64,000 nucleotides of DNA. Source: an uncultured Gemmataceae bacterium (GTDB lineage: Bacteria; Planctomycetota; Planctomycetia; Gemmatales; Gemmataceae). The notes under the pieces were generated by a model. It worked only from the letters and a program-made list of their open reading frames with translations. It was not told the DNA's origin and did no database searches. The DNA is taken from the NCBI GenBank assembly GCA_963750165.1, contig CAVVPN010000012.1, forward strand, positions 672,001 to 736,000. Direction: 5' to 3'. Positions 1 through 64,000 of the stretch are shown here, in pieces. Positions within the stretch are counted from its first letter, which is position 1. Each line of letters begins with the position of its first letter. The position numbers were made by a program, and so were the translations under genes.

Positions 1-691
1 GCGGCTGTGGGATCTGGCCACCGGCCAGGCCATCGGCCAGCCCCTGCGGCACCAAATCGCGGTTTCCGCCGTGGCCTTCCGCCCGGACGGCAAGGCCGCG
101 CTCACCGGGAGTGAAGACCGGACGGCGCGGCTGTGGGACCTGGCCACCGGCCAGGCCATCGGCCGACCCCTGCCGCACCAGGACGGGGTTACTGCCGTAG
201 CCTTCAGCCCGGACGGTAAAGTCATCTTGACCGGCAGCGCGGACAACACGGCGCGGCTGTGGGAGCCGGCCACCGGCCAGCCCCTCGGCCAGCCCCTGCG
301 GCACCAGGGCACGGTTTCCGCCGTGGCCTTCAGCCCAGACGGCAAGGTCATCCTGACCGGTAGCGCGGACAGCACGGCGCGTCTGTGGGAGGCGGCCACC
401 GGCAAGCAACTCGGGCTGCCCCTGCGGCACCCGGGCTCGGTTTCCGCCCTGGCCTTCCGCCCGGACGGCAAGGACGTGCTCACCGGGAGTGTGGAGGGGG
501 AAACCGAAACGGTGCGGCTGTGGAAAGTGCCGCGCCCTCTGCAGGGCGATCCCCAGCGACTTCTGCTCTGGTCCCAGGTCATCACCGGACTGGAACTGGA
601 CCAGCACGGCAACGTCCATATCCTGGACGCGAACACGTGGGAACAGCGCCGCCAGCGGCTGCGAGCCCTGGGCGGCCCCCCGGAGGAGTAA
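1..691 (+). CDS. C-terminal part of WD40-repeat protein (5' end outside window; probably a planctomycete kinase-WD40 type protein)
   Basis: Repeated H..V.AVAFSPDGK.ILTGS.D.TARLW units with a 126-bp period (starts at 1, 127, 253, 379); C-terminal 'LWSQVITGLELD...W..RRQRL..LGGPP' tail; frame is open to the window edge. Confidence 0.9.
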   Translation, partial: RLWDLATGQAIGQPLRHQIAVSAVAFRPDGKAALTGSEDRTARLWDLATGQAIGRPLPHQDGVTAVAFSPDGKVILTGSADNTARLWEPATGQPLGQPLRHQGTVSAVAFSPDGKVILTGSADSTARLWEAATGKQLGLPLRHPGSVSALAFRPDGKDVLTGSVEGETETVRLWKVPRPLQGDPQRLLLWSQVITGLELDQHGNVHILDANTWEQRRQRLRALGGPPEE

Positions 692-724
692 CGCCACGGT
701 CCCCACTGGCAGAGGAGAGAACCC

Positions 725-1546
725 GTGATCCGTTCCGCCGTCACCGTCAGTCTGGTGCCCGAGGTCCGTGGCGGGCCGTTCGTCTACTGGGACGACCTGC
801 CCGCCGCCTGCGCGAAGGCGCAGGCCCTCGGCTTCGACGCCGTGGAGGTGTTCCCGCCCGCCGCGGACGCCATCGATCCGAAGGCGCTGCGCCGGTTGCT
901 GGACGAGTGCGATTTATCCCTGGCGGCGGTCGGCACCGGCGCCGGTTGGGTGGTGCAGCGGTTGCACCTGTGTCAGCCCACCCCGGAGCAGCGCGGCCAG
1001 GCCCGGGCGTTCATCCGCTCGATCATCGACCTGGCCGGCCCGCTGGGGGCGTCCGCGATCATCGGCTCGATGCAGGGCCGCAGCGGCGACGGCGTGGACC
1101 GCGATACCGCCCTCGGCCACCTGTCGGAGTCGCTGGAAGCACTGGGCGAGCACGCCCGGCAGCACAAGGTGCCGTTGATCTTCGAGCCGCTGAACCGTTA
1201 CGAGACGAACCTGGTCAACACGGTCGAGGCGGGGCTGGCGCTGCTGAGCGGGCTTTCGACGAAGAACGTCGTGCTGCTGGCGGATCTGTTCCACATGAAC
1301 ATCGAGGAGGCGGACATCGCGGCGGCGCTGCGGGCGGGCGGCGACCGCATCGGCCACGTCCATTTCGTTGATTCCAACCGCCGCCCCGCCGGCCTCGGCC
1401 ACCTGGACTACGCCCCGATTGCCGCGGCGCTGCGCGACATTCACTACAACGGTTTCGCGTCCGCCGAGGCGTTCGCCTACCCCGACCCGGACGCGGCGGC
1501 GGCGCAGACGATGAAGGCGTTCCGCCAGTTCTTCCGGCCCGCGTAA
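725..1546 (+). CDS. Sugar phosphate isomerase/epimerase (xylose-isomerase-like TIM barrel)
   Basis: GFDAVE, EPLNRYE, DLFHMNIEE, HVHFVDSNR..G.GHLD motifs; GTG start after GAGGAG. Confidence 0.9.
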   Translation: MIRSAVTVSLVPEVRGGPFVYWDDLPAACAKAQALGFDAVEVFPPAADAIDPKALRRLLDECDLSLAAVGTGAGWVVQRLHLCQPTPEQRGQARAFIRSIIDLAGPLGASAIIGSMQGRSGDGVDRDTALGHLSESLEALGEHARQHKVPLIFEPLNRYETNLVNTVEAGLALLSGLSTKNVVLLADLFHMNIEEADIAAALRAGGDRIGHVHFVDSNRRPAGLGHLDYAPIAAALRDIHYNGFASAEAFAYPDPDAAAAQTMKAFRQFFRPA

Positions 1547-1560
1547 GGAGACTTCCCGGG

Positions 1561-2007
1561 ATGCTCAAGCACCTGCTCATCCACCCGCAGATCAACGCCG
1601 TCCTCGGCCGCGCCGGCCACCACGCTCGCGTCCTGATCGCCGACGGCAACTACCCCGCCTCGACCAAACGCGGCCCCAACGCCGAACTGGTCTGCCTGAA
1701 TCTGATGCCCGGCGTCGTCAGCTGCACGCAGGTGCTGGAAGCCGTCCTGTCGGCGGTGCCCGTCGATGAGGTCAACACCATGATGTACACGGCGGACGAC
1801 CCCTACGCCTTGAAGGAAGACCCGCCGGTGTGGGACGAATACCGGGCCGTCCTGCGCCGCGCCGGCCTGGCGCTGGAGCTGAAGCCCATTCCGAAGTGGG
1901 ACTTTTACAAGACGGTGGAGACGCCCGATCACGTGTTGACCATCCAGACCGGCGATCAGCAGCGCTTCGCCAACGTGCTGCTGGCGCTGGGCGTCCGCAT
2001 GGGCTGA
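1561..2007 (+). CDS. RbsD/FucU family mutarotase
   Basis: MLK.....GH...VLIADGNYP, FY, IQTGD...FAN motifs; AAGGAG RBS. Confidence 0.88.
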   Translation: MLKHLLIHPQINAVLGRAGHHARVLIADGNYPASTKRGPNAELVCLNLMPGVVSCTQVLEAVLSAVPVDEVNTMMYTADDPYALKEDPPVWDEYRAVLRRAGLALELKPIPKWDFYKTVETPDHVLTIQTGDQQRFANVLLALGVRMG

Positions 2008-2013
2008 GCGGCC

Positions 2014-2856
2014 ATGAACACCATCGACGCACACCAGCACTTCTGGCAATTGAGCGAGCCGTTCGACTACCGCTGGCTCGACGCCCCGGCGCTGGCGCCG
2101 ATCAAGCGCGACTTCCTGCCCGACGACCTGGCGCCGCACCTCCGCGCCGCCGGCGTGGCCCGCACCGTCTTCGTGCAGACGCAGCACAACCTCCAGGAAA
2201 ACCGCTGGGTGCTGGGCCTGGCGGAGCGGCACGCCTTCATCGCCGGCGTCGTCGGCTGGGTGGATCTGACGAGCCCGGATTGCGAGCGGCAGTTGCTGGA
2301 GTTCCGGAACCACCCCAAATTCGTCGGCGTCCGCCACGTCACGCAGGACGAACCCGATGACGACTTCATCGTGCGCGAGGACGTGCTGCGCGGCCTCGGT
2401 GTGCTGGAAAAACAGGGGGTGCCGTTTGACCTGCTGTTCTACGTCAAGCACCTGCGACATGTGCCGGCGCTGGCGCGACGGCTGCCGGACCTGCGCCTGG
2501 TCATCGACCACCTGGCCAAGCCGCGCATCAAGGACCACGCCATTGACGACTGGCTGCCGCACTTCCGGGCCGCGGCGGCGTTCCCGAACGTCTACTGCAA
2601 GCTCTCCGGCCTGGTCACCGAGGCGGACTGGCAACGCTGGACGGTCGCGGACCTGCGGCCGTATGTGCAGACGGCGCTGGAGTGTTTTGGGCCGCAGCGG
2701 TGCATGTTCGGCTCGGACTGGCCGGTGTGCGAGCTGGCCGCCGACTACGCGCGCGTCCACCACGCGCTGCGCGAGGCGGTCAGCCCGCTCAGCGCCGCCG
2801 AGCGCGACATGATCTTCGGCGAGACGGCGCGGAATTTCTACCAGCTAACTCTGTGA
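2014..2856 (+). CDS. Amidohydrolase_2 family, L-fuconolactonase-like
   Basis: IDAHQHFW, GVVGWVDL, GVRH, IDHLAKP, CKLSG, MFGSDWPVC motifs. Confidence 0.9.
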   Translation: MNTIDAHQHFWQLSEPFDYRWLDAPALAPIKRDFLPDDLAPHLRAAGVARTVFVQTQHNLQENRWVLGLAERHAFIAGVVGWVDLTSPDCERQLLEFRNHPKFVGVRHVTQDEPDDDFIVREDVLRGLGVLEKQGVPFDLLFYVKHLRHVPALARRLPDLRLVIDHLAKPRIKDHAIDDWLPHFRAAAAFPNVYCKLSGLVTEADWQRWTVADLRPYVQTALECFGPQRCMFGSDWPVCELAADYARVHHALREAVSPLSAAERDMIFGETARNFYQLTL

Positions 2857-2909
2857 TGCGGACGGACACGGACCCGCTCATACGGAATCGCGTTGCTGGT
2901 TCGCGTAAC

Positions 2910-2955
2910 AGTCCGGAGCGCCAGCGACGGGGAACGCGATCTGGCGCTCCGGGCT
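2910..2955. repeat. REP-like palindrome
   Basis: AGTCCGGAGCGCCAG (2910-2924) pairs with CTGGCGCTCCGGGCT (2941-2955). Confidence 0.7.
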
Positions 2956-3055
2956 GGTTTTGAAACCACTTCTACGCAGGTACGGCGGGTTGACAATCAC
3001 CACGCGCTAGTGTTCAATATCATCATTATTCCCTATCCCTGTTGCGAGTTCGTTC

Positions 3056-4768
3056 ATGACCGTCCCGGACTCCCCAGCCCACCTCTTGCATTGTCCTGGC
3101 TGTGGCAGGCAACTTCGGGTCAAGCGTCAACTGCGGTCAACGGACCAGATCACCTGCCCCGGTTGCCACCATCAATTTCCGGTCGAGGGCAACGCCGCTC
3201 AGGCTGGCCCCGACGACAATCTGCCCCAGGTGCCGGGTTACCGCATCCTGAGCCGGCTCGGCAAGGGCGGCATGGGCGTGGTGTACCGCGCCTGGGACGA
3301 ACGGCTCAACCGGCCGGTCGCCCTCAAGATGATTCTCAGGGATCGGGCCTGGTCCGCCGCTGACCGCGAGCGCTTCCGGGCCGAGGCCACCGCCGCCGCC
3401 CGGCTGCAGCATCCCGGCATCGTGCAGGTGTTCGACTTCGGCGAGACGACCGGCCAACCGTACCTGGCGCTCGAATACGTGGACGGCGGCACCCTGCAGC
3501 AGCGGGCCAATCGGCAGCCGCAGCCGCCCCGCGCCGCGGCCGGGGTCGTCGAACAGATCGCCCGCGCGGTCGCCTACATGCACCAGCAGCGGGTGCTGCA
3601 CCGGGACCTGAAGCCGGCCAACATCCTGCTGATGCCGGTCAACGCCGACAGCCTGAACGTCGAGCCGGATCTGCGCGACGCCGTCAACACCTACGGGACC
3701 GCGAAGGTCAGCGACTTCGGTCTGGCCCGCGAACTCGACCGCGATCAGGGCCTGACCGCCGGCGGCCAGGCCCTGGGCACGTTGGAGTACATGGCGCCGG
3801 AGCAGGCCCGCGGCCGGCGCGAACTGGTTCGCGAGACTGCCGACCTCTATTCGCTTGGGGCCATCCTGTACGAGTTGCTCACCGGCCGCCCGCCCTTCCT
3901 GGCGGAGGAGCCCGGCGACCTGTTCGAGCAGGTGCTGAATGAGCCGCCGGTGCCGCCGCGGCGCCTGCACCCGAAGGTGCCGATGGACCTGGAGCGCATT
4001 TGCCTGAAATGCCTGGAAAAGGACCACACGCGGCGTTACCGCTCGGCGGCCGAACTGGCGGAGGACCTGCGGCGGTTCCTGCGCGGCGAACCGGTGTCCG
4101 CCAGCTCGACCGGAAAGCCGGGCCGCCCAGTGGGGTGGCGGGGTATCGCGGTCGCGGTCGCCGTGGCGGTCGCGGTGACGGCGCTGGCGGCGGCCGGCGG
4201 GTGGTATCACGACCGGCAGGTGCAGGCCAGGGACCATGCCCTCCAGTTGGCACGGCATGAGGCCGAACATACGCAAAACTTGCTCACCTTGTACTCCAGG
4301 CAGGTGATCGGCAAGATGCTCAAGAAGAAACAATTGCCGGAACCAATCGGCAACCCTGGCGGCTGGGTGTTCGTCCAGGGGGAGAAGGCGTACATTCCCG
4401 TCCCGTTCAACTTCGTGTCGCAGATGAACAACCTGGAGGAGGACAAGGTAGCGGGCTTTCGCCTGAAGGTTTACGTCTATAGTGACGACCCGTTCAACGG
4501 CCGGACCCACAAGACCGACCCCTGGCAACAGGAATCCCTTGAGCATTTCCGGGAAAACCCCGAGCAGTCGGAACGGTATGAGAACAAATCGGAAGTCCGA
4601 GGCAGCCCGGGGAATTTTTTCCGTTACGCTTCCCCGATCCTCATGACCCACGAGTGTTGGGGTTGCCACAACGAACTCAAAGAATACCGGAAGCGGCCGG
4701 ACAGAGTTTACTCAGAGAAGAACAAGGTGCGCGGCATCATCGACGTGACCATCGACCTCGATCGCTGA
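3056..4768 (+). CDS. Ser/Thr protein kinase with N-terminal Zn ribbon, one TM helix and C-terminal DUF3365/Tll0287-like c-type heme domain
   Basis: CPGC..CPGC; GKGGMG, VALK, HRDLKPAN, DFG, YMAPE; TM GIAVAVAVAVAVTALAAAGGWY; C-terminal YSDDPF, FRYASPILM..ECWGCHN, VRGIIDV. Confidence 0.88.
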   Translation: MTVPDSPAHLLHCPGCGRQLRVKRQLRSTDQITCPGCHHQFPVEGNAAQAGPDDNLPQVPGYRILSRLGKGGMGVVYRAWDERLNRPVALKMILRDRAWSAADRERFRAEATAAARLQHPGIVQVFDFGETTGQPYLALEYVDGGTLQQRANRQPQPPRAAAGVVEQIARAVAYMHQQRVLHRDLKPANILLMPVNADSLNVEPDLRDAVNTYGTAKVSDFGLARELDRDQGLTAGGQALGTLEYMAPEQARGRRELVRETADLYSLGAILYELLTGRPPFLAEEPGDLFEQVLNEPPVPPRRLHPKVPMDLERICLKCLEKDHTRRYRSAAELAEDLRRFLRGEPVSASSTGKPGRPVGWRGIAVAVAVAVAVTALAAAGGWYHDRQVQARDHALQLARHEAEHTQNLLTLYSRQVIGKMLKKKQLPEPIGNPGGWVFVQGEKAYIPVPFNFVSQMNNLEEDKVAGFRLKVYVYSDDPFNGRTHKTDPWQQESLEHFRENPEQSERYENKSEVRGSPGNFFRYASPILMTHECWGCHNELKEYRKRPDRVYSEKNKVRGIIDVTIDLDR

Positions 4769-4788
4769 GCGGCCCCGACTCCCGCCGA

Positions 4789-5388
4789 TCAGGTGCCGGG
4801 CGGGTCGGACGGCCGTTGCGGGGTGTCGGGGGAACCCTTCGCGTTGACCTGGTCACGCAAGCTTTTTAGCTCATCCTCCACCCCGCGCCCTTTCCCCGCG
4901 GGCGGCGTCGGCCCGGTGGAGGCTCCCGGCGCACCCTCCGCGGCAGCCACCAGGAAGCGCGTGAACAGACCGTCCAGATCGGCGTACGATTTCTGAACCT
5001 CTTCGAGGCCGGTTTCGGCCTGTTTGCTGGTCAGCGCTTTATTGAGCAGCATCCGGTGGCAGCGGTCGCGGAGGTTGAGGTAGCGCGACGCCCCTTCGTA
5101 CAGCTGCTCCAGTTCGGTGTCCTTGAGCGTCAGCGAGGTCAGCAGTGACAGGAAGCCCGACGCCGTGGCGAACAGGGCGGCGAGTACGGTCATCACCCCC
5201 CGCGGCAGCGCGTCGGCGAGCAGCGAGGTGATCGAGCCCGCAGACAGCAGCGCGAGCACGCCGGCCAGCAGGCTGAGCCGGCGGCGATTACGGACGTTCT
5301 CGGTGGCGATCAGCAGCAGCCCCTTGCGCTTTCGCGTGCTGTTCTCGATGATCCGCCAGAGTTCTTCCGTGATCTCTTCTCGCATCAT
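4789..5388 (-). CDS. Two-TM membrane protein, SLATT-like effector domain
   Basis: N-terminal helix, two hydrophobic helices, then A..YLNLRD and ...Y..L helices, the layout of SLATT domains. Confidence 0.6.
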   Translation of the reverse strand: MMREEITEELWRIIENSTRKRKGLLLIATENVRNRRRLSLLAGVLALLSAGSITSLLADALPRGVMTVLAALFATASGFLSLLTSLTLKDTELEQLYEGASRYLNLRDRCHRMLLNKALTSKQAETGLEEVQKSYADLDGLFTRFLVAAAEGAPGASTGPTPPAGKGRGVEDELKSLRDQVNAKGSPDTPQRPSDPPGT

Positions 5389-5589
5389 GAGTTACCCCCG
5401 GTGTCCCTGGCCGCTCAGCACTCGTAAAGCTTCAGTCAGTTTACTAATCCGGGTAGTAGTTTTCTCAACGCAACCCCTCCGCGCTACCGGCTCAGGAAAA
5501 GCAATCGCGGCGGCCAGGCGCGTAACCAGCGCAAGCACGGCACTCCCGAACCGTCCTTCAAGTTGCACGAACCGCTTCCAGGCGTCAAT

Positions 5590-5750
5590 TCTCGACGTAT
5601 GAAAAAGTTGGCGTTCTTGGCGTTCTTGGCGTCCTTGCTGTGGCAACCGCCGCCGATGGTTGTCGCGCCGTGCCAACCGCACGGAGCAAGGGCGCCGCAT
5701 CTCGACGTATGAAAAAGTTGGCCCCCTTGGCCTCCTTGGCCCCCTTGCTG
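5590..5750 (+). repeat. Two-unit direct-repeat element (51-bp units, 110-bp period)
   Basis: TCTCGACGTATGAAAAAGTTGGC...CTTGCTG at 5590-5640 and 5700-5750; related copy in reverse orientation at 17296-17446. Confidence 0.9.
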
Positions 5751-5918
5751 CGACAGCGCAGGCCGCTGGTCGTCAAGCTGTGCTCGTCGCCCCACCACCC
5801 CTGCGCGATCCGCGCGGGAACCGCGCGGGAGCGGTTGGCCCTGGGGTGGAGCGGAAGTCTGGCAACTGCCGCTGCACCCCAACGCCACGTGCGCTAAAGT
5901 TCCCCTGGCTGTCCTTGC

Positions 5919-5947
5919 TTGGCGGCGGCGCGGGCGGCGGTTACATT
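5919..5947 (+). promoter_or_regulatory. Putative sigma70 promoter of the PVC-type heme protein gene
   Basis: TTGGCG-17 nt-TACATT upstream of GAGGTG RBS and ATG 5983. Confidence 0.4.
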
Positions 5948-5982
5948 AAAGTAGAGACTTTCCCTTGCCGCGAGGTGTGCCG

Positions 5983-8900
5983 ATGCATCGATGTGTGGTG
6001 GCGTGGAGCCTGGCCCTGACAGGTGGATTCGCCCTGGTGTGTTCCCTGGCGACGCCGCCCAGCGCCGAGAGCCAGCCGGCAGAGAAGGACAGGAGTCCCT
6101 ACAACCCAAAACTCCACGGCCCCTCCAACGAGGGCGAAAAGGCCATCAAGCGCTTCCGCGTCCCGGCGGACTGCCGCGTGGAACTGTGGGCCGCCGAGCC
6201 GCTGCTGGCCAACCCCGTCGCCTTCGCGTTCGACGAGCAGGGCCGTTGCTTCGTCGCCGAAACCTTCCGCCTGCACTCCGGCGTGACCGACAACCGCAAC
6301 CACATGTACTGGCTCAACGACGATCTCGCCAGCCGCACTGTCGCGGACCGCATCGCCATGTACCGGAAGCACCTCAAGGGCAAGACCTACGACAGCTACA
6401 GCATCGATCACGACCGCATCCGCCTGGTGTGGGACAGCACCGGCAAGGGCCGGGCGGATAAATCGACGGTGTTCGCAGACGGCTTCCATCACGTGGAGGA
6501 CGGCATCGGCAGCGGTGTGCTGGCGCGGCACGGCAAGGTATGGTACACCTGCATCCCCGACCTGTGGCTGTTGCAGGAGGGCAAGGGCGGCGTGGCGGCG
6601 AGCAAGACAAAGTTGAGCACCGGCTACGGCGTCCATGTCGCTTTCCTGGGCCACGACTCGCACGGACTGCGGTTCGGGCCGGACGGCCGGCTGTACTTCT
6701 CGGTCGGCGACCGTGGCTTCAACATCGAGACGCCGGACGGCCGCAAACTGGTGTGCCCGGACATGGGCGGTGTGCTGCGCTGCAACCCGGACGGCTCCCA
6801 CCTGGAGGTGGTGGCGGTCGGCCTGCGCAACCCGCAGGAGCTGGCGTTCGACGAGTACGGCAACCTGTTCACCTGCGACAACAACGCCGACGGCGGCGAC
6901 AAGGCACGCTGGGTCAACATCGTGGAGGGCGGCGACAGCGGCTGGCGCATCGGCTACCAGTACCTGCGCAAGCCAGTGCAACTGGGCGCGTGGAACGCGG
7001 AGAAACTGTGGGGCCTGCGGCCGGAGAACCAGGCGGCGTACCTGCTGCCGCCGCTGTACCACATCAGCAGCGGGCCGAGCGGCCTGACGTACAACCCCGG
7101 CGTGACGGCGCTGCCGGAGAAGTACCAGAAGCACTTCTTTTTATGCGATTTTCGCGGCGGCCCGAACGGCAGCGGCGTCCACGCCTTCCGCGTCGAGCCG
7201 GACGGGGCCTCGTTCAAGCTGGTGGGGGCACATCAGTTCGTCGGCTCGGTGCTGGCGACGGACTGCGAGTTCGGCCCGGACGGCGGCTTTTACCTGAGCG
7301 ACTGGGTCGATGGCTGGGGCAAGCCCGGCAAGGGCCGCCTCTACAAGATCACCGACCCGAAGCGGGCCAAGGACATTGAGGTGGGAGAGGTCAAGGCGCT
7401 GCTGGCGGAGGGCATGAAGCAGCGCCAGCTCGGAGAACTGGCTGGCCTGCTCCGAAACGCCGACCAACGGGTGCGGCAGGAGGCGCAGTTCGAGCTAGCG
7501 GGGCGCCGCACCGCAGAGGCGGCGAAACTGCTGCGCGACATTGCCTGGGAGGCCAGGCAACCGCTGGCCCGGCTGCACGCGCTGTGGGCGCTAGGCCAGC
7601 GGCACCGGCCGAACGAGCCGGTCGATGAGGCGCTGCCGCTACTGAAGGACAGAGACGCGGAGTTGCGTGCCCAGGCGGCGAAGGTGCTGGCGGATCGGCG
7701 GCACTTCCCTTACGAAGGCGTCGAGACGCCGAGGGGAGTCGTGCGGCCCGATCAGGCCTGGGAAAAGGCGGCACGGGCGCTGGAGCCGCTGCTCAGGGAC
7801 GAGAGCCCGCGCGTGCAGCTGTACGCGGCCCTGAGCCTGGGCAAGATCGGCTCCGAGAAGTCGGTCGGCCCGCTCGTGCAACTAGCCCGCGCCAACGGCG
7901 ACAAGGACGCTTATGTGCGACACGGCGTCGTCATGGGTCTGGTCGGCTGCGCGACTGGCGGTGACCTGCTGAAGCTGGCGGACAGCGATTCGCCGGCGGT
8001 GCGGCTGGCGGGCCTGCTGGCGCTGCGGCGGTTGCAGAAGCAGCAGGTCGCGCGCTGGCTCCAGGACGCCGATCCGCGCAACGTGCTGGAGGCGGCGCGG
8101 GCGATCAACGACACGCCAATCCCCGAAGCGTTCGCGGACCTGTCGCGGCTGACCATCGGCAAAGGGACGCCGGACGCGCTGGTGTACCGCGTGCTCAACG
8201 CCAACTTCCGCCTGGGCCGCGCGGAGAACGCCGAGCGCCTCGCCGCGTGGGCCGCTCGCCCGGACGCCTCCGAGGCGACCCGATTGGAGGCCCTGGCCAT
8301 GCTCGGCGACTGGGCGAAGCCGTCGGGCCGTGACCGCGTGGTGGGCCTCTGGCGGCCACTGTCGGAGCGCGACGTGAAGGTGGCCCGCGAGGCGGTGCGC
8401 GGCGAACTGGCCGGGATGTTCACCGGCTCAAACAAGGTGCGCTCCGAGGCGGCGAAGGTGACGGCGGCACTGAAAGTCGGTGAGGTCGGGCCGTTGCTGC
8501 TGAAGCTCATCAAGGGAGGCCGTGAGGTTCCGGCGGCGACGCGCGTCGAGTCGCTGCGGGCGCTGGCGGCGCTGAAGGACCCGCGCCTGGCCGAGGCGCT
8601 GGAGGTGGCGCTGAAGGCGGATGCCGGGGCCGTGCGGGCGGAGGGCCGGCGGGTGCTGGCGAAGCGCGATCCCGCCCGGGCGCTGGGGCTGCTGACCGAG
8701 GCGCTGGACAGGGGCGAGCTGGTCGAGAAGCAGCAGGCGCTGGCGACGCTCGCGGAGATGAAGCGACCCGAGGCGACGAAGTTGCTCGACGCCTGGGCGG
8801 ATCGGCTCGTGCAGGGCGACGTGCCGTTGCCGCTGCGGCTGGACGTGCTGGAGGCGGCGCAGGCGGTCAACACCGCGGAGCTGGTCAAGAAAATCAAGGC

Positions 8901-9381
8901 CTACGAGGCGCGCAAAGCGAAGGCCGACCCGCTGGCGGCGTGGAGCGAATCGCTGGAAGGCGGCGACATCGAGGCTGGCCGGCGCATTTTCTTCGGCAAG
9001 GCGGAGGTGTCGTGCCTGCGCTGCCACAAGGTCAACGGCCAGGGCGGCGATGTGGGCCCGGACCTGTCCAGGGTCGGCGGCCAGCACAAACGCGACTACT
9101 TGCTGGAGTCGATCATCCTGCCGGACAAGCAGATCGCCAAGGGCTACGAGACGGTGATCCTGACGCTGTCCAACGGCAGCATCAAGTCGGGCATCATCAA
9201 GTCCGAGACGAAGAAGGCAGTGCGGCTGATGACGCCGGAGGGCGTGCTGCTCACGATCCCGGCCGACGAGATCGACCAGCGGCAGCGCGGCAAAAGCGCC
9301 ATGCCGGAGGACAATGTCCGCTACCTGTCGCGCCGCGAGGTGCGTGATTTGGTGGAGTATCTGTCGTCGTTGAAGAAGTGA
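5983..9381 (+). CDS. PVC-type membrane-bound dehydrogenase-like protein: beta-propeller, HEAT repeats, C-terminal c-type heme (CxxCH)
   Basis: Signal peptide; WAAEPLLANPVAFAFDEQGR; GLRNPQELAFD; HEAT repeats; SCLRCHKV..GGDVGPDL; SAMPE; GAGGTG RBS. Confidence 0.92.
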   Translation: MHRCVVAWSLALTGGFALVCSLATPPSAESQPAEKDRSPYNPKLHGPSNEGEKAIKRFRVPADCRVELWAAEPLLANPVAFAFDEQGRCFVAETFRLHSGVTDNRNHMYWLNDDLASRTVADRIAMYRKHLKGKTYDSYSIDHDRIRLVWDSTGKGRADKSTVFADGFHHVEDGIGSGVLARHGKVWYTCIPDLWLLQEGKGGVAASKTKLSTGYGVHVAFLGHDSHGLRFGPDGRLYFSVGDRGFNIETPDGRKLVCPDMGGVLRCNPDGSHLEVVAVGLRNPQELAFDEYGNLFTCDNNADGGDKARWVNIVEGGDSGWRIGYQYLRKPVQLGAWNAEKLWGLRPENQAAYLLPPLYHISSGPSGLTYNPGVTALPEKYQKHFFLCDFRGGPNGSGVHAFRVEPDGASFKLVGAHQFVGSVLATDCEFGPDGGFYLSDWVDGWGKPGKGRLYKITDPKRAKDIEVGEVKALLAEGMKQRQLGELAGLLRNADQRVRQEAQFELAGRRTAEAAKLLRDIAWEARQPLARLHALWALGQRHRPNEPVDEALPLLKDRDAELRAQAAKVLADRRHFPYEGVETPRGVVRPDQAWEKAARALEPLLRDESPRVQLYAALSLGKIGSEKSVGPLVQLARANGDKDAYVRHGVVMGLVGCATGGDLLKLADSDSPAVRLAGLLALRRLQKQQVARWLQDADPRNVLEAARAINDTPIPEAFADLSRLTIGKGTPDALVYRVLNANFRLGRAENAERLAAWAARPDASEATRLEALAMLGDWAKPSGRDRVVGLWRPLSERDVKVAREAVRGELAGMFTGSNKVRSEAAKVTAALKVGEVGPLLLKLIKGGREVPAATRVESLRALAALKDPRLAEALEVALKADAGAVRAEGRRVLAKRDPARALGLLTEALDRGELVEKQQALATLAEMKRPEATKLLDAWADRLVQGDVPLPLRLDVLEAAQAVNTAELVKKIKAYEARKAKADPLAAWSESLEGGDIEAGRRIFFGKAEVSCLRCHKVNGQGGDVGPDLSRVGGQHKRDYLLESIILPDKQIAKGYETVILTLSNGSIKSGIIKSETKKAVRLMTPEGVLLTIPADEIDQRQRGKSAMPEDNVRYLSRREVRDLVEYLSSLKK

Positions 9382-9394
9382 GGTGCCCTGGTTG

Positions 9395-9472
9395 TCTGCC
9401 GCTTGCGGCTTAGCGCTCAGACAAATTCCCGACGGCGGGAGGGTTTCGGAGCGCTAAGCCGCAAGCGGCAGA
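9395..9472. repeat. REP-like palindrome with 24-bp perfect arms
   Basis: TCTGCCGCTTGCGGCTTAGCGCTC (9395-9418) / GAGCGCTAAGCCGCAAGCGGCAGA (9449-9472). Confidence 0.85.
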
Positions 9473-9486
9473 AAGGGCAGTGCAGG

Positions 9487-10806
9487 GTGAGCAACACGGC
9501 ACGAGTGACGTTCTGGGGCGCCGCACAGAGCGTGACCGGCTCCATGCACTTGCTGGAGGCGGGCGCGTACCGGACGCTGCTGGACTGCGGCTCCTCGGTG
9601 CCGCCGCGGCTGGGCGTCTTCGACCACTTCCCGGTGGCCCCCGCCGACCTGGACGCCGTCGTCCTGAGCCACACGCACATCGACCACTGCGGCGCGTTGC
9701 CCGAACTGGTCCACCGCGGCTTCCGCGGCCCCGTCTACGCCTCCGCCCCGACCTGCGACCTGCTGCCGGTGATGCTGGGCGACGCGGTGCGTCACCAGAA
9801 CCTCGCCGGGCTGACCGACCTGGACCGGCTGCTGCGCCAGTGCGTCCCCGTCGCCTACGACACCGACGTGCCCCTGACCCCCCACGTCACCCTGCGCATG
9901 GTGGACGCGGGCCACGTGCTCGGCTCCGCCCTGTCCCGGCTCACGGTGCGCGGCGACGGTCGCACGGTCAGCGTCACCTACACTGGCGACGTGGGCCGCC
10001 AGGGCCTGCCGTTCCTGCCGCCGCCACAGCCGATCCCGGCCGCGGACCTGGTGGTCTGCGAGAGCACCTACGGCGGCCGCACGCACCCGCCACTGGAGCG
10101 GGTAGCGCGGACGCTGGCCGAGGTGGTGGCTCGCACCCTCGGCCGCGGTGGCAAGGTGCTGATCCCGGCGTTTAGCTTCGGCCGGTCGCAGGTGGTGGTG
10201 CATTTCCTGCAGCGCTGGATGGCCGACGGCCGGCTGCCGCGGGCGCCGCTGATCGTGGACAGCCCGCTGGCCCGCGCCGTCATGGACGTGTACCGCCGCC
10301 ACCCCGACCGGCTGTTGCCCGAGGCGCTGCCGTGGTTGCGCGGCGAGCTGGCGCCGGTGCATTACGTGCAGTCGTTCGAGGAGAGCCAACAGGTCAGCAC
10401 GCAGCGGGAGCCGTGCATTCTGGTGGCGTCTGGCGGCATGTGCGACACGGGCCGCATTCTGGAGCACCTGCGGCACAACGTGGACGACCCGCGCTGCTCG
10501 GTCGTGCTGGTGAGCTATCAGTCGCCAATGAGCCTGGGTCGGCGGCTGCTGGAGAAGTCGCCGACGGTGGTGTTCGACGGCCGTCGCTGGAACAAGTGGG
10601 CCGAGGTGGTGGACCTGAGCGGCTTCTCCAGCCACGCGGACCACGACGAGTTGCTGGCGCTGCTGACGCCGCTGCGGGAGCGGGCGGCGCAGGTGCGGTT
10701 GGTGCATGGCGACCCGGCGAACGCGGTGCAACTGGCCGCGGCGCTGCGGGAGCGTGGGTTCGCGGACGTGGCGGTGCCGCTGCGCGGGGAGGTGGTGACG
10801 TTGTAG
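9487..10806 (+). CDS. MBL-fold metallo-hydrolase, beta-CASP RNase family
   Basis: GAAQSVTGS, LDCG, SHTHIDHCG, AGHVLGS, TGDVG, ESTYG, FSSHAD, VHG motifs; GTG start chosen downstream of the palindrome. Confidence 0.9.
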   Translation: MSNTARVTFWGAAQSVTGSMHLLEAGAYRTLLDCGSSVPPRLGVFDHFPVAPADLDAVVLSHTHIDHCGALPELVHRGFRGPVYASAPTCDLLPVMLGDAVRHQNLAGLTDLDRLLRQCVPVAYDTDVPLTPHVTLRMVDAGHVLGSALSRLTVRGDGRTVSVTYTGDVGRQGLPFLPPPQPIPAADLVVCESTYGGRTHPPLERVARTLAEVVARTLGRGGKVLIPAFSFGRSQVVVHFLQRWMADGRLPRAPLIVDSPLARAVMDVYRRHPDRLLPEALPWLRGELAPVHYVQSFEESQQVSTQREPCILVASGGMCDTGRILEHLRHNVDDPRCSVVLVSYQSPMSLGRRLLEKSPTVVFDGRRWNKWAEVVDLSGFSSHADHDELLALLTPLRERAAQVRLVHGDPANAVQLAAALRERGFADVAVPLRGEVVTL

Positions 10807-10822
10807 GCTCAGGGAGGGGCGC

Positions 10823-11422
10823 ATGGCGGATTATGATGCGGGGTTCAAGATCGTGGCCCGGGCGTCGGGCATTGGCCTGGCCCGCCTCGCGGGATTGACG
10901 CCGCAGCAGTGGAAGCCGATCGGCGACACGCTGCAAACGACCGAGCGGCTGGCGGATCGCGCCTTCCGCGCCGTCAGCGACGACCGGCGGTTCGTCGTCT
11001 ACTTTGAAGCGTATACGCACTGGGTGGAGTCGGCGGTGTGGAGCGTGCTGGCCAAGAGCGGCCTGCTGTCAGAGCGCGAACGTTTGCCGACGTTAAGCAT
11101 CATTTATAGCGTCCCAGTGCTGGCAATTCTGAGCATTTTTGGTATGCCCAAAACTCGTTCCTTGGATGTTCTGTCCCTCATCGGGAGAGAAGAGATGCGC
11201 GAATCAGCGTTTTTCCAAATGATCGCTGAGGAAGAGCGGCAGGCGCAAGCCCGCCTGGACGTGTTGCAGGTCCTGCAGTTGCGCTTGGGTCCAGAAGCAG
11301 TTCAGGAGTTTGAGCAAGCCGTTAACGAACTGGCGAACCTGGAGCAATTGCAAGAGTTGCACAAACTCGCTGTTCAAAGTCGCCGCCTCAGTCAATTCCG
11401 CCGTGACTTCCCCAAAAAGTGA
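10823..11422 (+). CDS. Rpn/PD-(D/E)XK-transposase-like hypothetical protein, probably internally shortened
   Basis: YD..FK N-terminus, R.AD....F..Y.E core, MRES..F segment and DUF4351-like 'L.LRLG...LEQL' tail; GGAGG RBS. Confidence 0.55.
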   Translation: MADYDAGFKIVARASGIGLARLAGLTPQQWKPIGDTLQTTERLADRAFRAVSDDRRFVVYFEAYTHWVESAVWSVLAKSGLLSERERLPTLSIIYSVPVLAILSIFGMPKTRSLDVLSLIGREEMRESAFFQMIAEEERQAQARLDVLQVLQLRLGPEAVQEFEQAVNELANLEQLQELHKLAVQSRRLSQFRRDFPKK

Positions 11423-11923
11423 AGCCACATCGCCTCCGCAAGGTTCGCCGCGCGGTCAGGCCCGGCATTTTCTTGCACCCTTTCCAATCCTGCCACCCTC
11501 TAAACGAGGCGAAGAGTGCGCACCCGGCGTGCCGCGCACACGCTACGGCCGCGCCGGGCGCCCTCTTCCAGGATCGAGACGACACCGCGGCGAGGTTCCG
11601 CCGCCGGCGCGTCCCTGTTTCAGCGGAACGGCCGCTGGCCGCAGAATCAGGGCCGTGCGCTGCATTCTTCGCGTATGGTGGAGAGTTCTCCAGTGAGGGG
11701 TCGGGATTGTGGGTAGGGAATGGGCGCGGCTCCGAGCACTGTCAGGAGGTGTGTGAAATGAAACGAGATGAAAGCCCTCCCTGGCACTATGTACATTGTA
11801 CCACCCAGTCCGCTTCCGGGGAAGCGCCTTGCGCCCGCGGCCAGGACGATTCGGGTTCCCGGGCCATCAGACTGGAGAACAGGGGGAAGCAGCAAACGAG
11901 CCTGACCGCAGAACGGGTCCGTA

Positions 11924-11952
11924 TTGACCCCTTCCGCCAGTCCCCTTAGACT
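11924..11952 (+). promoter_or_regulatory. Putative sigma70 promoter of secA
   Basis: TTGACC-17 nt-TAGACT about 100 nt upstream of the secA start. Confidence 0.65.
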
Positions 11953-12054
11953 TCCAGTTGAGGCAACACTGGGACCAGTGACGGGGTTTCGGCAAGGCGG
12001 GCGCCACCTCCGGCGCGCGGCTTCTCTCAGGCCGGGAGAGGGACAGGAAGAATC

Positions 12055-15846
<3,792 letters not shown>

Positions 15847-15853
15847 GTGGGAT

Positions 15854-15898
15854 CCGTTTCCGTTTCGCGCGGGCTGAGTTCGCGCGAAACGTAAATGG
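15854..15898. repeat. REP-like palindrome (CGTTTCCGTTTCGCGCG family; also at 40345-40387)
   Basis: CCGTTTCCGTTTCGCGCG ... CGCGCGAAACGTAAATGG. Confidence 0.75.
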
Positions 15899-15936
15899 GT
15901 CGCTTTCAATACGCACGCCACGGAAAGGATTCCGAC

Positions 15937-17235
15937 ATGACGCGCTATTTCCTCAATTTCCTCTACCTGATGGTGCTGACCGCCCTGGCGCCGCTGCTGA
16001 TCTACAAGGCGTTCAAGCAGGGCAAGTATTACCGCACCGCCTGGCGCAAGTTCAGCGGCCGCACGCCACGCCGCGCCGGTCGCCGGCCCTGCGTCTGGTT
16101 CCACGGCGTCAGCGTGGGTGAGGTCTACCTGCTGCGGCCGCTGATCGCCGGCTTCCGTCGCCGCCATCCCGACTGGGATGTCGCCATCTCCACCACCACC
16201 GACACCGGCTTCGGCGAAGCCCGCAAACGCTTCCCCGATGAACTGCTGTTCTTCTGGCCCTTCGACTTCACCTGGGCCGTGCGCCGCGCCCTTCAGCGCA
16301 TCCGGCCCAACCTGGTCGTCCTCGCCGAGAGTGAGATGTGGCCGAACTTTTTGAGCGCCGCCAAGCGCCGCAACATTCCGGTCGCCCTCATCAACGGCCG
16401 CATGAGCCCGCGCACGCTTCAGCGGCACCTGCGCATCGGCCGGCTGACACGGCCGCTGTTCGCCCACCTCGACCTGTGTGCCGTACAGACCGAGGAGTAC
16501 GGCGGCCACTTCCGCACCCTCGGCGCGCCTAACGTGGTTGTCACCGGCAACGTGAAGTACGACAACGTCCTGACCGACCACGACCACCCGAGAACGCGCG
16601 AGCTGCGGCGTTTATACGCGGTCGGGCCGGACGATCTGATCTGGGTCGCCGGCAGCACGCAGCCACCGGAGGAGCAGCACGCGCTCGAGCTCTTCCGCAA
16701 GGCCCGTCAACAATTCCCGAACCTGCGGCTGTTCCTGGTGCCGCGGCAGCCCGAGCGCTTCGGCGAGGTGGCGGCGCTGCTCGAGCAGGCCGGCCAGCCG
16801 TTCGTGCGCCGCAGCATTCTGTCGGAGCCGGTGCGGGCCGATGTGGTGCTGGTGGACACGCTGGGCGAGCTGGGGGCGCTGTGGGGCCTGGCGGACGTGG
16901 CGTTCGTCGGCGGCAGCATGGACGGCAAGCGCGGCGGCCAGAACATGATCGAACCGGCCGGCTTCGGCGCGGCGGTGCTGTTCGGTCGTCATGTGTGGAA
17001 CTTCCGCGAGCCGGTGCTGCGGTTGCTGGAGCAGCAGGGGGCCGTGCAGGTCGCCGACGCGGCCGACCTGGAGCGTGTCGTGCTGCGGCTGCTCGGCGAC
17101 GCGGCGGCCCGGCATACATTAGGGCAGAACGCCCAGCGCTACGTCCTGGCCCAGCGCGGGGCCACCGAGCGCACCCTGGACGCGCTCGACCGCCTGGTGA
17201 CGCGCTGCGAACAGCGCCGGGCGGTGGCGGCCTAG
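15937..17235 (+). CDS. waaA: 3-deoxy-D-manno-octulosonic acid (Kdo) transferase
   Basis: WFHGVSVGE, STTTDTG, PFD, ESEMWPN, NGRMS, GNVKYD, VPRQPERF, GGQNMIEPA; AAGGA RBS before ATG 15937. Confidence 0.95.
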   Translation: MTRYFLNFLYLMVLTALAPLLIYKAFKQGKYYRTAWRKFSGRTPRRAGRRPCVWFHGVSVGEVYLLRPLIAGFRRRHPDWDVAISTTTDTGFGEARKRFPDELLFFWPFDFTWAVRRALQRIRPNLVVLAESEMWPNFLSAAKRRNIPVALINGRMSPRTLQRHLRIGRLTRPLFAHLDLCAVQTEEYGGHFRTLGAPNVVVTGNVKYDNVLTDHDHPRTRELRRLYAVGPDDLIWVAGSTQPPEEQHALELFRKARQQFPNLRLFLVPRQPERFGEVAALLEQAGQPFVRRSILSEPVRADVVLVDTLGELGALWGLADVAFVGGSMDGKRGGQNMIEPAGFGAAVLFGRHVWNFREPVLRLLEQQGAVQVADAADLERVVLRLLGDAAARHTLGQNAQRYVLAQRGATERTLDALDRLVTRCEQRRAVAA

Positions 17236-17295
17236 TTACTACGGGCGGCCGCGCGACGGCTGGCAACGGCGGTCAGTAGTTGGCCGTGGGCAGCA

Positions 17296-17446
17296 CAGCA
17301 AGGACGCCAAGAACGCCAAGAACGCCAACATTTTTATATGTCGAGATTTGCATCGCTTGCCGGCACGGCGCGTCGCCCGGTGACGCCGGCTGACCGAGCA
17401 AGGGAGCCAAGGGGGCCAAGGGGGCCAACTTTTTCACACGTCGAGA
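17296..17446 (-). repeat. Second copy of the two-unit 51-bp repeat element (inverted relative to 5590-5750)
   Basis: Reverse complement reads TCTCGACGTGTGAAAAAGTTGGCCCCCTTGGCCCCCTTGGCTCCCTTGCT ... TCTCGACATATAAAAATGTTGGCGTTCTTGGCGTTCTTGGCGTCCTTGCTG. Confidence 0.9.
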
Positions 17447-17476
17447 AGTAAACCCACCGCCCCGACGAGACCTAGC

Positions 17477-18385
17477 ATGACCGAACCGCTGGCGTTCTGG
17501 CAGGGCGCGTTCGTGCCGCAGTCGCAGGCGCGGCTGCCATTGCACGACGCCGGCTTCGTGCTGGGCGCCACCGTCACGGACCTGTGCCGCACCGTCCGCC
17601 AGCAACTCTACCGCTGGACCGACCACCTCGCCCGCTTCCGCGCCAGCTGCCGGGCCACGCGCATCACGCCGCCGCTCGACGACCAGGCCCTGTCCGACGC
17701 GGCCCACGAACTGGTGCGTCGCAACGCCGCCCTGTGGACGCCGCAACAGGAACTGGCCCTCGTGCTGCTGGCGACGCCGGGGCCGATCGGCTACTATCTC
17801 GGCGACCCCGGCGGCCCCGGCGACGCGGAGCCGACCTTCCTCATGCACACCTTTCCGCTGCCGTTCGCGCGCTACCGACGGCTGTTCCAGGAGGGGGCGC
17901 GGCTGGTCCTCCCGGCGACGCGGCAGGTGCCGGGCGCCTGCATCGACCCGCGGATCAAGCAGCGCAGCCGTCTGCACTGGTGGCTGGCCGAGCAGGAGGC
18001 GCGGCAGGCGGACCCCGGCGCGGCGGCCCTGCTGCTGGACGCGGCGGGCCACGTCACGGAGACGGCGGCGGCGAACTTCCTGGCAGTGCGCGACGGTATG
18101 GTGCTGTCGCCGCCGGCGAACGCGGTGCTGGGCGGCGTCAGCTTGCAGGTGGTGCGCGAACTGTGTGCGGCCCTGGGCGTCCGCTACGAGGAGCGGCCGC
18201 TCGGCGTTTACGACTGCCTGAACGCGGACGAGGCCATGCTGGCGAGTACGCCGTACTGCCTGGCGGGCGTCAGCCGCATCAACGGCGTGCCGCTGCCGTG
18301 GCCGGGGGCGGTGTTCCGCCGGCTGCTGGAGGCGTGGGGCGAGCGGATCGGGCTCGACATCCGCGGGCAGATTGAGGCGGACTGA
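17477..18385 (+). CDS. Aminotransferase class IV (branched-chain aminotransferase / ADC lyase family)
   Basis: D.GF.LG.TV....RT, HLARF, IKQRSR (PLP lysine), ETAAANF, LGGVS, DEA.LAST. Confidence 0.9.
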   Translation: MTEPLAFWQGAFVPQSQARLPLHDAGFVLGATVTDLCRTVRQQLYRWTDHLARFRASCRATRITPPLDDQALSDAAHELVRRNAALWTPQQELALVLLATPGPIGYYLGDPGGPGDAEPTFLMHTFPLPFARYRRLFQEGARLVLPATRQVPGACIDPRIKQRSRLHWWLAEQEARQADPGAAALLLDAAGHVTETAAANFLAVRDGMVLSPPANAVLGGVSLQVVRELCAALGVRYEERPLGVYDCLNADEAMLASTPYCLAGVSRINGVPLPWPGAVFRRLLEAWGERIGLDIRGQIEAD

Positions 18386-18591
18386 AACGATACCGGTCCC
18401 CCCTGGTCCTCACCTGGCACTCTGCCGGGCGCCGACTTCCTGCCTTCACGCCCTCAAAAGCGCGCAAAAAGTGGTGCAAACTGATACAAAAATGATGCGA
18501 AACGACACTCCGGCGCCTGTTGCGAATGCGCTTTTCGATGCTGTATTGCTGCTATTTGGCGGTCCCAAGGAGTGTGGATCGGTAAGAGTCT

Positions 18592-18645
18592 CCCAGGGTG
18601 CGCTGCGCGACCCTGGGCTCTGAGATAAAACGCCTTCGGCGTAAA
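18592..18645. repeat. REP-like hairpin pair
   Basis: CCCAGGGT-GCGCTGCGCG-ACCCTGGG followed by ACGCC-TTC-GGCGT. Confidence 0.7.
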
Positions 18646-18779
18646 AACCCACCCCACAATCCGTGACGGTCAGTGGCGTGCGAAACTCCGCACGGCGTGC
18701 ATCAGGCCCTTGCCTTCGGGACGGCGATCCCCGAAGATCAACCCGGTGGAAGCGCCCCGACTTAAAGGAGAACGCACCC

Positions 18780-18881
18780 ATGCCGAACCCGAACCGAAAG
18801 ACCAGGCGGAAGCGTCAGCGCATCAAGGACAAGTGGCTGCGGCACCTGCGGCCCACCCGCAAGAAGTGGAAGAAGACCTGA
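18780..18881 (+). CDS. 33-aa highly basic peptide MPNPNRKTRRKRQRIKDKWLRHLRPTRKKWKKT (small ribosomal-protein-like)
   Basis: AAAGGAG RBS at 18764-18770, 9 nt before ATG; GC-ending codons; 16 of 33 residues are K/R. Confidence 0.65.
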   Translation: MPNPNRKTRRKRQRIKDKWLRHLRPTRKKWKKT

Positions 18882-18989
18882 GCCCGGCCCAGGCGCTCAA
18901 CTTCGTCCGCGAATTTCCTTTGCCCCAACCGCCATCGCTCCGCTACCATACCACCATTGACACCCCGTTCACGGAGGATTTGAAAAAAC

Positions 18990-19128
18990 GAATCACGACA
19001 ACACGAACGGACGAAACCGCGAAAAAAGCCAGAAAAAGGAGTGAACTGAAACGCAGTTCCAGACGAACTCCCTGCCCGGACAGCCGCGCTTGTTTTCGTA
19101 ATTTCGTTCGTTCGTGTTATCGTGATTC
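18990..19128. repeat. CACGAA-type intergenic palindrome (family also at 38801-38897)
   Basis: GAATCACGACAACACGAACGGACGAAA ... TTTCGTTCGTTCGTGTTATCGTGATTC. Confidence 0.8.
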
Positions 19129-19152
19129 TCTTCTTCTTGCTGAGGAATTTCC

Positions 19153-22100
19153 ATGCGACAGGTGTTGACGGTGCTGGCCGCGGTGGGCGCGGCCCTGCTG
19201 CTCGGCGGCGACTTCGGCCAGGCCAGGGCGCAGCAGAAAGACCCCTACGCGGCCCACATCGCAAAGACGCCGCCGCGCACGCCGGAGGAGCAGCAAAAGC
19301 TCTTCCACCTGCCGCCCGGCTTCGTCATCGAGCTGGTCGCCGCCGACCCGCTCATCAGCAAGCCCATCAACATCTGCTTCGACGCCGAGGGCCGCCTCTG
19401 GGTCACCGAAACCGTCGAGTACCCCTTCCCCGCTCCCGCCGACAAGGCCCGCGATGGCGTCAAGATCCTCAGCGATTTCGCACCCAACGGCCGCGCTCGC
19501 AAAATCGTCCGCTTCGCCGGCAACCTTAACATTCCCATCGGCGTGCTGCCGCTCGGCAAGGACGCCATCGTCTTCAGCATTCCGGCCATCTACAAGTTGA
19601 GCGACACCAGAGGCACCGGCAAGGCGGACAAGAAAGCCGTGCTCTACAGCGGCTACGGCCACCGCGACACGCACGGCCTGACCGGCGAATTCATGCACGG
19701 CTTCGACGGCTGGATTTACGCCTGCCACGGCTACTCCAACACCTCCACCGTCAAGGCGGCGGACGGCTCCGCCATCACGATGCAGTCCGGCAACACCTAC
19801 CGCATCAAGGCGGACGGCTCGCACATTGAGTATTTCACGCACGGCCAGGTCAACCCCTTCGGCCTGGCGTTCGACCCGCTCGGCAACCTCTACACCTGCG
19901 ATTGTCATAGCCGGCCGATCTATCAAATCCTCAAAGGGGCGTATTACCCGAGCTTCGGCAAGCCGCACGACGGCCTCGGCTTCGGCCCGGAAATGCTGAC
20001 GCACGACCACGGCTCGACCGCCATCGCCGGCATCGCCTACTACGCCGCGGACCAGTTCCCGGCGGAGTTCCGCGACAACATCTTCATCGGCAATGTGGTC
20101 ACGAACCGCATCAACCGCGACCGGTTGGAGAAGCACGGCTCGACCTACAAGGCGATTGCGATGCCGGATTTCGTCAAGTGCGATGACCCGTGGTTCCGGC
20201 CCGTGGACATCAAGCTCGGGCCGGATGGGGCGTTGTATGTCGCGGATTTTTACAATCGCATCATTGGCCACTACGAGGTGCCGCTGAACCACCCGGGCCG
20301 CGACCGTGAGCGCGGCCGCATCTGGCGCATCCGCTACGCCGGCAAGGATGGCAAGCAGAAACTGCCGGCGATTCCGAATCTGGCCCGGGCGGATGTGAAG
20401 GCGTTGGCGGCGGCGCTGGGCAGCCCGAACCTGACGGTGCGCTTGACGGCGACGCATCAACTGTGTGAACGCGGCGACGAAGGCGTCGCGGTGGCACGGC
20501 GCATCCTGGAGTGGTCGCAAATGAAGTGGCGCCCGACGCATGCCCTGTGGGTGCTGGAACGGAAAGGCGCCCTGGAGGACAAACAGCTGGCGGCGGCCGC
20601 GAACGATAACGATCCTCTGCTCCGGGTCCACGCCATGCGCGTGCTCGCCGAACGGCCGAAATGGGCCGTCGCCCAGCGCGACCTCGCGCTGGAGGGGTTG
20701 AAGGACCAGGACGCTTTCGTACAGCGCAACGCCGCCGAGGCGCTGGGGGCACATCCGCAACCGGAGAACCTGAAACCGCTGCTCGACCTGCGCCACACCG
20801 TCCCCGCCGCCGACACGCATTTACTGCACGTCGTCCGCATGGCCCTGCGCGACCAACTCAAACCCAGGGAACCGTGGAAGCAGGTCAATGAAACCAAATG
20901 GAGCGACCAGGACGCCCGGGCGTTGGCCGACGTCTGTCCCGGCGTTCACACTGCCGAGGCCGCCGACTTCCTGCTCGCCCATTTGCAGCGGTTGCCGGAG
21001 AGCCAGGCCAATGTGCTGCGCTACGCCCACCACATCGCCCGCTACGGCAGCGGCGCCCCGGGCGCGAAGCTGGTCGAGTTGGCCGCGGGCAAGTTCGGCA
21101 AGGACCGCGGCCTGCAGGCGGGGCTGTTCAAGGCGATCCAGCAAGGAACGCAGGCGCGCGGTGCCCGGCTCAGCCAGCCGGTGCAGGACTGGGCTGAGGC
21201 GCTGACCGGCAACCTTATCGGCAACCGCGACCCCAAACTCGTGCAGAGTGCCGTTGAGATGGCCGGCGTGCTCAAGACCGCGAAGCTGGAAAAGACGCTG
21301 CTCGGACTGCTGGCGGATGCGAAGCAGCCGGAGGCCACGCGCCGCGCTGCCGTCAAGGCGGTCGTGGCCATTCACCCAACACGCCACATCAGCATGTTGA
21401 GCCGCGTGCTGACGGACGCCGCCGAGGCGCTGCCGGTGCGCGAACAGGCCGCCGCGTCGCTGGCCGACACCAACCAGGCCGCCGCCCACGCGGAATTGCT
21501 CAAGGCGCTGCAGAACGTGCCGGCCCGCCTGGAAACGACCATCGCCGTCGGCCTGGCTGGCAGTCCGCAGGGGGCGGAAAAACTGCTCCGGGCAGTGGCC
21601 GAGGGCAAGGCGTCGGCGCGGCTGTTGCAGGATCGCGGCGTCGAACTGCGGCTCAAGCAGGCGAAGGTGCCGAACCTGGCCGGCCGCCTCGCGAAACTGA
21701 CGAAGGGCCTGCCCGCCGCGGACCAGCGCGTCGCCCAGTTGATCGCCGGCCGCCGCAATGCCTTCGTCAAGACGAAGCCGGACATTCAGGCGGGCGTGCG
21801 CGTCTTCGAGAAGAACTGTGCCAGCTGCCACCAGATCGCCAACAAGGGCGCGAAGATTGGCCCGCAACTGGACGGCATCGGCATCCGCGGCGTGGATCGG
21901 CTGCTCGAAGACATTCTGGATCCGAATCGCAACGTCGATCAGGCGTTCCGCTCGACGCTGCTGACGCTCGGCGATGGCAAGCAGGTGAGCGGCCTGCTGC
22001 TGCGCGAGGAGGGCAAGGTGCTGGTGATGGCGGATAAGGAGGGCAAGGAACAACGCATCGCCGCGGCGGACGTGGACCGGCGGGTGGTGGTGCCGCTGTC

Positions 22101-22203
22101 GCCGATGCCGGCCAACTTCGCCGAGACCATCAACGAGATGGAGTTCGCGCACCTGCTGGCGTATCTGCTGCAACAGCGCGTGGTGGACGGCAAACAGCCG
22201 TGA
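19153..22203 (+). CDS. Second PVC-type dehydrogenase/HEAT/c-type heme (CxxCH) protein
   Basis: Signal peptide; F.LPPGF.IELVAADP.I.KPIN..FD..GRLWV; FRPVDIKLGPDGALYVADFYN; NCASCHQI; IGPQLDG; SPMP; GAGG RBS. Confidence 0.93.
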   Translation: MRQVLTVLAAVGAALLLGGDFGQARAQQKDPYAAHIAKTPPRTPEEQQKLFHLPPGFVIELVAADPLISKPINICFDAEGRLWVTETVEYPFPAPADKARDGVKILSDFAPNGRARKIVRFAGNLNIPIGVLPLGKDAIVFSIPAIYKLSDTRGTGKADKKAVLYSGYGHRDTHGLTGEFMHGFDGWIYACHGYSNTSTVKAADGSAITMQSGNTYRIKADGSHIEYFTHGQVNPFGLAFDPLGNLYTCDCHSRPIYQILKGAYYPSFGKPHDGLGFGPEMLTHDHGSTAIAGIAYYAADQFPAEFRDNIFIGNVVTNRINRDRLEKHGSTYKAIAMPDFVKCDDPWFRPVDIKLGPDGALYVADFYNRIIGHYEVPLNHPGRDRERGRIWRIRYAGKDGKQKLPAIPNLARADVKALAAALGSPNLTVRLTATHQLCERGDEGVAVARRILEWSQMKWRPTHALWVLERKGALEDKQLAAAANDNDPLLRVHAMRVLAERPKWAVAQRDLALEGLKDQDAFVQRNAAEALGAHPQPENLKPLLDLRHTVPAADTHLLHVVRMALRDQLKPREPWKQVNETKWSDQDARALADVCPGVHTAEAADFLLAHLQRLPESQANVLRYAHHIARYGSGAPGAKLVELAAGKFGKDRGLQAGLFKAIQQGTQARGARLSQPVQDWAEALTGNLIGNRDPKLVQSAVEMAGVLKTAKLEKTLLGLLADAKQPEATRRAAVKAVVAIHPTRHISMLSRVLTDAAEALPVREQAAASLADTNQAAAHAELLKALQNVPARLETTIAVGLAGSPQGAEKLLRAVAEGKASARLLQDRGVELRLKQAKVPNLAGRLAKLTKGLPAADQRVAQLIAGRRNAFVKTKPDIQAGVRVFEKNCASCHQIANKGAKIGPQLDGIGIRGVDRLLEDILDPNRNVDQAFRSTLLTLGDGKQVSGLLLREEGKVLVMADKEGKEQRIAAADVDRRVVVPLSPMPANFAETINEMEFAHLLAYLLQQRVVDGKQP

Positions 22204-22253
22204 GACCATGGCGGCTGCGCGTTTGACTCCCCTCTCCCCCTGAAGAGGGGAGA

Positions 22254-23432
22254 TCAACGTTCCGCTGGCGGCAACTCAATCGTGAACGTCGAGCCCTTGC
22301 CCGGCTCACTCGCGACACTGACGCGGCCGCCGTGCATCTCCACGAACGCCTTGGCCACGCTCAGCCCCAGGCCCAGGCCGCGGCGGTCGAACTCGAAGAT
22401 GCCCGACGAGTGCTTCGACACGTCGAAGCGCGTGAAGAACGGGTCGAAGATGCGCGCCAGGCTCGCCGCGTCAATGCCGACGCCCGTGTCCGCAATGCGC
22501 ATCTCCGTGGTGCCGTCCGCCTGCCGCGCCGCCGACAACCGGATGGTGCCGCTGTCCGGCGTGAACTTGATCGCGTTCACCAGTAGCTGGAAAATGCTGT
22601 CGCGCAGCTTGTCCTCCTCCACGAACACACTCAGCGGCGGTTCCGGCGATTCCACCTCCAATCGTTGTTTGCGCTGCTCGATGAACGTGGCCACCTCCAC
22701 CGCGGCGGCGCGCAGCAGTTCGCCCACGTCCACCGGTTGGCAGTTGAGCGGCCGCTCGAAGTGGTCCGCCAGCAGCAGCTTGATCATCAGGTCGATGCGT
22801 TCATTGAGGCGGACGCTGCCGACGTAGATGCGCTCCAGCCAGTGGCCGAGCGGGCTCGGCAGGTCCGGCGTCCGCATCGCCAGGTCCGACATGCCCAGCA
22901 CGATGGTCAGCGGCGTGCGCAGCTCATGGCTGGCCACCTTGATGAAGGCTTTTTTCAGATCGTTGGCCTGCCGCAGTTCCTGGTTGGCGTCCTCCAGCTG
23001 CCGGTTCTTTTCCTGCAACTCCGCCAGCAATCGCTTGCGCTCCGCGAGCAATTCGTGGTGCTCGACGGCCTGGCGCAGCACGGCCAGCAGTTCACGCGGC
23101 TCGAACGGCTTGGTGATGTAGCGATAGACGCTGCCCTGGTTGATGGCGTCGGTGACGGCCTGCAGATCGGCGTAGGCGGTGAACAGCAGGCGGATGGCGT
23201 CGGGGTGGCTCTCACGCAGGCGGCGCAGGAACTCGACGCCGGTCATCTCCGGCATGCGCTGGTCGGTCATGACGACCTGGACCGACTCCCGCTCCATGAT
23301 GCGCAGTCCCTCGGCGGCACGGGTAGCGCCGAGCACATGGTAGTCGTAGCGGAGCAGGTCCTTGACGCTGTCCACCAGGTCCGGCTCGTCATCGACGACC
23401 AGCAGGCACGGTTTTACGAGGTTCTTGGCCAT
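22254..23432 (-). CDS. Hybrid response regulator / histidine kinase (REC-HisKA-HATPase)
   Basis: LVVDDE, TDQRMPEMTG, KPF; SHELRTPL; NAIKFT, DTGVGI, FDPFF, GLGLGLS. Confidence 0.93.
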   Translation of the reverse strand: MAKNLVKPCLLVVDDEPDLVDSVKDLLRYDYHVLGATRAAEGLRIMERESVQVVMTDQRMPEMTGVEFLRRLRESHPDAIRLLFTAYADLQAVTDAINQGSVYRYITKPFEPRELLAVLRQAVEHHELLAERKRLLAELQEKNRQLEDANQELRQANDLKKAFIKVASHELRTPLTIVLGMSDLAMRTPDLPSPLGHWLERIYVGSVRLNERIDLMIKLLLADHFERPLNCQPVDVGELLRAAAVEVATFIEQRKQRLEVESPEPPLSVFVEEDKLRDSIFQLLVNAIKFTPDSGTIRLSAARQADGTTEMRIADTGVGIDAASLARIFDPFFTRFDVSKHSSGIFEFDRRGLGLGLSVAKAFVEMHGGRVSVASEPGKGSTFTIELPPAER

Positions 23433-23456
23433 TGGCTCCCGGCACCCGCGTCCGCC

Positions 23457-23960
23457 TCACTTGGCCTTGGCCAGGCGTTCCTCAAGGAGTTTCAGCGCCG
23501 CGGCCAGACCGTCGTCGAAGCGGTCCTTGCGGAAGTCCGCGGCCATCACGTCGAACAGCTTTTGTCGCACCTCGCCGGCCGGCCCCAGCTTCGCCTGCGG
23601 GGTGACCTCGATGTACAGAAACTTGGGTTCCTTGCAAATCAGCAGGTACACCCCACGCACGACGCAGTGCTCGGCCCGCTCCTTCGCCCACTTGCCGAAG
23701 AACGCCGACCGTTCCTTGGTGTCCATCTCCTTGACCTTATCGATCTGGTCGGCCGGTGGTGTCGGATAGGTTTCGACGAGGACATCCCGCTGGTACTTGC
23801 GGTAGATCTCTCGGATCTGCTGGTTGGCCTTCTTGACGGCCTCGGCGCTGAAGAATTTGCCCTCGTCCTTGATCTCGGGGGCGACCACCGCGGCCGCGGC
23901 GGTCCAGGTGAAGGCCCCCAGCGTTAGCAGCAGCCCCACCCAGCGACAGCGGTACACCAT
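23457..23960 (-). CDS. Exported TPM-domain-like protein
   Basis: MVYRCRW signal peptide after GGAGG; IKDEGKFFS..A...A...I, V.VET, F..WA......GVYLLI, F....FDDGL. Confidence 0.75.
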   Translation of the reverse strand: MVYRCRWVGLLLTLGAFTWTAAAAVVAPEIKDEGKFFSAEAVKKANQQIREIYRKYQRDVLVETYPTPPADQIDKVKEMDTKERSAFFGKWAKERAEHCVVRGVYLLICKEPKFLYIEVTPQAKLGPAGEVRQKLFDVMAADFRKDRFDDGLAAALKLLEERLAKAK

Positions 23961-24067
23961 GACTTCCTCCTTCGCGTTGCGACCTGCACCTGGGCCATTG
24001 AAAAATCGGGCTTCGGCGGGAAGTTGCTGGAAAACAAGTAGCGGCGACTGCAACCGGCCCGACCGCG

Positions 24068-24448
24068 TCAGCGCTGCTGAATGCGGCCGTCGGCGTCCCG
24101 AGGGGCGTCGCGCTCGTCCCAGCGCCGCCGCCATTCCCCGTCCTCCGGGGGGAGATCGCCGGGCAGCGCCGGCAGTGCGGTGCGGTCGGGCAGGCGGTTG
24201 ACGATGGCAAAGCCGGTCAAGGCACCGAACACGGCGCCGATGAGGCCGAGCCCGTACGACATCAGGAACGAAAACTCCCCCACGGCCAGGAAATCGCCCA
24301 CGACGGCGCCAAGAATGACGCCAAGTAGCTCGCAGACGATCCAGAGTACAACAAAAATCGTCACATACCCGGCCGCCGGGTGTCCCTTCTTCTTGCATTT
24401 CTCCGCGAGCTTGCTGCCGAAGGACCAGATCAGGATGATTTCCATCAT
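24068..24448 (-). CDS. Hypothetical membrane protein
   Basis: 126-aa ORF with 2-3 hydrophobic helices; GGAG RBS; co-oriented between rho and the TPM gene. Confidence 0.7.
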
Positions 24449-24508
24449 GGGCGATCTCCCAGAAAAGACAAGGCGAGCCCTGACCTGTCGGGCCCGCCCT
24501 GAAATTCC

Positions 24509-25909
24509 TCACGACATGTTCATGCTCATCAAAAATTCCGCGTTCGACTTCGTCTTGCGCAGCCGTGTGGTGAGCATCTCCATTGCCTCAACAGGGTGCA
24601 TGTCGCTGAGCACGCGCCGCAGAATGCGGACGCGATCCACCTCGTCCCGGTGCAGCAACAGCTCCTCCTTGCGCGTGCCGCTGCGGTTGATGTCGATGGC
24701 CGGCCAGACGCGCTTGTCCACCAACCGGCGGTCCAGGTGCAGTTCCATGTTGCCGGTGCCCTTGAACTCCTCGAAGATCACCTCATCCATGCGCGAGCCG
24801 GTGTCGATCAGGGCCGTCGCCAGGATGGTCAGGCTGCCGCCCTCCTCCGTGCTGCGGGCCGCCCCGAAGAAACGCTTCGGCTTCTGCATCGCGTTGGTGT
24901 CGAGGCCGCCGGACAGCAATTTGCCGCCGGACGGCGCCTCCGTGTTGTGCGCTCGTGCCAGCCGCGTGATCGAGTCCAGCAAAATCACCACGTCCTGGCC
25001 GTGTTCCACCATGCGCTTGGCCTTCTCCAGCGCGATCTCGCTGACGTGGATGTGCTCCGACGGCGGCTCGTCAAACGTGCTCGCCACCACCTCGGCGGTC
25101 GGCCCGGCGACCGTGCGCACCATGTCCGTCACCTCCTCGGGCCGCTCGTCCACCAGCAGCACGATCAGGTAGGCTTCCGAGTGGTTCTTGATGAGACTGA
25201 GCGCGATCTTCTGCAACAAGATGGTCTTGCCGGCGCGCGGCGGCGACACGATCAGACCACGCTGGCCCTTGCCGATCGGTGTCACCAGGTCCACGACGCG
25301 CATGGCCAGCTCCTCGGCCGACGTCTCCAGCACCAGCCGCTTGTTCGGGTGCAGGGGGGTCAGGTCTTCAAAGCCGGCGGACACCACGCGCTCGTCGGGC
25401 GGATGGCCGTTGACCGCATCGACCTGCATCAGGGCGAAATTCTCCTGGCCCTCCACGGGCAGACGGATCGGCCCCTCGACAATCAGGCCGGTCTTCAGGC
25501 CCAGGCGGCGAATCTGGCTCGGCGAGACGTAAATGTCTTCCGGCGAGGCCAGGTAGTTGTGCGCCACGCTGCGCAGGAAACCGTAGCCGTCGGGCAGCAC
25601 CTCCAGGGTGCCGCTGCCGCGGACCACGACGCCGCGCTCGATCTGGTGGCGCACCACCGCCATGATGAGCTGGCCGCGCGTCATGCCGGTGTGCTCGCCG
25701 ATGCCCTCGCGCTCGGCGTAGGCGAACAGCTTGGGCATCGGCAGCCGATACAGGTCATCCAGTCGCGTGGCCGGGACGCCGGTGCCGCCGGCCGGCGCCG
25801 GAGTGGCCGGGCCACCGGGCGACGGGGTGGCGATGTCGGCGGGTTTACGGATGGGGGTGCGTCTCCGCGCGACGGGTGAGGACCCATCGTCACTGCGGGC
25901 GATGGCCAT
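24509..25909 (-). CDS. rho: Transcription termination factor Rho
   Basis: [74 protein letters not shown]. Confidence 0.98.
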
Positions 25910-26420
25910 AGGAGTTCCTCCGCTGAATTGCTCTGAACGTCCTGGTGCTGGCGCACGGGGGGCGCTGTGCCACCAGGGGGGACACGGCCAGCGCCGTCGG
26001 GGATGTTCGGTTAAAAATGGTTGCCATTTGGCGATGCGTTTTTACCGCGACCTTCCGGCACCCACGGCGCCGCCCGCCCGCCCGGCGTTCATGGCCGGCT
26101 CGGTACGGTACGACATTCCGCACGGCGCCTGAACACGTCAATTGTCCACACGGGGTTGGTCGCAGAGTGGGCGGCCTATCGAGCCCTGGGCGAGTCCGCG
26201 GTCCTGAGCGTCCCGCGTCCCGGGGCCAAAAACCTGCCGTTTCCCTAAAGGGCTCGTACATCATGAACAACCGCGGCGCCGAAGGGAAGCGCTTTTTCTA
26301 AAATCCGTCGATTTTTTCTCCACCCGTGCGGCGAGTTGTCAGGCCGTGTGCGTTTTCGCTATGATTGCACCAGGCTGGGCGACGGAAACCTCTCGCACTC
26401 TCCTGTTGTGTGAACCCTGC

Positions 26421-28511
<2,091 letters not shown>

Positions 28512-28566
28512 TCCCAACGGGTTTTCGTGTCGGTTTGGGGAAGAAAAAAGTTTGTGTCATTTTTGG

Positions 28567-28595
28567 TTGACAGTGTATCCGCGCGGTGATAGCCT
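28567..28595 (+). promoter_or_regulatory. Sigma70 promoter upstream of the BON-domain gene (about 260-nt leader)
   Basis: TTGACA (28567-28572)-17 nt-TAGCCT (28590-28595), with an A/T-rich stretch upstream. Confidence 0.7.
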
Positions 28596-28860
28596 AACAC
28601 TCAACTTGGCACTGGACGGTGCTAACAATCTCGGAACGCTGACGTTCCCGGACCTGATCCATGGATGGCGAGGTTCCCGGTTGCTCCCGAGCGGTAACCG
28701 GAACTCAGTGCGGGGCAGGTCTTGGCCTCCCCACGCGCACATCGTCATTATCCGCTGCCTCCCCAGTACCATGCCCTACACATCTGCCAGTGACTGGTAC
28801 AGGGTCCGTACGCGCCGGGTGGTTTGTTGTCGCTCTCTCTCCACGGTTGGGACAGTCATC

Positions 28861-29091
28861 ATGAGCGCACCTGTGGTTCCCGAGATCGCCTGGATTCGCG
28901 AAGACCATCTGGAGTCGCTGATGCAGCGCCGCCTGGGCAACCGCATCCGTAATTTGCGGGTGCTCGTGCAGGCGGGTGGCGTCATCCTCCGCGGTCGTAC
29001 CACCACCTATCACGCCAAGCAACTCGCCCAGCACGCCGTCATGGAGCTGTGTAACCTGCCCGTCCTGGCCAACGACATCGACGTGTGCTGA
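28861..29091 (+). CDS. Small single BON-domain-like protein (76 aa)
   Basis: RIRNLRV....GGVILRGRTTTYHAKQLAQHAV......LANDIDV, typical of planctomycete BON proteins. Confidence 0.85.
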   Translation: MSAPVVPEIAWIREDHLESLMQRRLGNRIRNLRVLVQAGGVILRGRTTTYHAKQLAQHAVMELCNLPVLANDIDVC

Positions 29092-29096
29092 CCGGC

Positions 29097-29158
29097 GAGC
29101 GGCGCGGCGTCAGCCCGCCGTGCAGTCCCCGACACGGCGGGCTGACGCCGCGCCGCTC
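29097..29158. repeat. REP-like palindrome between convergent genes (family also at 37223-37306)
   Basis: GAGCGGCGCGGCGTCAGCCCGCCGTG / CACGGCGGGCTGACGCCGCGCCGCTC, 26-bp perfect arms. Confidence 0.85.
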
Positions 29159-29169
29159 ACCACGGACAG

Positions 29170-29889
29170 TTACTCCGCCTTCTCCGCGCGCACGGTCAGT
29201 TCAAAATCGCCCTCCGTCTTCGTCAACGTCGTGGCGATGACGCGGTATTCGCCGTCCTTCTCCGGTCGGAAGACGAGGCGGGCGTTGAGATCGCCGCCGC
29301 TGTCGTCATCCTGCAACACGATTTCCTTGCGGTCGTTTTCGAGATACAGATACGGGTCGAGTTCCGCCTTCTTCACCAGGTCGATGACGTAGAACCGGCC
29401 AGCCTTGAGCTTGATCGGATACGCCTTGAAGTGCGCAGCGCGGCGCGGCTGGTACAGCGGGTCGTCGGCCGTCCACTTGCCCGCGACGTGCAGCAGCGGT
29501 TTCGGCTCCATGACTATCGGCGTGAGTTTCAGCGTGAAGTCCAGCGCCCCTTCGGCGATGGGGTCCAGCACATCCGGCACGACAGCAATACGGTAGTCCT
29601 GACTTTTGCGGACCATCGTGTAAGCGGTGTAGGTGTCTTTCTTTTCGAGATTTTGCAGGTGAAACTGGACGCCGAGCCCAGCGCCGATGGAGAGGCGCGG
29701 CCGGAAGCCCTTGCCCACGGCCTCAACGCGGTAGAGGGTGCCGCCCTCCAGGCGCGCTTTGTACACGCCGGCCCGGACCTTACCCTTCACGTCCAGGCCC
29801 TGCCCGCCACCCTGGGCCGCCGCGACCAGCGCCGCCCCTGCCAGCCCGACCAGGACGCCGCCCAGCACGGTCAATTTCCACAACATCAC
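29170..29889 (-). CDS. Exported protein with PPC (pre-peptidase C-terminal)-like domains
   Basis: Signal peptide; L.AG..Y.IDL....LDPYLYLE.......QDDDSGGDLNARL.F.P..DGEYRVIATT. Confidence 0.8.
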   Translation of the reverse strand: MMLWKLTVLGGVLVGLAGAALVAAAQGGGQGLDVKGKVRAGVYKARLEGGTLYRVEAVGKGFRPRLSIGAGLGVQFHLQNLEKKDTYTAYTMVRKSQDYRIAVVPDVLDPIAEGALDFTLKLTPIVMEPKPLLHVAGKWTADDPLYQPRRAAHFKAYPIKLKAGRFYVIDLVKKAELDPYLYLENDRKEIVLQDDDSGGDLNARLVFRPEKDGEYRVIATTLTKTEGDFELTVRAEKAE

Positions 29890-29917
29890 AACCTCCCCAG
29901 CTCGCCGCTCTGTGGCA

Positions 29918-30385
29918 TCAGAAGTGTTTCCAGAACACGACCATATCGTCGCCGTCGCTGTAGTAGTCGCGCAGCACGGCGCCCTGTTCGTAGCCGTGCT
30001 TGAGATAGAAGCGCCGCGTCAGCTCGTAGTGCGGCAGCGACGAGGTTTCGATGAACAGCACCCGACCGCCGGCGGTGCGGATGTCCTCCTCGGCCCGGTG
30101 CAGCAGCCGTGTGCCGACGCCCTTCGCCTGCGTGTGCCGGGTCACCGCGATCCAGTACAGATACCACGAGCGGTCGGTCATCGCCGCCGGCGCGTAGTAG
30201 GCGAAGCCGATCACCTCGCCGTCTTTCTCGTAGCTGGTGCAGAGGTGGCCGTGAGCGTGGTTGGTGGCGTGGTAGTCGTCGAGGACCTCCTTGAGGGCGT
30301 CGATTTCAATGGTCTTGAAGACATCGGTGCCGTGAGCCAGGGCCAGTAGCACGGGCGTGTCCTCGGGTCGTGTCGGCCGGATCAT
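29918..30385 (-). CDS. GNAT family N-acetyltransferase
   Basis: MIRP start; WYLYWIAV....QAKGVG..LL; IETSS..Y..TRRFY.KHGY. Confidence 0.9.
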   Translation of the reverse strand: MIRPTRPEDTPVLLALAHGTDVFKTIEIDALKEVLDDYHATNHAHGHLCTSYEKDGEVIGFAYYAPAAMTDRSWYLYWIAVTRHTQAKGVGTRLLHRAEEDIRTAGGRVLFIETSSLPHYELTRRFYLKHGYEQGAVLRDYYSDGDDMVVFWKHF

Positions 30386-30498
30386 GGTGGGACCACTCTC
30401 TTGAAAAATGGCGGCGGAAAGGTTGTTGCTGGGCATCGGTTTCGTTCTACCAGAGCCGCGCCGCCGGGGCAACGGACAACGGACGACGGGCCACGGAC

Positions 30499-30543
30499 AA
30501 AAAAAACAGGGGCTTCGCCGCTGGGCGCGACGAGAACCCCTGT
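30499..30543 (-). terminator. Intrinsic terminator
   Basis: Minus strand reads ACAGGGGTTC...GAAGCCCCTGT hairpin ending in a run of 8 T. Confidence 0.8.
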
Positions 30544-30700
30544 CTCGGTGGAGGATGCCGCCCCCGGATGGAGGCCGTGGCCGCAGCGTCACCGAGGAGC
30601 GCTTCGGCAGGAAGGAATGACAAAGGTGGCGCCTTCCAGGCGCAGTTGGGGAGTCGGGCGAGGAAGGGGAGCGAGCGGGGAGGGCGTCGAGTTCACACCT
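30499..30700 (-). ncRNA. Candidate ~200-nt small RNA with multiple CCUCC/CUCCC anti-SD-like motifs
   Basis: Lies between a consensus sigma70 promoter (30707-30735) and an intrinsic terminator; no credible ORF. Confidence 0.55.
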
Positions 30701-30706
30701 TGTACA

Positions 30707-30735
30707 AGGCTAGGTCGCAAACCGCGGCCTGTCAA
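30707..30735 (-). promoter_or_regulatory. Sigma70 promoter (minus strand)
   Basis: TTGACA (30735-30730)-17 nt-TAGCCT (30712-30707). Confidence 0.7.
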
Positions 30736-30770
30736 ACGGCGCGGCGCGGGGCGGCGCTGGCCGGCGCCGG

Positions 30771-30923
30771 TCAGCGGGCCTGGTTGGCCATGACCCAGAG
30801 CATGTAGGCGATGCGCTCGCGCAGGGTTTGTTCCCGTTTGACCCGGTCGGTGGCGTAGGCGCGCCACATGTAAAAGATGCTGGCCACGGCGAGCGCAGCG
30901 ATGGAGCAATTGACCAAGTGCAT
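30771..30923 (-). CDS. 50-aa small membrane protein (MHLVNCSIAALAVASIFYMWRAY...LRERIAYMLWVMANQAR)
   Basis: GAAGGA RBS; N-terminal TM helix; LRER.AYMLWVMA motif resembles a small planctomycete protein family. Confidence 0.7.
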   Translation of the reverse strand: MHLVNCSIAALAVASIFYMWRAYATDRVKREQTLRERIAYMLWVMANQAR

Positions 30924-31139
30924 GACACACGATCCTTCCGACGGGTTGCAGGGAAACTGAGCCGATGACAAAACCTAGCTCACGCCGTCAACCCAGGCAA
31001 CTGCCCAGGTGTGTTGATTTCCGCAAAAAAACCAGGGCCGAGCCGGTTGCTGGCCGGGCGGCGCCGCGGCCGTTAGCATGAGGAGGCCGGGGCCGCCGCG
31101 CGCGGGGCGACGCGGGCCGGCGGACGGGGGCGGCGATTC

Positions 31140-31613
31140 ATGCTCGAACAGCGCGGCCTGGTGCTGGGGGCCTGGACGGGGGACGAACCGCGTGAGCGGC
31201 CGGTCCTCAACGCCGACAGCGGCGAACCGCTCGGCTTCGTCCGCGCCCACGGCGGCCGCGGCTGGTGGCGCTGGCTGGGCGGCCAGACGTTCCAGGTGTT
31301 CGAGACGGAGGACGCCTCGCTGCTGTTGACGCTGTACCGCCCGGCGGGCTGGCTGCGGGCGTGGCAGCTGGACGACGCCGACAACCGCGCCGTGGCGACC
31401 ATCCGCGGCGTGACGCTGCGCGACGCCAACGGCTACTGCCTGGCGGTCGCCGAGAGCCGCGCCGACGGCGGCGTGCGTTACGTGAGTCCGCGCGGCGTTG
31501 CGGTGGGGGCGTGGTCGCGGACGGCGGCCGGCGTCTGTCTGACGTTCAGCCCGGAAGCGACGAACCCGTTCCTGCGCATGACGCTGCTGGCGGCAACGCT
31601 GGTGCTGGCGTGA
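31140..31613 (+). CDS. Hypothetical protein (LURP/scramblase-like beta fold)
   Basis: ILD..SGEPLGFVR...W.RW....F.VFETEDASLL.TL.R pattern; coding-like codon usage. Confidence 0.65.
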   Translation: MLEQRGLVLGAWTGDEPRERPVLNADSGEPLGFVRAHGGRGWWRWLGGQTFQVFETEDASLLLTLYRPAGWLRAWQLDDADNRAVATIRGVTLRDANGYCLAVAESRADGGVRYVSPRGVAVGAWSRTAAGVCLTFSPEATNPFLRMTLLAATLVLA

Positions 31614-31620
31614 ACCATAT

Positions 31621-31690
31621 GATCCACAGATGACACAGATAAAAGACAAAAATCAATTCTTCTGTCTTTTATCTGTGTCATCTGTGGATC
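31621..31690. repeat. CACAGAT-type palindrome between convergent genes (related to 50342-50428)
   Basis: GATCCACAGATGACACAGATAAAAGACA / TGTCTTTTATCTGTGTCATCTGTGGATC perfect arms. Confidence 0.85.
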
Positions 31691-31697
31691 GTATGCG

Positions 31698-32210
31698 TTA
31701 CTGGTGGTTGTTGCGTTCCCGGACGCGGTTCAGCAGCGTCTCCTTGACCTCCGGCGGCACGAACTTATCGACCTCGCCGCCGAGCTGGGCGATCTGCCGC
31801 AGCAGTGTGCCGCTGATGTGCGAGTACGTCTCCTTGGCCATCAGGAAGACGGTCTCAATGCCGGGGTCCAGGGCCAGGTTGGTCAGCGACATGGTGAACT
31901 CGTACTCCATGTCGCTGGTGGTGCGCAGGCCGCGGAGCATGATACCGGAGCCCCAGCGACGCACGAAATGCACCGCCAGACCCTCGAAGGGGCGCACTTC
32001 AACGTTGTCCAGCGGCGCCACCACACGCTCCAGCATGGCGCAGCGCTCGTCCAGTGAAAAGAACGTCGCTTTCTCGGGGTTGATGCCGACGCCGACAATC
32101 AGGCGCTCGAAGATGCGACTGCCGCGGCGGATCACGTCCAGATGCCCCAGGTGGACCGGGTCGAACACGCCCGTGTACACCGCGATGTCGTGGCCCAGCA
32201 TGACAGGCAT
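31698..32210 (-). CDS. coaD: Phosphopantetheine adenylyltransferase
   Basis: AVYTGVFDPVHLGHLDVI, NPEK, RGLRTTSDMEYE, IETVFL, ISGT. Confidence 0.96.
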   Translation of the reverse strand: MPVMLGHDIAVYTGVFDPVHLGHLDVIRRGSRIFERLIVGVGINPEKATFFSLDERCAMLERVVAPLDNVEVRPFEGLAVHFVRRWGSGIMLRGLRTTSDMEYEFTMSLTNLALDPGIETVFLMAKETYSHISGTLLRQIAQLGGEVDKFVPPEVKETLLNRVRERNNHQ

Positions 32211-32222
32211 AACGTGTCTCCC

Positions 32223-33353
32223 TTATCCTGATAGAACCTGCACGAGCCTATCGATCTCCTCCGCCGTGTTGTACGCATGAGGGCTGATGCGCAGCCGGCC
32301 GGCGCGGCGGTTGACGATGACGCCCGCCTGGCGACAACGCTTCACCAGCTGCCGCACCTGCTCCGTGCCGCCCGGCGCCGCCAGCGACACAATGCCGGAA
32401 CGCTCGCCAGGACTGCGACTGCTGAACACGCTCAACGCGGTGGTCTGTACCTTATCGCACAGGTAGTCCGTTAATTCCAGTAGCCGCTGCTCCAGCGCCG
32501 CGACGCCGACGCGCAACAGTAGCTCAAGGCTCGCGCCCAGCGCGGTGATGCCGGCGACGTTCAGGGTGCCGCTCTCCCAGCGGCCGGCGTGCGGCTTCAG
32601 CGTGAAATCGATCTGCGAAAAGTCCGTGGCGCCGACGACGCTGTTCCAGCCGATGCCGACCGGTTGCAGCACGTCGATCAGTTCGCGGCGGACGTAGAAC
32701 AGGCCGGCGCCCTCCGGCCCCAGCAGCCATTTGTGGCCGTCCGCGGCGAGGAAGTCGATGGGGGTGCGGCGCACGTCCAGCGGCAACACGCCCAGGCCCT
32801 GGATGGCGTCCACGAAGAAATGGACGCCGCGTTCACGGCACAGGGCGCCGAGCGTGTCCAGGTCGTTGCGGAAGCCCGTGGCGAACTCGACGAAACTCAG
32901 GCTGACGATGCGCGTGTGGTCGTCGATGGCGGCGCGCACGTCGTCGATGCGGAGGCGGCCGTCGCGGCTGGCGACGGGGCGCTCCGTGACGCCGCGGCGG
33001 GCCAGGTTCAGCCACGGATAGCGGTTGGCGGGGTACTCGTCCGCGGCGGTGACGACGTTGTCGCCGGGCCGCCACGGATAGCCCTCCGCGACGATGCCGA
33101 TGCCCTCGCTGGTGTTCTTGACGAAGGCAATGTCGAGCGGATCGGCGTTCAGCAGCCGGGCGGCCAGTTCGCGCACTTCCTGGACGCGGGCGTTCCAGCG
33201 CGGCTCGTTGACGACGCCGTGCTCGGCGACATCGGTCGCCCAGGTGGTCATGGCCTCGACGGCGGTGCGCGGCAGCGGGGCGACGGCGGCGTGATCGAAG
33301 AAGGCCCAGTGCCGCGTTACCGGCATCTGGGCACGCAGGGCTTGCCAGTCCAT
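32223..33353 (-). CDS. Aminotransferase class V (cysteine desulfurase/selenocysteine lyase-like)
   Basis: FDHAAVAP, NTSEG, EYPAN, VDAIQ.LG, DGHKWLLGPEG, ESGT, RISPH.YN. Confidence 0.92.
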   Translation of the reverse strand: MDWQALRAQMPVTRHWAFFDHAAVAPLPRTAVEAMTTWATDVAEHGVVNEPRWNARVQEVRELAARLLNADPLDIAFVKNTSEGIGIVAEGYPWRPGDNVVTAADEYPANRYPWLNLARRGVTERPVASRDGRLRIDDVRAAIDDHTRIVSLSFVEFATGFRNDLDTLGALCRERGVHFFVDAIQGLGVLPLDVRRTPIDFLAADGHKWLLGPEGAGLFYVRRELIDVLQPVGIGWNSVVGATDFSQIDFTLKPHAGRWESGTLNVAGITALGASLELLLRVGVAALEQRLLELTDYLCDKVQTTALSVFSSRSPGERSGIVSLAAPGGTEQVRQLVKRCRQAGVIVNRRAGRLRISPHAYNTAEEIDRLVQVLSG

Positions 33354-33571
33354 GAAGTGGTTCCCGGTCAGGTGGTTTGGGGAGCGGCTTCCAGGGCCGT
33401 CAAAAAATGTGTCACCATCCCGCGCGCCTCCGCACTGTCCGAAAGCGCTACGGGCGGCGCTTGCCCGGACAGATGTGTATTTCCCCAGTGGTTGGATTAT
33501 ACAGGCCCACACCCAGGTCGTTTGCGTTCAGGGCGAACGCTTGCGCAGCGCGTCCAGCTCCTGGGCGGGGA

Positions 33572-35015
33572 TCATCCTGCAACCTCCGACGGGGCCGGGG
33601 CAGGTTCACGCCGGCGCAGCCAGCGATCCCACGGCAGCAGCGGCAGGTACAGCACCAGCATGTACGGCGGAAAGCCGCCGATCTCCATCGTCAACCAGAT
33701 CCCCAGGTGAAAGCAGACGCCGAACAGCAGCGCCGCGATCCGCGTCCAGCGGAACAGTACCAGCACCGGGAACGCCAGTTCCCAGACCAGCACCGACCAC
33801 GCCATCACCCGCAGGATTTCCAGCGGCACCGGGAACTGCGCAGTACGAGACGCGCGTCAGCACCACGTCGCCGAGCACGTAGTACAGACTCGTGCCCGCC
33901 GACCAGTCCTTGCCCGTGTACTTGAACAGGCCGTTCATGAAATAGCAGTAGATCAGCTGCACGAACAGCAGCCGCAGCGCCCACGGCGAGACGTAGGCCA
34001 CGCCGCGCAACGTCCCCCAGCGCCGCGCCAACCAGGCGTCCAGCGACCAGGCGGCGCCGCACGGGCACAGCATCAGATAGAACGTGATGATGCTGCGCAC
34101 CTGGTCGCCGGCGTTGGTGATGCTGAAGTTCAGGTTGTCGAACGACTGGCCCAGCGCCCAGACCGCCACGGCAGCAACGCGCGTGCCCAGGCCGAGCAGC
34201 AGCAGCAGCGTCGCCCCCACCCAGACGGCCATGCCCACGTCGATGGCCCGCGGCTCGGCCAGCCAGCGCGTCTGCGTCCAGCGCAGCCAGTCTGGCCCGG
34301 CCGGGTCCGTCGTCCATGTCTGCCACTTCAGCCAGCCGGCCACGACCAGCAGCCCCGTGGCCCCGGCACACGCCAGCAGGCCGGGCCACACCCAACGGTC
34401 CTCCGCGGCCGCCTGGCTGCGCCGCCACAGCCCCAGGAACAGAAACACCAGCGCCACGGCAAACACCACCAGTGGCACCCGCAGCACCAGGCCCGCGCGC
34501 ACCGCGACCGTCCGCGCGACCTGATCCGCGTCGCCAACCGGCGGCGGCAGCTCGGCCAGGCGCACCCAGAGGCCCAGCACCCCGACCACGACGCTGACCA
34601 GCCAGACGACCAGCGCCCAACGCAACGTCGGCGGGTCCGGCACGTTCGTGCCCAGCCGCGCCCGCAGCCCCACCAGCACGAACGCTGTGCTGCCCAGCCA
34701 CGCCAGTAGCGCAAGCGCCGACAGCAGTGGGTCCGCGAAGCCGCGCAGCAGCGACCAGTAACATTTCTTGTCCTGCACCAGGTAGGCGAAGATTTCCGGG
34801 CTGCCGAGGCTGTCCGGACCGAAGAAGTCGTGCCGTAGCGGCCAGTACACGCAGACGATGTCCCAGAGCAGCACCGCCGCCAGACCGATGCGCAGCACCG
34901 CCAGGTATTCGGCGCGCACCGGCTCCGTCCACCAGCGCGACGCGGCCAGCGGCCAGGGCAGCCACGGTTGCAGGCCCACCACCTGGCGGCCCTCCGGCAC
35001 GGCGGCGTCAGTCAC
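33572..35015 (-). CDS. HTTM-domain membrane protein (SdpB/VKG-carboxylase-like), with a frameshift at ~33842
   Basis: LAVLRIG, N....NAGD, SLDAW, LRLLFVQL..Y..NGL.K....W..G, WEL.FP, FHLGI...M.IG.F; removing the base at 33842 joins VSY-AQFPVPLEILR. Confidence 0.85.
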
Positions 35016-36036
35016 TGATGGCCACCCTCTCGAACCGCTGGGTCACGTGGTTGTACGCCTCCAGCTCGTGGAAGCCAGCCGGCGCGGAGTCGCCCGGTTG
35101 CCAGCGCGCCACCGGCTCGACGAACGGCCCAATCAGGTAGGGCGGCGCCTCGTCCGGGTCGGCGATGCGGAAGCGGCGCATCAGCAGGATCACCTGGGCC
35201 GGCATCGGCGTGCCGGGGTGCGCCGCCAGGTACGCCCGCGTCCGCCAGCGCAGGTAAGCGCTCACGGCGGCGCCCTCGTTCCTCACATACCTGCGCGTCT
35301 CGCGGTTCCAGCGTTCCAACATGATGTCGTAAGTCTCGTCTTCCCAGGACGGCACCAGTTCCAGGTTCACGGCGCTATCGTAGAGGCGGAGGCGGAACCG
35401 GCCGACGCGGAAGAAGCGCCGCAGGTCCGGCGGTTCGTTGTCGGAGCGGACCAGTTCCGTGGGCGGCGGCATTGGCATGGGCGTCTGCCGCACTGCCGCT
35501 GCGAGGACGGCGGCGTCCAGCGGCGTGGCCGCGGCCAGCCCGGCCAGGTGACGACCGGTTCGCTCGACGTGGTAGGGCAGCCGCGGCAGCGGACTGCGGC
35601 GCACGGGAGCCCACAGCGCGGCGGCCTGCAGGGGGTGCTGGGCGGCCAGCACCGCCAACGGCCGAGCGAAGCGCGGCGCACTCTGCGGATCCTCTTCCCA
35701 GTGCAATTCCAGGGCGGGGAAGATGCACTGGTTGCTGACGTTCGGCGCGAACAGGCACCAGCTCTGTGACTGTCCTGTTATCTGGGCGTACTGACGGCTG
35801 ATCTCCGTCAGCGACTGGAACAGGTTCTCGACCTGGCCGCGCTTCTCCACCCAGCCCGGGGCAATGGGCTCGATCAGCGCCGGCACATCCGGAGGCAGCT
35901 TTTTCCGATCCCGATCGCCCTGATCCAGGACGTTGATCGCGAACAGGAAGAACAACTGCCAGACGATGAAGATGCCCAGCAGCACACGCGCCCCGGCGTT
36001 CGCGGCTGGCCGGCCCGTGGGCGGCGTTGGTTCCAT
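35008..36036 (-). CDS. HTTM partner protein (SdpA/DUF5819-like)
   Basis: N-terminal TM, then Y...TGQ.QSWCLFAPN motif; stop overlaps the HTTM start region. Confidence 0.7.
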   Translation of the reverse strand: MEPTPPTGRPAANAGARVLLGIFIVWQLFFLFAINVLDQGDRDRKKLPPDVPALIEPIAPGWVEKRGQVENLFQSLTEISRQYAQITGQSQSWCLFAPNVSNQCIFPALELHWEEDPQSAPRFARPLAVLAAQHPLQAAALWAPVRRSPLPRLPYHVERTGRHLAGLAAATPLDAAVLAAAVRQTPMPMPPPTELVRSDNEPPDLRRFFRVGRFRLRLYDSAVNLELVPSWEDETYDIMLERWNRETRRYVRNEGAAVSAYLRWRTRAYLAAHPGTPMPAQVILLMRRFRIADPDEAPPYLIGPFVEPVARWQPGDSAPAGFHELEAYNHVTQRFERVAISD

Positions 36037-36040
36037 GCAA

Positions 36041-36087
36041 CTCCCCCTCACCCCCAACCCCTCGCCCCCTTCAGGGGGCGAGGGGAG
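36041..36087. repeat. CCCTCxCCC REP-like palindrome
   Basis: CCCCTCACCCCCAACCCCTCGCCCCCT-TC-AGGGGGCGAGGGG; related hairpins at ~22226, 59862 and 60245. Confidence 0.75.
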
Positions 36088-36095
36088 AATTTCGC

Positions 36096-37199
36096 TCACC
36101 TCTTATCCCAGACCGTAATCACCGCCTTCTGGCCCAGCACGCGCACGCGCAACTGTCGCGCCGACTGCCAGCCGATCGCCCGCGCCGCCTCGCGGAGCGC
36201 CGGCGCGTCGGCCACCAGCAGCACCGCCCGGCCCCCCGGCCGCAGCACGCGATCATACTCCGCCAGCGCCGCACGGTACAGCGGCCCCACCTCATCGGGC
36301 GTGCTCAACTGCTTGCCGAACGGCGGGTTCGACACGATGCGATCCACGCTCGCGTCCGCCAGCGGCAGTTCCCGGGCGTCCCACCGCTCCAGTTGCACTT
36401 GCCCGACTGACCGCAGATTCGCCGCCGCGGCGCGCAGGTGTCCCGGGTCAATGTCGCCGCCCAGCACCGCGCCCACCGTCCCCTGTTCCCTACCCTGGCG
36501 CCACTGCCGTTCGCGCAGGCCGAGCAGTTCGGCCAGGATGGTGCCGGCGCCGCACATCGGGTCGAGCACGACATGCTCCAGCCGCGGTTCGGCCAGGCGC
36601 ACCAGCGCCGCGGCCATCGTCGGCCGTAGCGACGCCGGCAGGTGCTCGTGCTTGTACGTCCGGTGCCGCATTGTTCGATCCGACAGCCGCAGACCGCACA
36701 CGGCCGTGGTCTCGTAGATGGTCAGCCAGATTTCGACCGCGGCGTTCTCCTCGGCCGGCTTCCAGCTGGCCGGCAGCTTGCCCGCGAGCCCCTTCGCCAG
36801 CGCCTTTCGCGCGTCCACCCGACGATAGCCGTGCGTGCCGGTCATCTGCGCCACCAGGCGGTAAGTCGGCTTGCCCTTCGGCCGCGGCCGCACAGCGTGG
36901 TGCAGCCGTAGCAGTTCCTGCCAGTCCGCCTCGTGGGCGGTCCACTTGCGAATGCGCTCCAGGTCTTCGGCGCGGTACGTCAACTGGTCGGTGCCCCAGG
37001 CCAGCAGGAACACGTCCTCGGTGGTGCGCAACCGCAGCAGTTCCGCGTCGATCTCCGGCACGCGGAAGACGACGACCTGTTCTCCGGTACGCTTGACCGT
37101 GCCGTTCAGGTCGTGGGTGATCTCGTCGGCCGCCACCGGCTCCAGTCCGGGCAGGACCAGCGCGTAGCAGGGCGGCGCGGTGTCGGTGGGTTTGGACAT
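36096..37199 (-). CDS. THUMP/UPF0020-type SAM-dependent RNA methyltransferase
   Basis: GLE.VAA.E, M.HR.YK..H.PASLRPT.AAA, LDPMCGAGTI..E, WDA..LPL, SNPPFG. Confidence 0.9.
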   Translation of the reverse strand: MSKPTDTAPPCYALVLPGLEPVAADEITHDLNGTVKRTGEQVVVFRVPEIDAELLRLRTTEDVFLLAWGTDQLTYRAEDLERIRKWTAHEADWQELLRLHHAVRPRPKGKPTYRLVAQMTGTHGYRRVDARKALAKGLAGKLPASWKPAEENAAVEIWLTIYETTAVCGLRLSDRTMRHRTYKHEHLPASLRPTMAAALVRLAEPRLEHVVLDPMCGAGTILAELLGLRERQWRQGREQGTVGAVLGGDIDPGHLRAAAANLRSVGQVQLERWDARELPLADASVDRIVSNPPFGKQLSTPDEVGPLYRAALAEYDRVLRPGGRAVLLVADAPALREAARAIGWQSARQLRVRVLGQKAVITVWDKR

Positions 37200-37222
37200 A
37201 ACGGCTTTCGGAACGCTACCGT

Positions 37223-37306
37223 ATTCGGCCGGCCAGCGAGCGGGGTCGCGTCAGCGCCCCGTGCGACCTCACGTGGCGCTGACGCGACCCCGCTCTCCGG
37301 CCGAAT
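37223..37306. repeat. REP-like palindrome
   Basis: ATTCGGCCGG..GAGCGGGGTCGCGTCAGCGCC / GGCGCTGACGCGACCCCGCTC..CCGGCCGAAT. Confidence 0.8.
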
Positions 37307-37335
37307 GTGTGGACCGGTGTATACTCCCTGTCCCC

Positions 37336-37363
37336 TTGCGGAAATCGGCAACCTCGTTATACT
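37336..37363 (+). promoter_or_regulatory. Putative sigma70 promoter of the TPR-alphaCTD gene
   Basis: TTGCGG-16 nt-TATACT. Confidence 0.5.
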
Positions 37364-37452
37364 AACACATCCACCCTTACAATCAGCAGGTAACCAAAAA
37401 ACCGCAAGCATCAACAAGTACGAAGGAAGCCGGTCACGGCGGAGGGAGTTTC

Positions 37453-38790
37453 ATGGCTGAGGCGATGCTCATCGACTTGAAGGCGCTGCTGGTGGAGCGC
37501 GACGAGTGCAACGCAGGGACAGTACAGAAGATCCGCGAGGCGCTGGCGCAGGGCAAGACGCAATACCGCACCCTGCGCGACGTGACAGACGTTCTGAAGA
37601 AGAAGGCGGAGACGGCGGCGCCGGCGCAGGCCAGGACGTGGCACCTCAAGCTCGGCATCGCGTCCTTTTTCCTGGGCCACCTCGGCGACGCGGTGGCGCA
37701 CCTGAAGCAGGCCGAGGGTGCTCTGGCGTGCTTCTACCTCGGCCGCGCCCTGGTCGAACGGCAAGAATACGACGACGCCCTGAAGGCGTTCGAGAAGGCG
37801 GAGAAGGCGGGCTACACGGCCAGCCAGGTGCAGTTACAGAAGGCCGGCATTCTGCGGCAGCGCGGCGAGCTGAAGGAGGCGCGGGCGCTGCTGAACAAGC
37901 TCAGCGACCAGTCCAGCCACAATGCCGAGTACCACTTCCAGCTGGCGAGCATTTACCTGGCGGAGGGCGAACGGCCGTCGGCAGTCAAGCACCTGGAAGA
38001 GGCGGTCAAGCTGGACCCCGGCCACACCGGGGCGCTGTTCCAGCTCGGCCACGCCAACGACCTGGCCGGCAACGATGACGACGCCATCATCTTTTACGAG
38101 CGCTGCCTGCAACATCCGCCGGTGCATATGAACGTGCTGATGAACCTTGGCGTGCTCTACGAGGACAGCGAGAAGTACGACAAGGCGGTGGACTGCTATC
38201 GCAAGGTGCTGCACGCGCAACCGCTGCACGAGCACGCCCGGCTGTTCCTCAAGGACGCCCAGGCGTCCATGAACATGTACTACAACCCCGACGACGAGGC
38301 GATGTCCAGCCGCTTCAGTCAGGTGCTGGAAATCCCCGTCACCGACTTCGAGCTGTCGGTGCGCAGCCGGAACTGCCTCAAGAAGATGAATATCAAGACG
38401 CTTGGCGACCTGACGCGCGTCAACGAGCAGCAGTTGCTCAGCAGCAAGAATTTTGGCGAAACGTCGCTGGCGGAGATCAAGGAGATGCTGGCGAGCAAGG
38501 GACTGCGGCTGGGCCAGTCGCTGGAGGAGGGCTCGACGTTCGAGCGCCGCTATTCGCCGCAGCAGCCGCTCAGCGACCAGGAGCAGGCGGTATTGAACAA
38601 GCCGGTCAGCGACCTGAATCTGTCGGTACGGGCTCGCAAGTGCATGAACCGCCTCGGCATCAACTCGCTGGGCGACCTCGTTGATCGCACCGCCGACGAA
38701 CTGCTGGAGTCCAAGAACTTCGGCATGACCTCGCTGACAGAGGTGCGCGACAAGCTGCGCGGTTACGGCCTGGCGCGTCGCGGGGATTGA
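37453..38790 (+). CDS. TPR-repeat protein with two RNA polymerase alpha C-terminal domains
   Basis: TPR helices, then IPVTDFELSVRSRNCL...LLSSKNFGETSL.EI and PVSDLNLSVRARKCM...LLESKNFGMTSL.EV; GGAGG RBS. Confidence 0.93.
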   Translation: MAEAMLIDLKALLVERDECNAGTVQKIREALAQGKTQYRTLRDVTDVLKKKAETAAPAQARTWHLKLGIASFFLGHLGDAVAHLKQAEGALACFYLGRALVERQEYDDALKAFEKAEKAGYTASQVQLQKAGILRQRGELKEARALLNKLSDQSSHNAEYHFQLASIYLAEGERPSAVKHLEEAVKLDPGHTGALFQLGHANDLAGNDDDAIIFYERCLQHPPVHMNVLMNLGVLYEDSEKYDKAVDCYRKVLHAQPLHEHARLFLKDAQASMNMYYNPDDEAMSSRFSQVLEIPVTDFELSVRSRNCLKKMNIKTLGDLTRVNEQQLLSSKNFGETSLAEIKEMLASKGLRLGQSLEEGSTFERRYSPQQPLSDQEQAVLNKPVSDLNLSVRARKCMNRLGINSLGDLVDRTADELLESKNFGMTSLTEVRDKLRGYGLARRGD

Positions 38791-38800
38791 AAGAACCAAG

Positions 38801-38897
38801 ACCAATCACGAAAACACGAACGAACGAAAACACGAAAAAAGACTTATATTATTGGTCTTTTTTCGGGTTTTCGTTCGTTCGTGGTTTCGTGATTGGT
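38801..38897. repeat. CACGAA-type palindrome
   Basis: ACCAATCACGAAAACACGAACGAACGAAAAC / GTTTTCGTTCGTTCGTGGTTTCGTGATTGGT. Confidence 0.85.
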
Positions 38898-38986
38898 ATT
38901 TATTCCCCCCGAGCAGCCTGATAAAGTTGACGCGGCGCGGGAGGAGCCCGCACACCGCAACCGCCCGACGCACGGAGGCGCAGGCC

Positions 38987-40333
38987 ATGGACGCGAGCCC
39001 CGCCCTTGCCATCCCCACCCACCCGCGCGAACGCTGGTTCGCCGTCGGCCTGCTGCTCTTCTTCGTGGCGCTCAGCGTCCAGTACAGCTTCAAGGTCCGC
39101 GACGACGACCACCGCGACAACCGCTCCGCCATCCTCCGCTGGCGCGAACAGATCCTCGAACTCGACCACGGCGTCAACATCTTCGACCGCCACAACTACC
39201 CAAACCCGCCCATCATGGTCCTGCTGCTTTCGCCGGTCGTCCACCTGCCGCCACTGATCTGTTCGCTGTGCTGGTTCTATCTCAAGGTCGTCATGGTGGT
39301 CGTCGCCATCGCACTGGCGTTCCGCCTGGTGGAGTCGCCGGCCCGGCCGTTCCCGGCGTGGGCCAAGGCCGTCACGGTCGTGCTCAGTCTGCGGCCCGTC
39401 ATGGGCGACCTCAGTCACGGCAACATTAACATCTTCATCCTGTTCCTGGTGGTGCTGGCGCTGTACGCCTACCGCCGTCGCCGCGAACTGCCCGCGGGAC
39501 TGCTGCTCGGCCTGGCCGTCGCCTGCAAGGTGACGCCGGCGCTGTTCGTGCCGTATTTTTTGTGGAAGCGGTCCTGGCGCACGCTGGCCGGCTGCGCCGC
39601 GGGGCTGGTGCTGTTTTTCTGGCTGGTGCCGGGGCTGCTACTCGGCTTCGACCGCAACGCCGAGTGCCTGTCCAGCTGGTACGACAAGATGATTGTGCCG
39701 TTCGTCTTCGGCGGCGAGATCACGCCGGAGCACAACAACCAGTCGCTGCCCGGCGTCCTCACCCGGTTGTTGACGCGCGAGCCATCATTCACGCACTTCG
39801 CCGACGGCCACTACGTCGCCGACGAGTTTTACAACATCGCCGACCTTGGCGCCGGCTGGGTGCGGCTGCTCATCAAGGGCTGCATGGCGGTGTTCGCGCT
39901 GGCGGTGGTGTGGGCGTGCCGGACGCCGACGACGGGGCGGCGTGGCTGGCGGCTGGCGGCGGAGTTCAGCGTCGTTGTACTGGGCATGCTGCTGTTCAGC
40001 GAACGGACGTGGAAGCACCATTGCGTGACGCTGCTGCTGCCGTTCGCGGTGATCGTCTACTGGCTGGCGACGCACCGGGCTGGCACGGCGTTGCGGGCGT
40101 ACCTGGTCGGCACGCTGACGGTGGTGACGCTGCTGATGGCCTCGACGAGTACGGGGCTGGCGGACGCGCTGGAGAAGGCGGCCAAGCTGGCGCAGACCTA
40201 CGGGGCCTACGTGTGGGCGTATCTGCTGCTGATCGGGGCGCTGGTGGTGCTGCTGCGACACCGCGGGGATACGGCGGCGGTCGGGGCCGCCACGCTACCG
40301 GACGGACGGCGGCGCCAGTCCGCGGCGGCGTGA
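38987..40333 (+). CDS. Glycosyltransferase family 87 (DUF2029) membrane protein
   Basis: YPNPP, GN.N.F..F, G...GLA.ACKVTP.LF, NQSL motifs; many TM helices; GGAGG RBS. Confidence 0.88.
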   Translation: MDASPALAIPTHPRERWFAVGLLLFFVALSVQYSFKVRDDDHRDNRSAILRWREQILELDHGVNIFDRHNYPNPPIMVLLLSPVVHLPPLICSLCWFYLKVVMVVVAIALAFRLVESPARPFPAWAKAVTVVLSLRPVMGDLSHGNINIFILFLVVLALYAYRRRRELPAGLLLGLAVACKVTPALFVPYFLWKRSWRTLAGCAAGLVLFFWLVPGLLLGFDRNAECLSSWYDKMIVPFVFGGEITPEHNNQSLPGVLTRLLTREPSFTHFADGHYVADEFYNIADLGAGWVRLLIKGCMAVFALAVVWACRTPTTGRRGWRLAAEFSVVVLGMLLFSERTWKHHCVTLLLPFAVIVYWLATHRAGTALRAYLVGTLTVVTLLMASTSTGLADALEKAAKLAQTYGAYVWAYLLLIGALVVLLRHRGDTAAVGAATLPDGRRRQSAAA

Positions 40334-40344
40334 CAACGCGAAAG

Positions 40345-40387
40345 CCCCGTTTCCGTTTCGCGCGAGTCGTGCGAAACGGAGACGGGG
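40345..40387. repeat. REP-like palindrome between convergent genes
   Basis: CCCCGTTTCCGTTTCGCGCGA / TCGTGCGAAACGGAGACGGGG. Confidence 0.8.
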
Positions 40388-40404
40388 CCCAGGCATCTCA
40401 CATA

Positions 40405-41304
40405 TCATTGATCTGGCAGCTGGAGAACATTCACGCGGTTGTAGGCCCAGAAAGCCTGCCAGACGGCAGTGTCGGCAGCCTCGGCCGCGGTCGCGCTCAC
40501 GGCGTTGCAGCAGGTGTACATGTATTGATAATTCCGAACCGACCCGTCGGCCCAGAGCACCGGGGAGGCGCCAATGTGCGGCCCCCCCATGTGGTTTTCA
40601 TCGACCCCCTGCGAGTCGTGGATGTAGCCGTGGTCGGCACCACCGTTGGCGTCGGTCCAGCGCATGTTCGGGAAGGTGCCGTTGGAGGCGTACGTCTGCC
40701 ACCAGCCGGTGTCGTTGCTGGCGCCGCCGTTGTAGAGGCTAGGGTCGAGAATGCTGTGTGCCAGCAGCAGGGTGTTGGAGGTGCCGGCGCCTCTCGTGAT
40801 CTTTGAAATGGGGATGCCGACGTTGTCGTTCGGGTCCAGGATGGATTGGTAGGCGGTCGCGATGACGACCATGCCGTTGATCTGGCCGCCGTTGAGGGCG
40901 CCGGAGCCGCCCGCCGTGTTGCCGATGGACGCGCTGTAGGCGCCGGAGTAGTCATTCTTGCCGCCGAGGCGTTGCCCGCGACTCGGGCACAGCAGCACAA
41001 CCAGCGTGGTGCCGGGCACCGCGTTCTGCTGCTCGATGAACGGCAGGATCAGTGTCGGCCAGCTGGGGGCGGTGGCAGGAGCCGTCCGCGTCTCGTGCGG
41101 CAGCCGCTTGTACTGATTCTCGAAGTTGTGCATGGCCTTACCGAGCTGGGCCATGTTGTTCTGACACTGGGCCATCGCGGCAGCCTCGCGCACTTTTTGC
41201 ACGGCGGGTAGGAGCAGGCCGATGAGGATGGCGATGATGGCGATCACCACCAGCAACTCGATCAGCGTGAACGCGGCACGACGAACTGGTTGAAGAGGTT
41301 TCAT
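40405..41304 (-). CDS. DUF1559 prepilin-type N-terminal cleavage protein
   Basis: [32 protein letters not shown]...CQNN; H-X9-DG motif ([12 protein letters not shown]). Confidence 0.96.
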
Positions 41305-41346
41305 GGACTGCCCCGAGACTGGGTACTGGATTGATGATTAAATGAG

Positions 41347-41375
41347 AAAATAGCGAAACGCGGCGATCTCGTCAA
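41347..41375 (-). promoter_or_regulatory. Putative sigma70 promoter of the DUF1559 gene
   Basis: TTGACG-17 nt-TATTTT with an AT-rich upstream element. Confidence 0.5.
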
Positions 41376-41430
41376 GGAAAATATTAATTTTCTTGAAAGA
41401 GTGGCAGCCAGCAAGCCTATCTGCGAGTGG

Positions 41431-42957
41431 TCACGCCAACAATTCCTGCACCACGGCCGCGTTCGGCACCAGCGGCAGCGGCCGGCCGGTGCGGTCAGTC
41501 AGCGTCGTCTCCGGGTCGATGCCGAGCAGATGGTACACCGTCGCCAGCACGTCCTTGGGCGAGACCGGCCGCTCCGTGACCGTGGCCGCGTGCGCGTCGG
41601 TGCGGCCGACGACCCGGCCCCGGGCGACGCCGCCGCCAGCGAACAAACAGGTGTACGCCTGCGACCAGTGATCGCGGCCGCCGCCGCGGGCATTATTGAG
41701 GCGCGGCGTGCGGCCATGCTCGCTCAGGCACAGCACCAGCGTCTCGTCCAGCAGACCGCGTGCGTCCAGGTCGCGCACCAGCCCCGACAGCGCCCGGTCC
41801 AGCCCCGGCATCAGTTCGTGGCGCAGGCGCTGGTAGTGGTCCCAGTGCGTGTCCCAGCCCGAGCCCGCCAGGCCGTACTCGTCCCAGAACACCGTCACGA
41901 AGCGCGAGCCCGCCTCGACCAACCGCCGCGCCGTCAACGCCGCCTGGCCGAAGAGGGTCATGCCATACTGCTCGCGCAGCGGCCGCGGTTCGCGGTCCAG
42001 GTCGAGGGCCGTGTGGATGCGCTCCGAGCCCATCAGGTTGTAGGCCATCTGCCGGTAGCGATCCAATCCCTGCACCGCCTCGCCGTCCACCTGCCGCCGG
42101 GCCGCGTCGAGCTGCGCCGCCAGGCTGCGGCGCTGATTGAGGCGGTCGAGTGTCAGGTGCGGCCCCAGGTTCGTGGCCGACGCCAGGACGAACCGGCTGT
42201 CCGGCGCGATGCCGACGTAGGGCTCGGGGCCGTCGAAGCGCTGGTCCTGCAGCGTCTTGACGGCGGTGCCCGTGGCCCGGCCGCGGAACTCCGTCCACAG
42301 CGGGTTGTAGGCGCTGCCGAGAAACGCAGCATACGGGCCGGCGCGCGGCACCTCGCCGACGCGCTGACTGCTGAACGGGAACGGCAGCGCGACGTTGGTC
42401 GGAGCCCTCCTTGTTGGGGCCCGGTCTCCTGACCGGGCTCCGTCGGGCTCGGCCCGGCGTTCGAGGTAATCGACGACCGAGCCGACGAACGGCCAGTGGC
42501 GGCCGTCGCGCGGGTTGAGTTCCAGCGGCACGTCGATGTGCGGTACGCCGGTCAGCGCGTAGGCGACACCGTGCAGCGGAAATGGATGCGTCATCGAGCG
42601 CACCACCGTCATCCGGTCCAGCACGCCGGCGACGTGCGGCAGCAGTTCACAGACATCACAGCCCGGCAGGGTGGAGCGGATGGGCCGCAGTTCGCCGCGG
42701 ATGTTTTCCGGGGCGTCGGGCTTCATGTCGCACAGTTCCAGCTGGCTCGGCGCGCCGTAGAGGTAGAGCAGGATGCAGGCTTTGGCGCGGCCAAAGGTGC
42801 GCGGCGTTGGGGCCTGCGGCTGGGATGCTTGCAGGTCGGCGAGGCGCAGCAACTGCGGCAGGCCAAGGCCGAACAGACTGAGGCCGCCGGCCCAGAGCAT
42901 GTCGCGGCGCGTCAGGCCGTCGCAGAGCGTTTTCGGCGAGCCGAGGATGCGGAGCAT
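41431..42957 (-). CDS. DUF1501 domain protein (Tat-type N-terminus)
   Basis: CDG.TRRDML..G, FGRAK.CILL.L.G.PSQ...D.KP, YG...FGQ..L.ARRLVEAG, WDTH, SEHGRTP, GRDHW. Confidence 0.96.
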   Translation of the reverse strand: MLRILGSPKTLCDGLTRRDMLWAGGLSLFGLGLPQLLRLADLQASQPQAPTPRTFGRAKACILLYLYGAPSQLELCDMKPDAPENIRGELRPIRSTLPGCDVCELLPHVAGVLDRMTVVRSMTHPFPLHGVAYALTGVPHIDVPLELNPRDGRHWPFVGSVVDYLERRAEPDGARSGDRAPTRRAPTNVALPFPFSSQRVGEVPRAGPYAAFLGSAYNPLWTEFRGRATGTAVKTLQDQRFDGPEPYVGIAPDSRFVLASATNLGPHLTLDRLNQRRSLAAQLDAARRQVDGEAVQGLDRYRQMAYNLMGSERIHTALDLDREPRPLREQYGMTLFGQAALTARRLVEAGSRFVTVFWDEYGLAGSGWDTHWDHYQRLRHELMPGLDRALSGLVRDLDARGLLDETLVLCLSEHGRTPRLNNARGGGRDHWSQAYTCLFAGGGVARGRVVGRTDAHAATVTERPVSPKDVLATVYHLLGIDPETTLTDRTGRPLPLVPNAAVVQELLA

Positions 42958-43126
42958 GGACGGTCGTCCTCACGAGGCACGGCGGGAGTGCCGGGCGGTT
43001 GGTTGTATCGTAGCCGCCGCGGCGCCGGCGCCGCAAGCAGAAAAGGCGGCGGCGCCGCTCCGTTGACCGGCCGGCGCCGCGCCGTTACCTTGCAGGTATA
43101 CCCAGTTCGCCTCCCGGAGTGCTGCC

Positions 43127-44421
43127 ATGCGTACCTCGCTTGACCGGCGTCGTTTCCTGCAAATGTCCACGGCGGCCGGCGCCGCCGTGCTGGCCCGCGC
43201 GACCCCGTCGCTGGCGGCCCAGCCGCGGACGCCGAACGTGGTGTTCATGATCGGCGACGATCAGGGCTGGAACGACTTCGGCTTCATGGGCCACAAGGTC
43301 ATCCGCACGCCGCGGCTGGACCGCCTGGCCGCCGAGAGCGCCGTCTTTCCACTCGGCTACGTGCCCAGTTCGCTGTGCCGCGCCAGCCTGGCGACCATCC
43401 TGACCGGTCTGTATCCGTACCAGCACCGCATCTGCTGCAACGACCCGCCCAAGGGAGTGGCGCGGGCAGAGATGCACCCGTTCATCAAGACCGCGCCGGC
43501 ACTGCCGCGGCTGCTGCGGCCGGCTGGTTATCGGAGTTTACAGACCGGCAAGTTCTGGGAGGGCCATTTCAGCAACGCCGGCTTCACGCACGGCCAGAGC
43601 AGCGACAGGGACCGCCACATCGCGCCGAAGCCGCAGATCGGCCGCGACACCATGCAGCCGATCTACGACTTCATCGACCAGAGCGGTCAGACGCCGTTTT
43701 TCGTCTGGTACGCACCGATGATGCCGCACCTGCCGCACACGCCGCCGCAGCGGCTTTTGCAGCACTACGCCGTCAAGGGCCGCGACCTGAACATCGCTCG
43801 CTACTACGCCATGTGCGAGTGGTTCGACGAAACCTGCGGCCAGCTGCTCGACCACCTCGACAGGCGTAAGTTGCGCGACAACACACTGGTGCTCTTCTGC
43901 ATTGACAACGGTTGGGTGCAGCCGACAGTACAGGAGGACAGGAAGAGCCCATTCGGGGCGCGCGCGGTAAACAGACGCCGTACGAGATGGGCATCCGCAC
44001 GCCGATCGTGCTGCGCTGGCCGGGCCGGGTCAAGGCGGGGCGGCACAACGAACTGGCCACGACCATCGACCTGACGCCGACAGCGCTGCGGGCGTGCGGC
44101 GTCAAGGTGCCGAGGGAGATGCGCGGGCTGGACCTGGTGGAACTGGCCGCGGGCAAGGCGCAGCAGAAGCGCGACGCCGTGTTCGGCGAGATTTACCAGC
44201 ACACGGCAACGAATTTGGGCAAGCAGCGGCTGGATGTGCTGTACCGCTGGGTGCGGACGCTCGACGGCTGGAAGCTGATCCTGCCCGCGTCGCCGAAGGA
44301 GCCGGTGGAGCTGTACGACCTGACGAAGGATCCGCACGAGAAGAATAACCTGGCGAAGACGCAGACGGCGCGCGTCAAGCAGCTGACGCAGCGCGTCGAG
44401 CAGTGGTGGGCGCAGAAGTGA
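43127..44421 (+). CDS. Tat-exported sulfatase family protein, frameshifted at ~43958-43966
   Basis: DRRRFL Tat motif; PNVVF..DDQG; TPRLDRLA; SLCRASLATILTG; TGKFW; DNG; the second frame continues GKQTPYEMGIRTP..RWPG...ELYDL..DP.E..NLA. Confidence 0.88.
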
Positions 44422-44643
44422 GCCGTCTTCCGCATTGGCGACCGGTGTGGTATGCTGAAAGGGGGGTGGAGGGAGGGTTTTCAGTTCGTCTCACAAACCC
44501 CTTTCCCACGCGACCAATTCCAGGGAAGGAAGCAAGGCAAGCCTCCGCGTAACCGGGTGACCGGTCCCCGCGTCGTTGGGACAATCTCGTGCGACCTCCT
44601 GTCGCCGTGGATTGCGGGACGGACGGGCTCTTCGCTCGTTTCG

Positions 44644-44736
44644 TCCCTTCGGCAGCCCGGCCGCCATGCCCGCTGGGGCGGGTTCAGGCCCGTGGCTTTG
44701 CGTCATCGGCTTTCGCCGAGTTTGCCCTTTCGAGGA
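44644..44736 (-). promoter_or_regulatory. c-di-GMP-I (GEMM-I) riboswitch aptamer
   Basis: Minus strand reads TCCTCGAAAGGGCAAAC-TCGGC-GAAA-GCCGA-TGACGCAAAGCCACGGGCCTGAACC...ATGGCGGCCGGGCTGCCGAAGGGA: GGGCAAAC, GAAA tetraloop, GACGCAAAGC and terminal GCCGA hallmarks. Confidence 0.92.
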
Positions 44737-44821
44737 TGAAAGGCGTTACGACGCAGGCGTGACGCAGAGGCTTGCCTCCAAAGGAGTGCCACCAGAACTG
44801 GCATTCCCCGTTGCTGCTACA

Positions 44822-44850
44822 ACTGTAGGTCAGAATCGCCTGCCGGGCAA
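44822..44850 (-). promoter_or_regulatory. Sigma70 promoter driving the riboswitch transcript
   Basis: TTGCCC (44850-44845)-17 nt-TACAGT (44827-44822). Confidence 0.6.
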
Positions 44851-44888
44851 ACCGCTGGCTGAATCTTTTCAGGGTTCTTCGGATTCCC

Positions 44889-45824
44889 ATGACTGCCGAC
44901 TTCCGCGACGCCTTCCTCCTCACCGGCCCGACCGGCTCCGGCAAAACGGCGCTGGCCCTGGAGCTGGCCGAGCGGCACGGCGCCGAAATCCTGTCGATGG
45001 ACTCCATGGCCCTCTACCGCGGTCTGGACATCGGCACCGCCAAGCCGACCGCCGCCGAGCGCCACCGCGTCCCCCATCACCTCATTGATGTGCTTGATCC
45101 CTGGGAGTCGGCCAGCGTCGCCTGGTGGCTCGACCGTGCCCGCGCCTGTGCCCGCGACCTCCGGAGCCGCGGCAAACGTGTCCTGATCGTCGGCGGTACG
45201 CCGCTTTACTTACGGGCGCTGCTCCAGGGATTGTTCGAGGGGCCGCCCGCCGATGCGGACCTGCGGCAACGGCTGGGCCAGGAAGCGGAACAGCACGGCG
45301 GCGCTGCCCTGCACGCCCGGCTGGCCGCGGTCGATCCGGCCGGCGCCGCCCGGCTGCACCCCAATGATTTGCGCCGCGTCATTCGCGCCCTGGAGGTCTG
45401 GGAGTTGACCGGCCGGCCGATCAGCGCCTGGCAGCAACAGTGGACCGACACCGCGGCGGACGCGGAGCCGCGGGCGTTTTGGCTTGACCTGCCGCGCGCC
45501 GCGCTGTACGAACGCATCAACCGCCGCGTCGAGCGCATGTTCGCCGAGGGACTGGTGGACGAGGTGCGGGCGCTGCGGGGCCTGCCGCGGCTGCTCAGCC
45601 GTGAGGCCGCCCAGGCCCTCGGCTACAAGGAAGTCTTCGCCCACCTGGACGGCCGGGAAACGCTGCAAGCGACCGTCGCCCGGGTGCAGACGCGCACGCG
45701 GCAGTTCGCTAAACGGCAAATCACGTGGTTCCGTCACCTGCCGGGCTGCCGGCCGGTCAGCAGCCAATTGACACGGGAGCTTTGGCGGACCACAATGGAT
45801 CAGGGGGGATGCCCGTCCAGTTGA
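44889..45824 (+). CDS. miaA: tRNA dimethylallyltransferase
   Basis: GPTGSGKT, DSM.LYRGLDIGTAKP, PHHLID, VGGTPLY, HPND.RR..RALEV, ALGYKE, TRQFAKRQ.TWFR. Confidence 0.97.
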   Translation: MTADFRDAFLLTGPTGSGKTALALELAERHGAEILSMDSMALYRGLDIGTAKPTAAERHRVPHHLIDVLDPWESASVAWWLDRARACARDLRSRGKRVLIVGGTPLYLRALLQGLFEGPPADADLRQRLGQEAEQHGGAALHARLAAVDPAGAARLHPNDLRRVIRALEVWELTGRPISAWQQQWTDTAADAEPRAFWLDLPRAALYERINRRVERMFAEGLVDEVRALRGLPRLLSREAAQALGYKEVFAHLDGRETLQATVARVQTRTRQFAKRQITWFRHLPGCRPVSSQLTRELWRTTMDQGGCPSS

Positions 45825-45879
45825 CCGTTGTGCTTCCGTTTCTGCGGGCGGTGCCATGACCACCAAGGGGTGCAAGGGG

Positions 45880-46608
45880 ATGACGAAGGTAACCTTTCAA
45901 GTGCTCGAGGGCATCGACAAGGGGCGCGTCTTTCGCGACCTGGCGACTCCGGTGACCATCGGCCGCGAGGAAGGCAACGCCCTGCGCCTGAACGACGAGC
46001 GCGTCAGTCGTTTCCACGCCAAGGTGCAGCAGGACAACGGCGACATCATCCTGACCGACCTGGAGAGCACCAACGGCACCCGCGTCAATGGTGCCGTGGT
46101 GCAGATCCGCCGGCTGCGCTTCGGCGACCGCGTTTGCGTCGGCCGCTCGCTGCTGCTGTTCGGCTCGAACGAGGAAATCGCCGCCCGGATGGCCGACCTG
46201 GAGCAGCGCCGCAGTTCCACGGTTGCGAGCGAGGCGGAGGGCATTCTGCCGGAAGGCCCCGCCACGGTGCAGGCCAAGACCTTCGCTGGCCAGCTCAGCA
46301 GCGGCGACCTGGAGTTCGACCTCAACCTCAACGATCCGATGACGCTCACCAGCGACGCGCTGTTCATCGGCAATCGGCCACTGCCGCCGCTGCCGCAGAA
46401 GTTGACGCCGTCGCAGGCGGCCCGGCTCGCGGAGATTCTGGATTTCCTGCACCGCGGCCTGACCTGCGCCACCGAAAACATTCAGGCCAAGGACGACGGC
46501 AGCCAGGTAACGCTGTCGTTCTCGGACTGGCAGAAGGTGCTGGCGATTCAGATGCTGCTGGCCCGCTACCTGCGTGCCGTGGCAGAGCCGGACGCACTGG
46601 AGGGGTGA
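45880..46608 (+). CDS. FHA domain protein
   Basis: TIGR.EGN....D..VSRFHA, DLESTNGT.VNG, L..GD....G. Confidence 0.92.
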   Translation: MTKVTFQVLEGIDKGRVFRDLATPVTIGREEGNALRLNDERVSRFHAKVQQDNGDIILTDLESTNGTRVNGAVVQIRRLRFGDRVCVGRSLLLFGSNEEIAARMADLEQRRSSTVASEAEGILPEGPATVQAKTFAGQLSSGDLEFDLNLNDPMTLTSDALFIGNRPLPPLPQKLTPSQAARLAEILDFLHRGLTCATENIQAKDDGSQVTLSFSDWQKVLAIQMLLARYLRAVAEPDALEG

Positions 46609-46788
46609 GGGCTCGCGGTGCGGGTTTGAGGCGTCTCGCCGGCGGACGTGCGGATTTTGCCTGACTTGCCGATCCCCGCCGGGCCTCAGCTGACCGGCAC
46701 GGTGCTTCCACTGAACAAATCTCAACGCCGACAGCCGATCCTGGTAGAATAAGGCGACTTCCTCCCCGACGGACCAGGGACCGAGAAC

Positions 46789-50328
<3,540 letters not shown>

Positions 50329-50341
50329 AGAAGAAAGAAGT

Positions 50342-50428
50342 AATCCACAGAGGACGCCGATTTCCCAGATGAAGACACAAAGAGAAATGAACAACTCTTG
50401 CTGTCTTCATCTGTGAAATCTGTGAATC
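50342..50428. repeat. Degenerate CACAGAT-type palindrome between convergent genes
   Basis: CCACAGA...CAGATGAAGACA / TGTCTTCATCTG...TCTGTGAAT. Confidence 0.65.
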
Positions 50429-51184
50429 AGGTCTTTTTTCCGTTGAGCAGCGCATCGACGCCCAGCCACAGCAGGACCGCCAGCGACCGCAGCGCCTCGT
50501 GCGGGTTCACCTTCGAGCGCCCGCCCGCCGATTCTCGAAGATGATGGGCGTCTCGCCGATGCGGAAGCCCGCCCGGTGACAGCGGTAGAGCATTTCCTCC
50601 TGAAACGAGTAGCCGTGCGACCAGAGCTGTGTCAGGTCCATGCGCCGCAGCTTGGCGACGCGGTAACAGCGGAAATTGCCGCTGGTATCGTGTGCCGGGA
50701 TGCGCATCAGCAACCGCACCAGACCGTTGACCCCCGCGCTCATCAGCCGCCGCGACCACGCCCAGCCCTCGGCGCCGCCGCCCGGGATGTAGCGCGAGCC
50801 GATCATCAAATCATGGCGGCGCATGCCGGCGAGCAGGTGCGGCAGGTAGCGCGGCGGATGGCTGAAGTCCGCGTCCAGGGTGACGAACAGGTCATAGTTG
50901 TTCTTCATGGCGTAGGCCATGCCGTCGAGCACCGCCGTGCCCAGCCCCAGCTTGCCGGGCCGGTGCAGCACGTGGACGCGCGGGTCGGCCGCGGCCAGTT
51001 CGTCGGCCAGCTGGCCGGTGCCGTCGGGGGAGTTGTCGTCAATGACCAGCACCTCGGCGTGCGGCACCATCGCGTGGAGGTCGCGGATCAGGGGCGCCAG
51101 GTTGTCGCGTTCCTTGTAGGTGGCCAGCGCCACCAGCACGCGCTTGGGGGGGGATGGGGCGACGGCGGTGGCGGCGCGGTCCAT
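50427..51184 (-). CDS. Polyprenol monophosphomannose synthase-like GT2, with a frameshift near the C-terminus (~50518)
   Basis: TY.E..N, IDDNSPDGT, R.GKLGLGTA, DADFSH.P, GSRY..GG, D.SG.FR, GY.FQ.E, E.PI.F..R..G; SKVNPHEAL continues in a second frame. Confidence 0.88.
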
Positions 51185-51285
51185 GAGTGCTTCCAGCGCG
51201 GTGGCGGACGGGGGCCGTTTGATAGTATAATCGGCAGCGGCGGTTGGTTGTCCACAGAAGAACGCCACGAGCGATGAGGTGTGCA

Positions 51286-51948
51286 ATGCCGGCGGTCATC
51301 ACCTGCCCGGAGTGCGAAAAGCGATTCAAGGGCAAGCCCGGTCTGGAGGGCAAGCGCATCCGCTGCCCGTCCTGCGGCCACGGCTTTATCGTGCCCGGTG
51401 ACGACGACGAGCCGGGGCCGCCGCAGAAGAACGTTCAGATCAAGCCCGCAAAGTCTGCAAAGCCTGCCGCCCCGGCCGCGCCGGCCCCGGCCCCGCCGGT
51501 CGGCTTCGCGGACGAGGACGACGAGGACGCGGAGGGCAGCAAGTACGGCATCACGGACCTGGACCTGGCGCCGCGCTGCCCCAACTGCACCAAGGAATTG
51601 GAGCCAGGCGCGATCATCTGCCTGCACTGCGGCTACAACACGCAAACGCGCAAACTGGGCAAGCTCACCAAGACCATCGAGAAGACGGGCAACGAACACT
51701 TCATGCACCTGCTGCCGGGCCTGCTGGTGGCGCTGTGCATCGTGATGGTCATCATCCACAATCTGTGGTTCTGCTTTGAATTCCCGAAGACTGTGGAGCC
51801 GGGGACCTTTGTGGCCTTGTTCGCTCACGAGTCGATGAAGTTCTGGTCGGCGCTGATCTCGCTGTTCCTGATCTGGGGCCTGGGCATGTTCTGCTTCAAG
51901 CGCCTGGTCCTGGAGCCGAAGCCGCACGAGGACATCATCGAGGACTGA
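51286..51948 (+). CDS. Zinc-ribbon domain membrane protein
   Basis: CPEC..CPSC, CPNC..CLHCGY, then two TM helices; GAGGT RBS; TATAAT upstream. Confidence 0.85.
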   Translation: MPAVITCPECEKRFKGKPGLEGKRIRCPSCGHGFIVPGDDDEPGPPQKNVQIKPAKSAKPAAPAAPAPAPPVGFADEDDEDAEGSKYGITDLDLAPRCPNCTKELEPGAIICLHCGYNTQTRKLGKLTKTIEKTGNEHFMHLLPGLLVALCIVMVIIHNLWFCFEFPKTVEPGTFVALFAHESMKFWSALISLFLIWGLGMFCFKRLVLEPKPHEDIIED

Positions 51949-51954
51949 GCGCGG

Positions 51955-52656
51955 ATGTCCCCGGGAATGCGCTTCGTGGTCGCCCGCCATGTGCTGGGGC
52001 TGGCCACCGTGGAGGAGTACTTCCGCGTCGGCCACGACCTGCACGACGCCGGCGTGCGCACGCCCCTGGTGCCATGGGGGCACGCCCGGTCGCCGGGCGT
52101 GCGGGACGCCGCCCCGCTGTTCGAGGCGACGCTTCGGCAACTCGGCATCGAGCCGCCGACGCGCCAGGGCGCCGCGGAAATGCTGGTGCGGCACTACCTC
52201 TGGCCCATCGCCGAAGAAGTCGTGAAGCCCGTGCAGGCCCTGTATCATCTCGTGGAGAAGTTTTACAAACCGCTCCGCGGGGAAGTCGGACAACTCGCCG
52301 GCACGCGGGAGTTGTTCCGGTCGCTGGCCAATCAGTACAGCGACTACTGCCGGCAGATGAACCAGTGGGGCGCGGCCTTCGCCATTGCCGTACAGCGCCT
52401 GGTCGGCGGCTGGGTTCAGGCGTATGGTCTGACCACGCCGGAACCCGCCTGGCTCACCTGGAACGACGGCACCGTGGTACGGCTGGCCCGCGCCATCCGC
52501 GACCAGGGGGCGTACGATCGGTTGCCGATCCTCGGCGACGCGCTGGAGGAAGCCGGCTGCACCCACACGGAGATGCTGGCCCACTGCCGCCAACCGGGGG
52601 AGCACGTCCGCACGCGGAGCTGTCTGGTAGTGGACCGGCTGCTCGGCGAGCGGTAA
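51955..52656 (+). CDS. Hypothetical protein with Gemmata-type C-terminal domain
   Basis: PAWLTWNDGTVVRLARAI....YDRLPILGDALEEAGC....L.HCR..GEHVR..C.VVD.LLG. Confidence 0.8.
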   Translation: MSPGMRFVVARHVLGLATVEEYFRVGHDLHDAGVRTPLVPWGHARSPGVRDAAPLFEATLRQLGIEPPTRQGAAEMLVRHYLWPIAEEVVKPVQALYHLVEKFYKPLRGEVGQLAGTRELFRSLANQYSDYCRQMNQWGAAFAIAVQRLVGGWVQAYGLTTPEPAWLTWNDGTVVRLARAIRDQGAYDRLPILGDALEEAGCTHTEMLAHCRQPGEHVRTRSCLVVDRLLGER

Positions 52657-52711
52657 ACTGCACCTCCGTGGAAGGACGGCCGCTCCCGTTGACCCCCGAG
52701 TGACGCCACGC

Positions 52712-54247
52712 ATGCTCGCCAAGTTAAACACCTTCGCCCTTGTGGGCATCGACGCCGCCCCCGTCGAGGTCGAGGTAGACGCCTCCACCGGCCTGCCCAA
52801 GACCGTCCTGGTCGGCCTCCCCGAACTGTCGGTGCGCGAGAGCGTCCACCGCATCGAACGCGCCCTCGCCAACCTCGGTTATCAACGCCACCCCGGCCGG
52901 CTCACCATCAATTTAGCCCCCGCGGACCTCCGTAAAGACGCCGGCGGCTTCGACCTGCCGATCGCGCTGGGCATGCTGGTCGCCACCGGCCAGCTGCTGC
53001 CCGAGCAGATCAAGGACTACGCCACGGTGGGCGAACTGGCCCTGGACGGCAGCGTGCGGCCGATCAAGGGAGCGCTGTCGATGGCGATGACGGCGGCCAA
53101 GCAGGGGCTGCCGAAACTGGTGGTGCCGGCGGCGAACGCCCGCGAGGCGGCGGTGGTCAAGGAGGTGGAGGTCTTCGCGGTCCACAACCTGGCGGAGACG
53201 GTCGGCCTGCTGGCGGGGCAGGTGGAACTGGAGCCGGTGCGGGCGGGCATCGAGGAGGCGTACCAGCGGCTGAACACGTATGACGTGGACTTCACCGACG
53301 TGCGTGGCCAGGAGTTTGCCAAGCGGGCGCTGGTGGTCGCGGCCGGCGGCGGCCATAACGTGCTGTTCATCGGCTCGCCGGGGACGGGCAAGTCGATGCT
53401 GGCGCAGCGGCTGCCGACGATCCTGCCGCCGCTGACGCCCACGGAGTCGCTGGAGACGACGCGGATTTACAGCGCGATGGGCCGGCTGACGGCGGACGAA
53501 CCGCTGCTGACGCGGCGGCCGTTCCGCACCCCGCACCACACCATCAGCGACGCCGGCATGGTCGGCGGCGGCAGCACGCCGGCGCCCGGTGAAATCTCGC
53601 TGGCCCACCATGGCGTGCTGTTCCTGGACGAACTGCCGGAGTTCCACCGCCGCAGTCTGGAGGTACTGCGCCAGCCGCTGGAGCAGGGCCGCGTCACGAT
53701 CTCCCGCGCCCTGCACTCGACGACCTTCCCGGCCCGCTTCGTGCTGGTCGCGGCCATGAACCCGTGCCCGTGCGGCTACCTCGGCGACGCCCGCCACTCC
53801 TGCAAGTGCAACCCCCAGCAGATCGAGCGCTACATGGGCAAGATCAGCGGCCCGCTGCTGGACCGCATCGATTTACACATCGAGGTGCCGGCGGTGCCGT
53901 TCCAGGAACTGTCGGCGACCGCGGACGGCACCTCGAGCGCGGTGATGCGCGAGCAGGTCAAGCAGGCGCGGGCGGTGCAGCAGGAGCGCTTCGGCGTCGA
54001 TAGCGGCACGCTCAACAGCCGCATGAGCACGCGGCAGCTGCGCAAACACTGTGCCCTCGACGCGGAGGGCCAGGCGCTGCTGAAGACGGCGATGGACGAG
54101 TTGGGGCTGTCGGCGCGGGCGCACGACCGCATCCTGCGCGTGGCGCGGACCATCGCCGACCTGGATCCGAGCGCGACCATCAAGCCGCAGCATTTGGTGG
54201 AGGCGATCAATTATCGGAGTTTGGATCGGAAGCTGTGGTCGCGGTGA
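52712..54247 (+). CDS. comM: YifB/ComM Mg-chelatase-like AAA+ ATPase
   Basis: INLAPADLRK..GGFDLPIA, GELALDG, DV.GQ, G.PGTGKSMLA.RLP.ILP, PGEISLAH.GVLFLDELPEF, NPCPCG, SGPLLDRID. Confidence 0.95.
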   Translation: MLAKLNTFALVGIDAAPVEVEVDASTGLPKTVLVGLPELSVRESVHRIERALANLGYQRHPGRLTINLAPADLRKDAGGFDLPIALGMLVATGQLLPEQIKDYATVGELALDGSVRPIKGALSMAMTAAKQGLPKLVVPAANAREAAVVKEVEVFAVHNLAETVGLLAGQVELEPVRAGIEEAYQRLNTYDVDFTDVRGQEFAKRALVVAAGGGHNVLFIGSPGTGKSMLAQRLPTILPPLTPTESLETTRIYSAMGRLTADEPLLTRRPFRTPHHTISDAGMVGGGSTPAPGEISLAHHGVLFLDELPEFHRRSLEVLRQPLEQGRVTISRALHSTTFPARFVLVAAMNPCPCGYLGDARHSCKCNPQQIERYMGKISGPLLDRIDLHIEVPAVPFQELSATADGTSSAVMREQVKQARAVQQERFGVDSGTLNSRMSTRQLRKHCALDAEGQALLKTAMDELGLSARAHDRILRVARTIADLDPSATIKPQHLVEAINYRSLDRKLWSR

Positions 54248-54264
54248 TTCGGGAGGGCGGGTCA

Positions 54265-54435
54265 ATGATCCGACGAGTGTGCATTGTCCTGGTGGCCGTG
54301 GGGGCATCGGGCTGTTCCTCGCTTGCGGCGGCGTCCGGGCCGGCGCCGAGCAGGCCGTTGCCGACATCGACCGGCGCACCGAGAAAGGGGACGGGGCGGA
54401 ACGACAAGGAGTTCGCGGAGTACCTCACCGACTGA
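54265..54435 (+). CDS. Possible small lipoprotein (56 aa)
   Basis: GGAGG RBS; MIRR + hydrophobic stretch + ASGC lipobox-like motif. Confidence 0.35.
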   Translation: MIRRVCIVLVAVGASGCSSLAAASGPAPSRPLPTSTGAPRKGTGRNDKEFAEYLTD

Positions 54436-54510
54436 GTGCGGCCGCGGGCGGGGTTGGCGGCGCCGCCGGGCGCTTGCTGAGGTCGCCGCGGTCTGATAAC
54501 CTCATCAATC

Positions 54511-55131
54511 ATGGAGAGTATCGCGCCACCCGCCGCCCCCCCGGCGGACGACGACCCTGACGCCGCCCTGGTGCGACGGCTGCGCGCCGGCGAGGACGCC
54601 GCGTTCGCCGAGTTGTTGCGCGTCCACGGCCCGCAACTGCTGGTGATCGCCCGCCGCTTCCTGCCCAACGAGGAGGACGCCCGCGACGCGCTGCAGGACG
54701 CCTGCCTGTCGGCGTTCCGGGCCATCGCCGGCTTTGACGGCAAGGCGCGGCTGGGCACCTGGCTGCACCGCATCGTCGTCAACGCGGCGCTGCAGAAGCT
54801 CCGCCGCCGGCAGCGCCGCCCGGAACAGTCCATCGATGAACTGCTGCCGACCTTCGAGGCGGACGGCCACCGCACCGACCCCGGCCCCGCGTGGCGCGGC
54901 GCCTCGGCGCTGGAGCGTCAGGAAGTGCACGCCCTGGTGCGGGCCAGTATCGACCGACTGCCGGAGGCGTTCCGCACCATTTTGCTGCTGCGCGACATGG
55001 AGCAACTGGACACCGACGAGACCGCCCAACTGCTGGGGTTGACCACCGCCGCCGTCAAGACGCGACTGCACCGCGCCCGCCAGGCGCTGCGGACGCTGCT
55101 CAATCCCCATTTTGCTCAGGGGTCCGCATGA
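54511..55131 (+). CDS. ECF RNA polymerase sigma-70 factor
   Basis: D..LV..L..G...AF, EDARDALQDA, TWLHRIVVN.AL, LP..FR...LLRD.E......A..LG.....VKTRLHRAR. Confidence 0.95.
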   Translation: MESIAPPAAPPADDDPDAALVRRLRAGEDAAFAELLRVHGPQLLVIARRFLPNEEDARDALQDACLSAFRAIAGFDGKARLGTWLHRIVVNAALQKLRRRQRRPEQSIDELLPTFEADGHRTDPGPAWRGASALERQEVHALVRASIDRLPEAFRTILLLRDMEQLDTDETAQLLGLTTAAVKTRLHRARQALRTLLNPHFAQGSA

Positions 55132-55367
55132 CCTGCCAAGAAGTCCTTGAGTTTCTGGCTGCCTTCCTCGACGGCGAGTTGAGCGCCGAACAGCACGCGC
55201 TGTTCCTGGAGCACCTGGCCGAGTGCCCCGATTGCACCAACTACCTGGGCAGCTACCGCGAAACGATCAACCTGGGCCGCGCGGCGTTCGCGGAGGACGA
55301 GCCCGCGCTGGCTGCGGTGCCGGAGGATCTGGTGCGGGCGATCCTGGCGGCGCGGGAGGGGCATTAG
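55128..55367 (+). CDS. Soluble zf-HC2 anti-sigma factor (79 aa)
   Basis: MTC.E....L..FLDGEL........EHL.ECPDC..Y; ATGA overlap with the sigma gene. Confidence 0.9.
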   Translation: MTCQEVLEFLAAFLDGELSAEQHALFLEHLAECPDCTNYLGSYRETINLGRAAFAEDEPALAAVPEDLVRAILAAREGH

Positions 55368-55438
55368 GAGACAAGGAGACAAGGAGACAAGGAGAAAGCC
55401 GGCAACCGCCCGTCTCCTTGTCTCCTTGTCTCCTTGTC
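55367..55438. repeat. GGAGACAA x3 / TTGTCTCC x3 palindrome between convergent genes
   Basis: 8-bp tandem repeats facing their reverse complements. Confidence 0.85.
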
Positions 55439-55440
55439 GA

Positions 55441-56199
55441 CTAATGTCCCGCGTACCAGTCGTAGCCGCGCTCGGCCCAGTAATCGCCGGGCCGCACGTC
55501 GGTGAAGCGCAGCACGCCGATCCGCTTGATGCTCTTGATGCCGTACTTAACCGGGATCACCAACCGCAGCGGCGCCCCGTGTGCGGGCGTCAGCGGCGCG
55601 TCGTTCATGGCGTAGCACAGCAGCGTCTGCGGGTGCAGGGCGCTGGCCCGGTCCAGGCCGACGTAATACCCCCCGTCCGGCGTCTCCAGGCGGACGTAGC
55701 CCGGCAGACTGTCCGCGGTGCCGAAGCGATAATGCCGGGCGAAGTCCGACAGCCGCGCCCCCGTCCAGTGCACCACATTGCTCCAACCTTCGATGCACTT
55801 CAGTTCCGTGGTCATGCTCACCGCCGGCAGCGCCTGCACGTCCGCCAGCGTGAACAACCGCGGCGCGCCCGTCGGCCCGTGCACGCGCAGCCGCCACGCC
55901 GCCGGGTCCAGGGGGCTTGCCAGGCCGATTTGGCCGTTGACGCGCACGTCCGTGGCCCGGTCGCGGCCGAAGTCCGGCGCCAGCCGGTTCGGGTCGAAGG
56001 CGGCCTGACTTAACCCCTCGTTGGCCTCCAGCACGCGCCGCAGCGGCCAGGGGATGCCGTCCTCCGGCGCCGCGCCGTACCGCAGCCAGGCCCAGCCCAG
56101 CACGCCGGCGCCCGCCGCCGCCAGACCCGTCGCGAAACTGCGCCGCGTCATGCGGCCGAGCACACGGTCCACGTCCTGGGGCGGGATCGATTTAGCCAT
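55441..56199 (-). CDS. Molybdopterin-dependent oxidoreductase, MsrP/YedY-like (Tat)
   Basis: TRRSF Tat motif; W.L.V.G, KCIEGWS (Moco Cys), HPQTLL.Y.MN..PL...HGAPLRL..P.KYG.KS.K. Confidence 0.92.
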   Translation of the reverse strand: MAKSIPPQDVDRVLGRMTRRSFATGLAAAGAGVLGWAWLRYGAAPEDGIPWPLRRVLEANEGLSQAAFDPNRLAPDFGRDRATDVRVNGQIGLASPLDPAAWRLRVHGPTGAPRLFTLADVQALPAVSMTTELKCIEGWSNVVHWTGARLSDFARHYRFGTADSLPGYVRLETPDGGYYVGLDRASALHPQTLLCYAMNDAPLTPAHGAPLRLVIPVKYGIKSIKRIGVLRFTDVRPGDYWAERGYDWYAGH

Positions 56200-56863
56200 G
56201 AGCCTTCTCCTCGACGGGAATGACCTCGTAGCCGATGACCATCGCCCGGAAATTGTTCCAGCCGGCGCGGATCACCTGGGTGATGTGAATGACGAAGAAC
56301 AGCACGTAGCCGACGGTCAGTAGAAAATGCTCGAAGCGCGCCCATTCATAGCCGCCCAGGCAAGTCGCCAGCCAGGCCAGCTGCACCGGCTTGTAGATCG
56401 CCAGCCCCGTCAGCAGCGAACCGGCGCCCATCAGGATGACGGAGGTGTAAGCGATGCGCTGGGCGCCGTTGAACTTCGCCCGCGGCAACGGCTCCCTGCG
56501 GATGCCCAGGTCGTGCAGCACCACCTGCCACGCCTCGGCGAACGAGCGCCGATTCGGCAACAGGTGCCGCCATTCGCCCGACACGAAGGTGTAGGTAACG
56601 TACGCGATGCCGTTCAGCGCGAACAACCACATGACCGTGAAGTGCCAGGCCATGCCCTCGGCCAGCCGGTATCTCACGCCCAGCGCCCTGTAAAAGGAGT
56701 CGGGGAAAAAGTGGAAGAGGACGATGTCGCCGACACGGATTTCGTAGACGTCGTTGGCCCAGTAAATGAGCAGGCCGCTCCAGATCATCAGGGTGAGCAG
56801 GGGCACGTTGATCCAGTGCAGCCAGCGGATCACGCGCGGGTGTTTGGCTTCCAGTCGGCGCAT
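56192..56863 (-). CDS. Cytochrome b/b6-type membrane subunit (Ni-hydrogenase cyt b family)
   Basis: R.LHW.N, WHF, K.N.AQR..Y, TGL...KP.Q, AR..HF, IH..V: four His ligands in TM helices. Confidence 0.92.
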   Translation of the reverse strand: MRRLEAKHPRVIRWLHWINVPLLTLMIWSGLLIYWANDVYEIRVGDIVLFHFFPDSFYRALGVRYRLAEGMAWHFTVMWLFALNGIAYVTYTFVSGEWRHLLPNRRSFAEAWQVVLHDLGIRREPLPRAKFNGAQRIAYTSVILMGAGSLLTGLAIYKPVQLAWLATCLGGYEWARFEHFLLTVGYVLFFVIHITQVIRAGWNNFRAMVIGYEVIPVEEKAHG

Positions 56864-56923
56864 GCGTGGTCTCCCGTAAGGGCGGAGCCGGCCTCCGTGC
56901 CGGCCGCGCGGTTCCCGGTTCGC

Positions 56924-57172
56924 TCAGTTCTGGCCTTCCATCTTGTCGCCCTTGCCGCTCATCTTGTCACCCTTGCCGCTCATCTTGTCGCCCTGACCAC
57001 CCATCTTGTCACCCTTGCCCTCCATCTTGTCGCCCTTCTTTTCCATCTTGTCGCCCTTCTTTTCCATCTTGTCGCCATCGCCGGACTTGGTGTTGGAGAC
57101 GCAACCGACGATGCCGATCACAAGGGCGATCGCCAGGAACAGGCCAGTCAGCAGTGCGCATTTGCGGAGCAT
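56924..57172 (-). CDS. Met-rich repeat lipoprotein (7 x GDKMxxK; MXKDX/MrpX-like), 82 aa
   Basis: GGAGG RBS; MLRK + hydrophobic stretch + IVGC lipobox; GDKM heptads. Confidence 0.88.
   Translation of the reverse strand: MLRKCALLTGLFLAIALVIGIVGCVSNTKSGDGDKMEKKGDKMEKKGDKMEGKGDKMGGQGDKMSGKGDKMSGKGDKMEGQN
56939..57076 (-). repeat. 21-bp coding tandem repeat, 7 copies
   Basis: CATCTTGTC at 56939, 56960, 56981, 57002, 57023, 57044 and 57065. Confidence 0.95.
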
Positions 57173-57345
57173 GAGATGTCCTCCCGAGAAAAAGTGAGCC
57201 CGTCGCGCCAGGGCCGCGGCCGGGACCACCCCGGCGCGTGTTCTGGCGTGTCGTTCCGGCACGGTCACCATCCGATGTGGGACGCGGCGAACGAGATGAT
57301 GTTCAGGCGACGGCGTGGGCAGCGGCCGTCGAATGTACAACGGTT

Positions 57346-57373
57346 GGATGCGGACGGCTAAGGGGGGGTTACA
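57346..57373 (-). promoter_or_regulatory. Putative ECF-sigma promoter of the Met-rich/cyt b/MsrP operon
   Basis: TGTAAC (57373-57368)-17 nt-CATCC (57350-57346); the AAC -35 core is typical of ECF promoters. Confidence 0.5.
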
Positions 57374-57430
57374 GAAAAATCAGACGGACAGGTGGGAGTG
57401 CTATGTTTCGTGGGGCCACCACCGGATCGC

Positions 57431-57485
57431 AAAGGGGACGCAGCTCAAATCAGGTGATTCGCCCGATTTGAGCTGCGTCCCCTTT
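57431..57485. repeat. REP-like palindrome
   Basis: AAAGGGGACGCAGCTCAAATC / GATTTGAGCTGCGTCCCCTTT perfect arms. Confidence 0.85.
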
Positions 57486-57663
57486 TTGCATCAGCGTCCC
57501 GGATCATGAGCGCCGGCGGCAGCCCCTTGTGCGGGTCCGCGGTCAGCGTTTTCAGCACGCCGATGGCCGACTCCACCGTGCTCAGTTCGCGAAGGCCGGC
57601 ATTCACCGGGGCGGCCGCCAGGGCCAGCACGCCCACCGCCAACCACTGCCAGCGCTTGAACAT
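57486..57663 (-). pseudogene. N-terminal fragment of a probable lipid-binding SYLF/Ysc84 protein, truncated at the palindrome
   Basis: Signal peptide + RELSTVESAIGVL..L...P.KGLPPAL..RDA resembles SYLF-protein N-termini; the frame then runs into the palindrome. Confidence 0.55.
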
Positions 57664-57835
57664 TCGACACTTCCATTTCGTGGGATGAGGGGGCGATCCC
57701 CTGGGCGCGGCGGGACGGTAGCCGGGGCGGTCGGCCGCGTCAAGGCGGGCTGCCGCTACCGGCGCCCGGCGGCGCCTCCTACCTTATCAGGGTTGCCGGT
57801 GCTGGATTCCGCGTTCCCGAAACCTGGAAAACGAC

Positions 57836-58741
57836 ATGAAACACAGCGAAGTTATCCGCAACGCCCGCGACCTGTCCGCCCCCTATCGTGTCAACAAGGG
57901 GGCGAAGTTCCGCCTCAAGGACTACGACCCCGCCGACATCGGCGATCTCAAGGACCAGGACAAGCCGCGCGCCGACCAGGCGCTGCAGAACGGCATCAAG
58001 GAACTCGCCCGCTTGCAAGACGTGCTCTACGCCAACGACCGCTGGGCGCTGCTCATCATCTTCCAGGCGATGGACGCGGCCGGTAAGGACGGCGCCATCA
58101 AGCACGTCATGTCCGGCGTCAACCCGCAGGGCTGTCAGGTCTACTCCTTCAAGCAGCCCTCCGCGGAGGACCTCGACCACGATTTCCTCTGGCGCTGCGT
58201 TCGCTGTCTGCCGGAGCGCGGCCGCATCGGCATCTTCAACCGCAGTTATTACGAGGAAACCCTGGTCGTCCGCGTCCATCCCGAAATCCTGAAGAAGCAG
58301 CAACTGCCGGAGCCACTCGTCAGCAAGCACCTCTGGGACGAGCGCTTCGAGGACATCCGCAATTTCGAGCGCCACCTGACGCGCAACGGCACCGTCATTC
58401 GCAAATTCTTTCTCAATCTCTCGCGGGAGGAGCAGAAGCAGCGGTTTCTCGCACGGCTGGAAAAGCCCGAAAAGAACTGGAAATACTCCGCGGCGGACAT
58501 CCGCGAACGCGCCTTCTGGGACGACTACATGAAGGCTTACGAGGAGACGATCCAGAACACCGCGACGGAGGAGGCGCCCTGGTACGTGGTGCCGGCGGAT
58601 AAGAAATGGTTCACGCGCGTGGTCGTGGCCGCCGCTGTCATCGACGCGCTCGCCGGCCTCGACCTGAAATACCCGGAGGTCAGCGCGGCCCAGCGCCAGC
58701 AACTGGCGGACGCCCAGGCGGCCTTGCTGGCGGAAAAATAA
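57836..58741 (+). CDS. ppk2: Polyphosphate kinase 2 family protein (class III-like)
   Basis: [53 protein letters not shown]. Confidence 0.95.
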
Positions 58742-58750
58742 CGACCCACC

Positions 58751-59839
58751 TCACGCCGCCGCGCCGCCCTGCTCGCGCTCGAACAGCGGCCCCAGCGGCG
58801 CCGGCAGGTGCAGCGGTCCCGTGGCGCCGTGGGCAGTGCCCTCCCACGGGTGCGTGCGGATGCTCTCCAGCACGCGCGTCGCCAGGGCCATCGCCATCAG
58901 GCCCTCACGGCCGCCAACCCGCGGCGCCCGCCGCTCACGCACACAGCTGACAAAGTCCTGCAACTCCAGCGTCAACTGGTCGCCCTCGGGCCGGTGCAGT
59001 TCCAGCGTCTCCAGATAGCGGCCGTACCACTCGTCCTTGAGTCGCGCCTGCGCCGTTGCATCGGGTTTGCGGCCGGCGTGCCGCTGCTTTAGCTCCTCGC
59101 TCGGCTGCACCAGCGTCAGCCGCCGCTCATGGAAGTCCAGCCGCACGTATCCCTCGGGCGCCCAGATCTGCATCCGCCGCACCGCCGTCGGGTGGGCGCG
59201 GCTCGCGGTCACGTTGGCGACGCAGCCGTTGGCGAACAGCAGCCGGGCGCCGGCCATATCCTCGTGTTCGCTCAGCAGCCGTAGCCCCAGCGCCTCCACG
59301 CGCCGCACCGGCGAGCGCACCAGCGCCAGCAGCAAGTCCAGGTCGTGAATCATCAGGTCCAGCACGACGCTCGTGTCCGTCGAGCGGCCGCTGAACGGCC
59401 CCAGTCGCTCGCAGGTCACGAACTTCGGCTGCAGCCGCCGCCGGGTCAGCTCCTCGAAGGCGGGGTTGAAGCGCTCGATGTGGCCGACCTGCAGGATCGT
59501 CTGCTGTCGCTGGCTCAGCTCAACCAGGGCTTCCGCCTCTTCGAGCGTCGCGGCCAGGGGCTTTTCCACCAGGACGGGGATGCGGTGCTGCAACAGTTCC
59601 GTGGCCAGCGCCGCATGGCAGCGCGTCGAGGCGGCCACGGTCGCGGCGTCGAGGCGGCCCAGCAGCGGCCGCAGTTCGGCGAACGCCTCGGTGCCCAGCC
59701 GCTGCGCCACGGCCCCGGCCTGCTCCGCGTTCGTGTCCACGACGCCGACCAGCTCCACGTCCGGCAGGCCGGCGACCACGCGGGCGTGCGCGCTGCCCAG
59801 GTGTCCCACGCCGATCACGGCCATCCGTAGCCGCGCCAT
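58751..59839 (-). CDS. Gfo/Idh/MocA oxidoreductase (GnnA-like, lipid A pathway context)
   Basis: VIGVGHLG..HAR, VEKP, VGHIERFNPA, V.LDLMIHDLD, TASR; downstream of lpxC. Confidence 0.9.
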   Translation of the reverse strand: MARLRMAVIGVGHLGSAHARVVAGLPDVELVGVVDTNAEQAGAVAQRLGTEAFAELRPLLGRLDAATVAASTRCHAALATELLQHRIPVLVEKPLAATLEEAEALVELSQRQQTILQVGHIERFNPAFEELTRRRLQPKFVTCERLGPFSGRSTDTSVVLDLMIHDLDLLLALVRSPVRRVEALGLRLLSEHEDMAGARLLFANGCVANVTASRAHPTAVRRMQIWAPEGYVRLDFHERRLTLVQPSEELKQRHAGRKPDATAQARLKDEWYGRYLETLELHRPEGDQLTLELQDFVSCVRERRAPRVGGREGLMAMALATRVLESIRTHPWEGTAHGATGPLHLPAPLGPLFEREQGGAAA

Positions 59840-59861
59840 GCTTGTCTCCACTTGCCTCTTA

Positions 59862-60273
59862 CTTCCCTCGCCCTCTTCAGGGGGAGAGGGCTTTGGTTCG
59901 TAGTACCGGCTTTAGAGCGCGTTGCGTTCGGGTGTCGCGGGTTCTTCGCCCCGAAGGCGCGGGACAACTTAGCCCCGGGCAACGCCCTGGGGACGCCGAT
60001 GCGAGCCCACCCGCTTCTCTCTTCCGTGTCCTGAAGGGGCACCCCAAGCGTTGTTGTGGTGCCCCTTCAGGGCACGGAAGAAAGCAGGGTAACAGTCGCC
60101 TCCCTGGTTCCCAGGGCGTTGCCCGGGGCTAAGTTGTCCCGCCCCTTCGGGGCGAGAGACACGACCGCTACCGTCGTCTGCGAACCGCTCTAGCCGGAAG
60201 CAGACGGTCAGATTCCGCCAAAAGGCGGTACTACGAACCAAGACCCCCTCCCCCTGAAAGAGGGCGAGGGGAG
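59862..60273. mobile_element. Triply nested palindromic (REPIN/MITE-like) element
   Basis: Outer arms 59862-59913/60221-60273, middle arms 59946-59991/60110-60155 (45/46 match), inner arms 60021-60043/60058-60080 (22/23 match). Confidence 0.8.
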
Positions 60274-60281
60274 AACATGGT

Positions 60282-61160
60282 TCACGCCGCACAGCGTTGC
60301 AGCGCCGCCTGCGGCAGCTGCCGCGCCAGCGCCTGCACCAGTTCGACGTTGAGCGGATGGCCCGAACGGTACGCCACCAGATGGCCGCGCACGTCCTGGC
60401 CCAGCAGCGACAGGTCGCCCAGCAGGTCCAGGATCTTGTGCCGTGCCGGTTCGTTGGCGAAGCGCAGCGTGTTCTCGATCGGCCCGCGCGGGCCGAACAC
60501 CACCAGGTCCGTCACGCGCGTCTGCTTGCCCAGCCCCTGCCGGCGCAGTTCGTGCGCCTCACTCTCCAGCAGGAACGTGCGGCAGGGGGCGATCTCATTG
60601 ATAAAACTCTCCGGCGTGACCCGCAGTGTGTGCGACTGGCGGCACAGCGGCGTCCAGCAGCCGTAGTCCAGCACGTAACTGACCCGCAACTCATCGTCCG
60701 CCGGATGGAGCGCCAGCGTGGCGCCCGCGCTGGCGACGACCAGCGGTCGGGAGACGGTCCAGACCGCCCGCCGCGCCGCCTGTAACGTCACGCCTGCCCG
60801 GTGCAGCGCCGCGACGAACGCCTCCGCGGAGCCGTCCAGGCCAGGCGGCTCCGGGCCGTTCAGCTCCAGCGTGCAGTTGTCGATGCGCAGGCCGGCCAGC
60901 GCCGCCAGCACATGCTCGACCAGGCTGACCGTCAGCGACCCGTGCCCAAGGGTGGTCCGCCGCTGCGTGCCGGTGACGCGATTCACCACCGCCGGCAGCC
61001 GCGCCTGCGGCCCCAGATCGGTGCGCACGAAGGCGACACCGGCGTCCGGCGCTGCCGGCGTGAAGCGCAGCTGCACCCGCGCTCCCGTCAGGTAGCCGAC
61101 GCCTTCCACCTCGACCGGCCGGGCGACCGTCCGTTGATAGCGATACCCAAGCTTTCTCAC
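60282..61160 (-). CDS. lpxC: UDP-3-O-acyl-N-acetylglucosamine deacetylase
   Basis: QRT...V...GVG..TG, F.RTDL, VEHVLAAL.GL.IDN, EPP.LDGSA, EIAP.RTF, RFANEP.RHK.LD..GDL, SGH.LN. Confidence 0.96.
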   Translation of the reverse strand: MRKLGYRYQRTVARPVEVEGVGYLTGARVQLRFTPAAPDAGVAFVRTDLGPQARLPAVVNRVTGTQRRTTLGHGSLTVSLVEHVLAALAGLRIDNCTLELNGPEPPGLDGSAEAFVAALHRAGVTLQAARRAVWTVSRPLVVASAGATLALHPADDELRVSYVLDYGCWTPLCRQSHTLRVTPESFINEIAPCRTFLLESEAHELRRQGLGKQTRVTDLVVFGPRGPIENTLRFANEPARHKILDLLGDLSLLGQDVRGHLVAYRSGHPLNVELVQALARQLPQAALQRCAA

Positions 61161-61188
61161 GGCGTTGTCTTCCTTGACAGGGAAAAAG

Positions 61189-61268
61189 AATTGCAGATTT
61201 GAGATTGCAGATTGCAGATTGAAAAGACCATCCGCGTCTTTTCAATCTACAATCTGCGGCTTGCAATT
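61189..61268. repeat. GATTGCA heptamer palindrome
   Basis: TTGCAGATT repeats facing AATCT(A/G)C repeats around GAAAAGAC/GTCTTTTC. Confidence 0.75.
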
Positions 61269-61270
61269 GC

Positions 61271-61936
61271 TTAGCGTGGCCCGGGCGCCGGGGACGGGCC
61301 GCCGCCACCACCGCCATACGGGACGTTCAGGTTGGTGATGACTGCCGTGGAAATGTCCAGCCCGGGGTGGAAGTACATCGGCACCGTGCAGCCAGTCTGG
61401 GCGGAGCCGGCGAGCTTGCGCTGGATGTTCTCGGCGGTGTAGCGCTCGGCGGGGGTCTCCGGGTCAGTGTACTGCATCACCAGGGTGAAGCCGTTGCTGA
61501 CGGCGTAGCGCGACACGGCCTCCTCGATCTCCTTGTACAGCTGCACCAGTTGCTCTTCGCGCTTCTTCTTGACCTTCTTGCTGGCGTCCATCTCCAGGTC
61601 TTCCAGCATGCGCTTGGTGTTGCGGGCGGCACCTTCCCACTGCTCCTTTTTCGTCGGGTCGGCCTTCGGATCCTGGGCGGCCTTGGTCCAGGCCGTGATG
61701 TCGTCTTTCATCTTCTGGGCCTGATCGCGCAGGGGGCGGACGATGTCCTCGACTTCCTTGTCATACAGCTTGGTCTTGGCGTAGCCCTTGAGGACGGCGT
61801 GCAGGTTGACGACGGCGACGCGCGTGGTGGCCGGGGCCGGTTGCGGTGCCGGCTGCTGGGCGAGCAGGCGGGCACCGCAGTACAGGCCGGCGCACACGGT
61901 CGCCAGGCCCGTGACGATGAGGACCGTTTTCTTCAC
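61271..61936 (-). CDS. skp: OmpH/Skp family periplasmic chaperone
   Basis: Signal peptide; VAVVN...V.K.Y; coiled coil; Y..I...V..YA...G.TLV; LDIS..VI..LN; upstream of lpxC. Confidence 0.85.
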   Translation of the reverse strand: MKKTVLIVTGLATVCAGLYCGARLLAQQPAPQPAPATTRVAVVNLHAVLKGYAKTKLYDKEVEDIVRPLRDQAQKMKDDITAWTKAAQDPKADPTKKEQWEGAARNTKRMLEDLEMDASKKVKKKREEQLVQLYKEIEEAVSRYAVSNGFTLVMQYTDPETPAERYTAENIQRKLAGSAQTGCTVPMYFHPGLDISTAVITNLNVPYGGGGGGPSPAPGPR

Positions 61937-62085
61937 TGTCCGTTCTCCTCACATACGAGTTGGCCGCCGCCTCGGGCCGCGTTCCGCGCTGGCACCGAAC
62001 CGCGACGTTGGCTGTTCCAGCCGTCCCCCTTCCATGCTCCGTAAAGGGAGGTCCGGGTTGTATCCAAGTGGTCGGAGCAAATCAA

Positions 62086-62197
62086 GAGCAGAGGTCAGAG
62101 GTCAGTAGTCAGTGAAAATACAGAGGAGTTGGAGTCTCGGGTTATTCCCAAGCGCCCCAACCCTTCTGTCTTCCACTGGCCACTGACCACTGATCAC
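62086..62197. repeat. GTCAGxG heptamer palindrome
   Basis: GAGGTCAGAGGTCAGTAGTCAGTG ... CACTGGCCACTGACCACTGA. Confidence 0.65.
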
Positions 62198-62268
62198 TGC
62201 TCTTGGCCCGTCCGCCCATCCCTGGTATGATCCGCCGCTGGTGTGACCCTCTCCGGGAAGGATGGGTG

Positions 62269-62706
62269 ATGCGCGCAAGGAGGCGAACAGGCTGGGGCCG
62301 GGCGGTCGTGCTCGGTCTGCTGCTGCTGGCCGGCTGTCAGGGACAGCCGCCGGCCCTGACGCAGGTGCGCGGCAAGGTCTGGTACAAGGGCGTGCCGCTG
62401 CGCGGCGGCACCATCGTGTTCACGCCGGATGCCAACCGCGGCCACAGCGGCGATCCCGCCGTTGCCGAGGTCCAGGCCGACGGCAGCTATCAACTCAAGA
62501 CCGGCGACGCCTGGGGCGCCGCTCCCGGCTGGCACCGCGTCACCCTCGCCGCCGTGTCGCCGGGATCCACCTCGCTGAAAGGTCACCCCTACAACCCACT
62601 GCCACGGTCGCTGCTGCCCGACCGCTACCGCGACCCGGAACTGTCTGGCCTGCGCTGCGAGGTCAAACCTAATAAGCCGAATTCGATTGATTTCCAGCTG
62701 GAATGA
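62269..62706 (+). CDS. Planctomycete lipoprotein (carboxypeptidase-regulatory-like fold)
   Basis: LLAGC lipobox; V.GKV.Y.G.PL.GG.I.F.P, DGSY.L, GA.PG.HRV, P.RY.DP..SGL..EV....N.IDF.L. Confidence 0.88.
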   Translation: MRARRRTGWGRAVVLGLLLLAGCQGQPPALTQVRGKVWYKGVPLRGGTIVFTPDANRGHSGDPAVAEVQADGSYQLKTGDAWGAAPGWHRVTLAAVSPGSTSLKGHPYNPLPRSLLPDRYRDPELSGLRCEVKPNKPNSIDFQLE

Positions 62707-62722
62707 CGGGCCCGCCAACCGT

Positions 62723-64000
62723 TCACGCCGCCGGCAGCCACACATCAAAGCGCGTGCCCTGGCCGGGCCGGCTGGTCACCTCAATGCGGCCGCCGAAGCC
62801 GTGAACGATCTGCTGCACCACCGCCAGGCCCAGACCGTGGCCGTGTTCTTTCGTCGAGAAGAACGGGTCGAAAATCCGTGCCAGCACCCGCTCGTCCATG
62901 CCGATGCCGGTGTCCTCGACCACGAGCCGGCCCCACACCTGGCTCTCGGCGTCCGGCTCCCGACTCGTGCCCACCGTCAACGTGCCGCTCTGGCCCAGGG
63001 CGTCGCGGGCGTTCAGGCACAGGTTCAACAGCACCTGGTGCAATTGTGACTCGTCTGCCAGCACCAGCAGCGGGCCCTCGTGCAACTGCGCCAGCAGCGT
63101 GACGCCGTGCGGTAGCCCCGGCCGCAGCAGTTCCAGGGTCCGCTGCACCACCGCGTTGGCGTTCACCTGCCGCGATGGGAAACGCCGCTGCTTGCTGAAC
63201 GTCAACAGCTGGCCGGTCAGCTCCGCCGCGCGCTCCGCCGCCTGGGTCAGGTAGTGCAGGTCCTGCTGCGCCTCGTGGCCGCCCGGCAACTGGCTGCGCA
63301 CGGACTCCGCAGCGCTGAGGATGACCGTGAGCAGGTTGTTGAAATCGTGGACGACGCCGCTGGCCAGCCGGCCAACCAGCTCCAGCCGCTGCACCTTTTG
63401 CAGGTCGCCCTCCAGCCGCCGTTGCTCCGTGCGATCAACGATCAGGAACGTGCTGCCGGCGGTGGTGCCGCCGCGGTCCAGCGGCTGCGCCAGGGCGTAG
63501 CCCACCCGCTCGGCGCCGCCCCGGGTCCGCAGGCGGAACTCGCCGGCCGGTCGCTCGCCCGCCAACGCCTTGCGGTGCAGTTGCTCCAGCGCCGCCGACT
63601 CCTCCGCGGGCACCAGCAGTTTCCACGCCTCCGGGCCGGTCAGTTCGTCGGCGGCGAAGCCGGTCAGCGCCCGCGCCGCCGGGTTGACGTACAGCACCCG
63701 GCCGTCGCGGTCGAACTGCACGACCATCAACGGCAGCGTCTCGACCAGGCCGCGGTACTTCTCCTCGGATTGCCGCAGCACTTCCTGGGCGTGACGGTGG
63801 GCGGTCACGTCCGCGAAGGTGGTGACCACGCGCGGCCCCATGACGGTGCCGCCGGCGATCCGGCCCGCCAGCGGCATGGTGTTCACCAGGACCCAGCGCA
63901 CCTCCGTCCGGCCGTTGCCCGCGCGTGCGCATCACCGCCGACGATGCCGCCGTTGGCGCCGCGTGGTCGGGAATGCCCATGACCACGTCGCGCACCGCCC
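62723..64000 (-). CDS. PAS-domain sensor histidine kinase (5' end outside window; apparent frameshift at ~63901-63935)
   Basis: PAS (YVNPAA..LTG), GRLASGVVHDFNNLL, NLCLNARDA, DTGIGM, FDPFFSTK, GLGL; upstream VRDVVMGI is in a different frame from RWVLVN. Confidence 0.9.

Follow-up and report, generated by a model that had tools for sequence, protein, structure and literature searches.

On comparative sequence evidence, an element on the minus strand of an uncultured Gemmataceae genome is real and belongs to an RNA family absent from Rfam, a genuine and apparently undescribed family of structured small RNAs (sRNAs) of Planctomycetia. The element lies in the window, the whole stretch of 64,000 nucleotides analysed here, and positions are those of the window unless a contig is named. 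The preliminary description had proposed an independent sRNA gene bounded by its own promoter and terminator, which is supported by conservation, by covariation and by stand-alone copies; the check for homology and covariation that it had called for places the element in a family with covarying hairpins. As judged from sequence, the gene has its own promoter and terminator irrespective of its neighbours, in agreement with the class of trans-acting sRNAs that carry anti-Shine-Dalgarno (anti-SD) motifs. A conserved structured sRNA with an invariant seed would be a direct handle on RNA regulation in Gemmatales.

The RNA locus and its parts

The locus comprises the following features, given in the direction of transcription:

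30972..31000, minus strand: promoter-like site of the small-protein gene, TTGCCT-17-TAGGTT, with TGAGC before the -10 box
30771..30923, minus strand: gene of a 50-aa protein with a hydrophobic N-terminal half and a basic C-terminal half containing RERxxYxLW
30707..30735, minus strand: promoter-like site of the RNA, TTGACA-17-TAGCCT, with CGACC before the -10 box
30609..30700, minus strand: 5' part, variable and C-rich, with anti-SD-like tracts; start predicted at about 30700
30580..30608, minus strand: hairpin P1, whose loop CUCGGUG (30596-30590) is the 5' strand of a predicted pseudoknot
30560..30575, minus strand: hairpin P2, variable in length
30544..30559, minus strand: near-invariant GGCAUCCUCCACCGAG, comprising the candidate seed GGCAUCCUCC and then the pseudoknot 3' strand
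30499..30543, minus strand: intrinsic-terminator-like hairpin and T run, with 98% of cells paired in the alignment
30444..30472, minus strand: weak promoter-like site TTGCCC-17-TAGAAC, 3' of the terminator, possibly for the GNAT gene
29918..30385, minus strand: GNAT acetyltransferase gene, a neighbour outside the system

Both boundaries are present on the minus strand as first described, namely TTGACA (30735-30730) and TAGCCT (30712-30707) separated by 17 nt, and the GC hairpin with eight Ts (30543-30499). A generic scanner lists neither, the -10 box being too far off consensus and the terminator loop too long, and the fold z-score of the whole RNA is only -1.7; the single sequence is thus weak evidence, and it is the conservation of the promoter pattern across loci that makes the evidence for the element strong. 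The RNA is single-copy in its genome, and no terminator is seen between the 50-aa ORF and the RNA. The weak site downstream is off consensus in the last base of its -10 box and is a lead only.

The element holds no credible ORF, in keeping with the initial reading: none with ATG and at least 10 aa occurs in the RNA itself, and short ORFs are present in 9 of 36 homologues with none in common. That the element is not an RNA gene, being a conserved terminator or a short peptide gene, is scarcely credible. Its modest z-score would fit, and an invariant 18-mer is readable as the codons GILHRD, but covarying P1 and P2 lie upstream of the terminator, homologues share no ORF, and all 104 motifs counted have at least two mismatches to same-sense kinase genes. 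Antisense pairing to kinase HRD codons was rejected as well, as it would require the wrong strand.

All the pyrimidine tracts named in the preliminary description are present, and the RNA contains 11 anti-SD-like 5-mers, compared with 3.9 +/- 2.1 in dinucleotide shuffles (6 of 1,000 as high). The proposed set of about seven anti-SD tracts therefore stands as to presence, but not as a set of equivalent unpaired seeds: CCUCC at 30574 forms the 5' side of P2, CUCCUC at 30599 extends into the loop of P1, and invariance is confined to the tract at 30554.

An RNA family across Planctomycetia

Homologues were found at 61 distinct loci in Gemmatales and other Planctomycetia (62 with the locus described here, duplicates removed), and at least 53 further loci are metagenomic; the hosts are dozens of mostly uncultured planctomycetes. 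A DNA search of 61 related genomes located the 3' core downstream of the small ORF. A pattern scan of GTDB species genomes returned 65 loci, of which 60 are genuine and five (L039, L047, L065, L078, L082) were dropped as chance matches; nearly all records are Gemmataceae, Gemmatales or unclassified Planctomycetota. Five records with Alcaligenaceae titles (L043, L061, L066, L080, L083) carry a Gemmatales locus and the small ORF and look mislabelled, one locus being equal to that of a same-family genome.

In the order, where only 22 candidates per genome were scored, a covariance model matched 27 of 151 genomes, two of them weakly. Of 141 genomes around another family it matched 10, and 7 of these lie outside the order, in four other families. 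When checked on 54 member-looking and 32 chance-looking loci from among at least 120 metagenomic matches, and on 14 others, it matched 53 of the member-looking loci and none of the chance-looking ones. Many Gemmataceae genera lack the RNA in the genomes searched, and on an unrooted FliA tree of 30 genomes its presence needs four changes, which fits repeated loss. One genome (G151) has two copies in tandem (L110/L123, G151:C1:6202012-6202316); L185 and L186 likewise are double copies, tandem or nearby. A wider range suggested by a bare 14-mer was rejected: among its 40 matches in 301 genomes of the class, 13 are known members and the other 27 lack the family promoter and terminator.

Family members share a layout of promoter, variable C-rich 5' part, P1, P2, near-invariant GGCAUCCUCCACCGA and intrinsic terminator, and predicted RNA lengths range from 159 to 263 nt (36 loci). 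In the same 36 loci the C-rich part averages 3.3 anti-SD 5-mers, against 1.8 after shuffling and 0.2 on the reverse strand.

The RNA was rightly called unannotated. Rfam gives no credible match in the region at E up to 10, SRP RNA and RNase P included, and none at gathering scores for nine homologous loci. Two housekeeping candidates are encoded elsewhere in the genome, 6S RNA (RF00013) at G000:C12:1023817-1024003 and tmRNA, called by ARAGORN, on C11. Literature searches gave no description of the family and no regulatory sRNA of this type in Gemmatales, among others in PMC4615179, PMC8034643, PMC10746234 and PMC2864571, and the main texts of PMC11109978 and PMC8632094, whose supplements could list such a motif, do not mention planctomycetes. 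Elsewhere in the window, an AT-rich near-perfect palindrome between convergent genes (31616-31695) draws spurious Rfam miRNA matches; a 17-mer of it has 38 occurrences per query in the genome, which marks it as a MITE- or REP-like repeat family.

Conserved fold and the invariant 15-mer

The fold was assessed in two alignments, A2 (53 of 62, after removal of long or odd loci) and A3 (68 model matches, fitted to the nested helices). Two-sided changes occur at 9 of 9 pairs in P1, 6 of 6 in P2 and 6-7 of 13 in the terminator, and 87% (A2) and 93% (A3) of helix cells are paired, against 38-53% when the helices are slid; the shuffle control is inflated because the sequences are related. The terminator has many U-G pairs, which settle the strand of the RNA.

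The internal CUCGGUG/CACCGAG stem proposed earlier has both its halves, but the 5' half is the loop of the covarying P1, and the pairing is best read as a probable pseudoknot formed from that loop. Across the family the loop, YUCGGU, complements ACCGAG just 5' of the terminator, with 93-94% of cells paired; two-sided change is seen at 3 of 6 pairs, each in a single sequence. By eye, L119 and L433 keep seven pairs with altered letters. L175, L211 and L435 have four pairs only, and in L434, L183, L185, L186, L214 and L217 no loop matches the 3' strand, which is nevertheless kept, so the pseudoknot is probable but dispensable in some members. The RNA may also switch between folds.

The 15-nt GGCAUCCUCCACCGA is exact in 60 of the 62 loci, nine of its letters having been fixed by the first search pattern; the second pattern placed no constraint on the 3' strand, which is still nearly invariant. 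Since the 15-mer is retained even in loci without the pseudoknot loop, an outside partner is likely.

Own promoter and independence from downstream genes

In 36 of the 62 loci the RNA promoter pattern is present at a distance of 100-270 nt 5' of the core, the match in L080 being probably spurious. Controls gave 0 of 62 on the other strand and 0, 0, 1 and 0 of 60 in four downstream windows.

The alternative raised in the preliminary description, an attenuating leader of the GNAT gene, did not survive comparison. GNAT follows the RNA in 1 of 62 loci, while hisF and a Tat-signal oxidoreductase-like family follow it in 14 each and at least 11 loci have a convergent gene within 300 nt (hisF, tilS and Gfo/Idh/MocA are presumptive names, assigned from sequence); with downstream genes so varied and often convergent, a GNAT attenuator is ruled out. 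A riboswitch or attenuator of the downstream gene in general (GNAT here, hisF elsewhere) is very unlikely. A pseudoknot abutting a terminator does resemble riboswitch layouts, and the 14 hisF loci would fit, but genomes that lack the RNA likewise have hisF after the small ORF, which makes the adjacency of hisF a matter of synteny. The downstream genes, unrelated or convergent, form no functionally coherent same-strand set, a promoter-like site lies within 200 nt past the terminator in 21 of 62 loci, and no Rfam riboswitch matches at gathering score.

The upstream small-protein gene

The 50-aa protein gene is restricted to Gemmatales (126 of 151 genomes of the order, 0 of 251 other planctomycetes). 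Databases contain 1901 homologues of the protein, which belongs to no Pfam or NCBIfam family; it is modelled as one long helix (pLDDT 86), and a protein atlas holds no match at 0.9 or more. The gene usually lies upstream of hisF, and many of its leaders share GGAACAGAAACGAGG.

The RNA lies within 300 nt after this ORF in 54 of 61 loci, and the other 7 have no ORF. A role as cis-acting 3'-UTR element, by which the small-protein mRNA is stabilised or controlled, would account for this arrangement, for the lack of a terminator between ORF and RNA noted above, and for the 24 of 62 loci that are not stand-alone and have no visible internal promoter. We nevertheless consider it improbable, given the RNA's own promoter in 36 of 62 loci and the stand-alone copies: 5 of the 7 loci without the small ORF match the strict promoter pattern, and the 7 members outside the order all lack the ORF, 6 of them with the same promoter type. 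Two genomes (G121, G155) carry ORF and RNA on separate contigs, and the RNA was found at 0 of 40 further small-ORF loci without a known adjacent RNA.

Type III antitoxins are pseudoknots, and a small hydrophobic protein adjoins the sRNA, as expected if RNA and 50-aa membrane-type protein formed a toxin-antitoxin pair of type I or III, the RNA being the antitoxin. The chance of this is slight: duplexes of the RNA with its own leader are no stronger than cross pairs (-52.9 vs -52.9, 53 loci), the protein is present in 126 of 151 genomes of the order and the RNA in about 25, and there is no repeat array.

A shared promoter motif and a candidate regulon

The promoters of 35 RNAs and 85 small ORFs share the motif TTG(A/C)(C/T), 12 nt, (G)T(G/A)A(C/G)C-TANN(G/T)TT, and the small-protein promoter in the window scores 32.7 bits with the matrix, in whose training set it was included. 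A C at -13 is a promoter feature of RpoS. The motif is unlike the tRNA promoters of this genome, in which 16 tRNA genes are arrayed on one strand at G000:C10:88560-90125. Genome-wide, 38 sites exceed 15 bits, the two own promoters from the training set included (other examples are G000:C3:37162(-), C11:97093(-), C3:1857700(+) and C11:770725(+)). The motif precedes 7 of 17 PilZ matches and, at each of the three Flp pilin loci, the first gene, compared with a background of 27 of 6,986 genes, and is also found upstream of two HD-domain genes and of kinases; upstream of one PilZ gene it is kept in 17 of 29 orthologues. It is a candidate mark of a regulon that would include PilZ, Flp pilin, HD-domain, kinase and glycosyltransferase genes. 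Such a motif outlines a conserved pilus/c-di-GMP gene set that can be addressed without knowing the mechanism of the RNA, with a candidate role in the attachment or swarmer stage of budding bacteria. Another strong copy in the window, scoring 29.8 bits, lies at ~44820-44852 on the minus strand, with roughly 1.9 kb free of well-called genes; it possibly serves another small RNA or small ORF.

An autoregulated sigma factor behind the motif was considered, as the motif precedes a sigma gene at C3:451143. This gene is a paralogue, the sigma proteins of five of five relatives tested being closer to C3:1139190, and only one of 30 relatives' loci scores above 15 bits; the idea was therefore rejected. 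Two sigma genes, a fliA-like one (G000:C4:164300-165100) and a second group-2-like one (C3:450700-451800), are each frameshifted in the assembly, possibly through sequencing errors.

Candidate mechanism and target searches

The element likely yields a trans-acting sRNA. Its near-invariant GGCAUCCUCC, which adjoins the predicted pseudoknot, would base-pair at ribosome-binding sites of the GGAGGAUG type, and the pairing would likely block translation without Hfq. This Hfq-free anti-SD sRNA acting on the ribosome-binding sites of mRNAs is our best reading, and we give it an even chance; the repression of multiple targets, as first proposed, is plausible. The complement of the 15-mer, GGAGGAUGCC, is present before start codons in the RNA-bearing genomes examined, and this complementarity, the anti-SD-rich 5' part and an invariance that survives loss of the loop together make an outside partner likely.

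Searches for individual targets gave nothing that recurs. The best seed duplex among 6,986 roughly called genes reaches -26.5 kcal/mol, compared with -24.4 to -28.9 kcal/mol for eight shuffled seeds, and no gene family recurs across genomes among 50 loci taken from about 130 GGAGGATGCC..ATG sites in 30 genomes, together with the sites of the own genome. The fliA gene was discarded as a target, its leader CAGGGAGG being kept both in the 18 genomes with the RNA and in the 12 without it, and a longer leader match not being kept among relatives. No complementarity to the small-ORF leader (-60 to +30) was found, and nothing convincing to 16S rRNA, tmRNA or 6S RNA. The 16S rRNA gene itself, on G000:C11 (16S and 23S genes are on different contigs), appears to be interrupted near its 3' end; the inserted segment, several hundred bases long, seems to contain an ORF and is possibly an intron.

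With all target searches having failed (given a crude gene caller and 50 loci for about 130 sites), a protein-binding RNA becomes a serious rival, though we regard it as rather unlikely. Such an RNA would be a folded decoy or small RNP whose pseudoknot, stacked on the terminator stem, exposes the 15-mer for binding by either the basic 50-aa protein or some protein of the pilus/c-di-GMP programme. An invariant stretch of 15-20 nt is longer than expected of a degenerate seed with many targets; protein binding or a tertiary fold would explain it as well, and no RNA target could be found for it. A second AUCCUCC 5' of P1 in 14 of 62 loci also speaks for protein binding, as do the searches for RNA chaperones: in the 93%-complete genome, Hfq (PF17209) has 0 matches, control rings being found in 5 of 14 genomes, and ProQ and KhpA/B have none over the cut-off. 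A precedent is CcaF1, a small protein that binds RNA and is transcribed together with its sRNAs (PMC8034643). Against the protein-binding reading, the RNA occurs in families in which the 50-aa protein was not found. The genome has seven CsrA paralogues, and a crude scan for a CsrB-like partner RNA gave mostly palindromic repeats. Set against the CsrA consensus, the RNA is not a CsrA sponge: the sense strand has UCC as its family motif and no repeated GGA, the one GGA loop in this RNA being unconserved. A decoy of PilZ leaders was rejected, since the sense GGCATCCTC before one PilZ start codon is absent in 29 of 29 orthologues; a post hoc comparison of its presence in motif-bearing genes (2 of 56) and in all genes (18 of 6,977) gives weak evidence.

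One may speculate, with considerable doubt, that the RNA is one arm of an undescribed planctomycete pilus/c-di-GMP developmental regulon. It would then be a chaperone-free sRNA, co-induced with Flp pilins, PilZ proteins and the 50-aa membrane protein, whose pseudoknot presents or gates an invariant 15-nt recognition sequence for a protein or RNA partner of a new kind.

Comparison with known sRNA systems

AbcR-type sRNAs depend on Hfq. Membership of the cuckoo/AbcR type, which the preliminary description had named as known CCUCC-rich sRNAs, is not supported here, as CCUCCUCCC is present in 1 of 62 loci, Rfam gives no match and no Hfq was found. Cuckoo RNAs consist of two to four adjacent hairpins, each with CCUCCUCCC in the loop (PMC4615179). 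The planctomycete RNA lacks these hairpins and has YUCGGU as its conserved loop; it differs further in its single invariant linker motif, predicted pseudoknot, frequent own promoter and host phylum, and, unlike at the cuckoo CIN1 locus, the adjacent 50-aa protein has no DUF1127.

CsrB/RsmZ sponges are likewise about 200 nt long with their own promoter and terminator, and the planctomycete host has several CsrA paralogues, but repeated GGA loops are replaced by their complement. RsaE and RoxS, C-rich sRNAs of Firmicutes, resemble the RNA in their C-rich single-stranded tracts and proposed pairing with G-rich translation starts, of which RNAIII is a further example (PMC4615179); they differ in architecture, with no match in Rfam by sequence or structure. 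The enterobacterial RydC is also a trans-acting sRNA with a pseudoknot and a seed, and acts on biofilm genes (PMC4337610, PMC3985669). RydC needs Hfq, whereas none was found in the planctomycete genome, where the candidate seed lies within the long connecting loop of the pseudoknot and Rfam again gives no match.

There are likenesses with Alphaproteobacteria too, where cuckoo, alpha-r14 and CcsR-NfeR1 RNAs share anti-SD C-rich motifs (PMC4615179). CcsR1-4 derive from the 3' UTR of ccaF1, a DUF1127 small-protein gene with an RpoHI/HII promoter, and so offer a precedent for a small ORF followed by a C-rich 3'-UTR sRNA under an alternative sigma factor (PMC8034643), and NfeR1 occludes ribosome-binding sites independently of Hfq (PMC10746234). 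The planctomycete RNA probably works like such C-rich anti-SD sRNAs, while belonging to neither cuckoo nor AbcR.

Follow-up and report, generated by a model that had tools for sequence, protein, structure and literature searches.

A conserved standalone RNA with a c-di-GMP-I aptamer in Gemmataceae, and its possible role as a ligand-gated sponge for a second RNA

Riboswitches are taught as cis elements, and the few that lie within non-coding RNAs act through transcript length, transcript stability or proposed ligand storage. What, then, is the function of a c-di-GMP-I riboswitch that sits behind a promoter of its own on the minus strand of an uncultured Gemmataceae bacterium, pointing at a convergent gene? 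The riboswitch lies in a window (the whole stretch of DNA analyzed here) of 64,000 nt, positions 672,001-736,000 of the forward strand of contig CAVVPN010000012.1 in assembly GCA_963750165.1, hereafter the window genome (G000). An original prediction, made from the sequence alone, treated it as an orphan and offered three readings: a standalone c-di-GMP-binding RNA, a ligand-gated antisense RNA against the convergent sulfatase, or a switch for a micropeptide.

The complete GEMM-I aptamer seen in that prediction is confirmed by Rfam, in which the region matches the c-di-GMP-I family (RF01051) at 79.2 bits over model positions 1-87 (gathering threshold 35; E = 6.4e-14), the sole Rfam family match in the window. 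The G20 and C92 equivalents had been called correctly and are accompanied by A at the A47 position (Table 1), and this G-A-C pocket is intact in 97 of 100 aligned copies. We take A47 to be a pocket position and assume the G20A rule for discriminating cGAMP; the intact pocket is then a signature of c-di-GMP rather than cGAMP, and the RNA that contains it, named RNA B here, very probably binds c-di-GMP. According to the available text of the cited study, G20 and C92 contact c-di-GMP (PMC11705072). Many copies score best to the c-di-GMP-I-GGC variant (RF03167) despite their A at the A47 position, an identity that was rejected because the RF03167 consensus has G there. Identity with 6S RNA (RF00013) or SRP RNA was also rejected, as neither matches the region and the genome's 6S and SRP RNAs both lie elsewhere; no further Rfam family fits the RNA B region. 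Within the aptamer, double-sided changes occur at all 6 pairs of P2, which has a GNRA loop, and at 9 of 13 pairs of P3 in a 62-sequence alignment. The core pairs of P1 can form in 61-62 of the 62 sequences but are invariant, and its outer pairs are broken in 8 and 15 of them.

RNA B is a predicted non-coding RNA whose window copy matches a covariance model of the family, R1, at 215.6 bits over model positions 1-293, this copy being in the model's training set. Its ends were placed by a conserved AGC 5-7 nt behind the -10 box and by a conserved GCU followed by a U-tract; homologues (median length 294 nt) start and finish in the same manner. The tail reads UCCUUC in the window copy and is U-richer in most homologues, and transcription would stop at this pyrimidine tract. 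The sigma70 promoter that had been proposed is present in the sequence. A simple sigma-70 scan scored 0 sites at this promoter, and TTG-N20-TA-N3-T spacing is found upstream of 123 of 126 homologues with a promoter call, the same pattern having been the search filter.

Table 1. Features of the RNA B locus, its neighbors and the RNA C copy of the same genome. Positions are those of the window unless a contig is named; partners and bases are listed as minus-strand positions where two numbers descend.
Feature	Position	Strand	Basis and remarks
RNA B, predicted 291-nt non-coding RNA	44525..44815	-	model R1, homologues, inferred ends
Promoter	44822..44850	-	-35 TTGCCC 44850-44845, 17-nt spacer, -10 TACAGT 44827-44822; function inferred
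5' hairpin H1, conserved 7-nt G-N-N-U-U-N-G loop 44798-44792	44779..44810	-	11/11 pairs with double-sided changes
Closing stem S1, 5' arm (partner 44550-44534)	44762..44778	-	16/17 pairs with double-sided changes; 90% of cells paired
Inner stem S2, 5' arm (partner 44575-44567)	44749..44757	-	9/9 pairs with double-sided changes
Hairpin A (CCUUUC/GAAAGG), predicted to bury G19/G20 and the P1 5' strand without ligand	44726..44743	-	MFE folds
c-di-GMP-I aptamer	44648..44736	-	RF01051, 79.2 bits; pocket G20/A47/C92 = 44726/44699/44652; C-rich P3 loop 44678-44675
Hairpin B, P1 3' strand paired with C-rich strand in ligand-free fold	44616..44647	-	predicted fold; MFE of copies
12-nt C-rich strand (putative seed decoy), complementary to the invariant RNA C loop	44616..44627	-	sequence pairing
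Variable hairpin, AGGAGG 44600-44595 in the window genome only	44579..44615	-	length and sequence vary across alignment A2
Side hairpin between S2 and S1 (three-way junction)	44551..44566	-	7/7 pairs with double-sided changes; 76-80% of cells paired
S1 3' arm, GCU pairing with 5' AGC, and pyrimidine tail (probable 3' end)	44525..44550	-	covariation, conserved ends
Convergent neighbor: sulfatase split over two reading frames, outside the element	43127..44421	+	Pfam Sulfatase and SGSH_C in different frames
Divergent neighbor: tRNA isopentenyltransferase (miaA-type), outside the element	44889..45824	+	PF01715, E 3e-87
RNA C, window genome, different contig	G000:C11:~1681474-1681656 (L260:1390-1572)	+	P2 half lost; no Rfam match

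The minus-strand fold is more stable than expected by chance, with an MFE z of -3.86 and 0 of 100 shuffles as stable. The inverted repeats around the aptamer are there as described (19 nt at 89% and 10 nt at 90%), and the predicted fold contains both the hairpin next to the aptamer (hairpin B) and the GCGAC/GTCGC hairpin with AGGAGG. The suggestion that the whole RNA forms one rod with the aptamer at its tip is borne out for the long-range stem and not for the tip, as the aptamer is one branch of a multibranch loop that also holds three further hairpins. Beyond the features recognized at first, the fold includes H1 and the side hairpin, and P1 is unformed in the predicted ligand-free state, being absent from the MFE structure. 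In alignment A2 (62 of 75 clean copies, trimmed to conserved ends and thinned to 85% identity), 60 of 82 pairs have double-sided changes, and 91% of alignment cells are paired, compared with 76% in shuffles and 35-49% in slid controls. The flanking stem, for which conservation and covariation among relatives had been named as a check, belongs to the best-supported part of the structure (S1 and S2, Table 1), and S1 holds the top mutual-information pairs. Covariation thus points to an RNA with the aptamer enclosed by long stems, formed between its two ends, that would stay constant across the ligand switch considered below. A census of the H1 loop motif returned 17 intergenic hairpins compared with 29 for the reversed motif, that is, no enrichment.

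A DNA search of 40 relatives found similarity stretching well past the aptamer, and RNA B is not the orphan that it had been called: it belongs to a family conserved in single copy and probably has another RNA as its partner. A pattern scan recovered 120 stretches in metagenome contigs. The same pattern occurred in 32 of 92 genomes from the window's family, 1 of 9 from the sister family and 0 of 299 others of the class, always once. A separate scan of named genomes used a second gap narrower than the commonest spacing, and its 12 matches are an undercount. Five loci were set aside as chance matches (L027, L028 and L032 from the named genomes, L046 and L058 from the metagenomes). With R1, which was built from the 62-copy alignment, near-full-length matches of at least 110 bits were obtained in 83 of 151 family genomes, one full copy each; 79 genomes scored at least 150 bits and 4 scored 110-136, and ordinary aptamers stayed below 90. 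In a 141-genome sample of the class, full-length R1 matches were restricted to the window's order.

Several variants of this family deserve mention. One genome has a second, partial RNA B copy that is missing its 5' part (L235). Divergent or shortened copies (L251, L332, L335, L336, L337 and L232) have no hairpins A and B; what they keep is the aptamer, the C-rich strand and the C-rich P3 loop, with a true terminator at the end. Two records titled Alcaligenaceae (L026 and L033) carry a full RNA of planctomycete type, and their labels look doubtful. Other families of the class (L403-L418) mostly have a single c-di-GMP aptamer, flanked by long structured stretches and with a common long-range stem of GCAGGCC/GGCCUGC type, apparently in leaders of pilin-like genes. 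The window genome itself contains two more aptamers above the cut-off (L002 and L003), each directly before a Flp pilin gene. These two cis riboswitches share their aptamer and promoter types with RNA B, but each is followed by an ORF, and neither has the closing stems, H1 or the C-rich strand. Eight cis riboswitches before pilin-like genes (L002, L018, L021, L240, L244, L248, L254 and L255; the gene assignment is Pfam-confirmed for L002 and L003 only) have in common a 5' GGAUG-containing element that can pair with the P1 5' strand and is a probable anti-P1 switch.

Could RNA B nevertheless be a cis element, acting as an attenuator or leader for the downstream gene, as an antisense switch on the convergent gene or as a micropeptide switch? 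We consider this very improbable. In its favor, the nearest downstream gene lies on the same strand at 79 of 115 loci (genes were called with a codon model trained on the window genome, and the tally still counts the chance match L058), an apparently secreted repeat protein family forms the largest downstream cluster with 19 of the 115 loci (L006, L013, L019, L026, L043 and 14 more), and antisense-oriented c-di-GMP riboswitches are common in a genome survey, as far as its available text goes (PMC9943018). Yet these downstream genes fall into 67 sequence clusters, and 36 of them are convergent; relatives have no fixed neighbor downstream. The closing stem and tail lie outside the switch region and are alike before genes of either orientation, a U-tract of at least 4 being present before 26 of 46 same-strand genes and 15 of 26 convergent ones. 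Neighbors this diverse, in both orientations and with the same tail before them, leave no room for a fixed target, whether in cis or antisense. In the window, too, antisense action on the sulfatase is not supported: the predicted 3' end at 44525 falls 104 nt short of the sulfatase stop codon at 44421, with no predicted overlap; more widely, convergent neighbors differ between genomes. A cis-acting riboswitch was likewise rejected for lack of a consistent co-directional gene, of a platform overlapping a terminator or ribosome-binding site, and of a conserved SD. As for the micropeptide, the AGGAGG lies in the one variable hairpin, where AGGAG or GGAGG occurs in 11 of 100 homologues and is followed by a start codon in 4 of 100; the 69-codon ORF has no Pfam match, and no ORF is conserved.

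The sulfatase is frameshifted near 43970, reflecting either a pseudogene or an assembly error. The window genome also encodes a homologue of the repeat protein (G000:C12:385129-386139), unlinked to RNA B, and RNA B next to the repeat protein gene is perhaps the ancestral neighborhood.

With a promoter and an end of its own and no conserved ORF, RNA B is, we are confident, a standalone conserved RNA. The first of the three original readings therefore stands as regards the promoter, the closing long-range stem and the c-di-GMP-type pocket, and trans action is probable.

Folding predictions suggest how the aptamer could control such an RNA. Without ligand, hairpin A would hide G20 and hairpin B would hide the C-rich strand, with P1 blocked: G20 is paired in the MFE of 85 of 85 copies, as are at least 8 of the 12 bases of the C-rich strand (hereafter the seed) in 84 of 85. 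Since hairpin A does not vary within A2, an alignment chosen in part by the motif of this hairpin, covariation lends it no support; in divergent copies it is changed. Hairpin B has one double-sided change. By the intact pocket and by analogy with work on the Vc2 aptamer, c-di-GMP would favor P1, which would take the 5' strand of hairpin B and free the C-rich strand. The two events are predicted to be coupled: P1 formation costs a median of 13.6 kcal/mol in the free RNA versus 4.8 with the seed occupied, and seed opening costs 11.1 in the free RNA versus 1.7 with P1 formed (n = 85). For the window's own RNA the P1 cost is 15 kcal/mol, which may exceed what ligand binding alone pays. A second helix (CRCC/GGYG) fits the P1-formed state and has 16 double-sided changes at one pair, the window's own copy carrying the one mismatch. 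S1 is identical in both predicted folds, and the switch region stops 90 nt before the tail.

A candidate partner for the freed strand, RNA C, was found among the weaker R1 matches and is present in about 97 of 151 family genomes (homologues L241-L253, L258-L327 and L399). This second standalone RNA consists of a promoter, an aptamer or P3 remnant with a GAGGGG loop, a loop-presented invariant G-rich 12-mer and an intrinsic terminator. Its aptamer is intact in some lineages and half lost in others, an H1-like hairpin recurs in many copies, and the 12-mer is identical in all 71 loci read. One locus (L286) has two RNA C copies in tandem, 1.1 kb apart. RNA C was found once without RNA B in another family of the class, and its exact 16-mer is absent from 298 of 299 genomes outside the family, the sole match being coding. 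As wholes, RNA B and RNA C are two RNA families absent from Rfam, and no description of either was found in a literature search that covered mainly openly accessible papers.

The sequence of RNA C suggests a regulator with other partners besides RNA B. A duplex ranking of 7525 predicted 5' regions, confined to the window genome, gave no stand-out target, and 365 sites in that genome pair fully with the 12-mer when G-U pairs are allowed. Upstream regions of 30 Flp pilins pair with RNA C no better than 400 sampled controls (median -16.2 versus -17.3 kcal/mol), and the one rRNA operon checked contains no RNA C site. A perfect complement near a csrA gene was dismissed as chance since it lies inside a coding frame, and CsrA binding looks unlikely, as RNA C has only two GGA words, both outside canonical hairpins (the genome has seven CsrA genes). 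At a ferritin-like gene (G000:C3:846939, plus strand), an 11-nt complement of the RNA C loop lies just before the ribosome-binding site; this is one of many candidates.

The RNA C 12-mer is the reverse complement of the C-rich strand of RNA B. Seed and 12-mer form 12 of 12 pairs in 85 of 98 RNA B copies and 11 of 12 in the other 13, counts that are somewhat inflated because the seed position was taken as the best match to the seed consensus, and the duplex with RNA C is stronger than that with RNA B's own strand in all 98. Seed variation among 141 copies is of a kind that preserves this pairing at several positions, with A or G (67 and 74 copies) opposite U, an invariant U opposite both A residues, and C or U opposite G. 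Breaks in RNA B's own partner strand are compensated in 0 of 109 cases, of which up to 9 may be one-base register shifts, and the seed is kept where hairpin B is lost (L251, L332, L335 and L336). No compensatory change between the two RNAs was seen. The RNA C 12-mer does not vary across the loci read, and the few pairing-disrupting substitutions in RNA B, to A at position 1 (15 copies) and to U at position 4 (3 copies), have no answering change in RNA C. Moreover, both strands descend from the same aptamer 3' strand, so complementarity could in part have been inherited from hairpin B itself. RNAcofold returned no pairing between RNA B and RNA C; a helix between two enclosed loops lies outside its model.

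Across the 151 family genomes, 72 have both RNAs, 11 have RNA B only, 24 have RNA C only and 44 have neither. Later checks reassigned five of the RNA C-only genomes to both and one from neither to RNA C only: divergent RNA B was found in four of them and a fragment in one, a DNA search of five RNA C-only genomes found no RNA B, and the short seed pattern was too unspecific for finding divergent copies. A C-run in the P3 loop of RNA B occurs in 21 of 26 pairs where RNA C lacks its aptamer, compared with 3 of 26 where RNA C has kept it (7 pairs in which P3 could not be delimited were dropped). The RNA C-only genomes count against a partnership of the two RNAs, 13 of 23 of them having no c-di-GMP-I aptamer at all. 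As the genomes are related, a handful of events may underlie the association of the two RNAs with each other, and likewise that with the P3 loop. Taken together, sequence constraint and co-occurrence indicate that RNA B probably pairs with RNA C: the freed strand would pair over 12 bp with the RNA C loop and, where RNA C has lost its aptamer, the C-rich P3 loop of RNA B may contact the RNA C GAGGGG loop. RNA C on the seed would cut the P1 cost by about 9 kcal/mol, so that ligand and RNA C would stabilize each other in a two-way coupling.

Alternatively, the freed strand could bind something other than RNA C, either mRNAs with the same G-rich word or a protein. Near-matches to the 12-mer do follow other aptamers in several genomes, some pilin cis aptamers having 11 of 12 bases, and 11 of the 83 RNA B genomes have no RNA C match. 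Most of these 11 assemblies, however, are in hundreds of contigs, and several genera with RNA B as their sole model match still have RNA C. Pilin leaders show no enrichment for pairing with the RNA B seed, and variation of the wobble type is what one constant RNA partner with U at position 4 would allow, rather than a protein or many targets. A different partner for this strand is unlikely.

In bacteria, known sponge RNAs present a small RNA with a decoy complement of its seed and are controlled by their expression. RNA B likewise has a conserved stretch that can pair with the seed of a small RNA from the same cell; it would differ from known sponges in that its decoy site would be opened by a second messenger, and RNA C is itself a putative regulator. 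That RNA C is the regulator and RNA B the decoy is suggested by one contrast only, namely that the RNA C 12-mer is invariant and that of RNA B varies at wobble positions. Most tentatively of all the steps, high c-di-GMP would then switch RNA C off. We assign a probability of roughly 0.55 to this whole reading, in which RNA B is a c-di-GMP-gated sponge that turns RNA C off. The chances are about even for a fuller version, in which RNA B and RNA C form a two-RNA module, both derived from c-di-GMP riboswitches, the messenger opens the RNA B strand that captures RNA C, and in many lineages RNA B senses in trans for an aptamer-less RNA C, the two being joined by the 12-bp helix and a loop-loop kiss.

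The same pairing could serve another end if the complex itself were the output, or if RNA B protected or activated RNA C; it may be RNA C binding that allows the RNA B aptamer to fold, which would make an AND gate of ligand and RNA. The coupling is symmetric and P1 alone is costly (the 13.6 versus 4.8 kcal/mol above), the common promoter type means that both RNAs would be made together, the same H1-type hairpin is often on both, and a second loop-loop contact may be available where RNA C has no aptamer. Against such an arrangement, RNA C occurs without RNA B in at least 13 genomes lacking a detectable aptamer (13 of 23 RNA C-only genomes have no c-di-GMP-I aptamer of any kind), and its seed is more constrained than pairing with RNA B needs. 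Both observations imply that RNA C has a job independent of RNA B, and we regard the complex as an improbable output.

A further possibility, which we rate as quite unlikely, is that RNA B is a store or buffer for c-di-GMP and that its complementarity to RNA C is a by-product of shared ancestry. The precedent, and the closest known system, is merRNA of Bdellovibrio bacteriovorus, a 445-nt standalone non-coding RNA with a c-di-GMP riboswitch that is proposed to store its ligand (PMC3627812). Like merRNA, RNA B stands alone, contains a c-di-GMP riboswitch and has no conserved ORF behind it, and its closed ends and intact pocket would suit a store. In the available text of that report, merRNA is known from Bdellovibrio only, and its description, which sets it apart from RNA B, includes no enclosing covarying scaffold, gated strand or partner RNA (PMC3627812). 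A store, moreover, needs neither hairpins that block its pocket, such as those pairing G20 in every MFE fold, nor a strand conserved beyond its internal partner.

A weight matrix was built from 123 RNA B promoters, and at a threshold of 15 bits it finds 29 sites in the window genome, the RNA B promoter scoring 30.3 bits and RNA B and RNA C both ranking among the top six. The promoter type consists of TTGC or TTGA, 17 nt, and CTA-N3-T, with a purine four bases before the TA. Among 20 genes tested behind such promoters are 7 PilZ proteins, one kinase-receiver-HD protein and two sigma-factor-like proteins; two further matrix sites precede Flp pilins. The sites of this type include G000:C12:702737 and 703002 (about 30700-31000 in the window). 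Enriched for PilZ proteins, Flp pilins, kinases and sigma factors, the 29-site set points to a sigma regulon, as yet undescribed, that would serve a c-di-GMP and pilus programme. At least 15 bits on the RNA B matrix are reached by 44 of 71 RNA C loci, compared with 3 of 600 random upstream regions, and RNA B and RNA C would be co-expressed within that programme.

Sequencing runs offer a weak hint of transcription, as assembled contigs carry no strand, ends or level. A run search with an RNA B homologue (L164) returned five runs from three studies with small shares, four of which were examined; two of these are recorded as metatranscriptomes of one study and two are guessed to be RNA, so the comparison is among RNA-type runs only. 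Near-identical contigs differ from the homologue at 0 of 157, 1 of 177, 6 of 208 and 7 of 231 nt and fall inside L164:1442-1728, the predicted RNA of this homologue spanning 1434-1718; the flanks are covered only by short, unlike pieces. RNA B is likely transcribed as an RNA of its own of about 290 nt. At an RNA C locus, RNA-type runs gave only short pieces from relatives.

Trans-acting RNAs that contain riboswitches are known in SreA/SreB, EutX/Rli55 and AspocR, in which the ligand sets transcript length through termination. RNA B differs from these in that both of its predicted states are full length and the ligand would alter only the exposure of a strand. SreA is cited as a riboswitch-containing regulatory RNA in the available text of the merRNA report (PMC3627812). 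Closer in aptamer class, the Vc2 aptamer of Vibrio cholerae lies at the 3' end of sRNAs derived from the tfoY leader and controls their stability, according to the part of that study available (10.1101/617340). Both systems have a c-di-GMP-I aptamer that governs a non-coding RNA and not only an ORF, but RNA B is a gene apart, with the aptamer in its interior, and the predicted effect of the aptamer is to uncover a strand for pairing. The available text of the survey of antisense-acting riboswitches lists 152 c-di-GMP cases (PMC9943018). The window aptamer points at a convergent gene, so a survey of this type would count RNA B as antisense, although its orientation is incidental; some "antisense" cases may be standalone RNAs. 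The warning for genome surveys is that a c-di-GMP riboswitch listed as "orphan" or "antisense" is in some cases a gene in its own right.

If the proposed mechanism is true, the RNA B family regulates in trans under the control of its ligand, a natural case of a second messenger acting directly to bare a strand that can pair with a different non-coding RNA; ligand-gated capture, once shown, would be categorically new. For the planctomycetes, it would add the first concrete RNA layer to their c-di-GMP and pilus programme.
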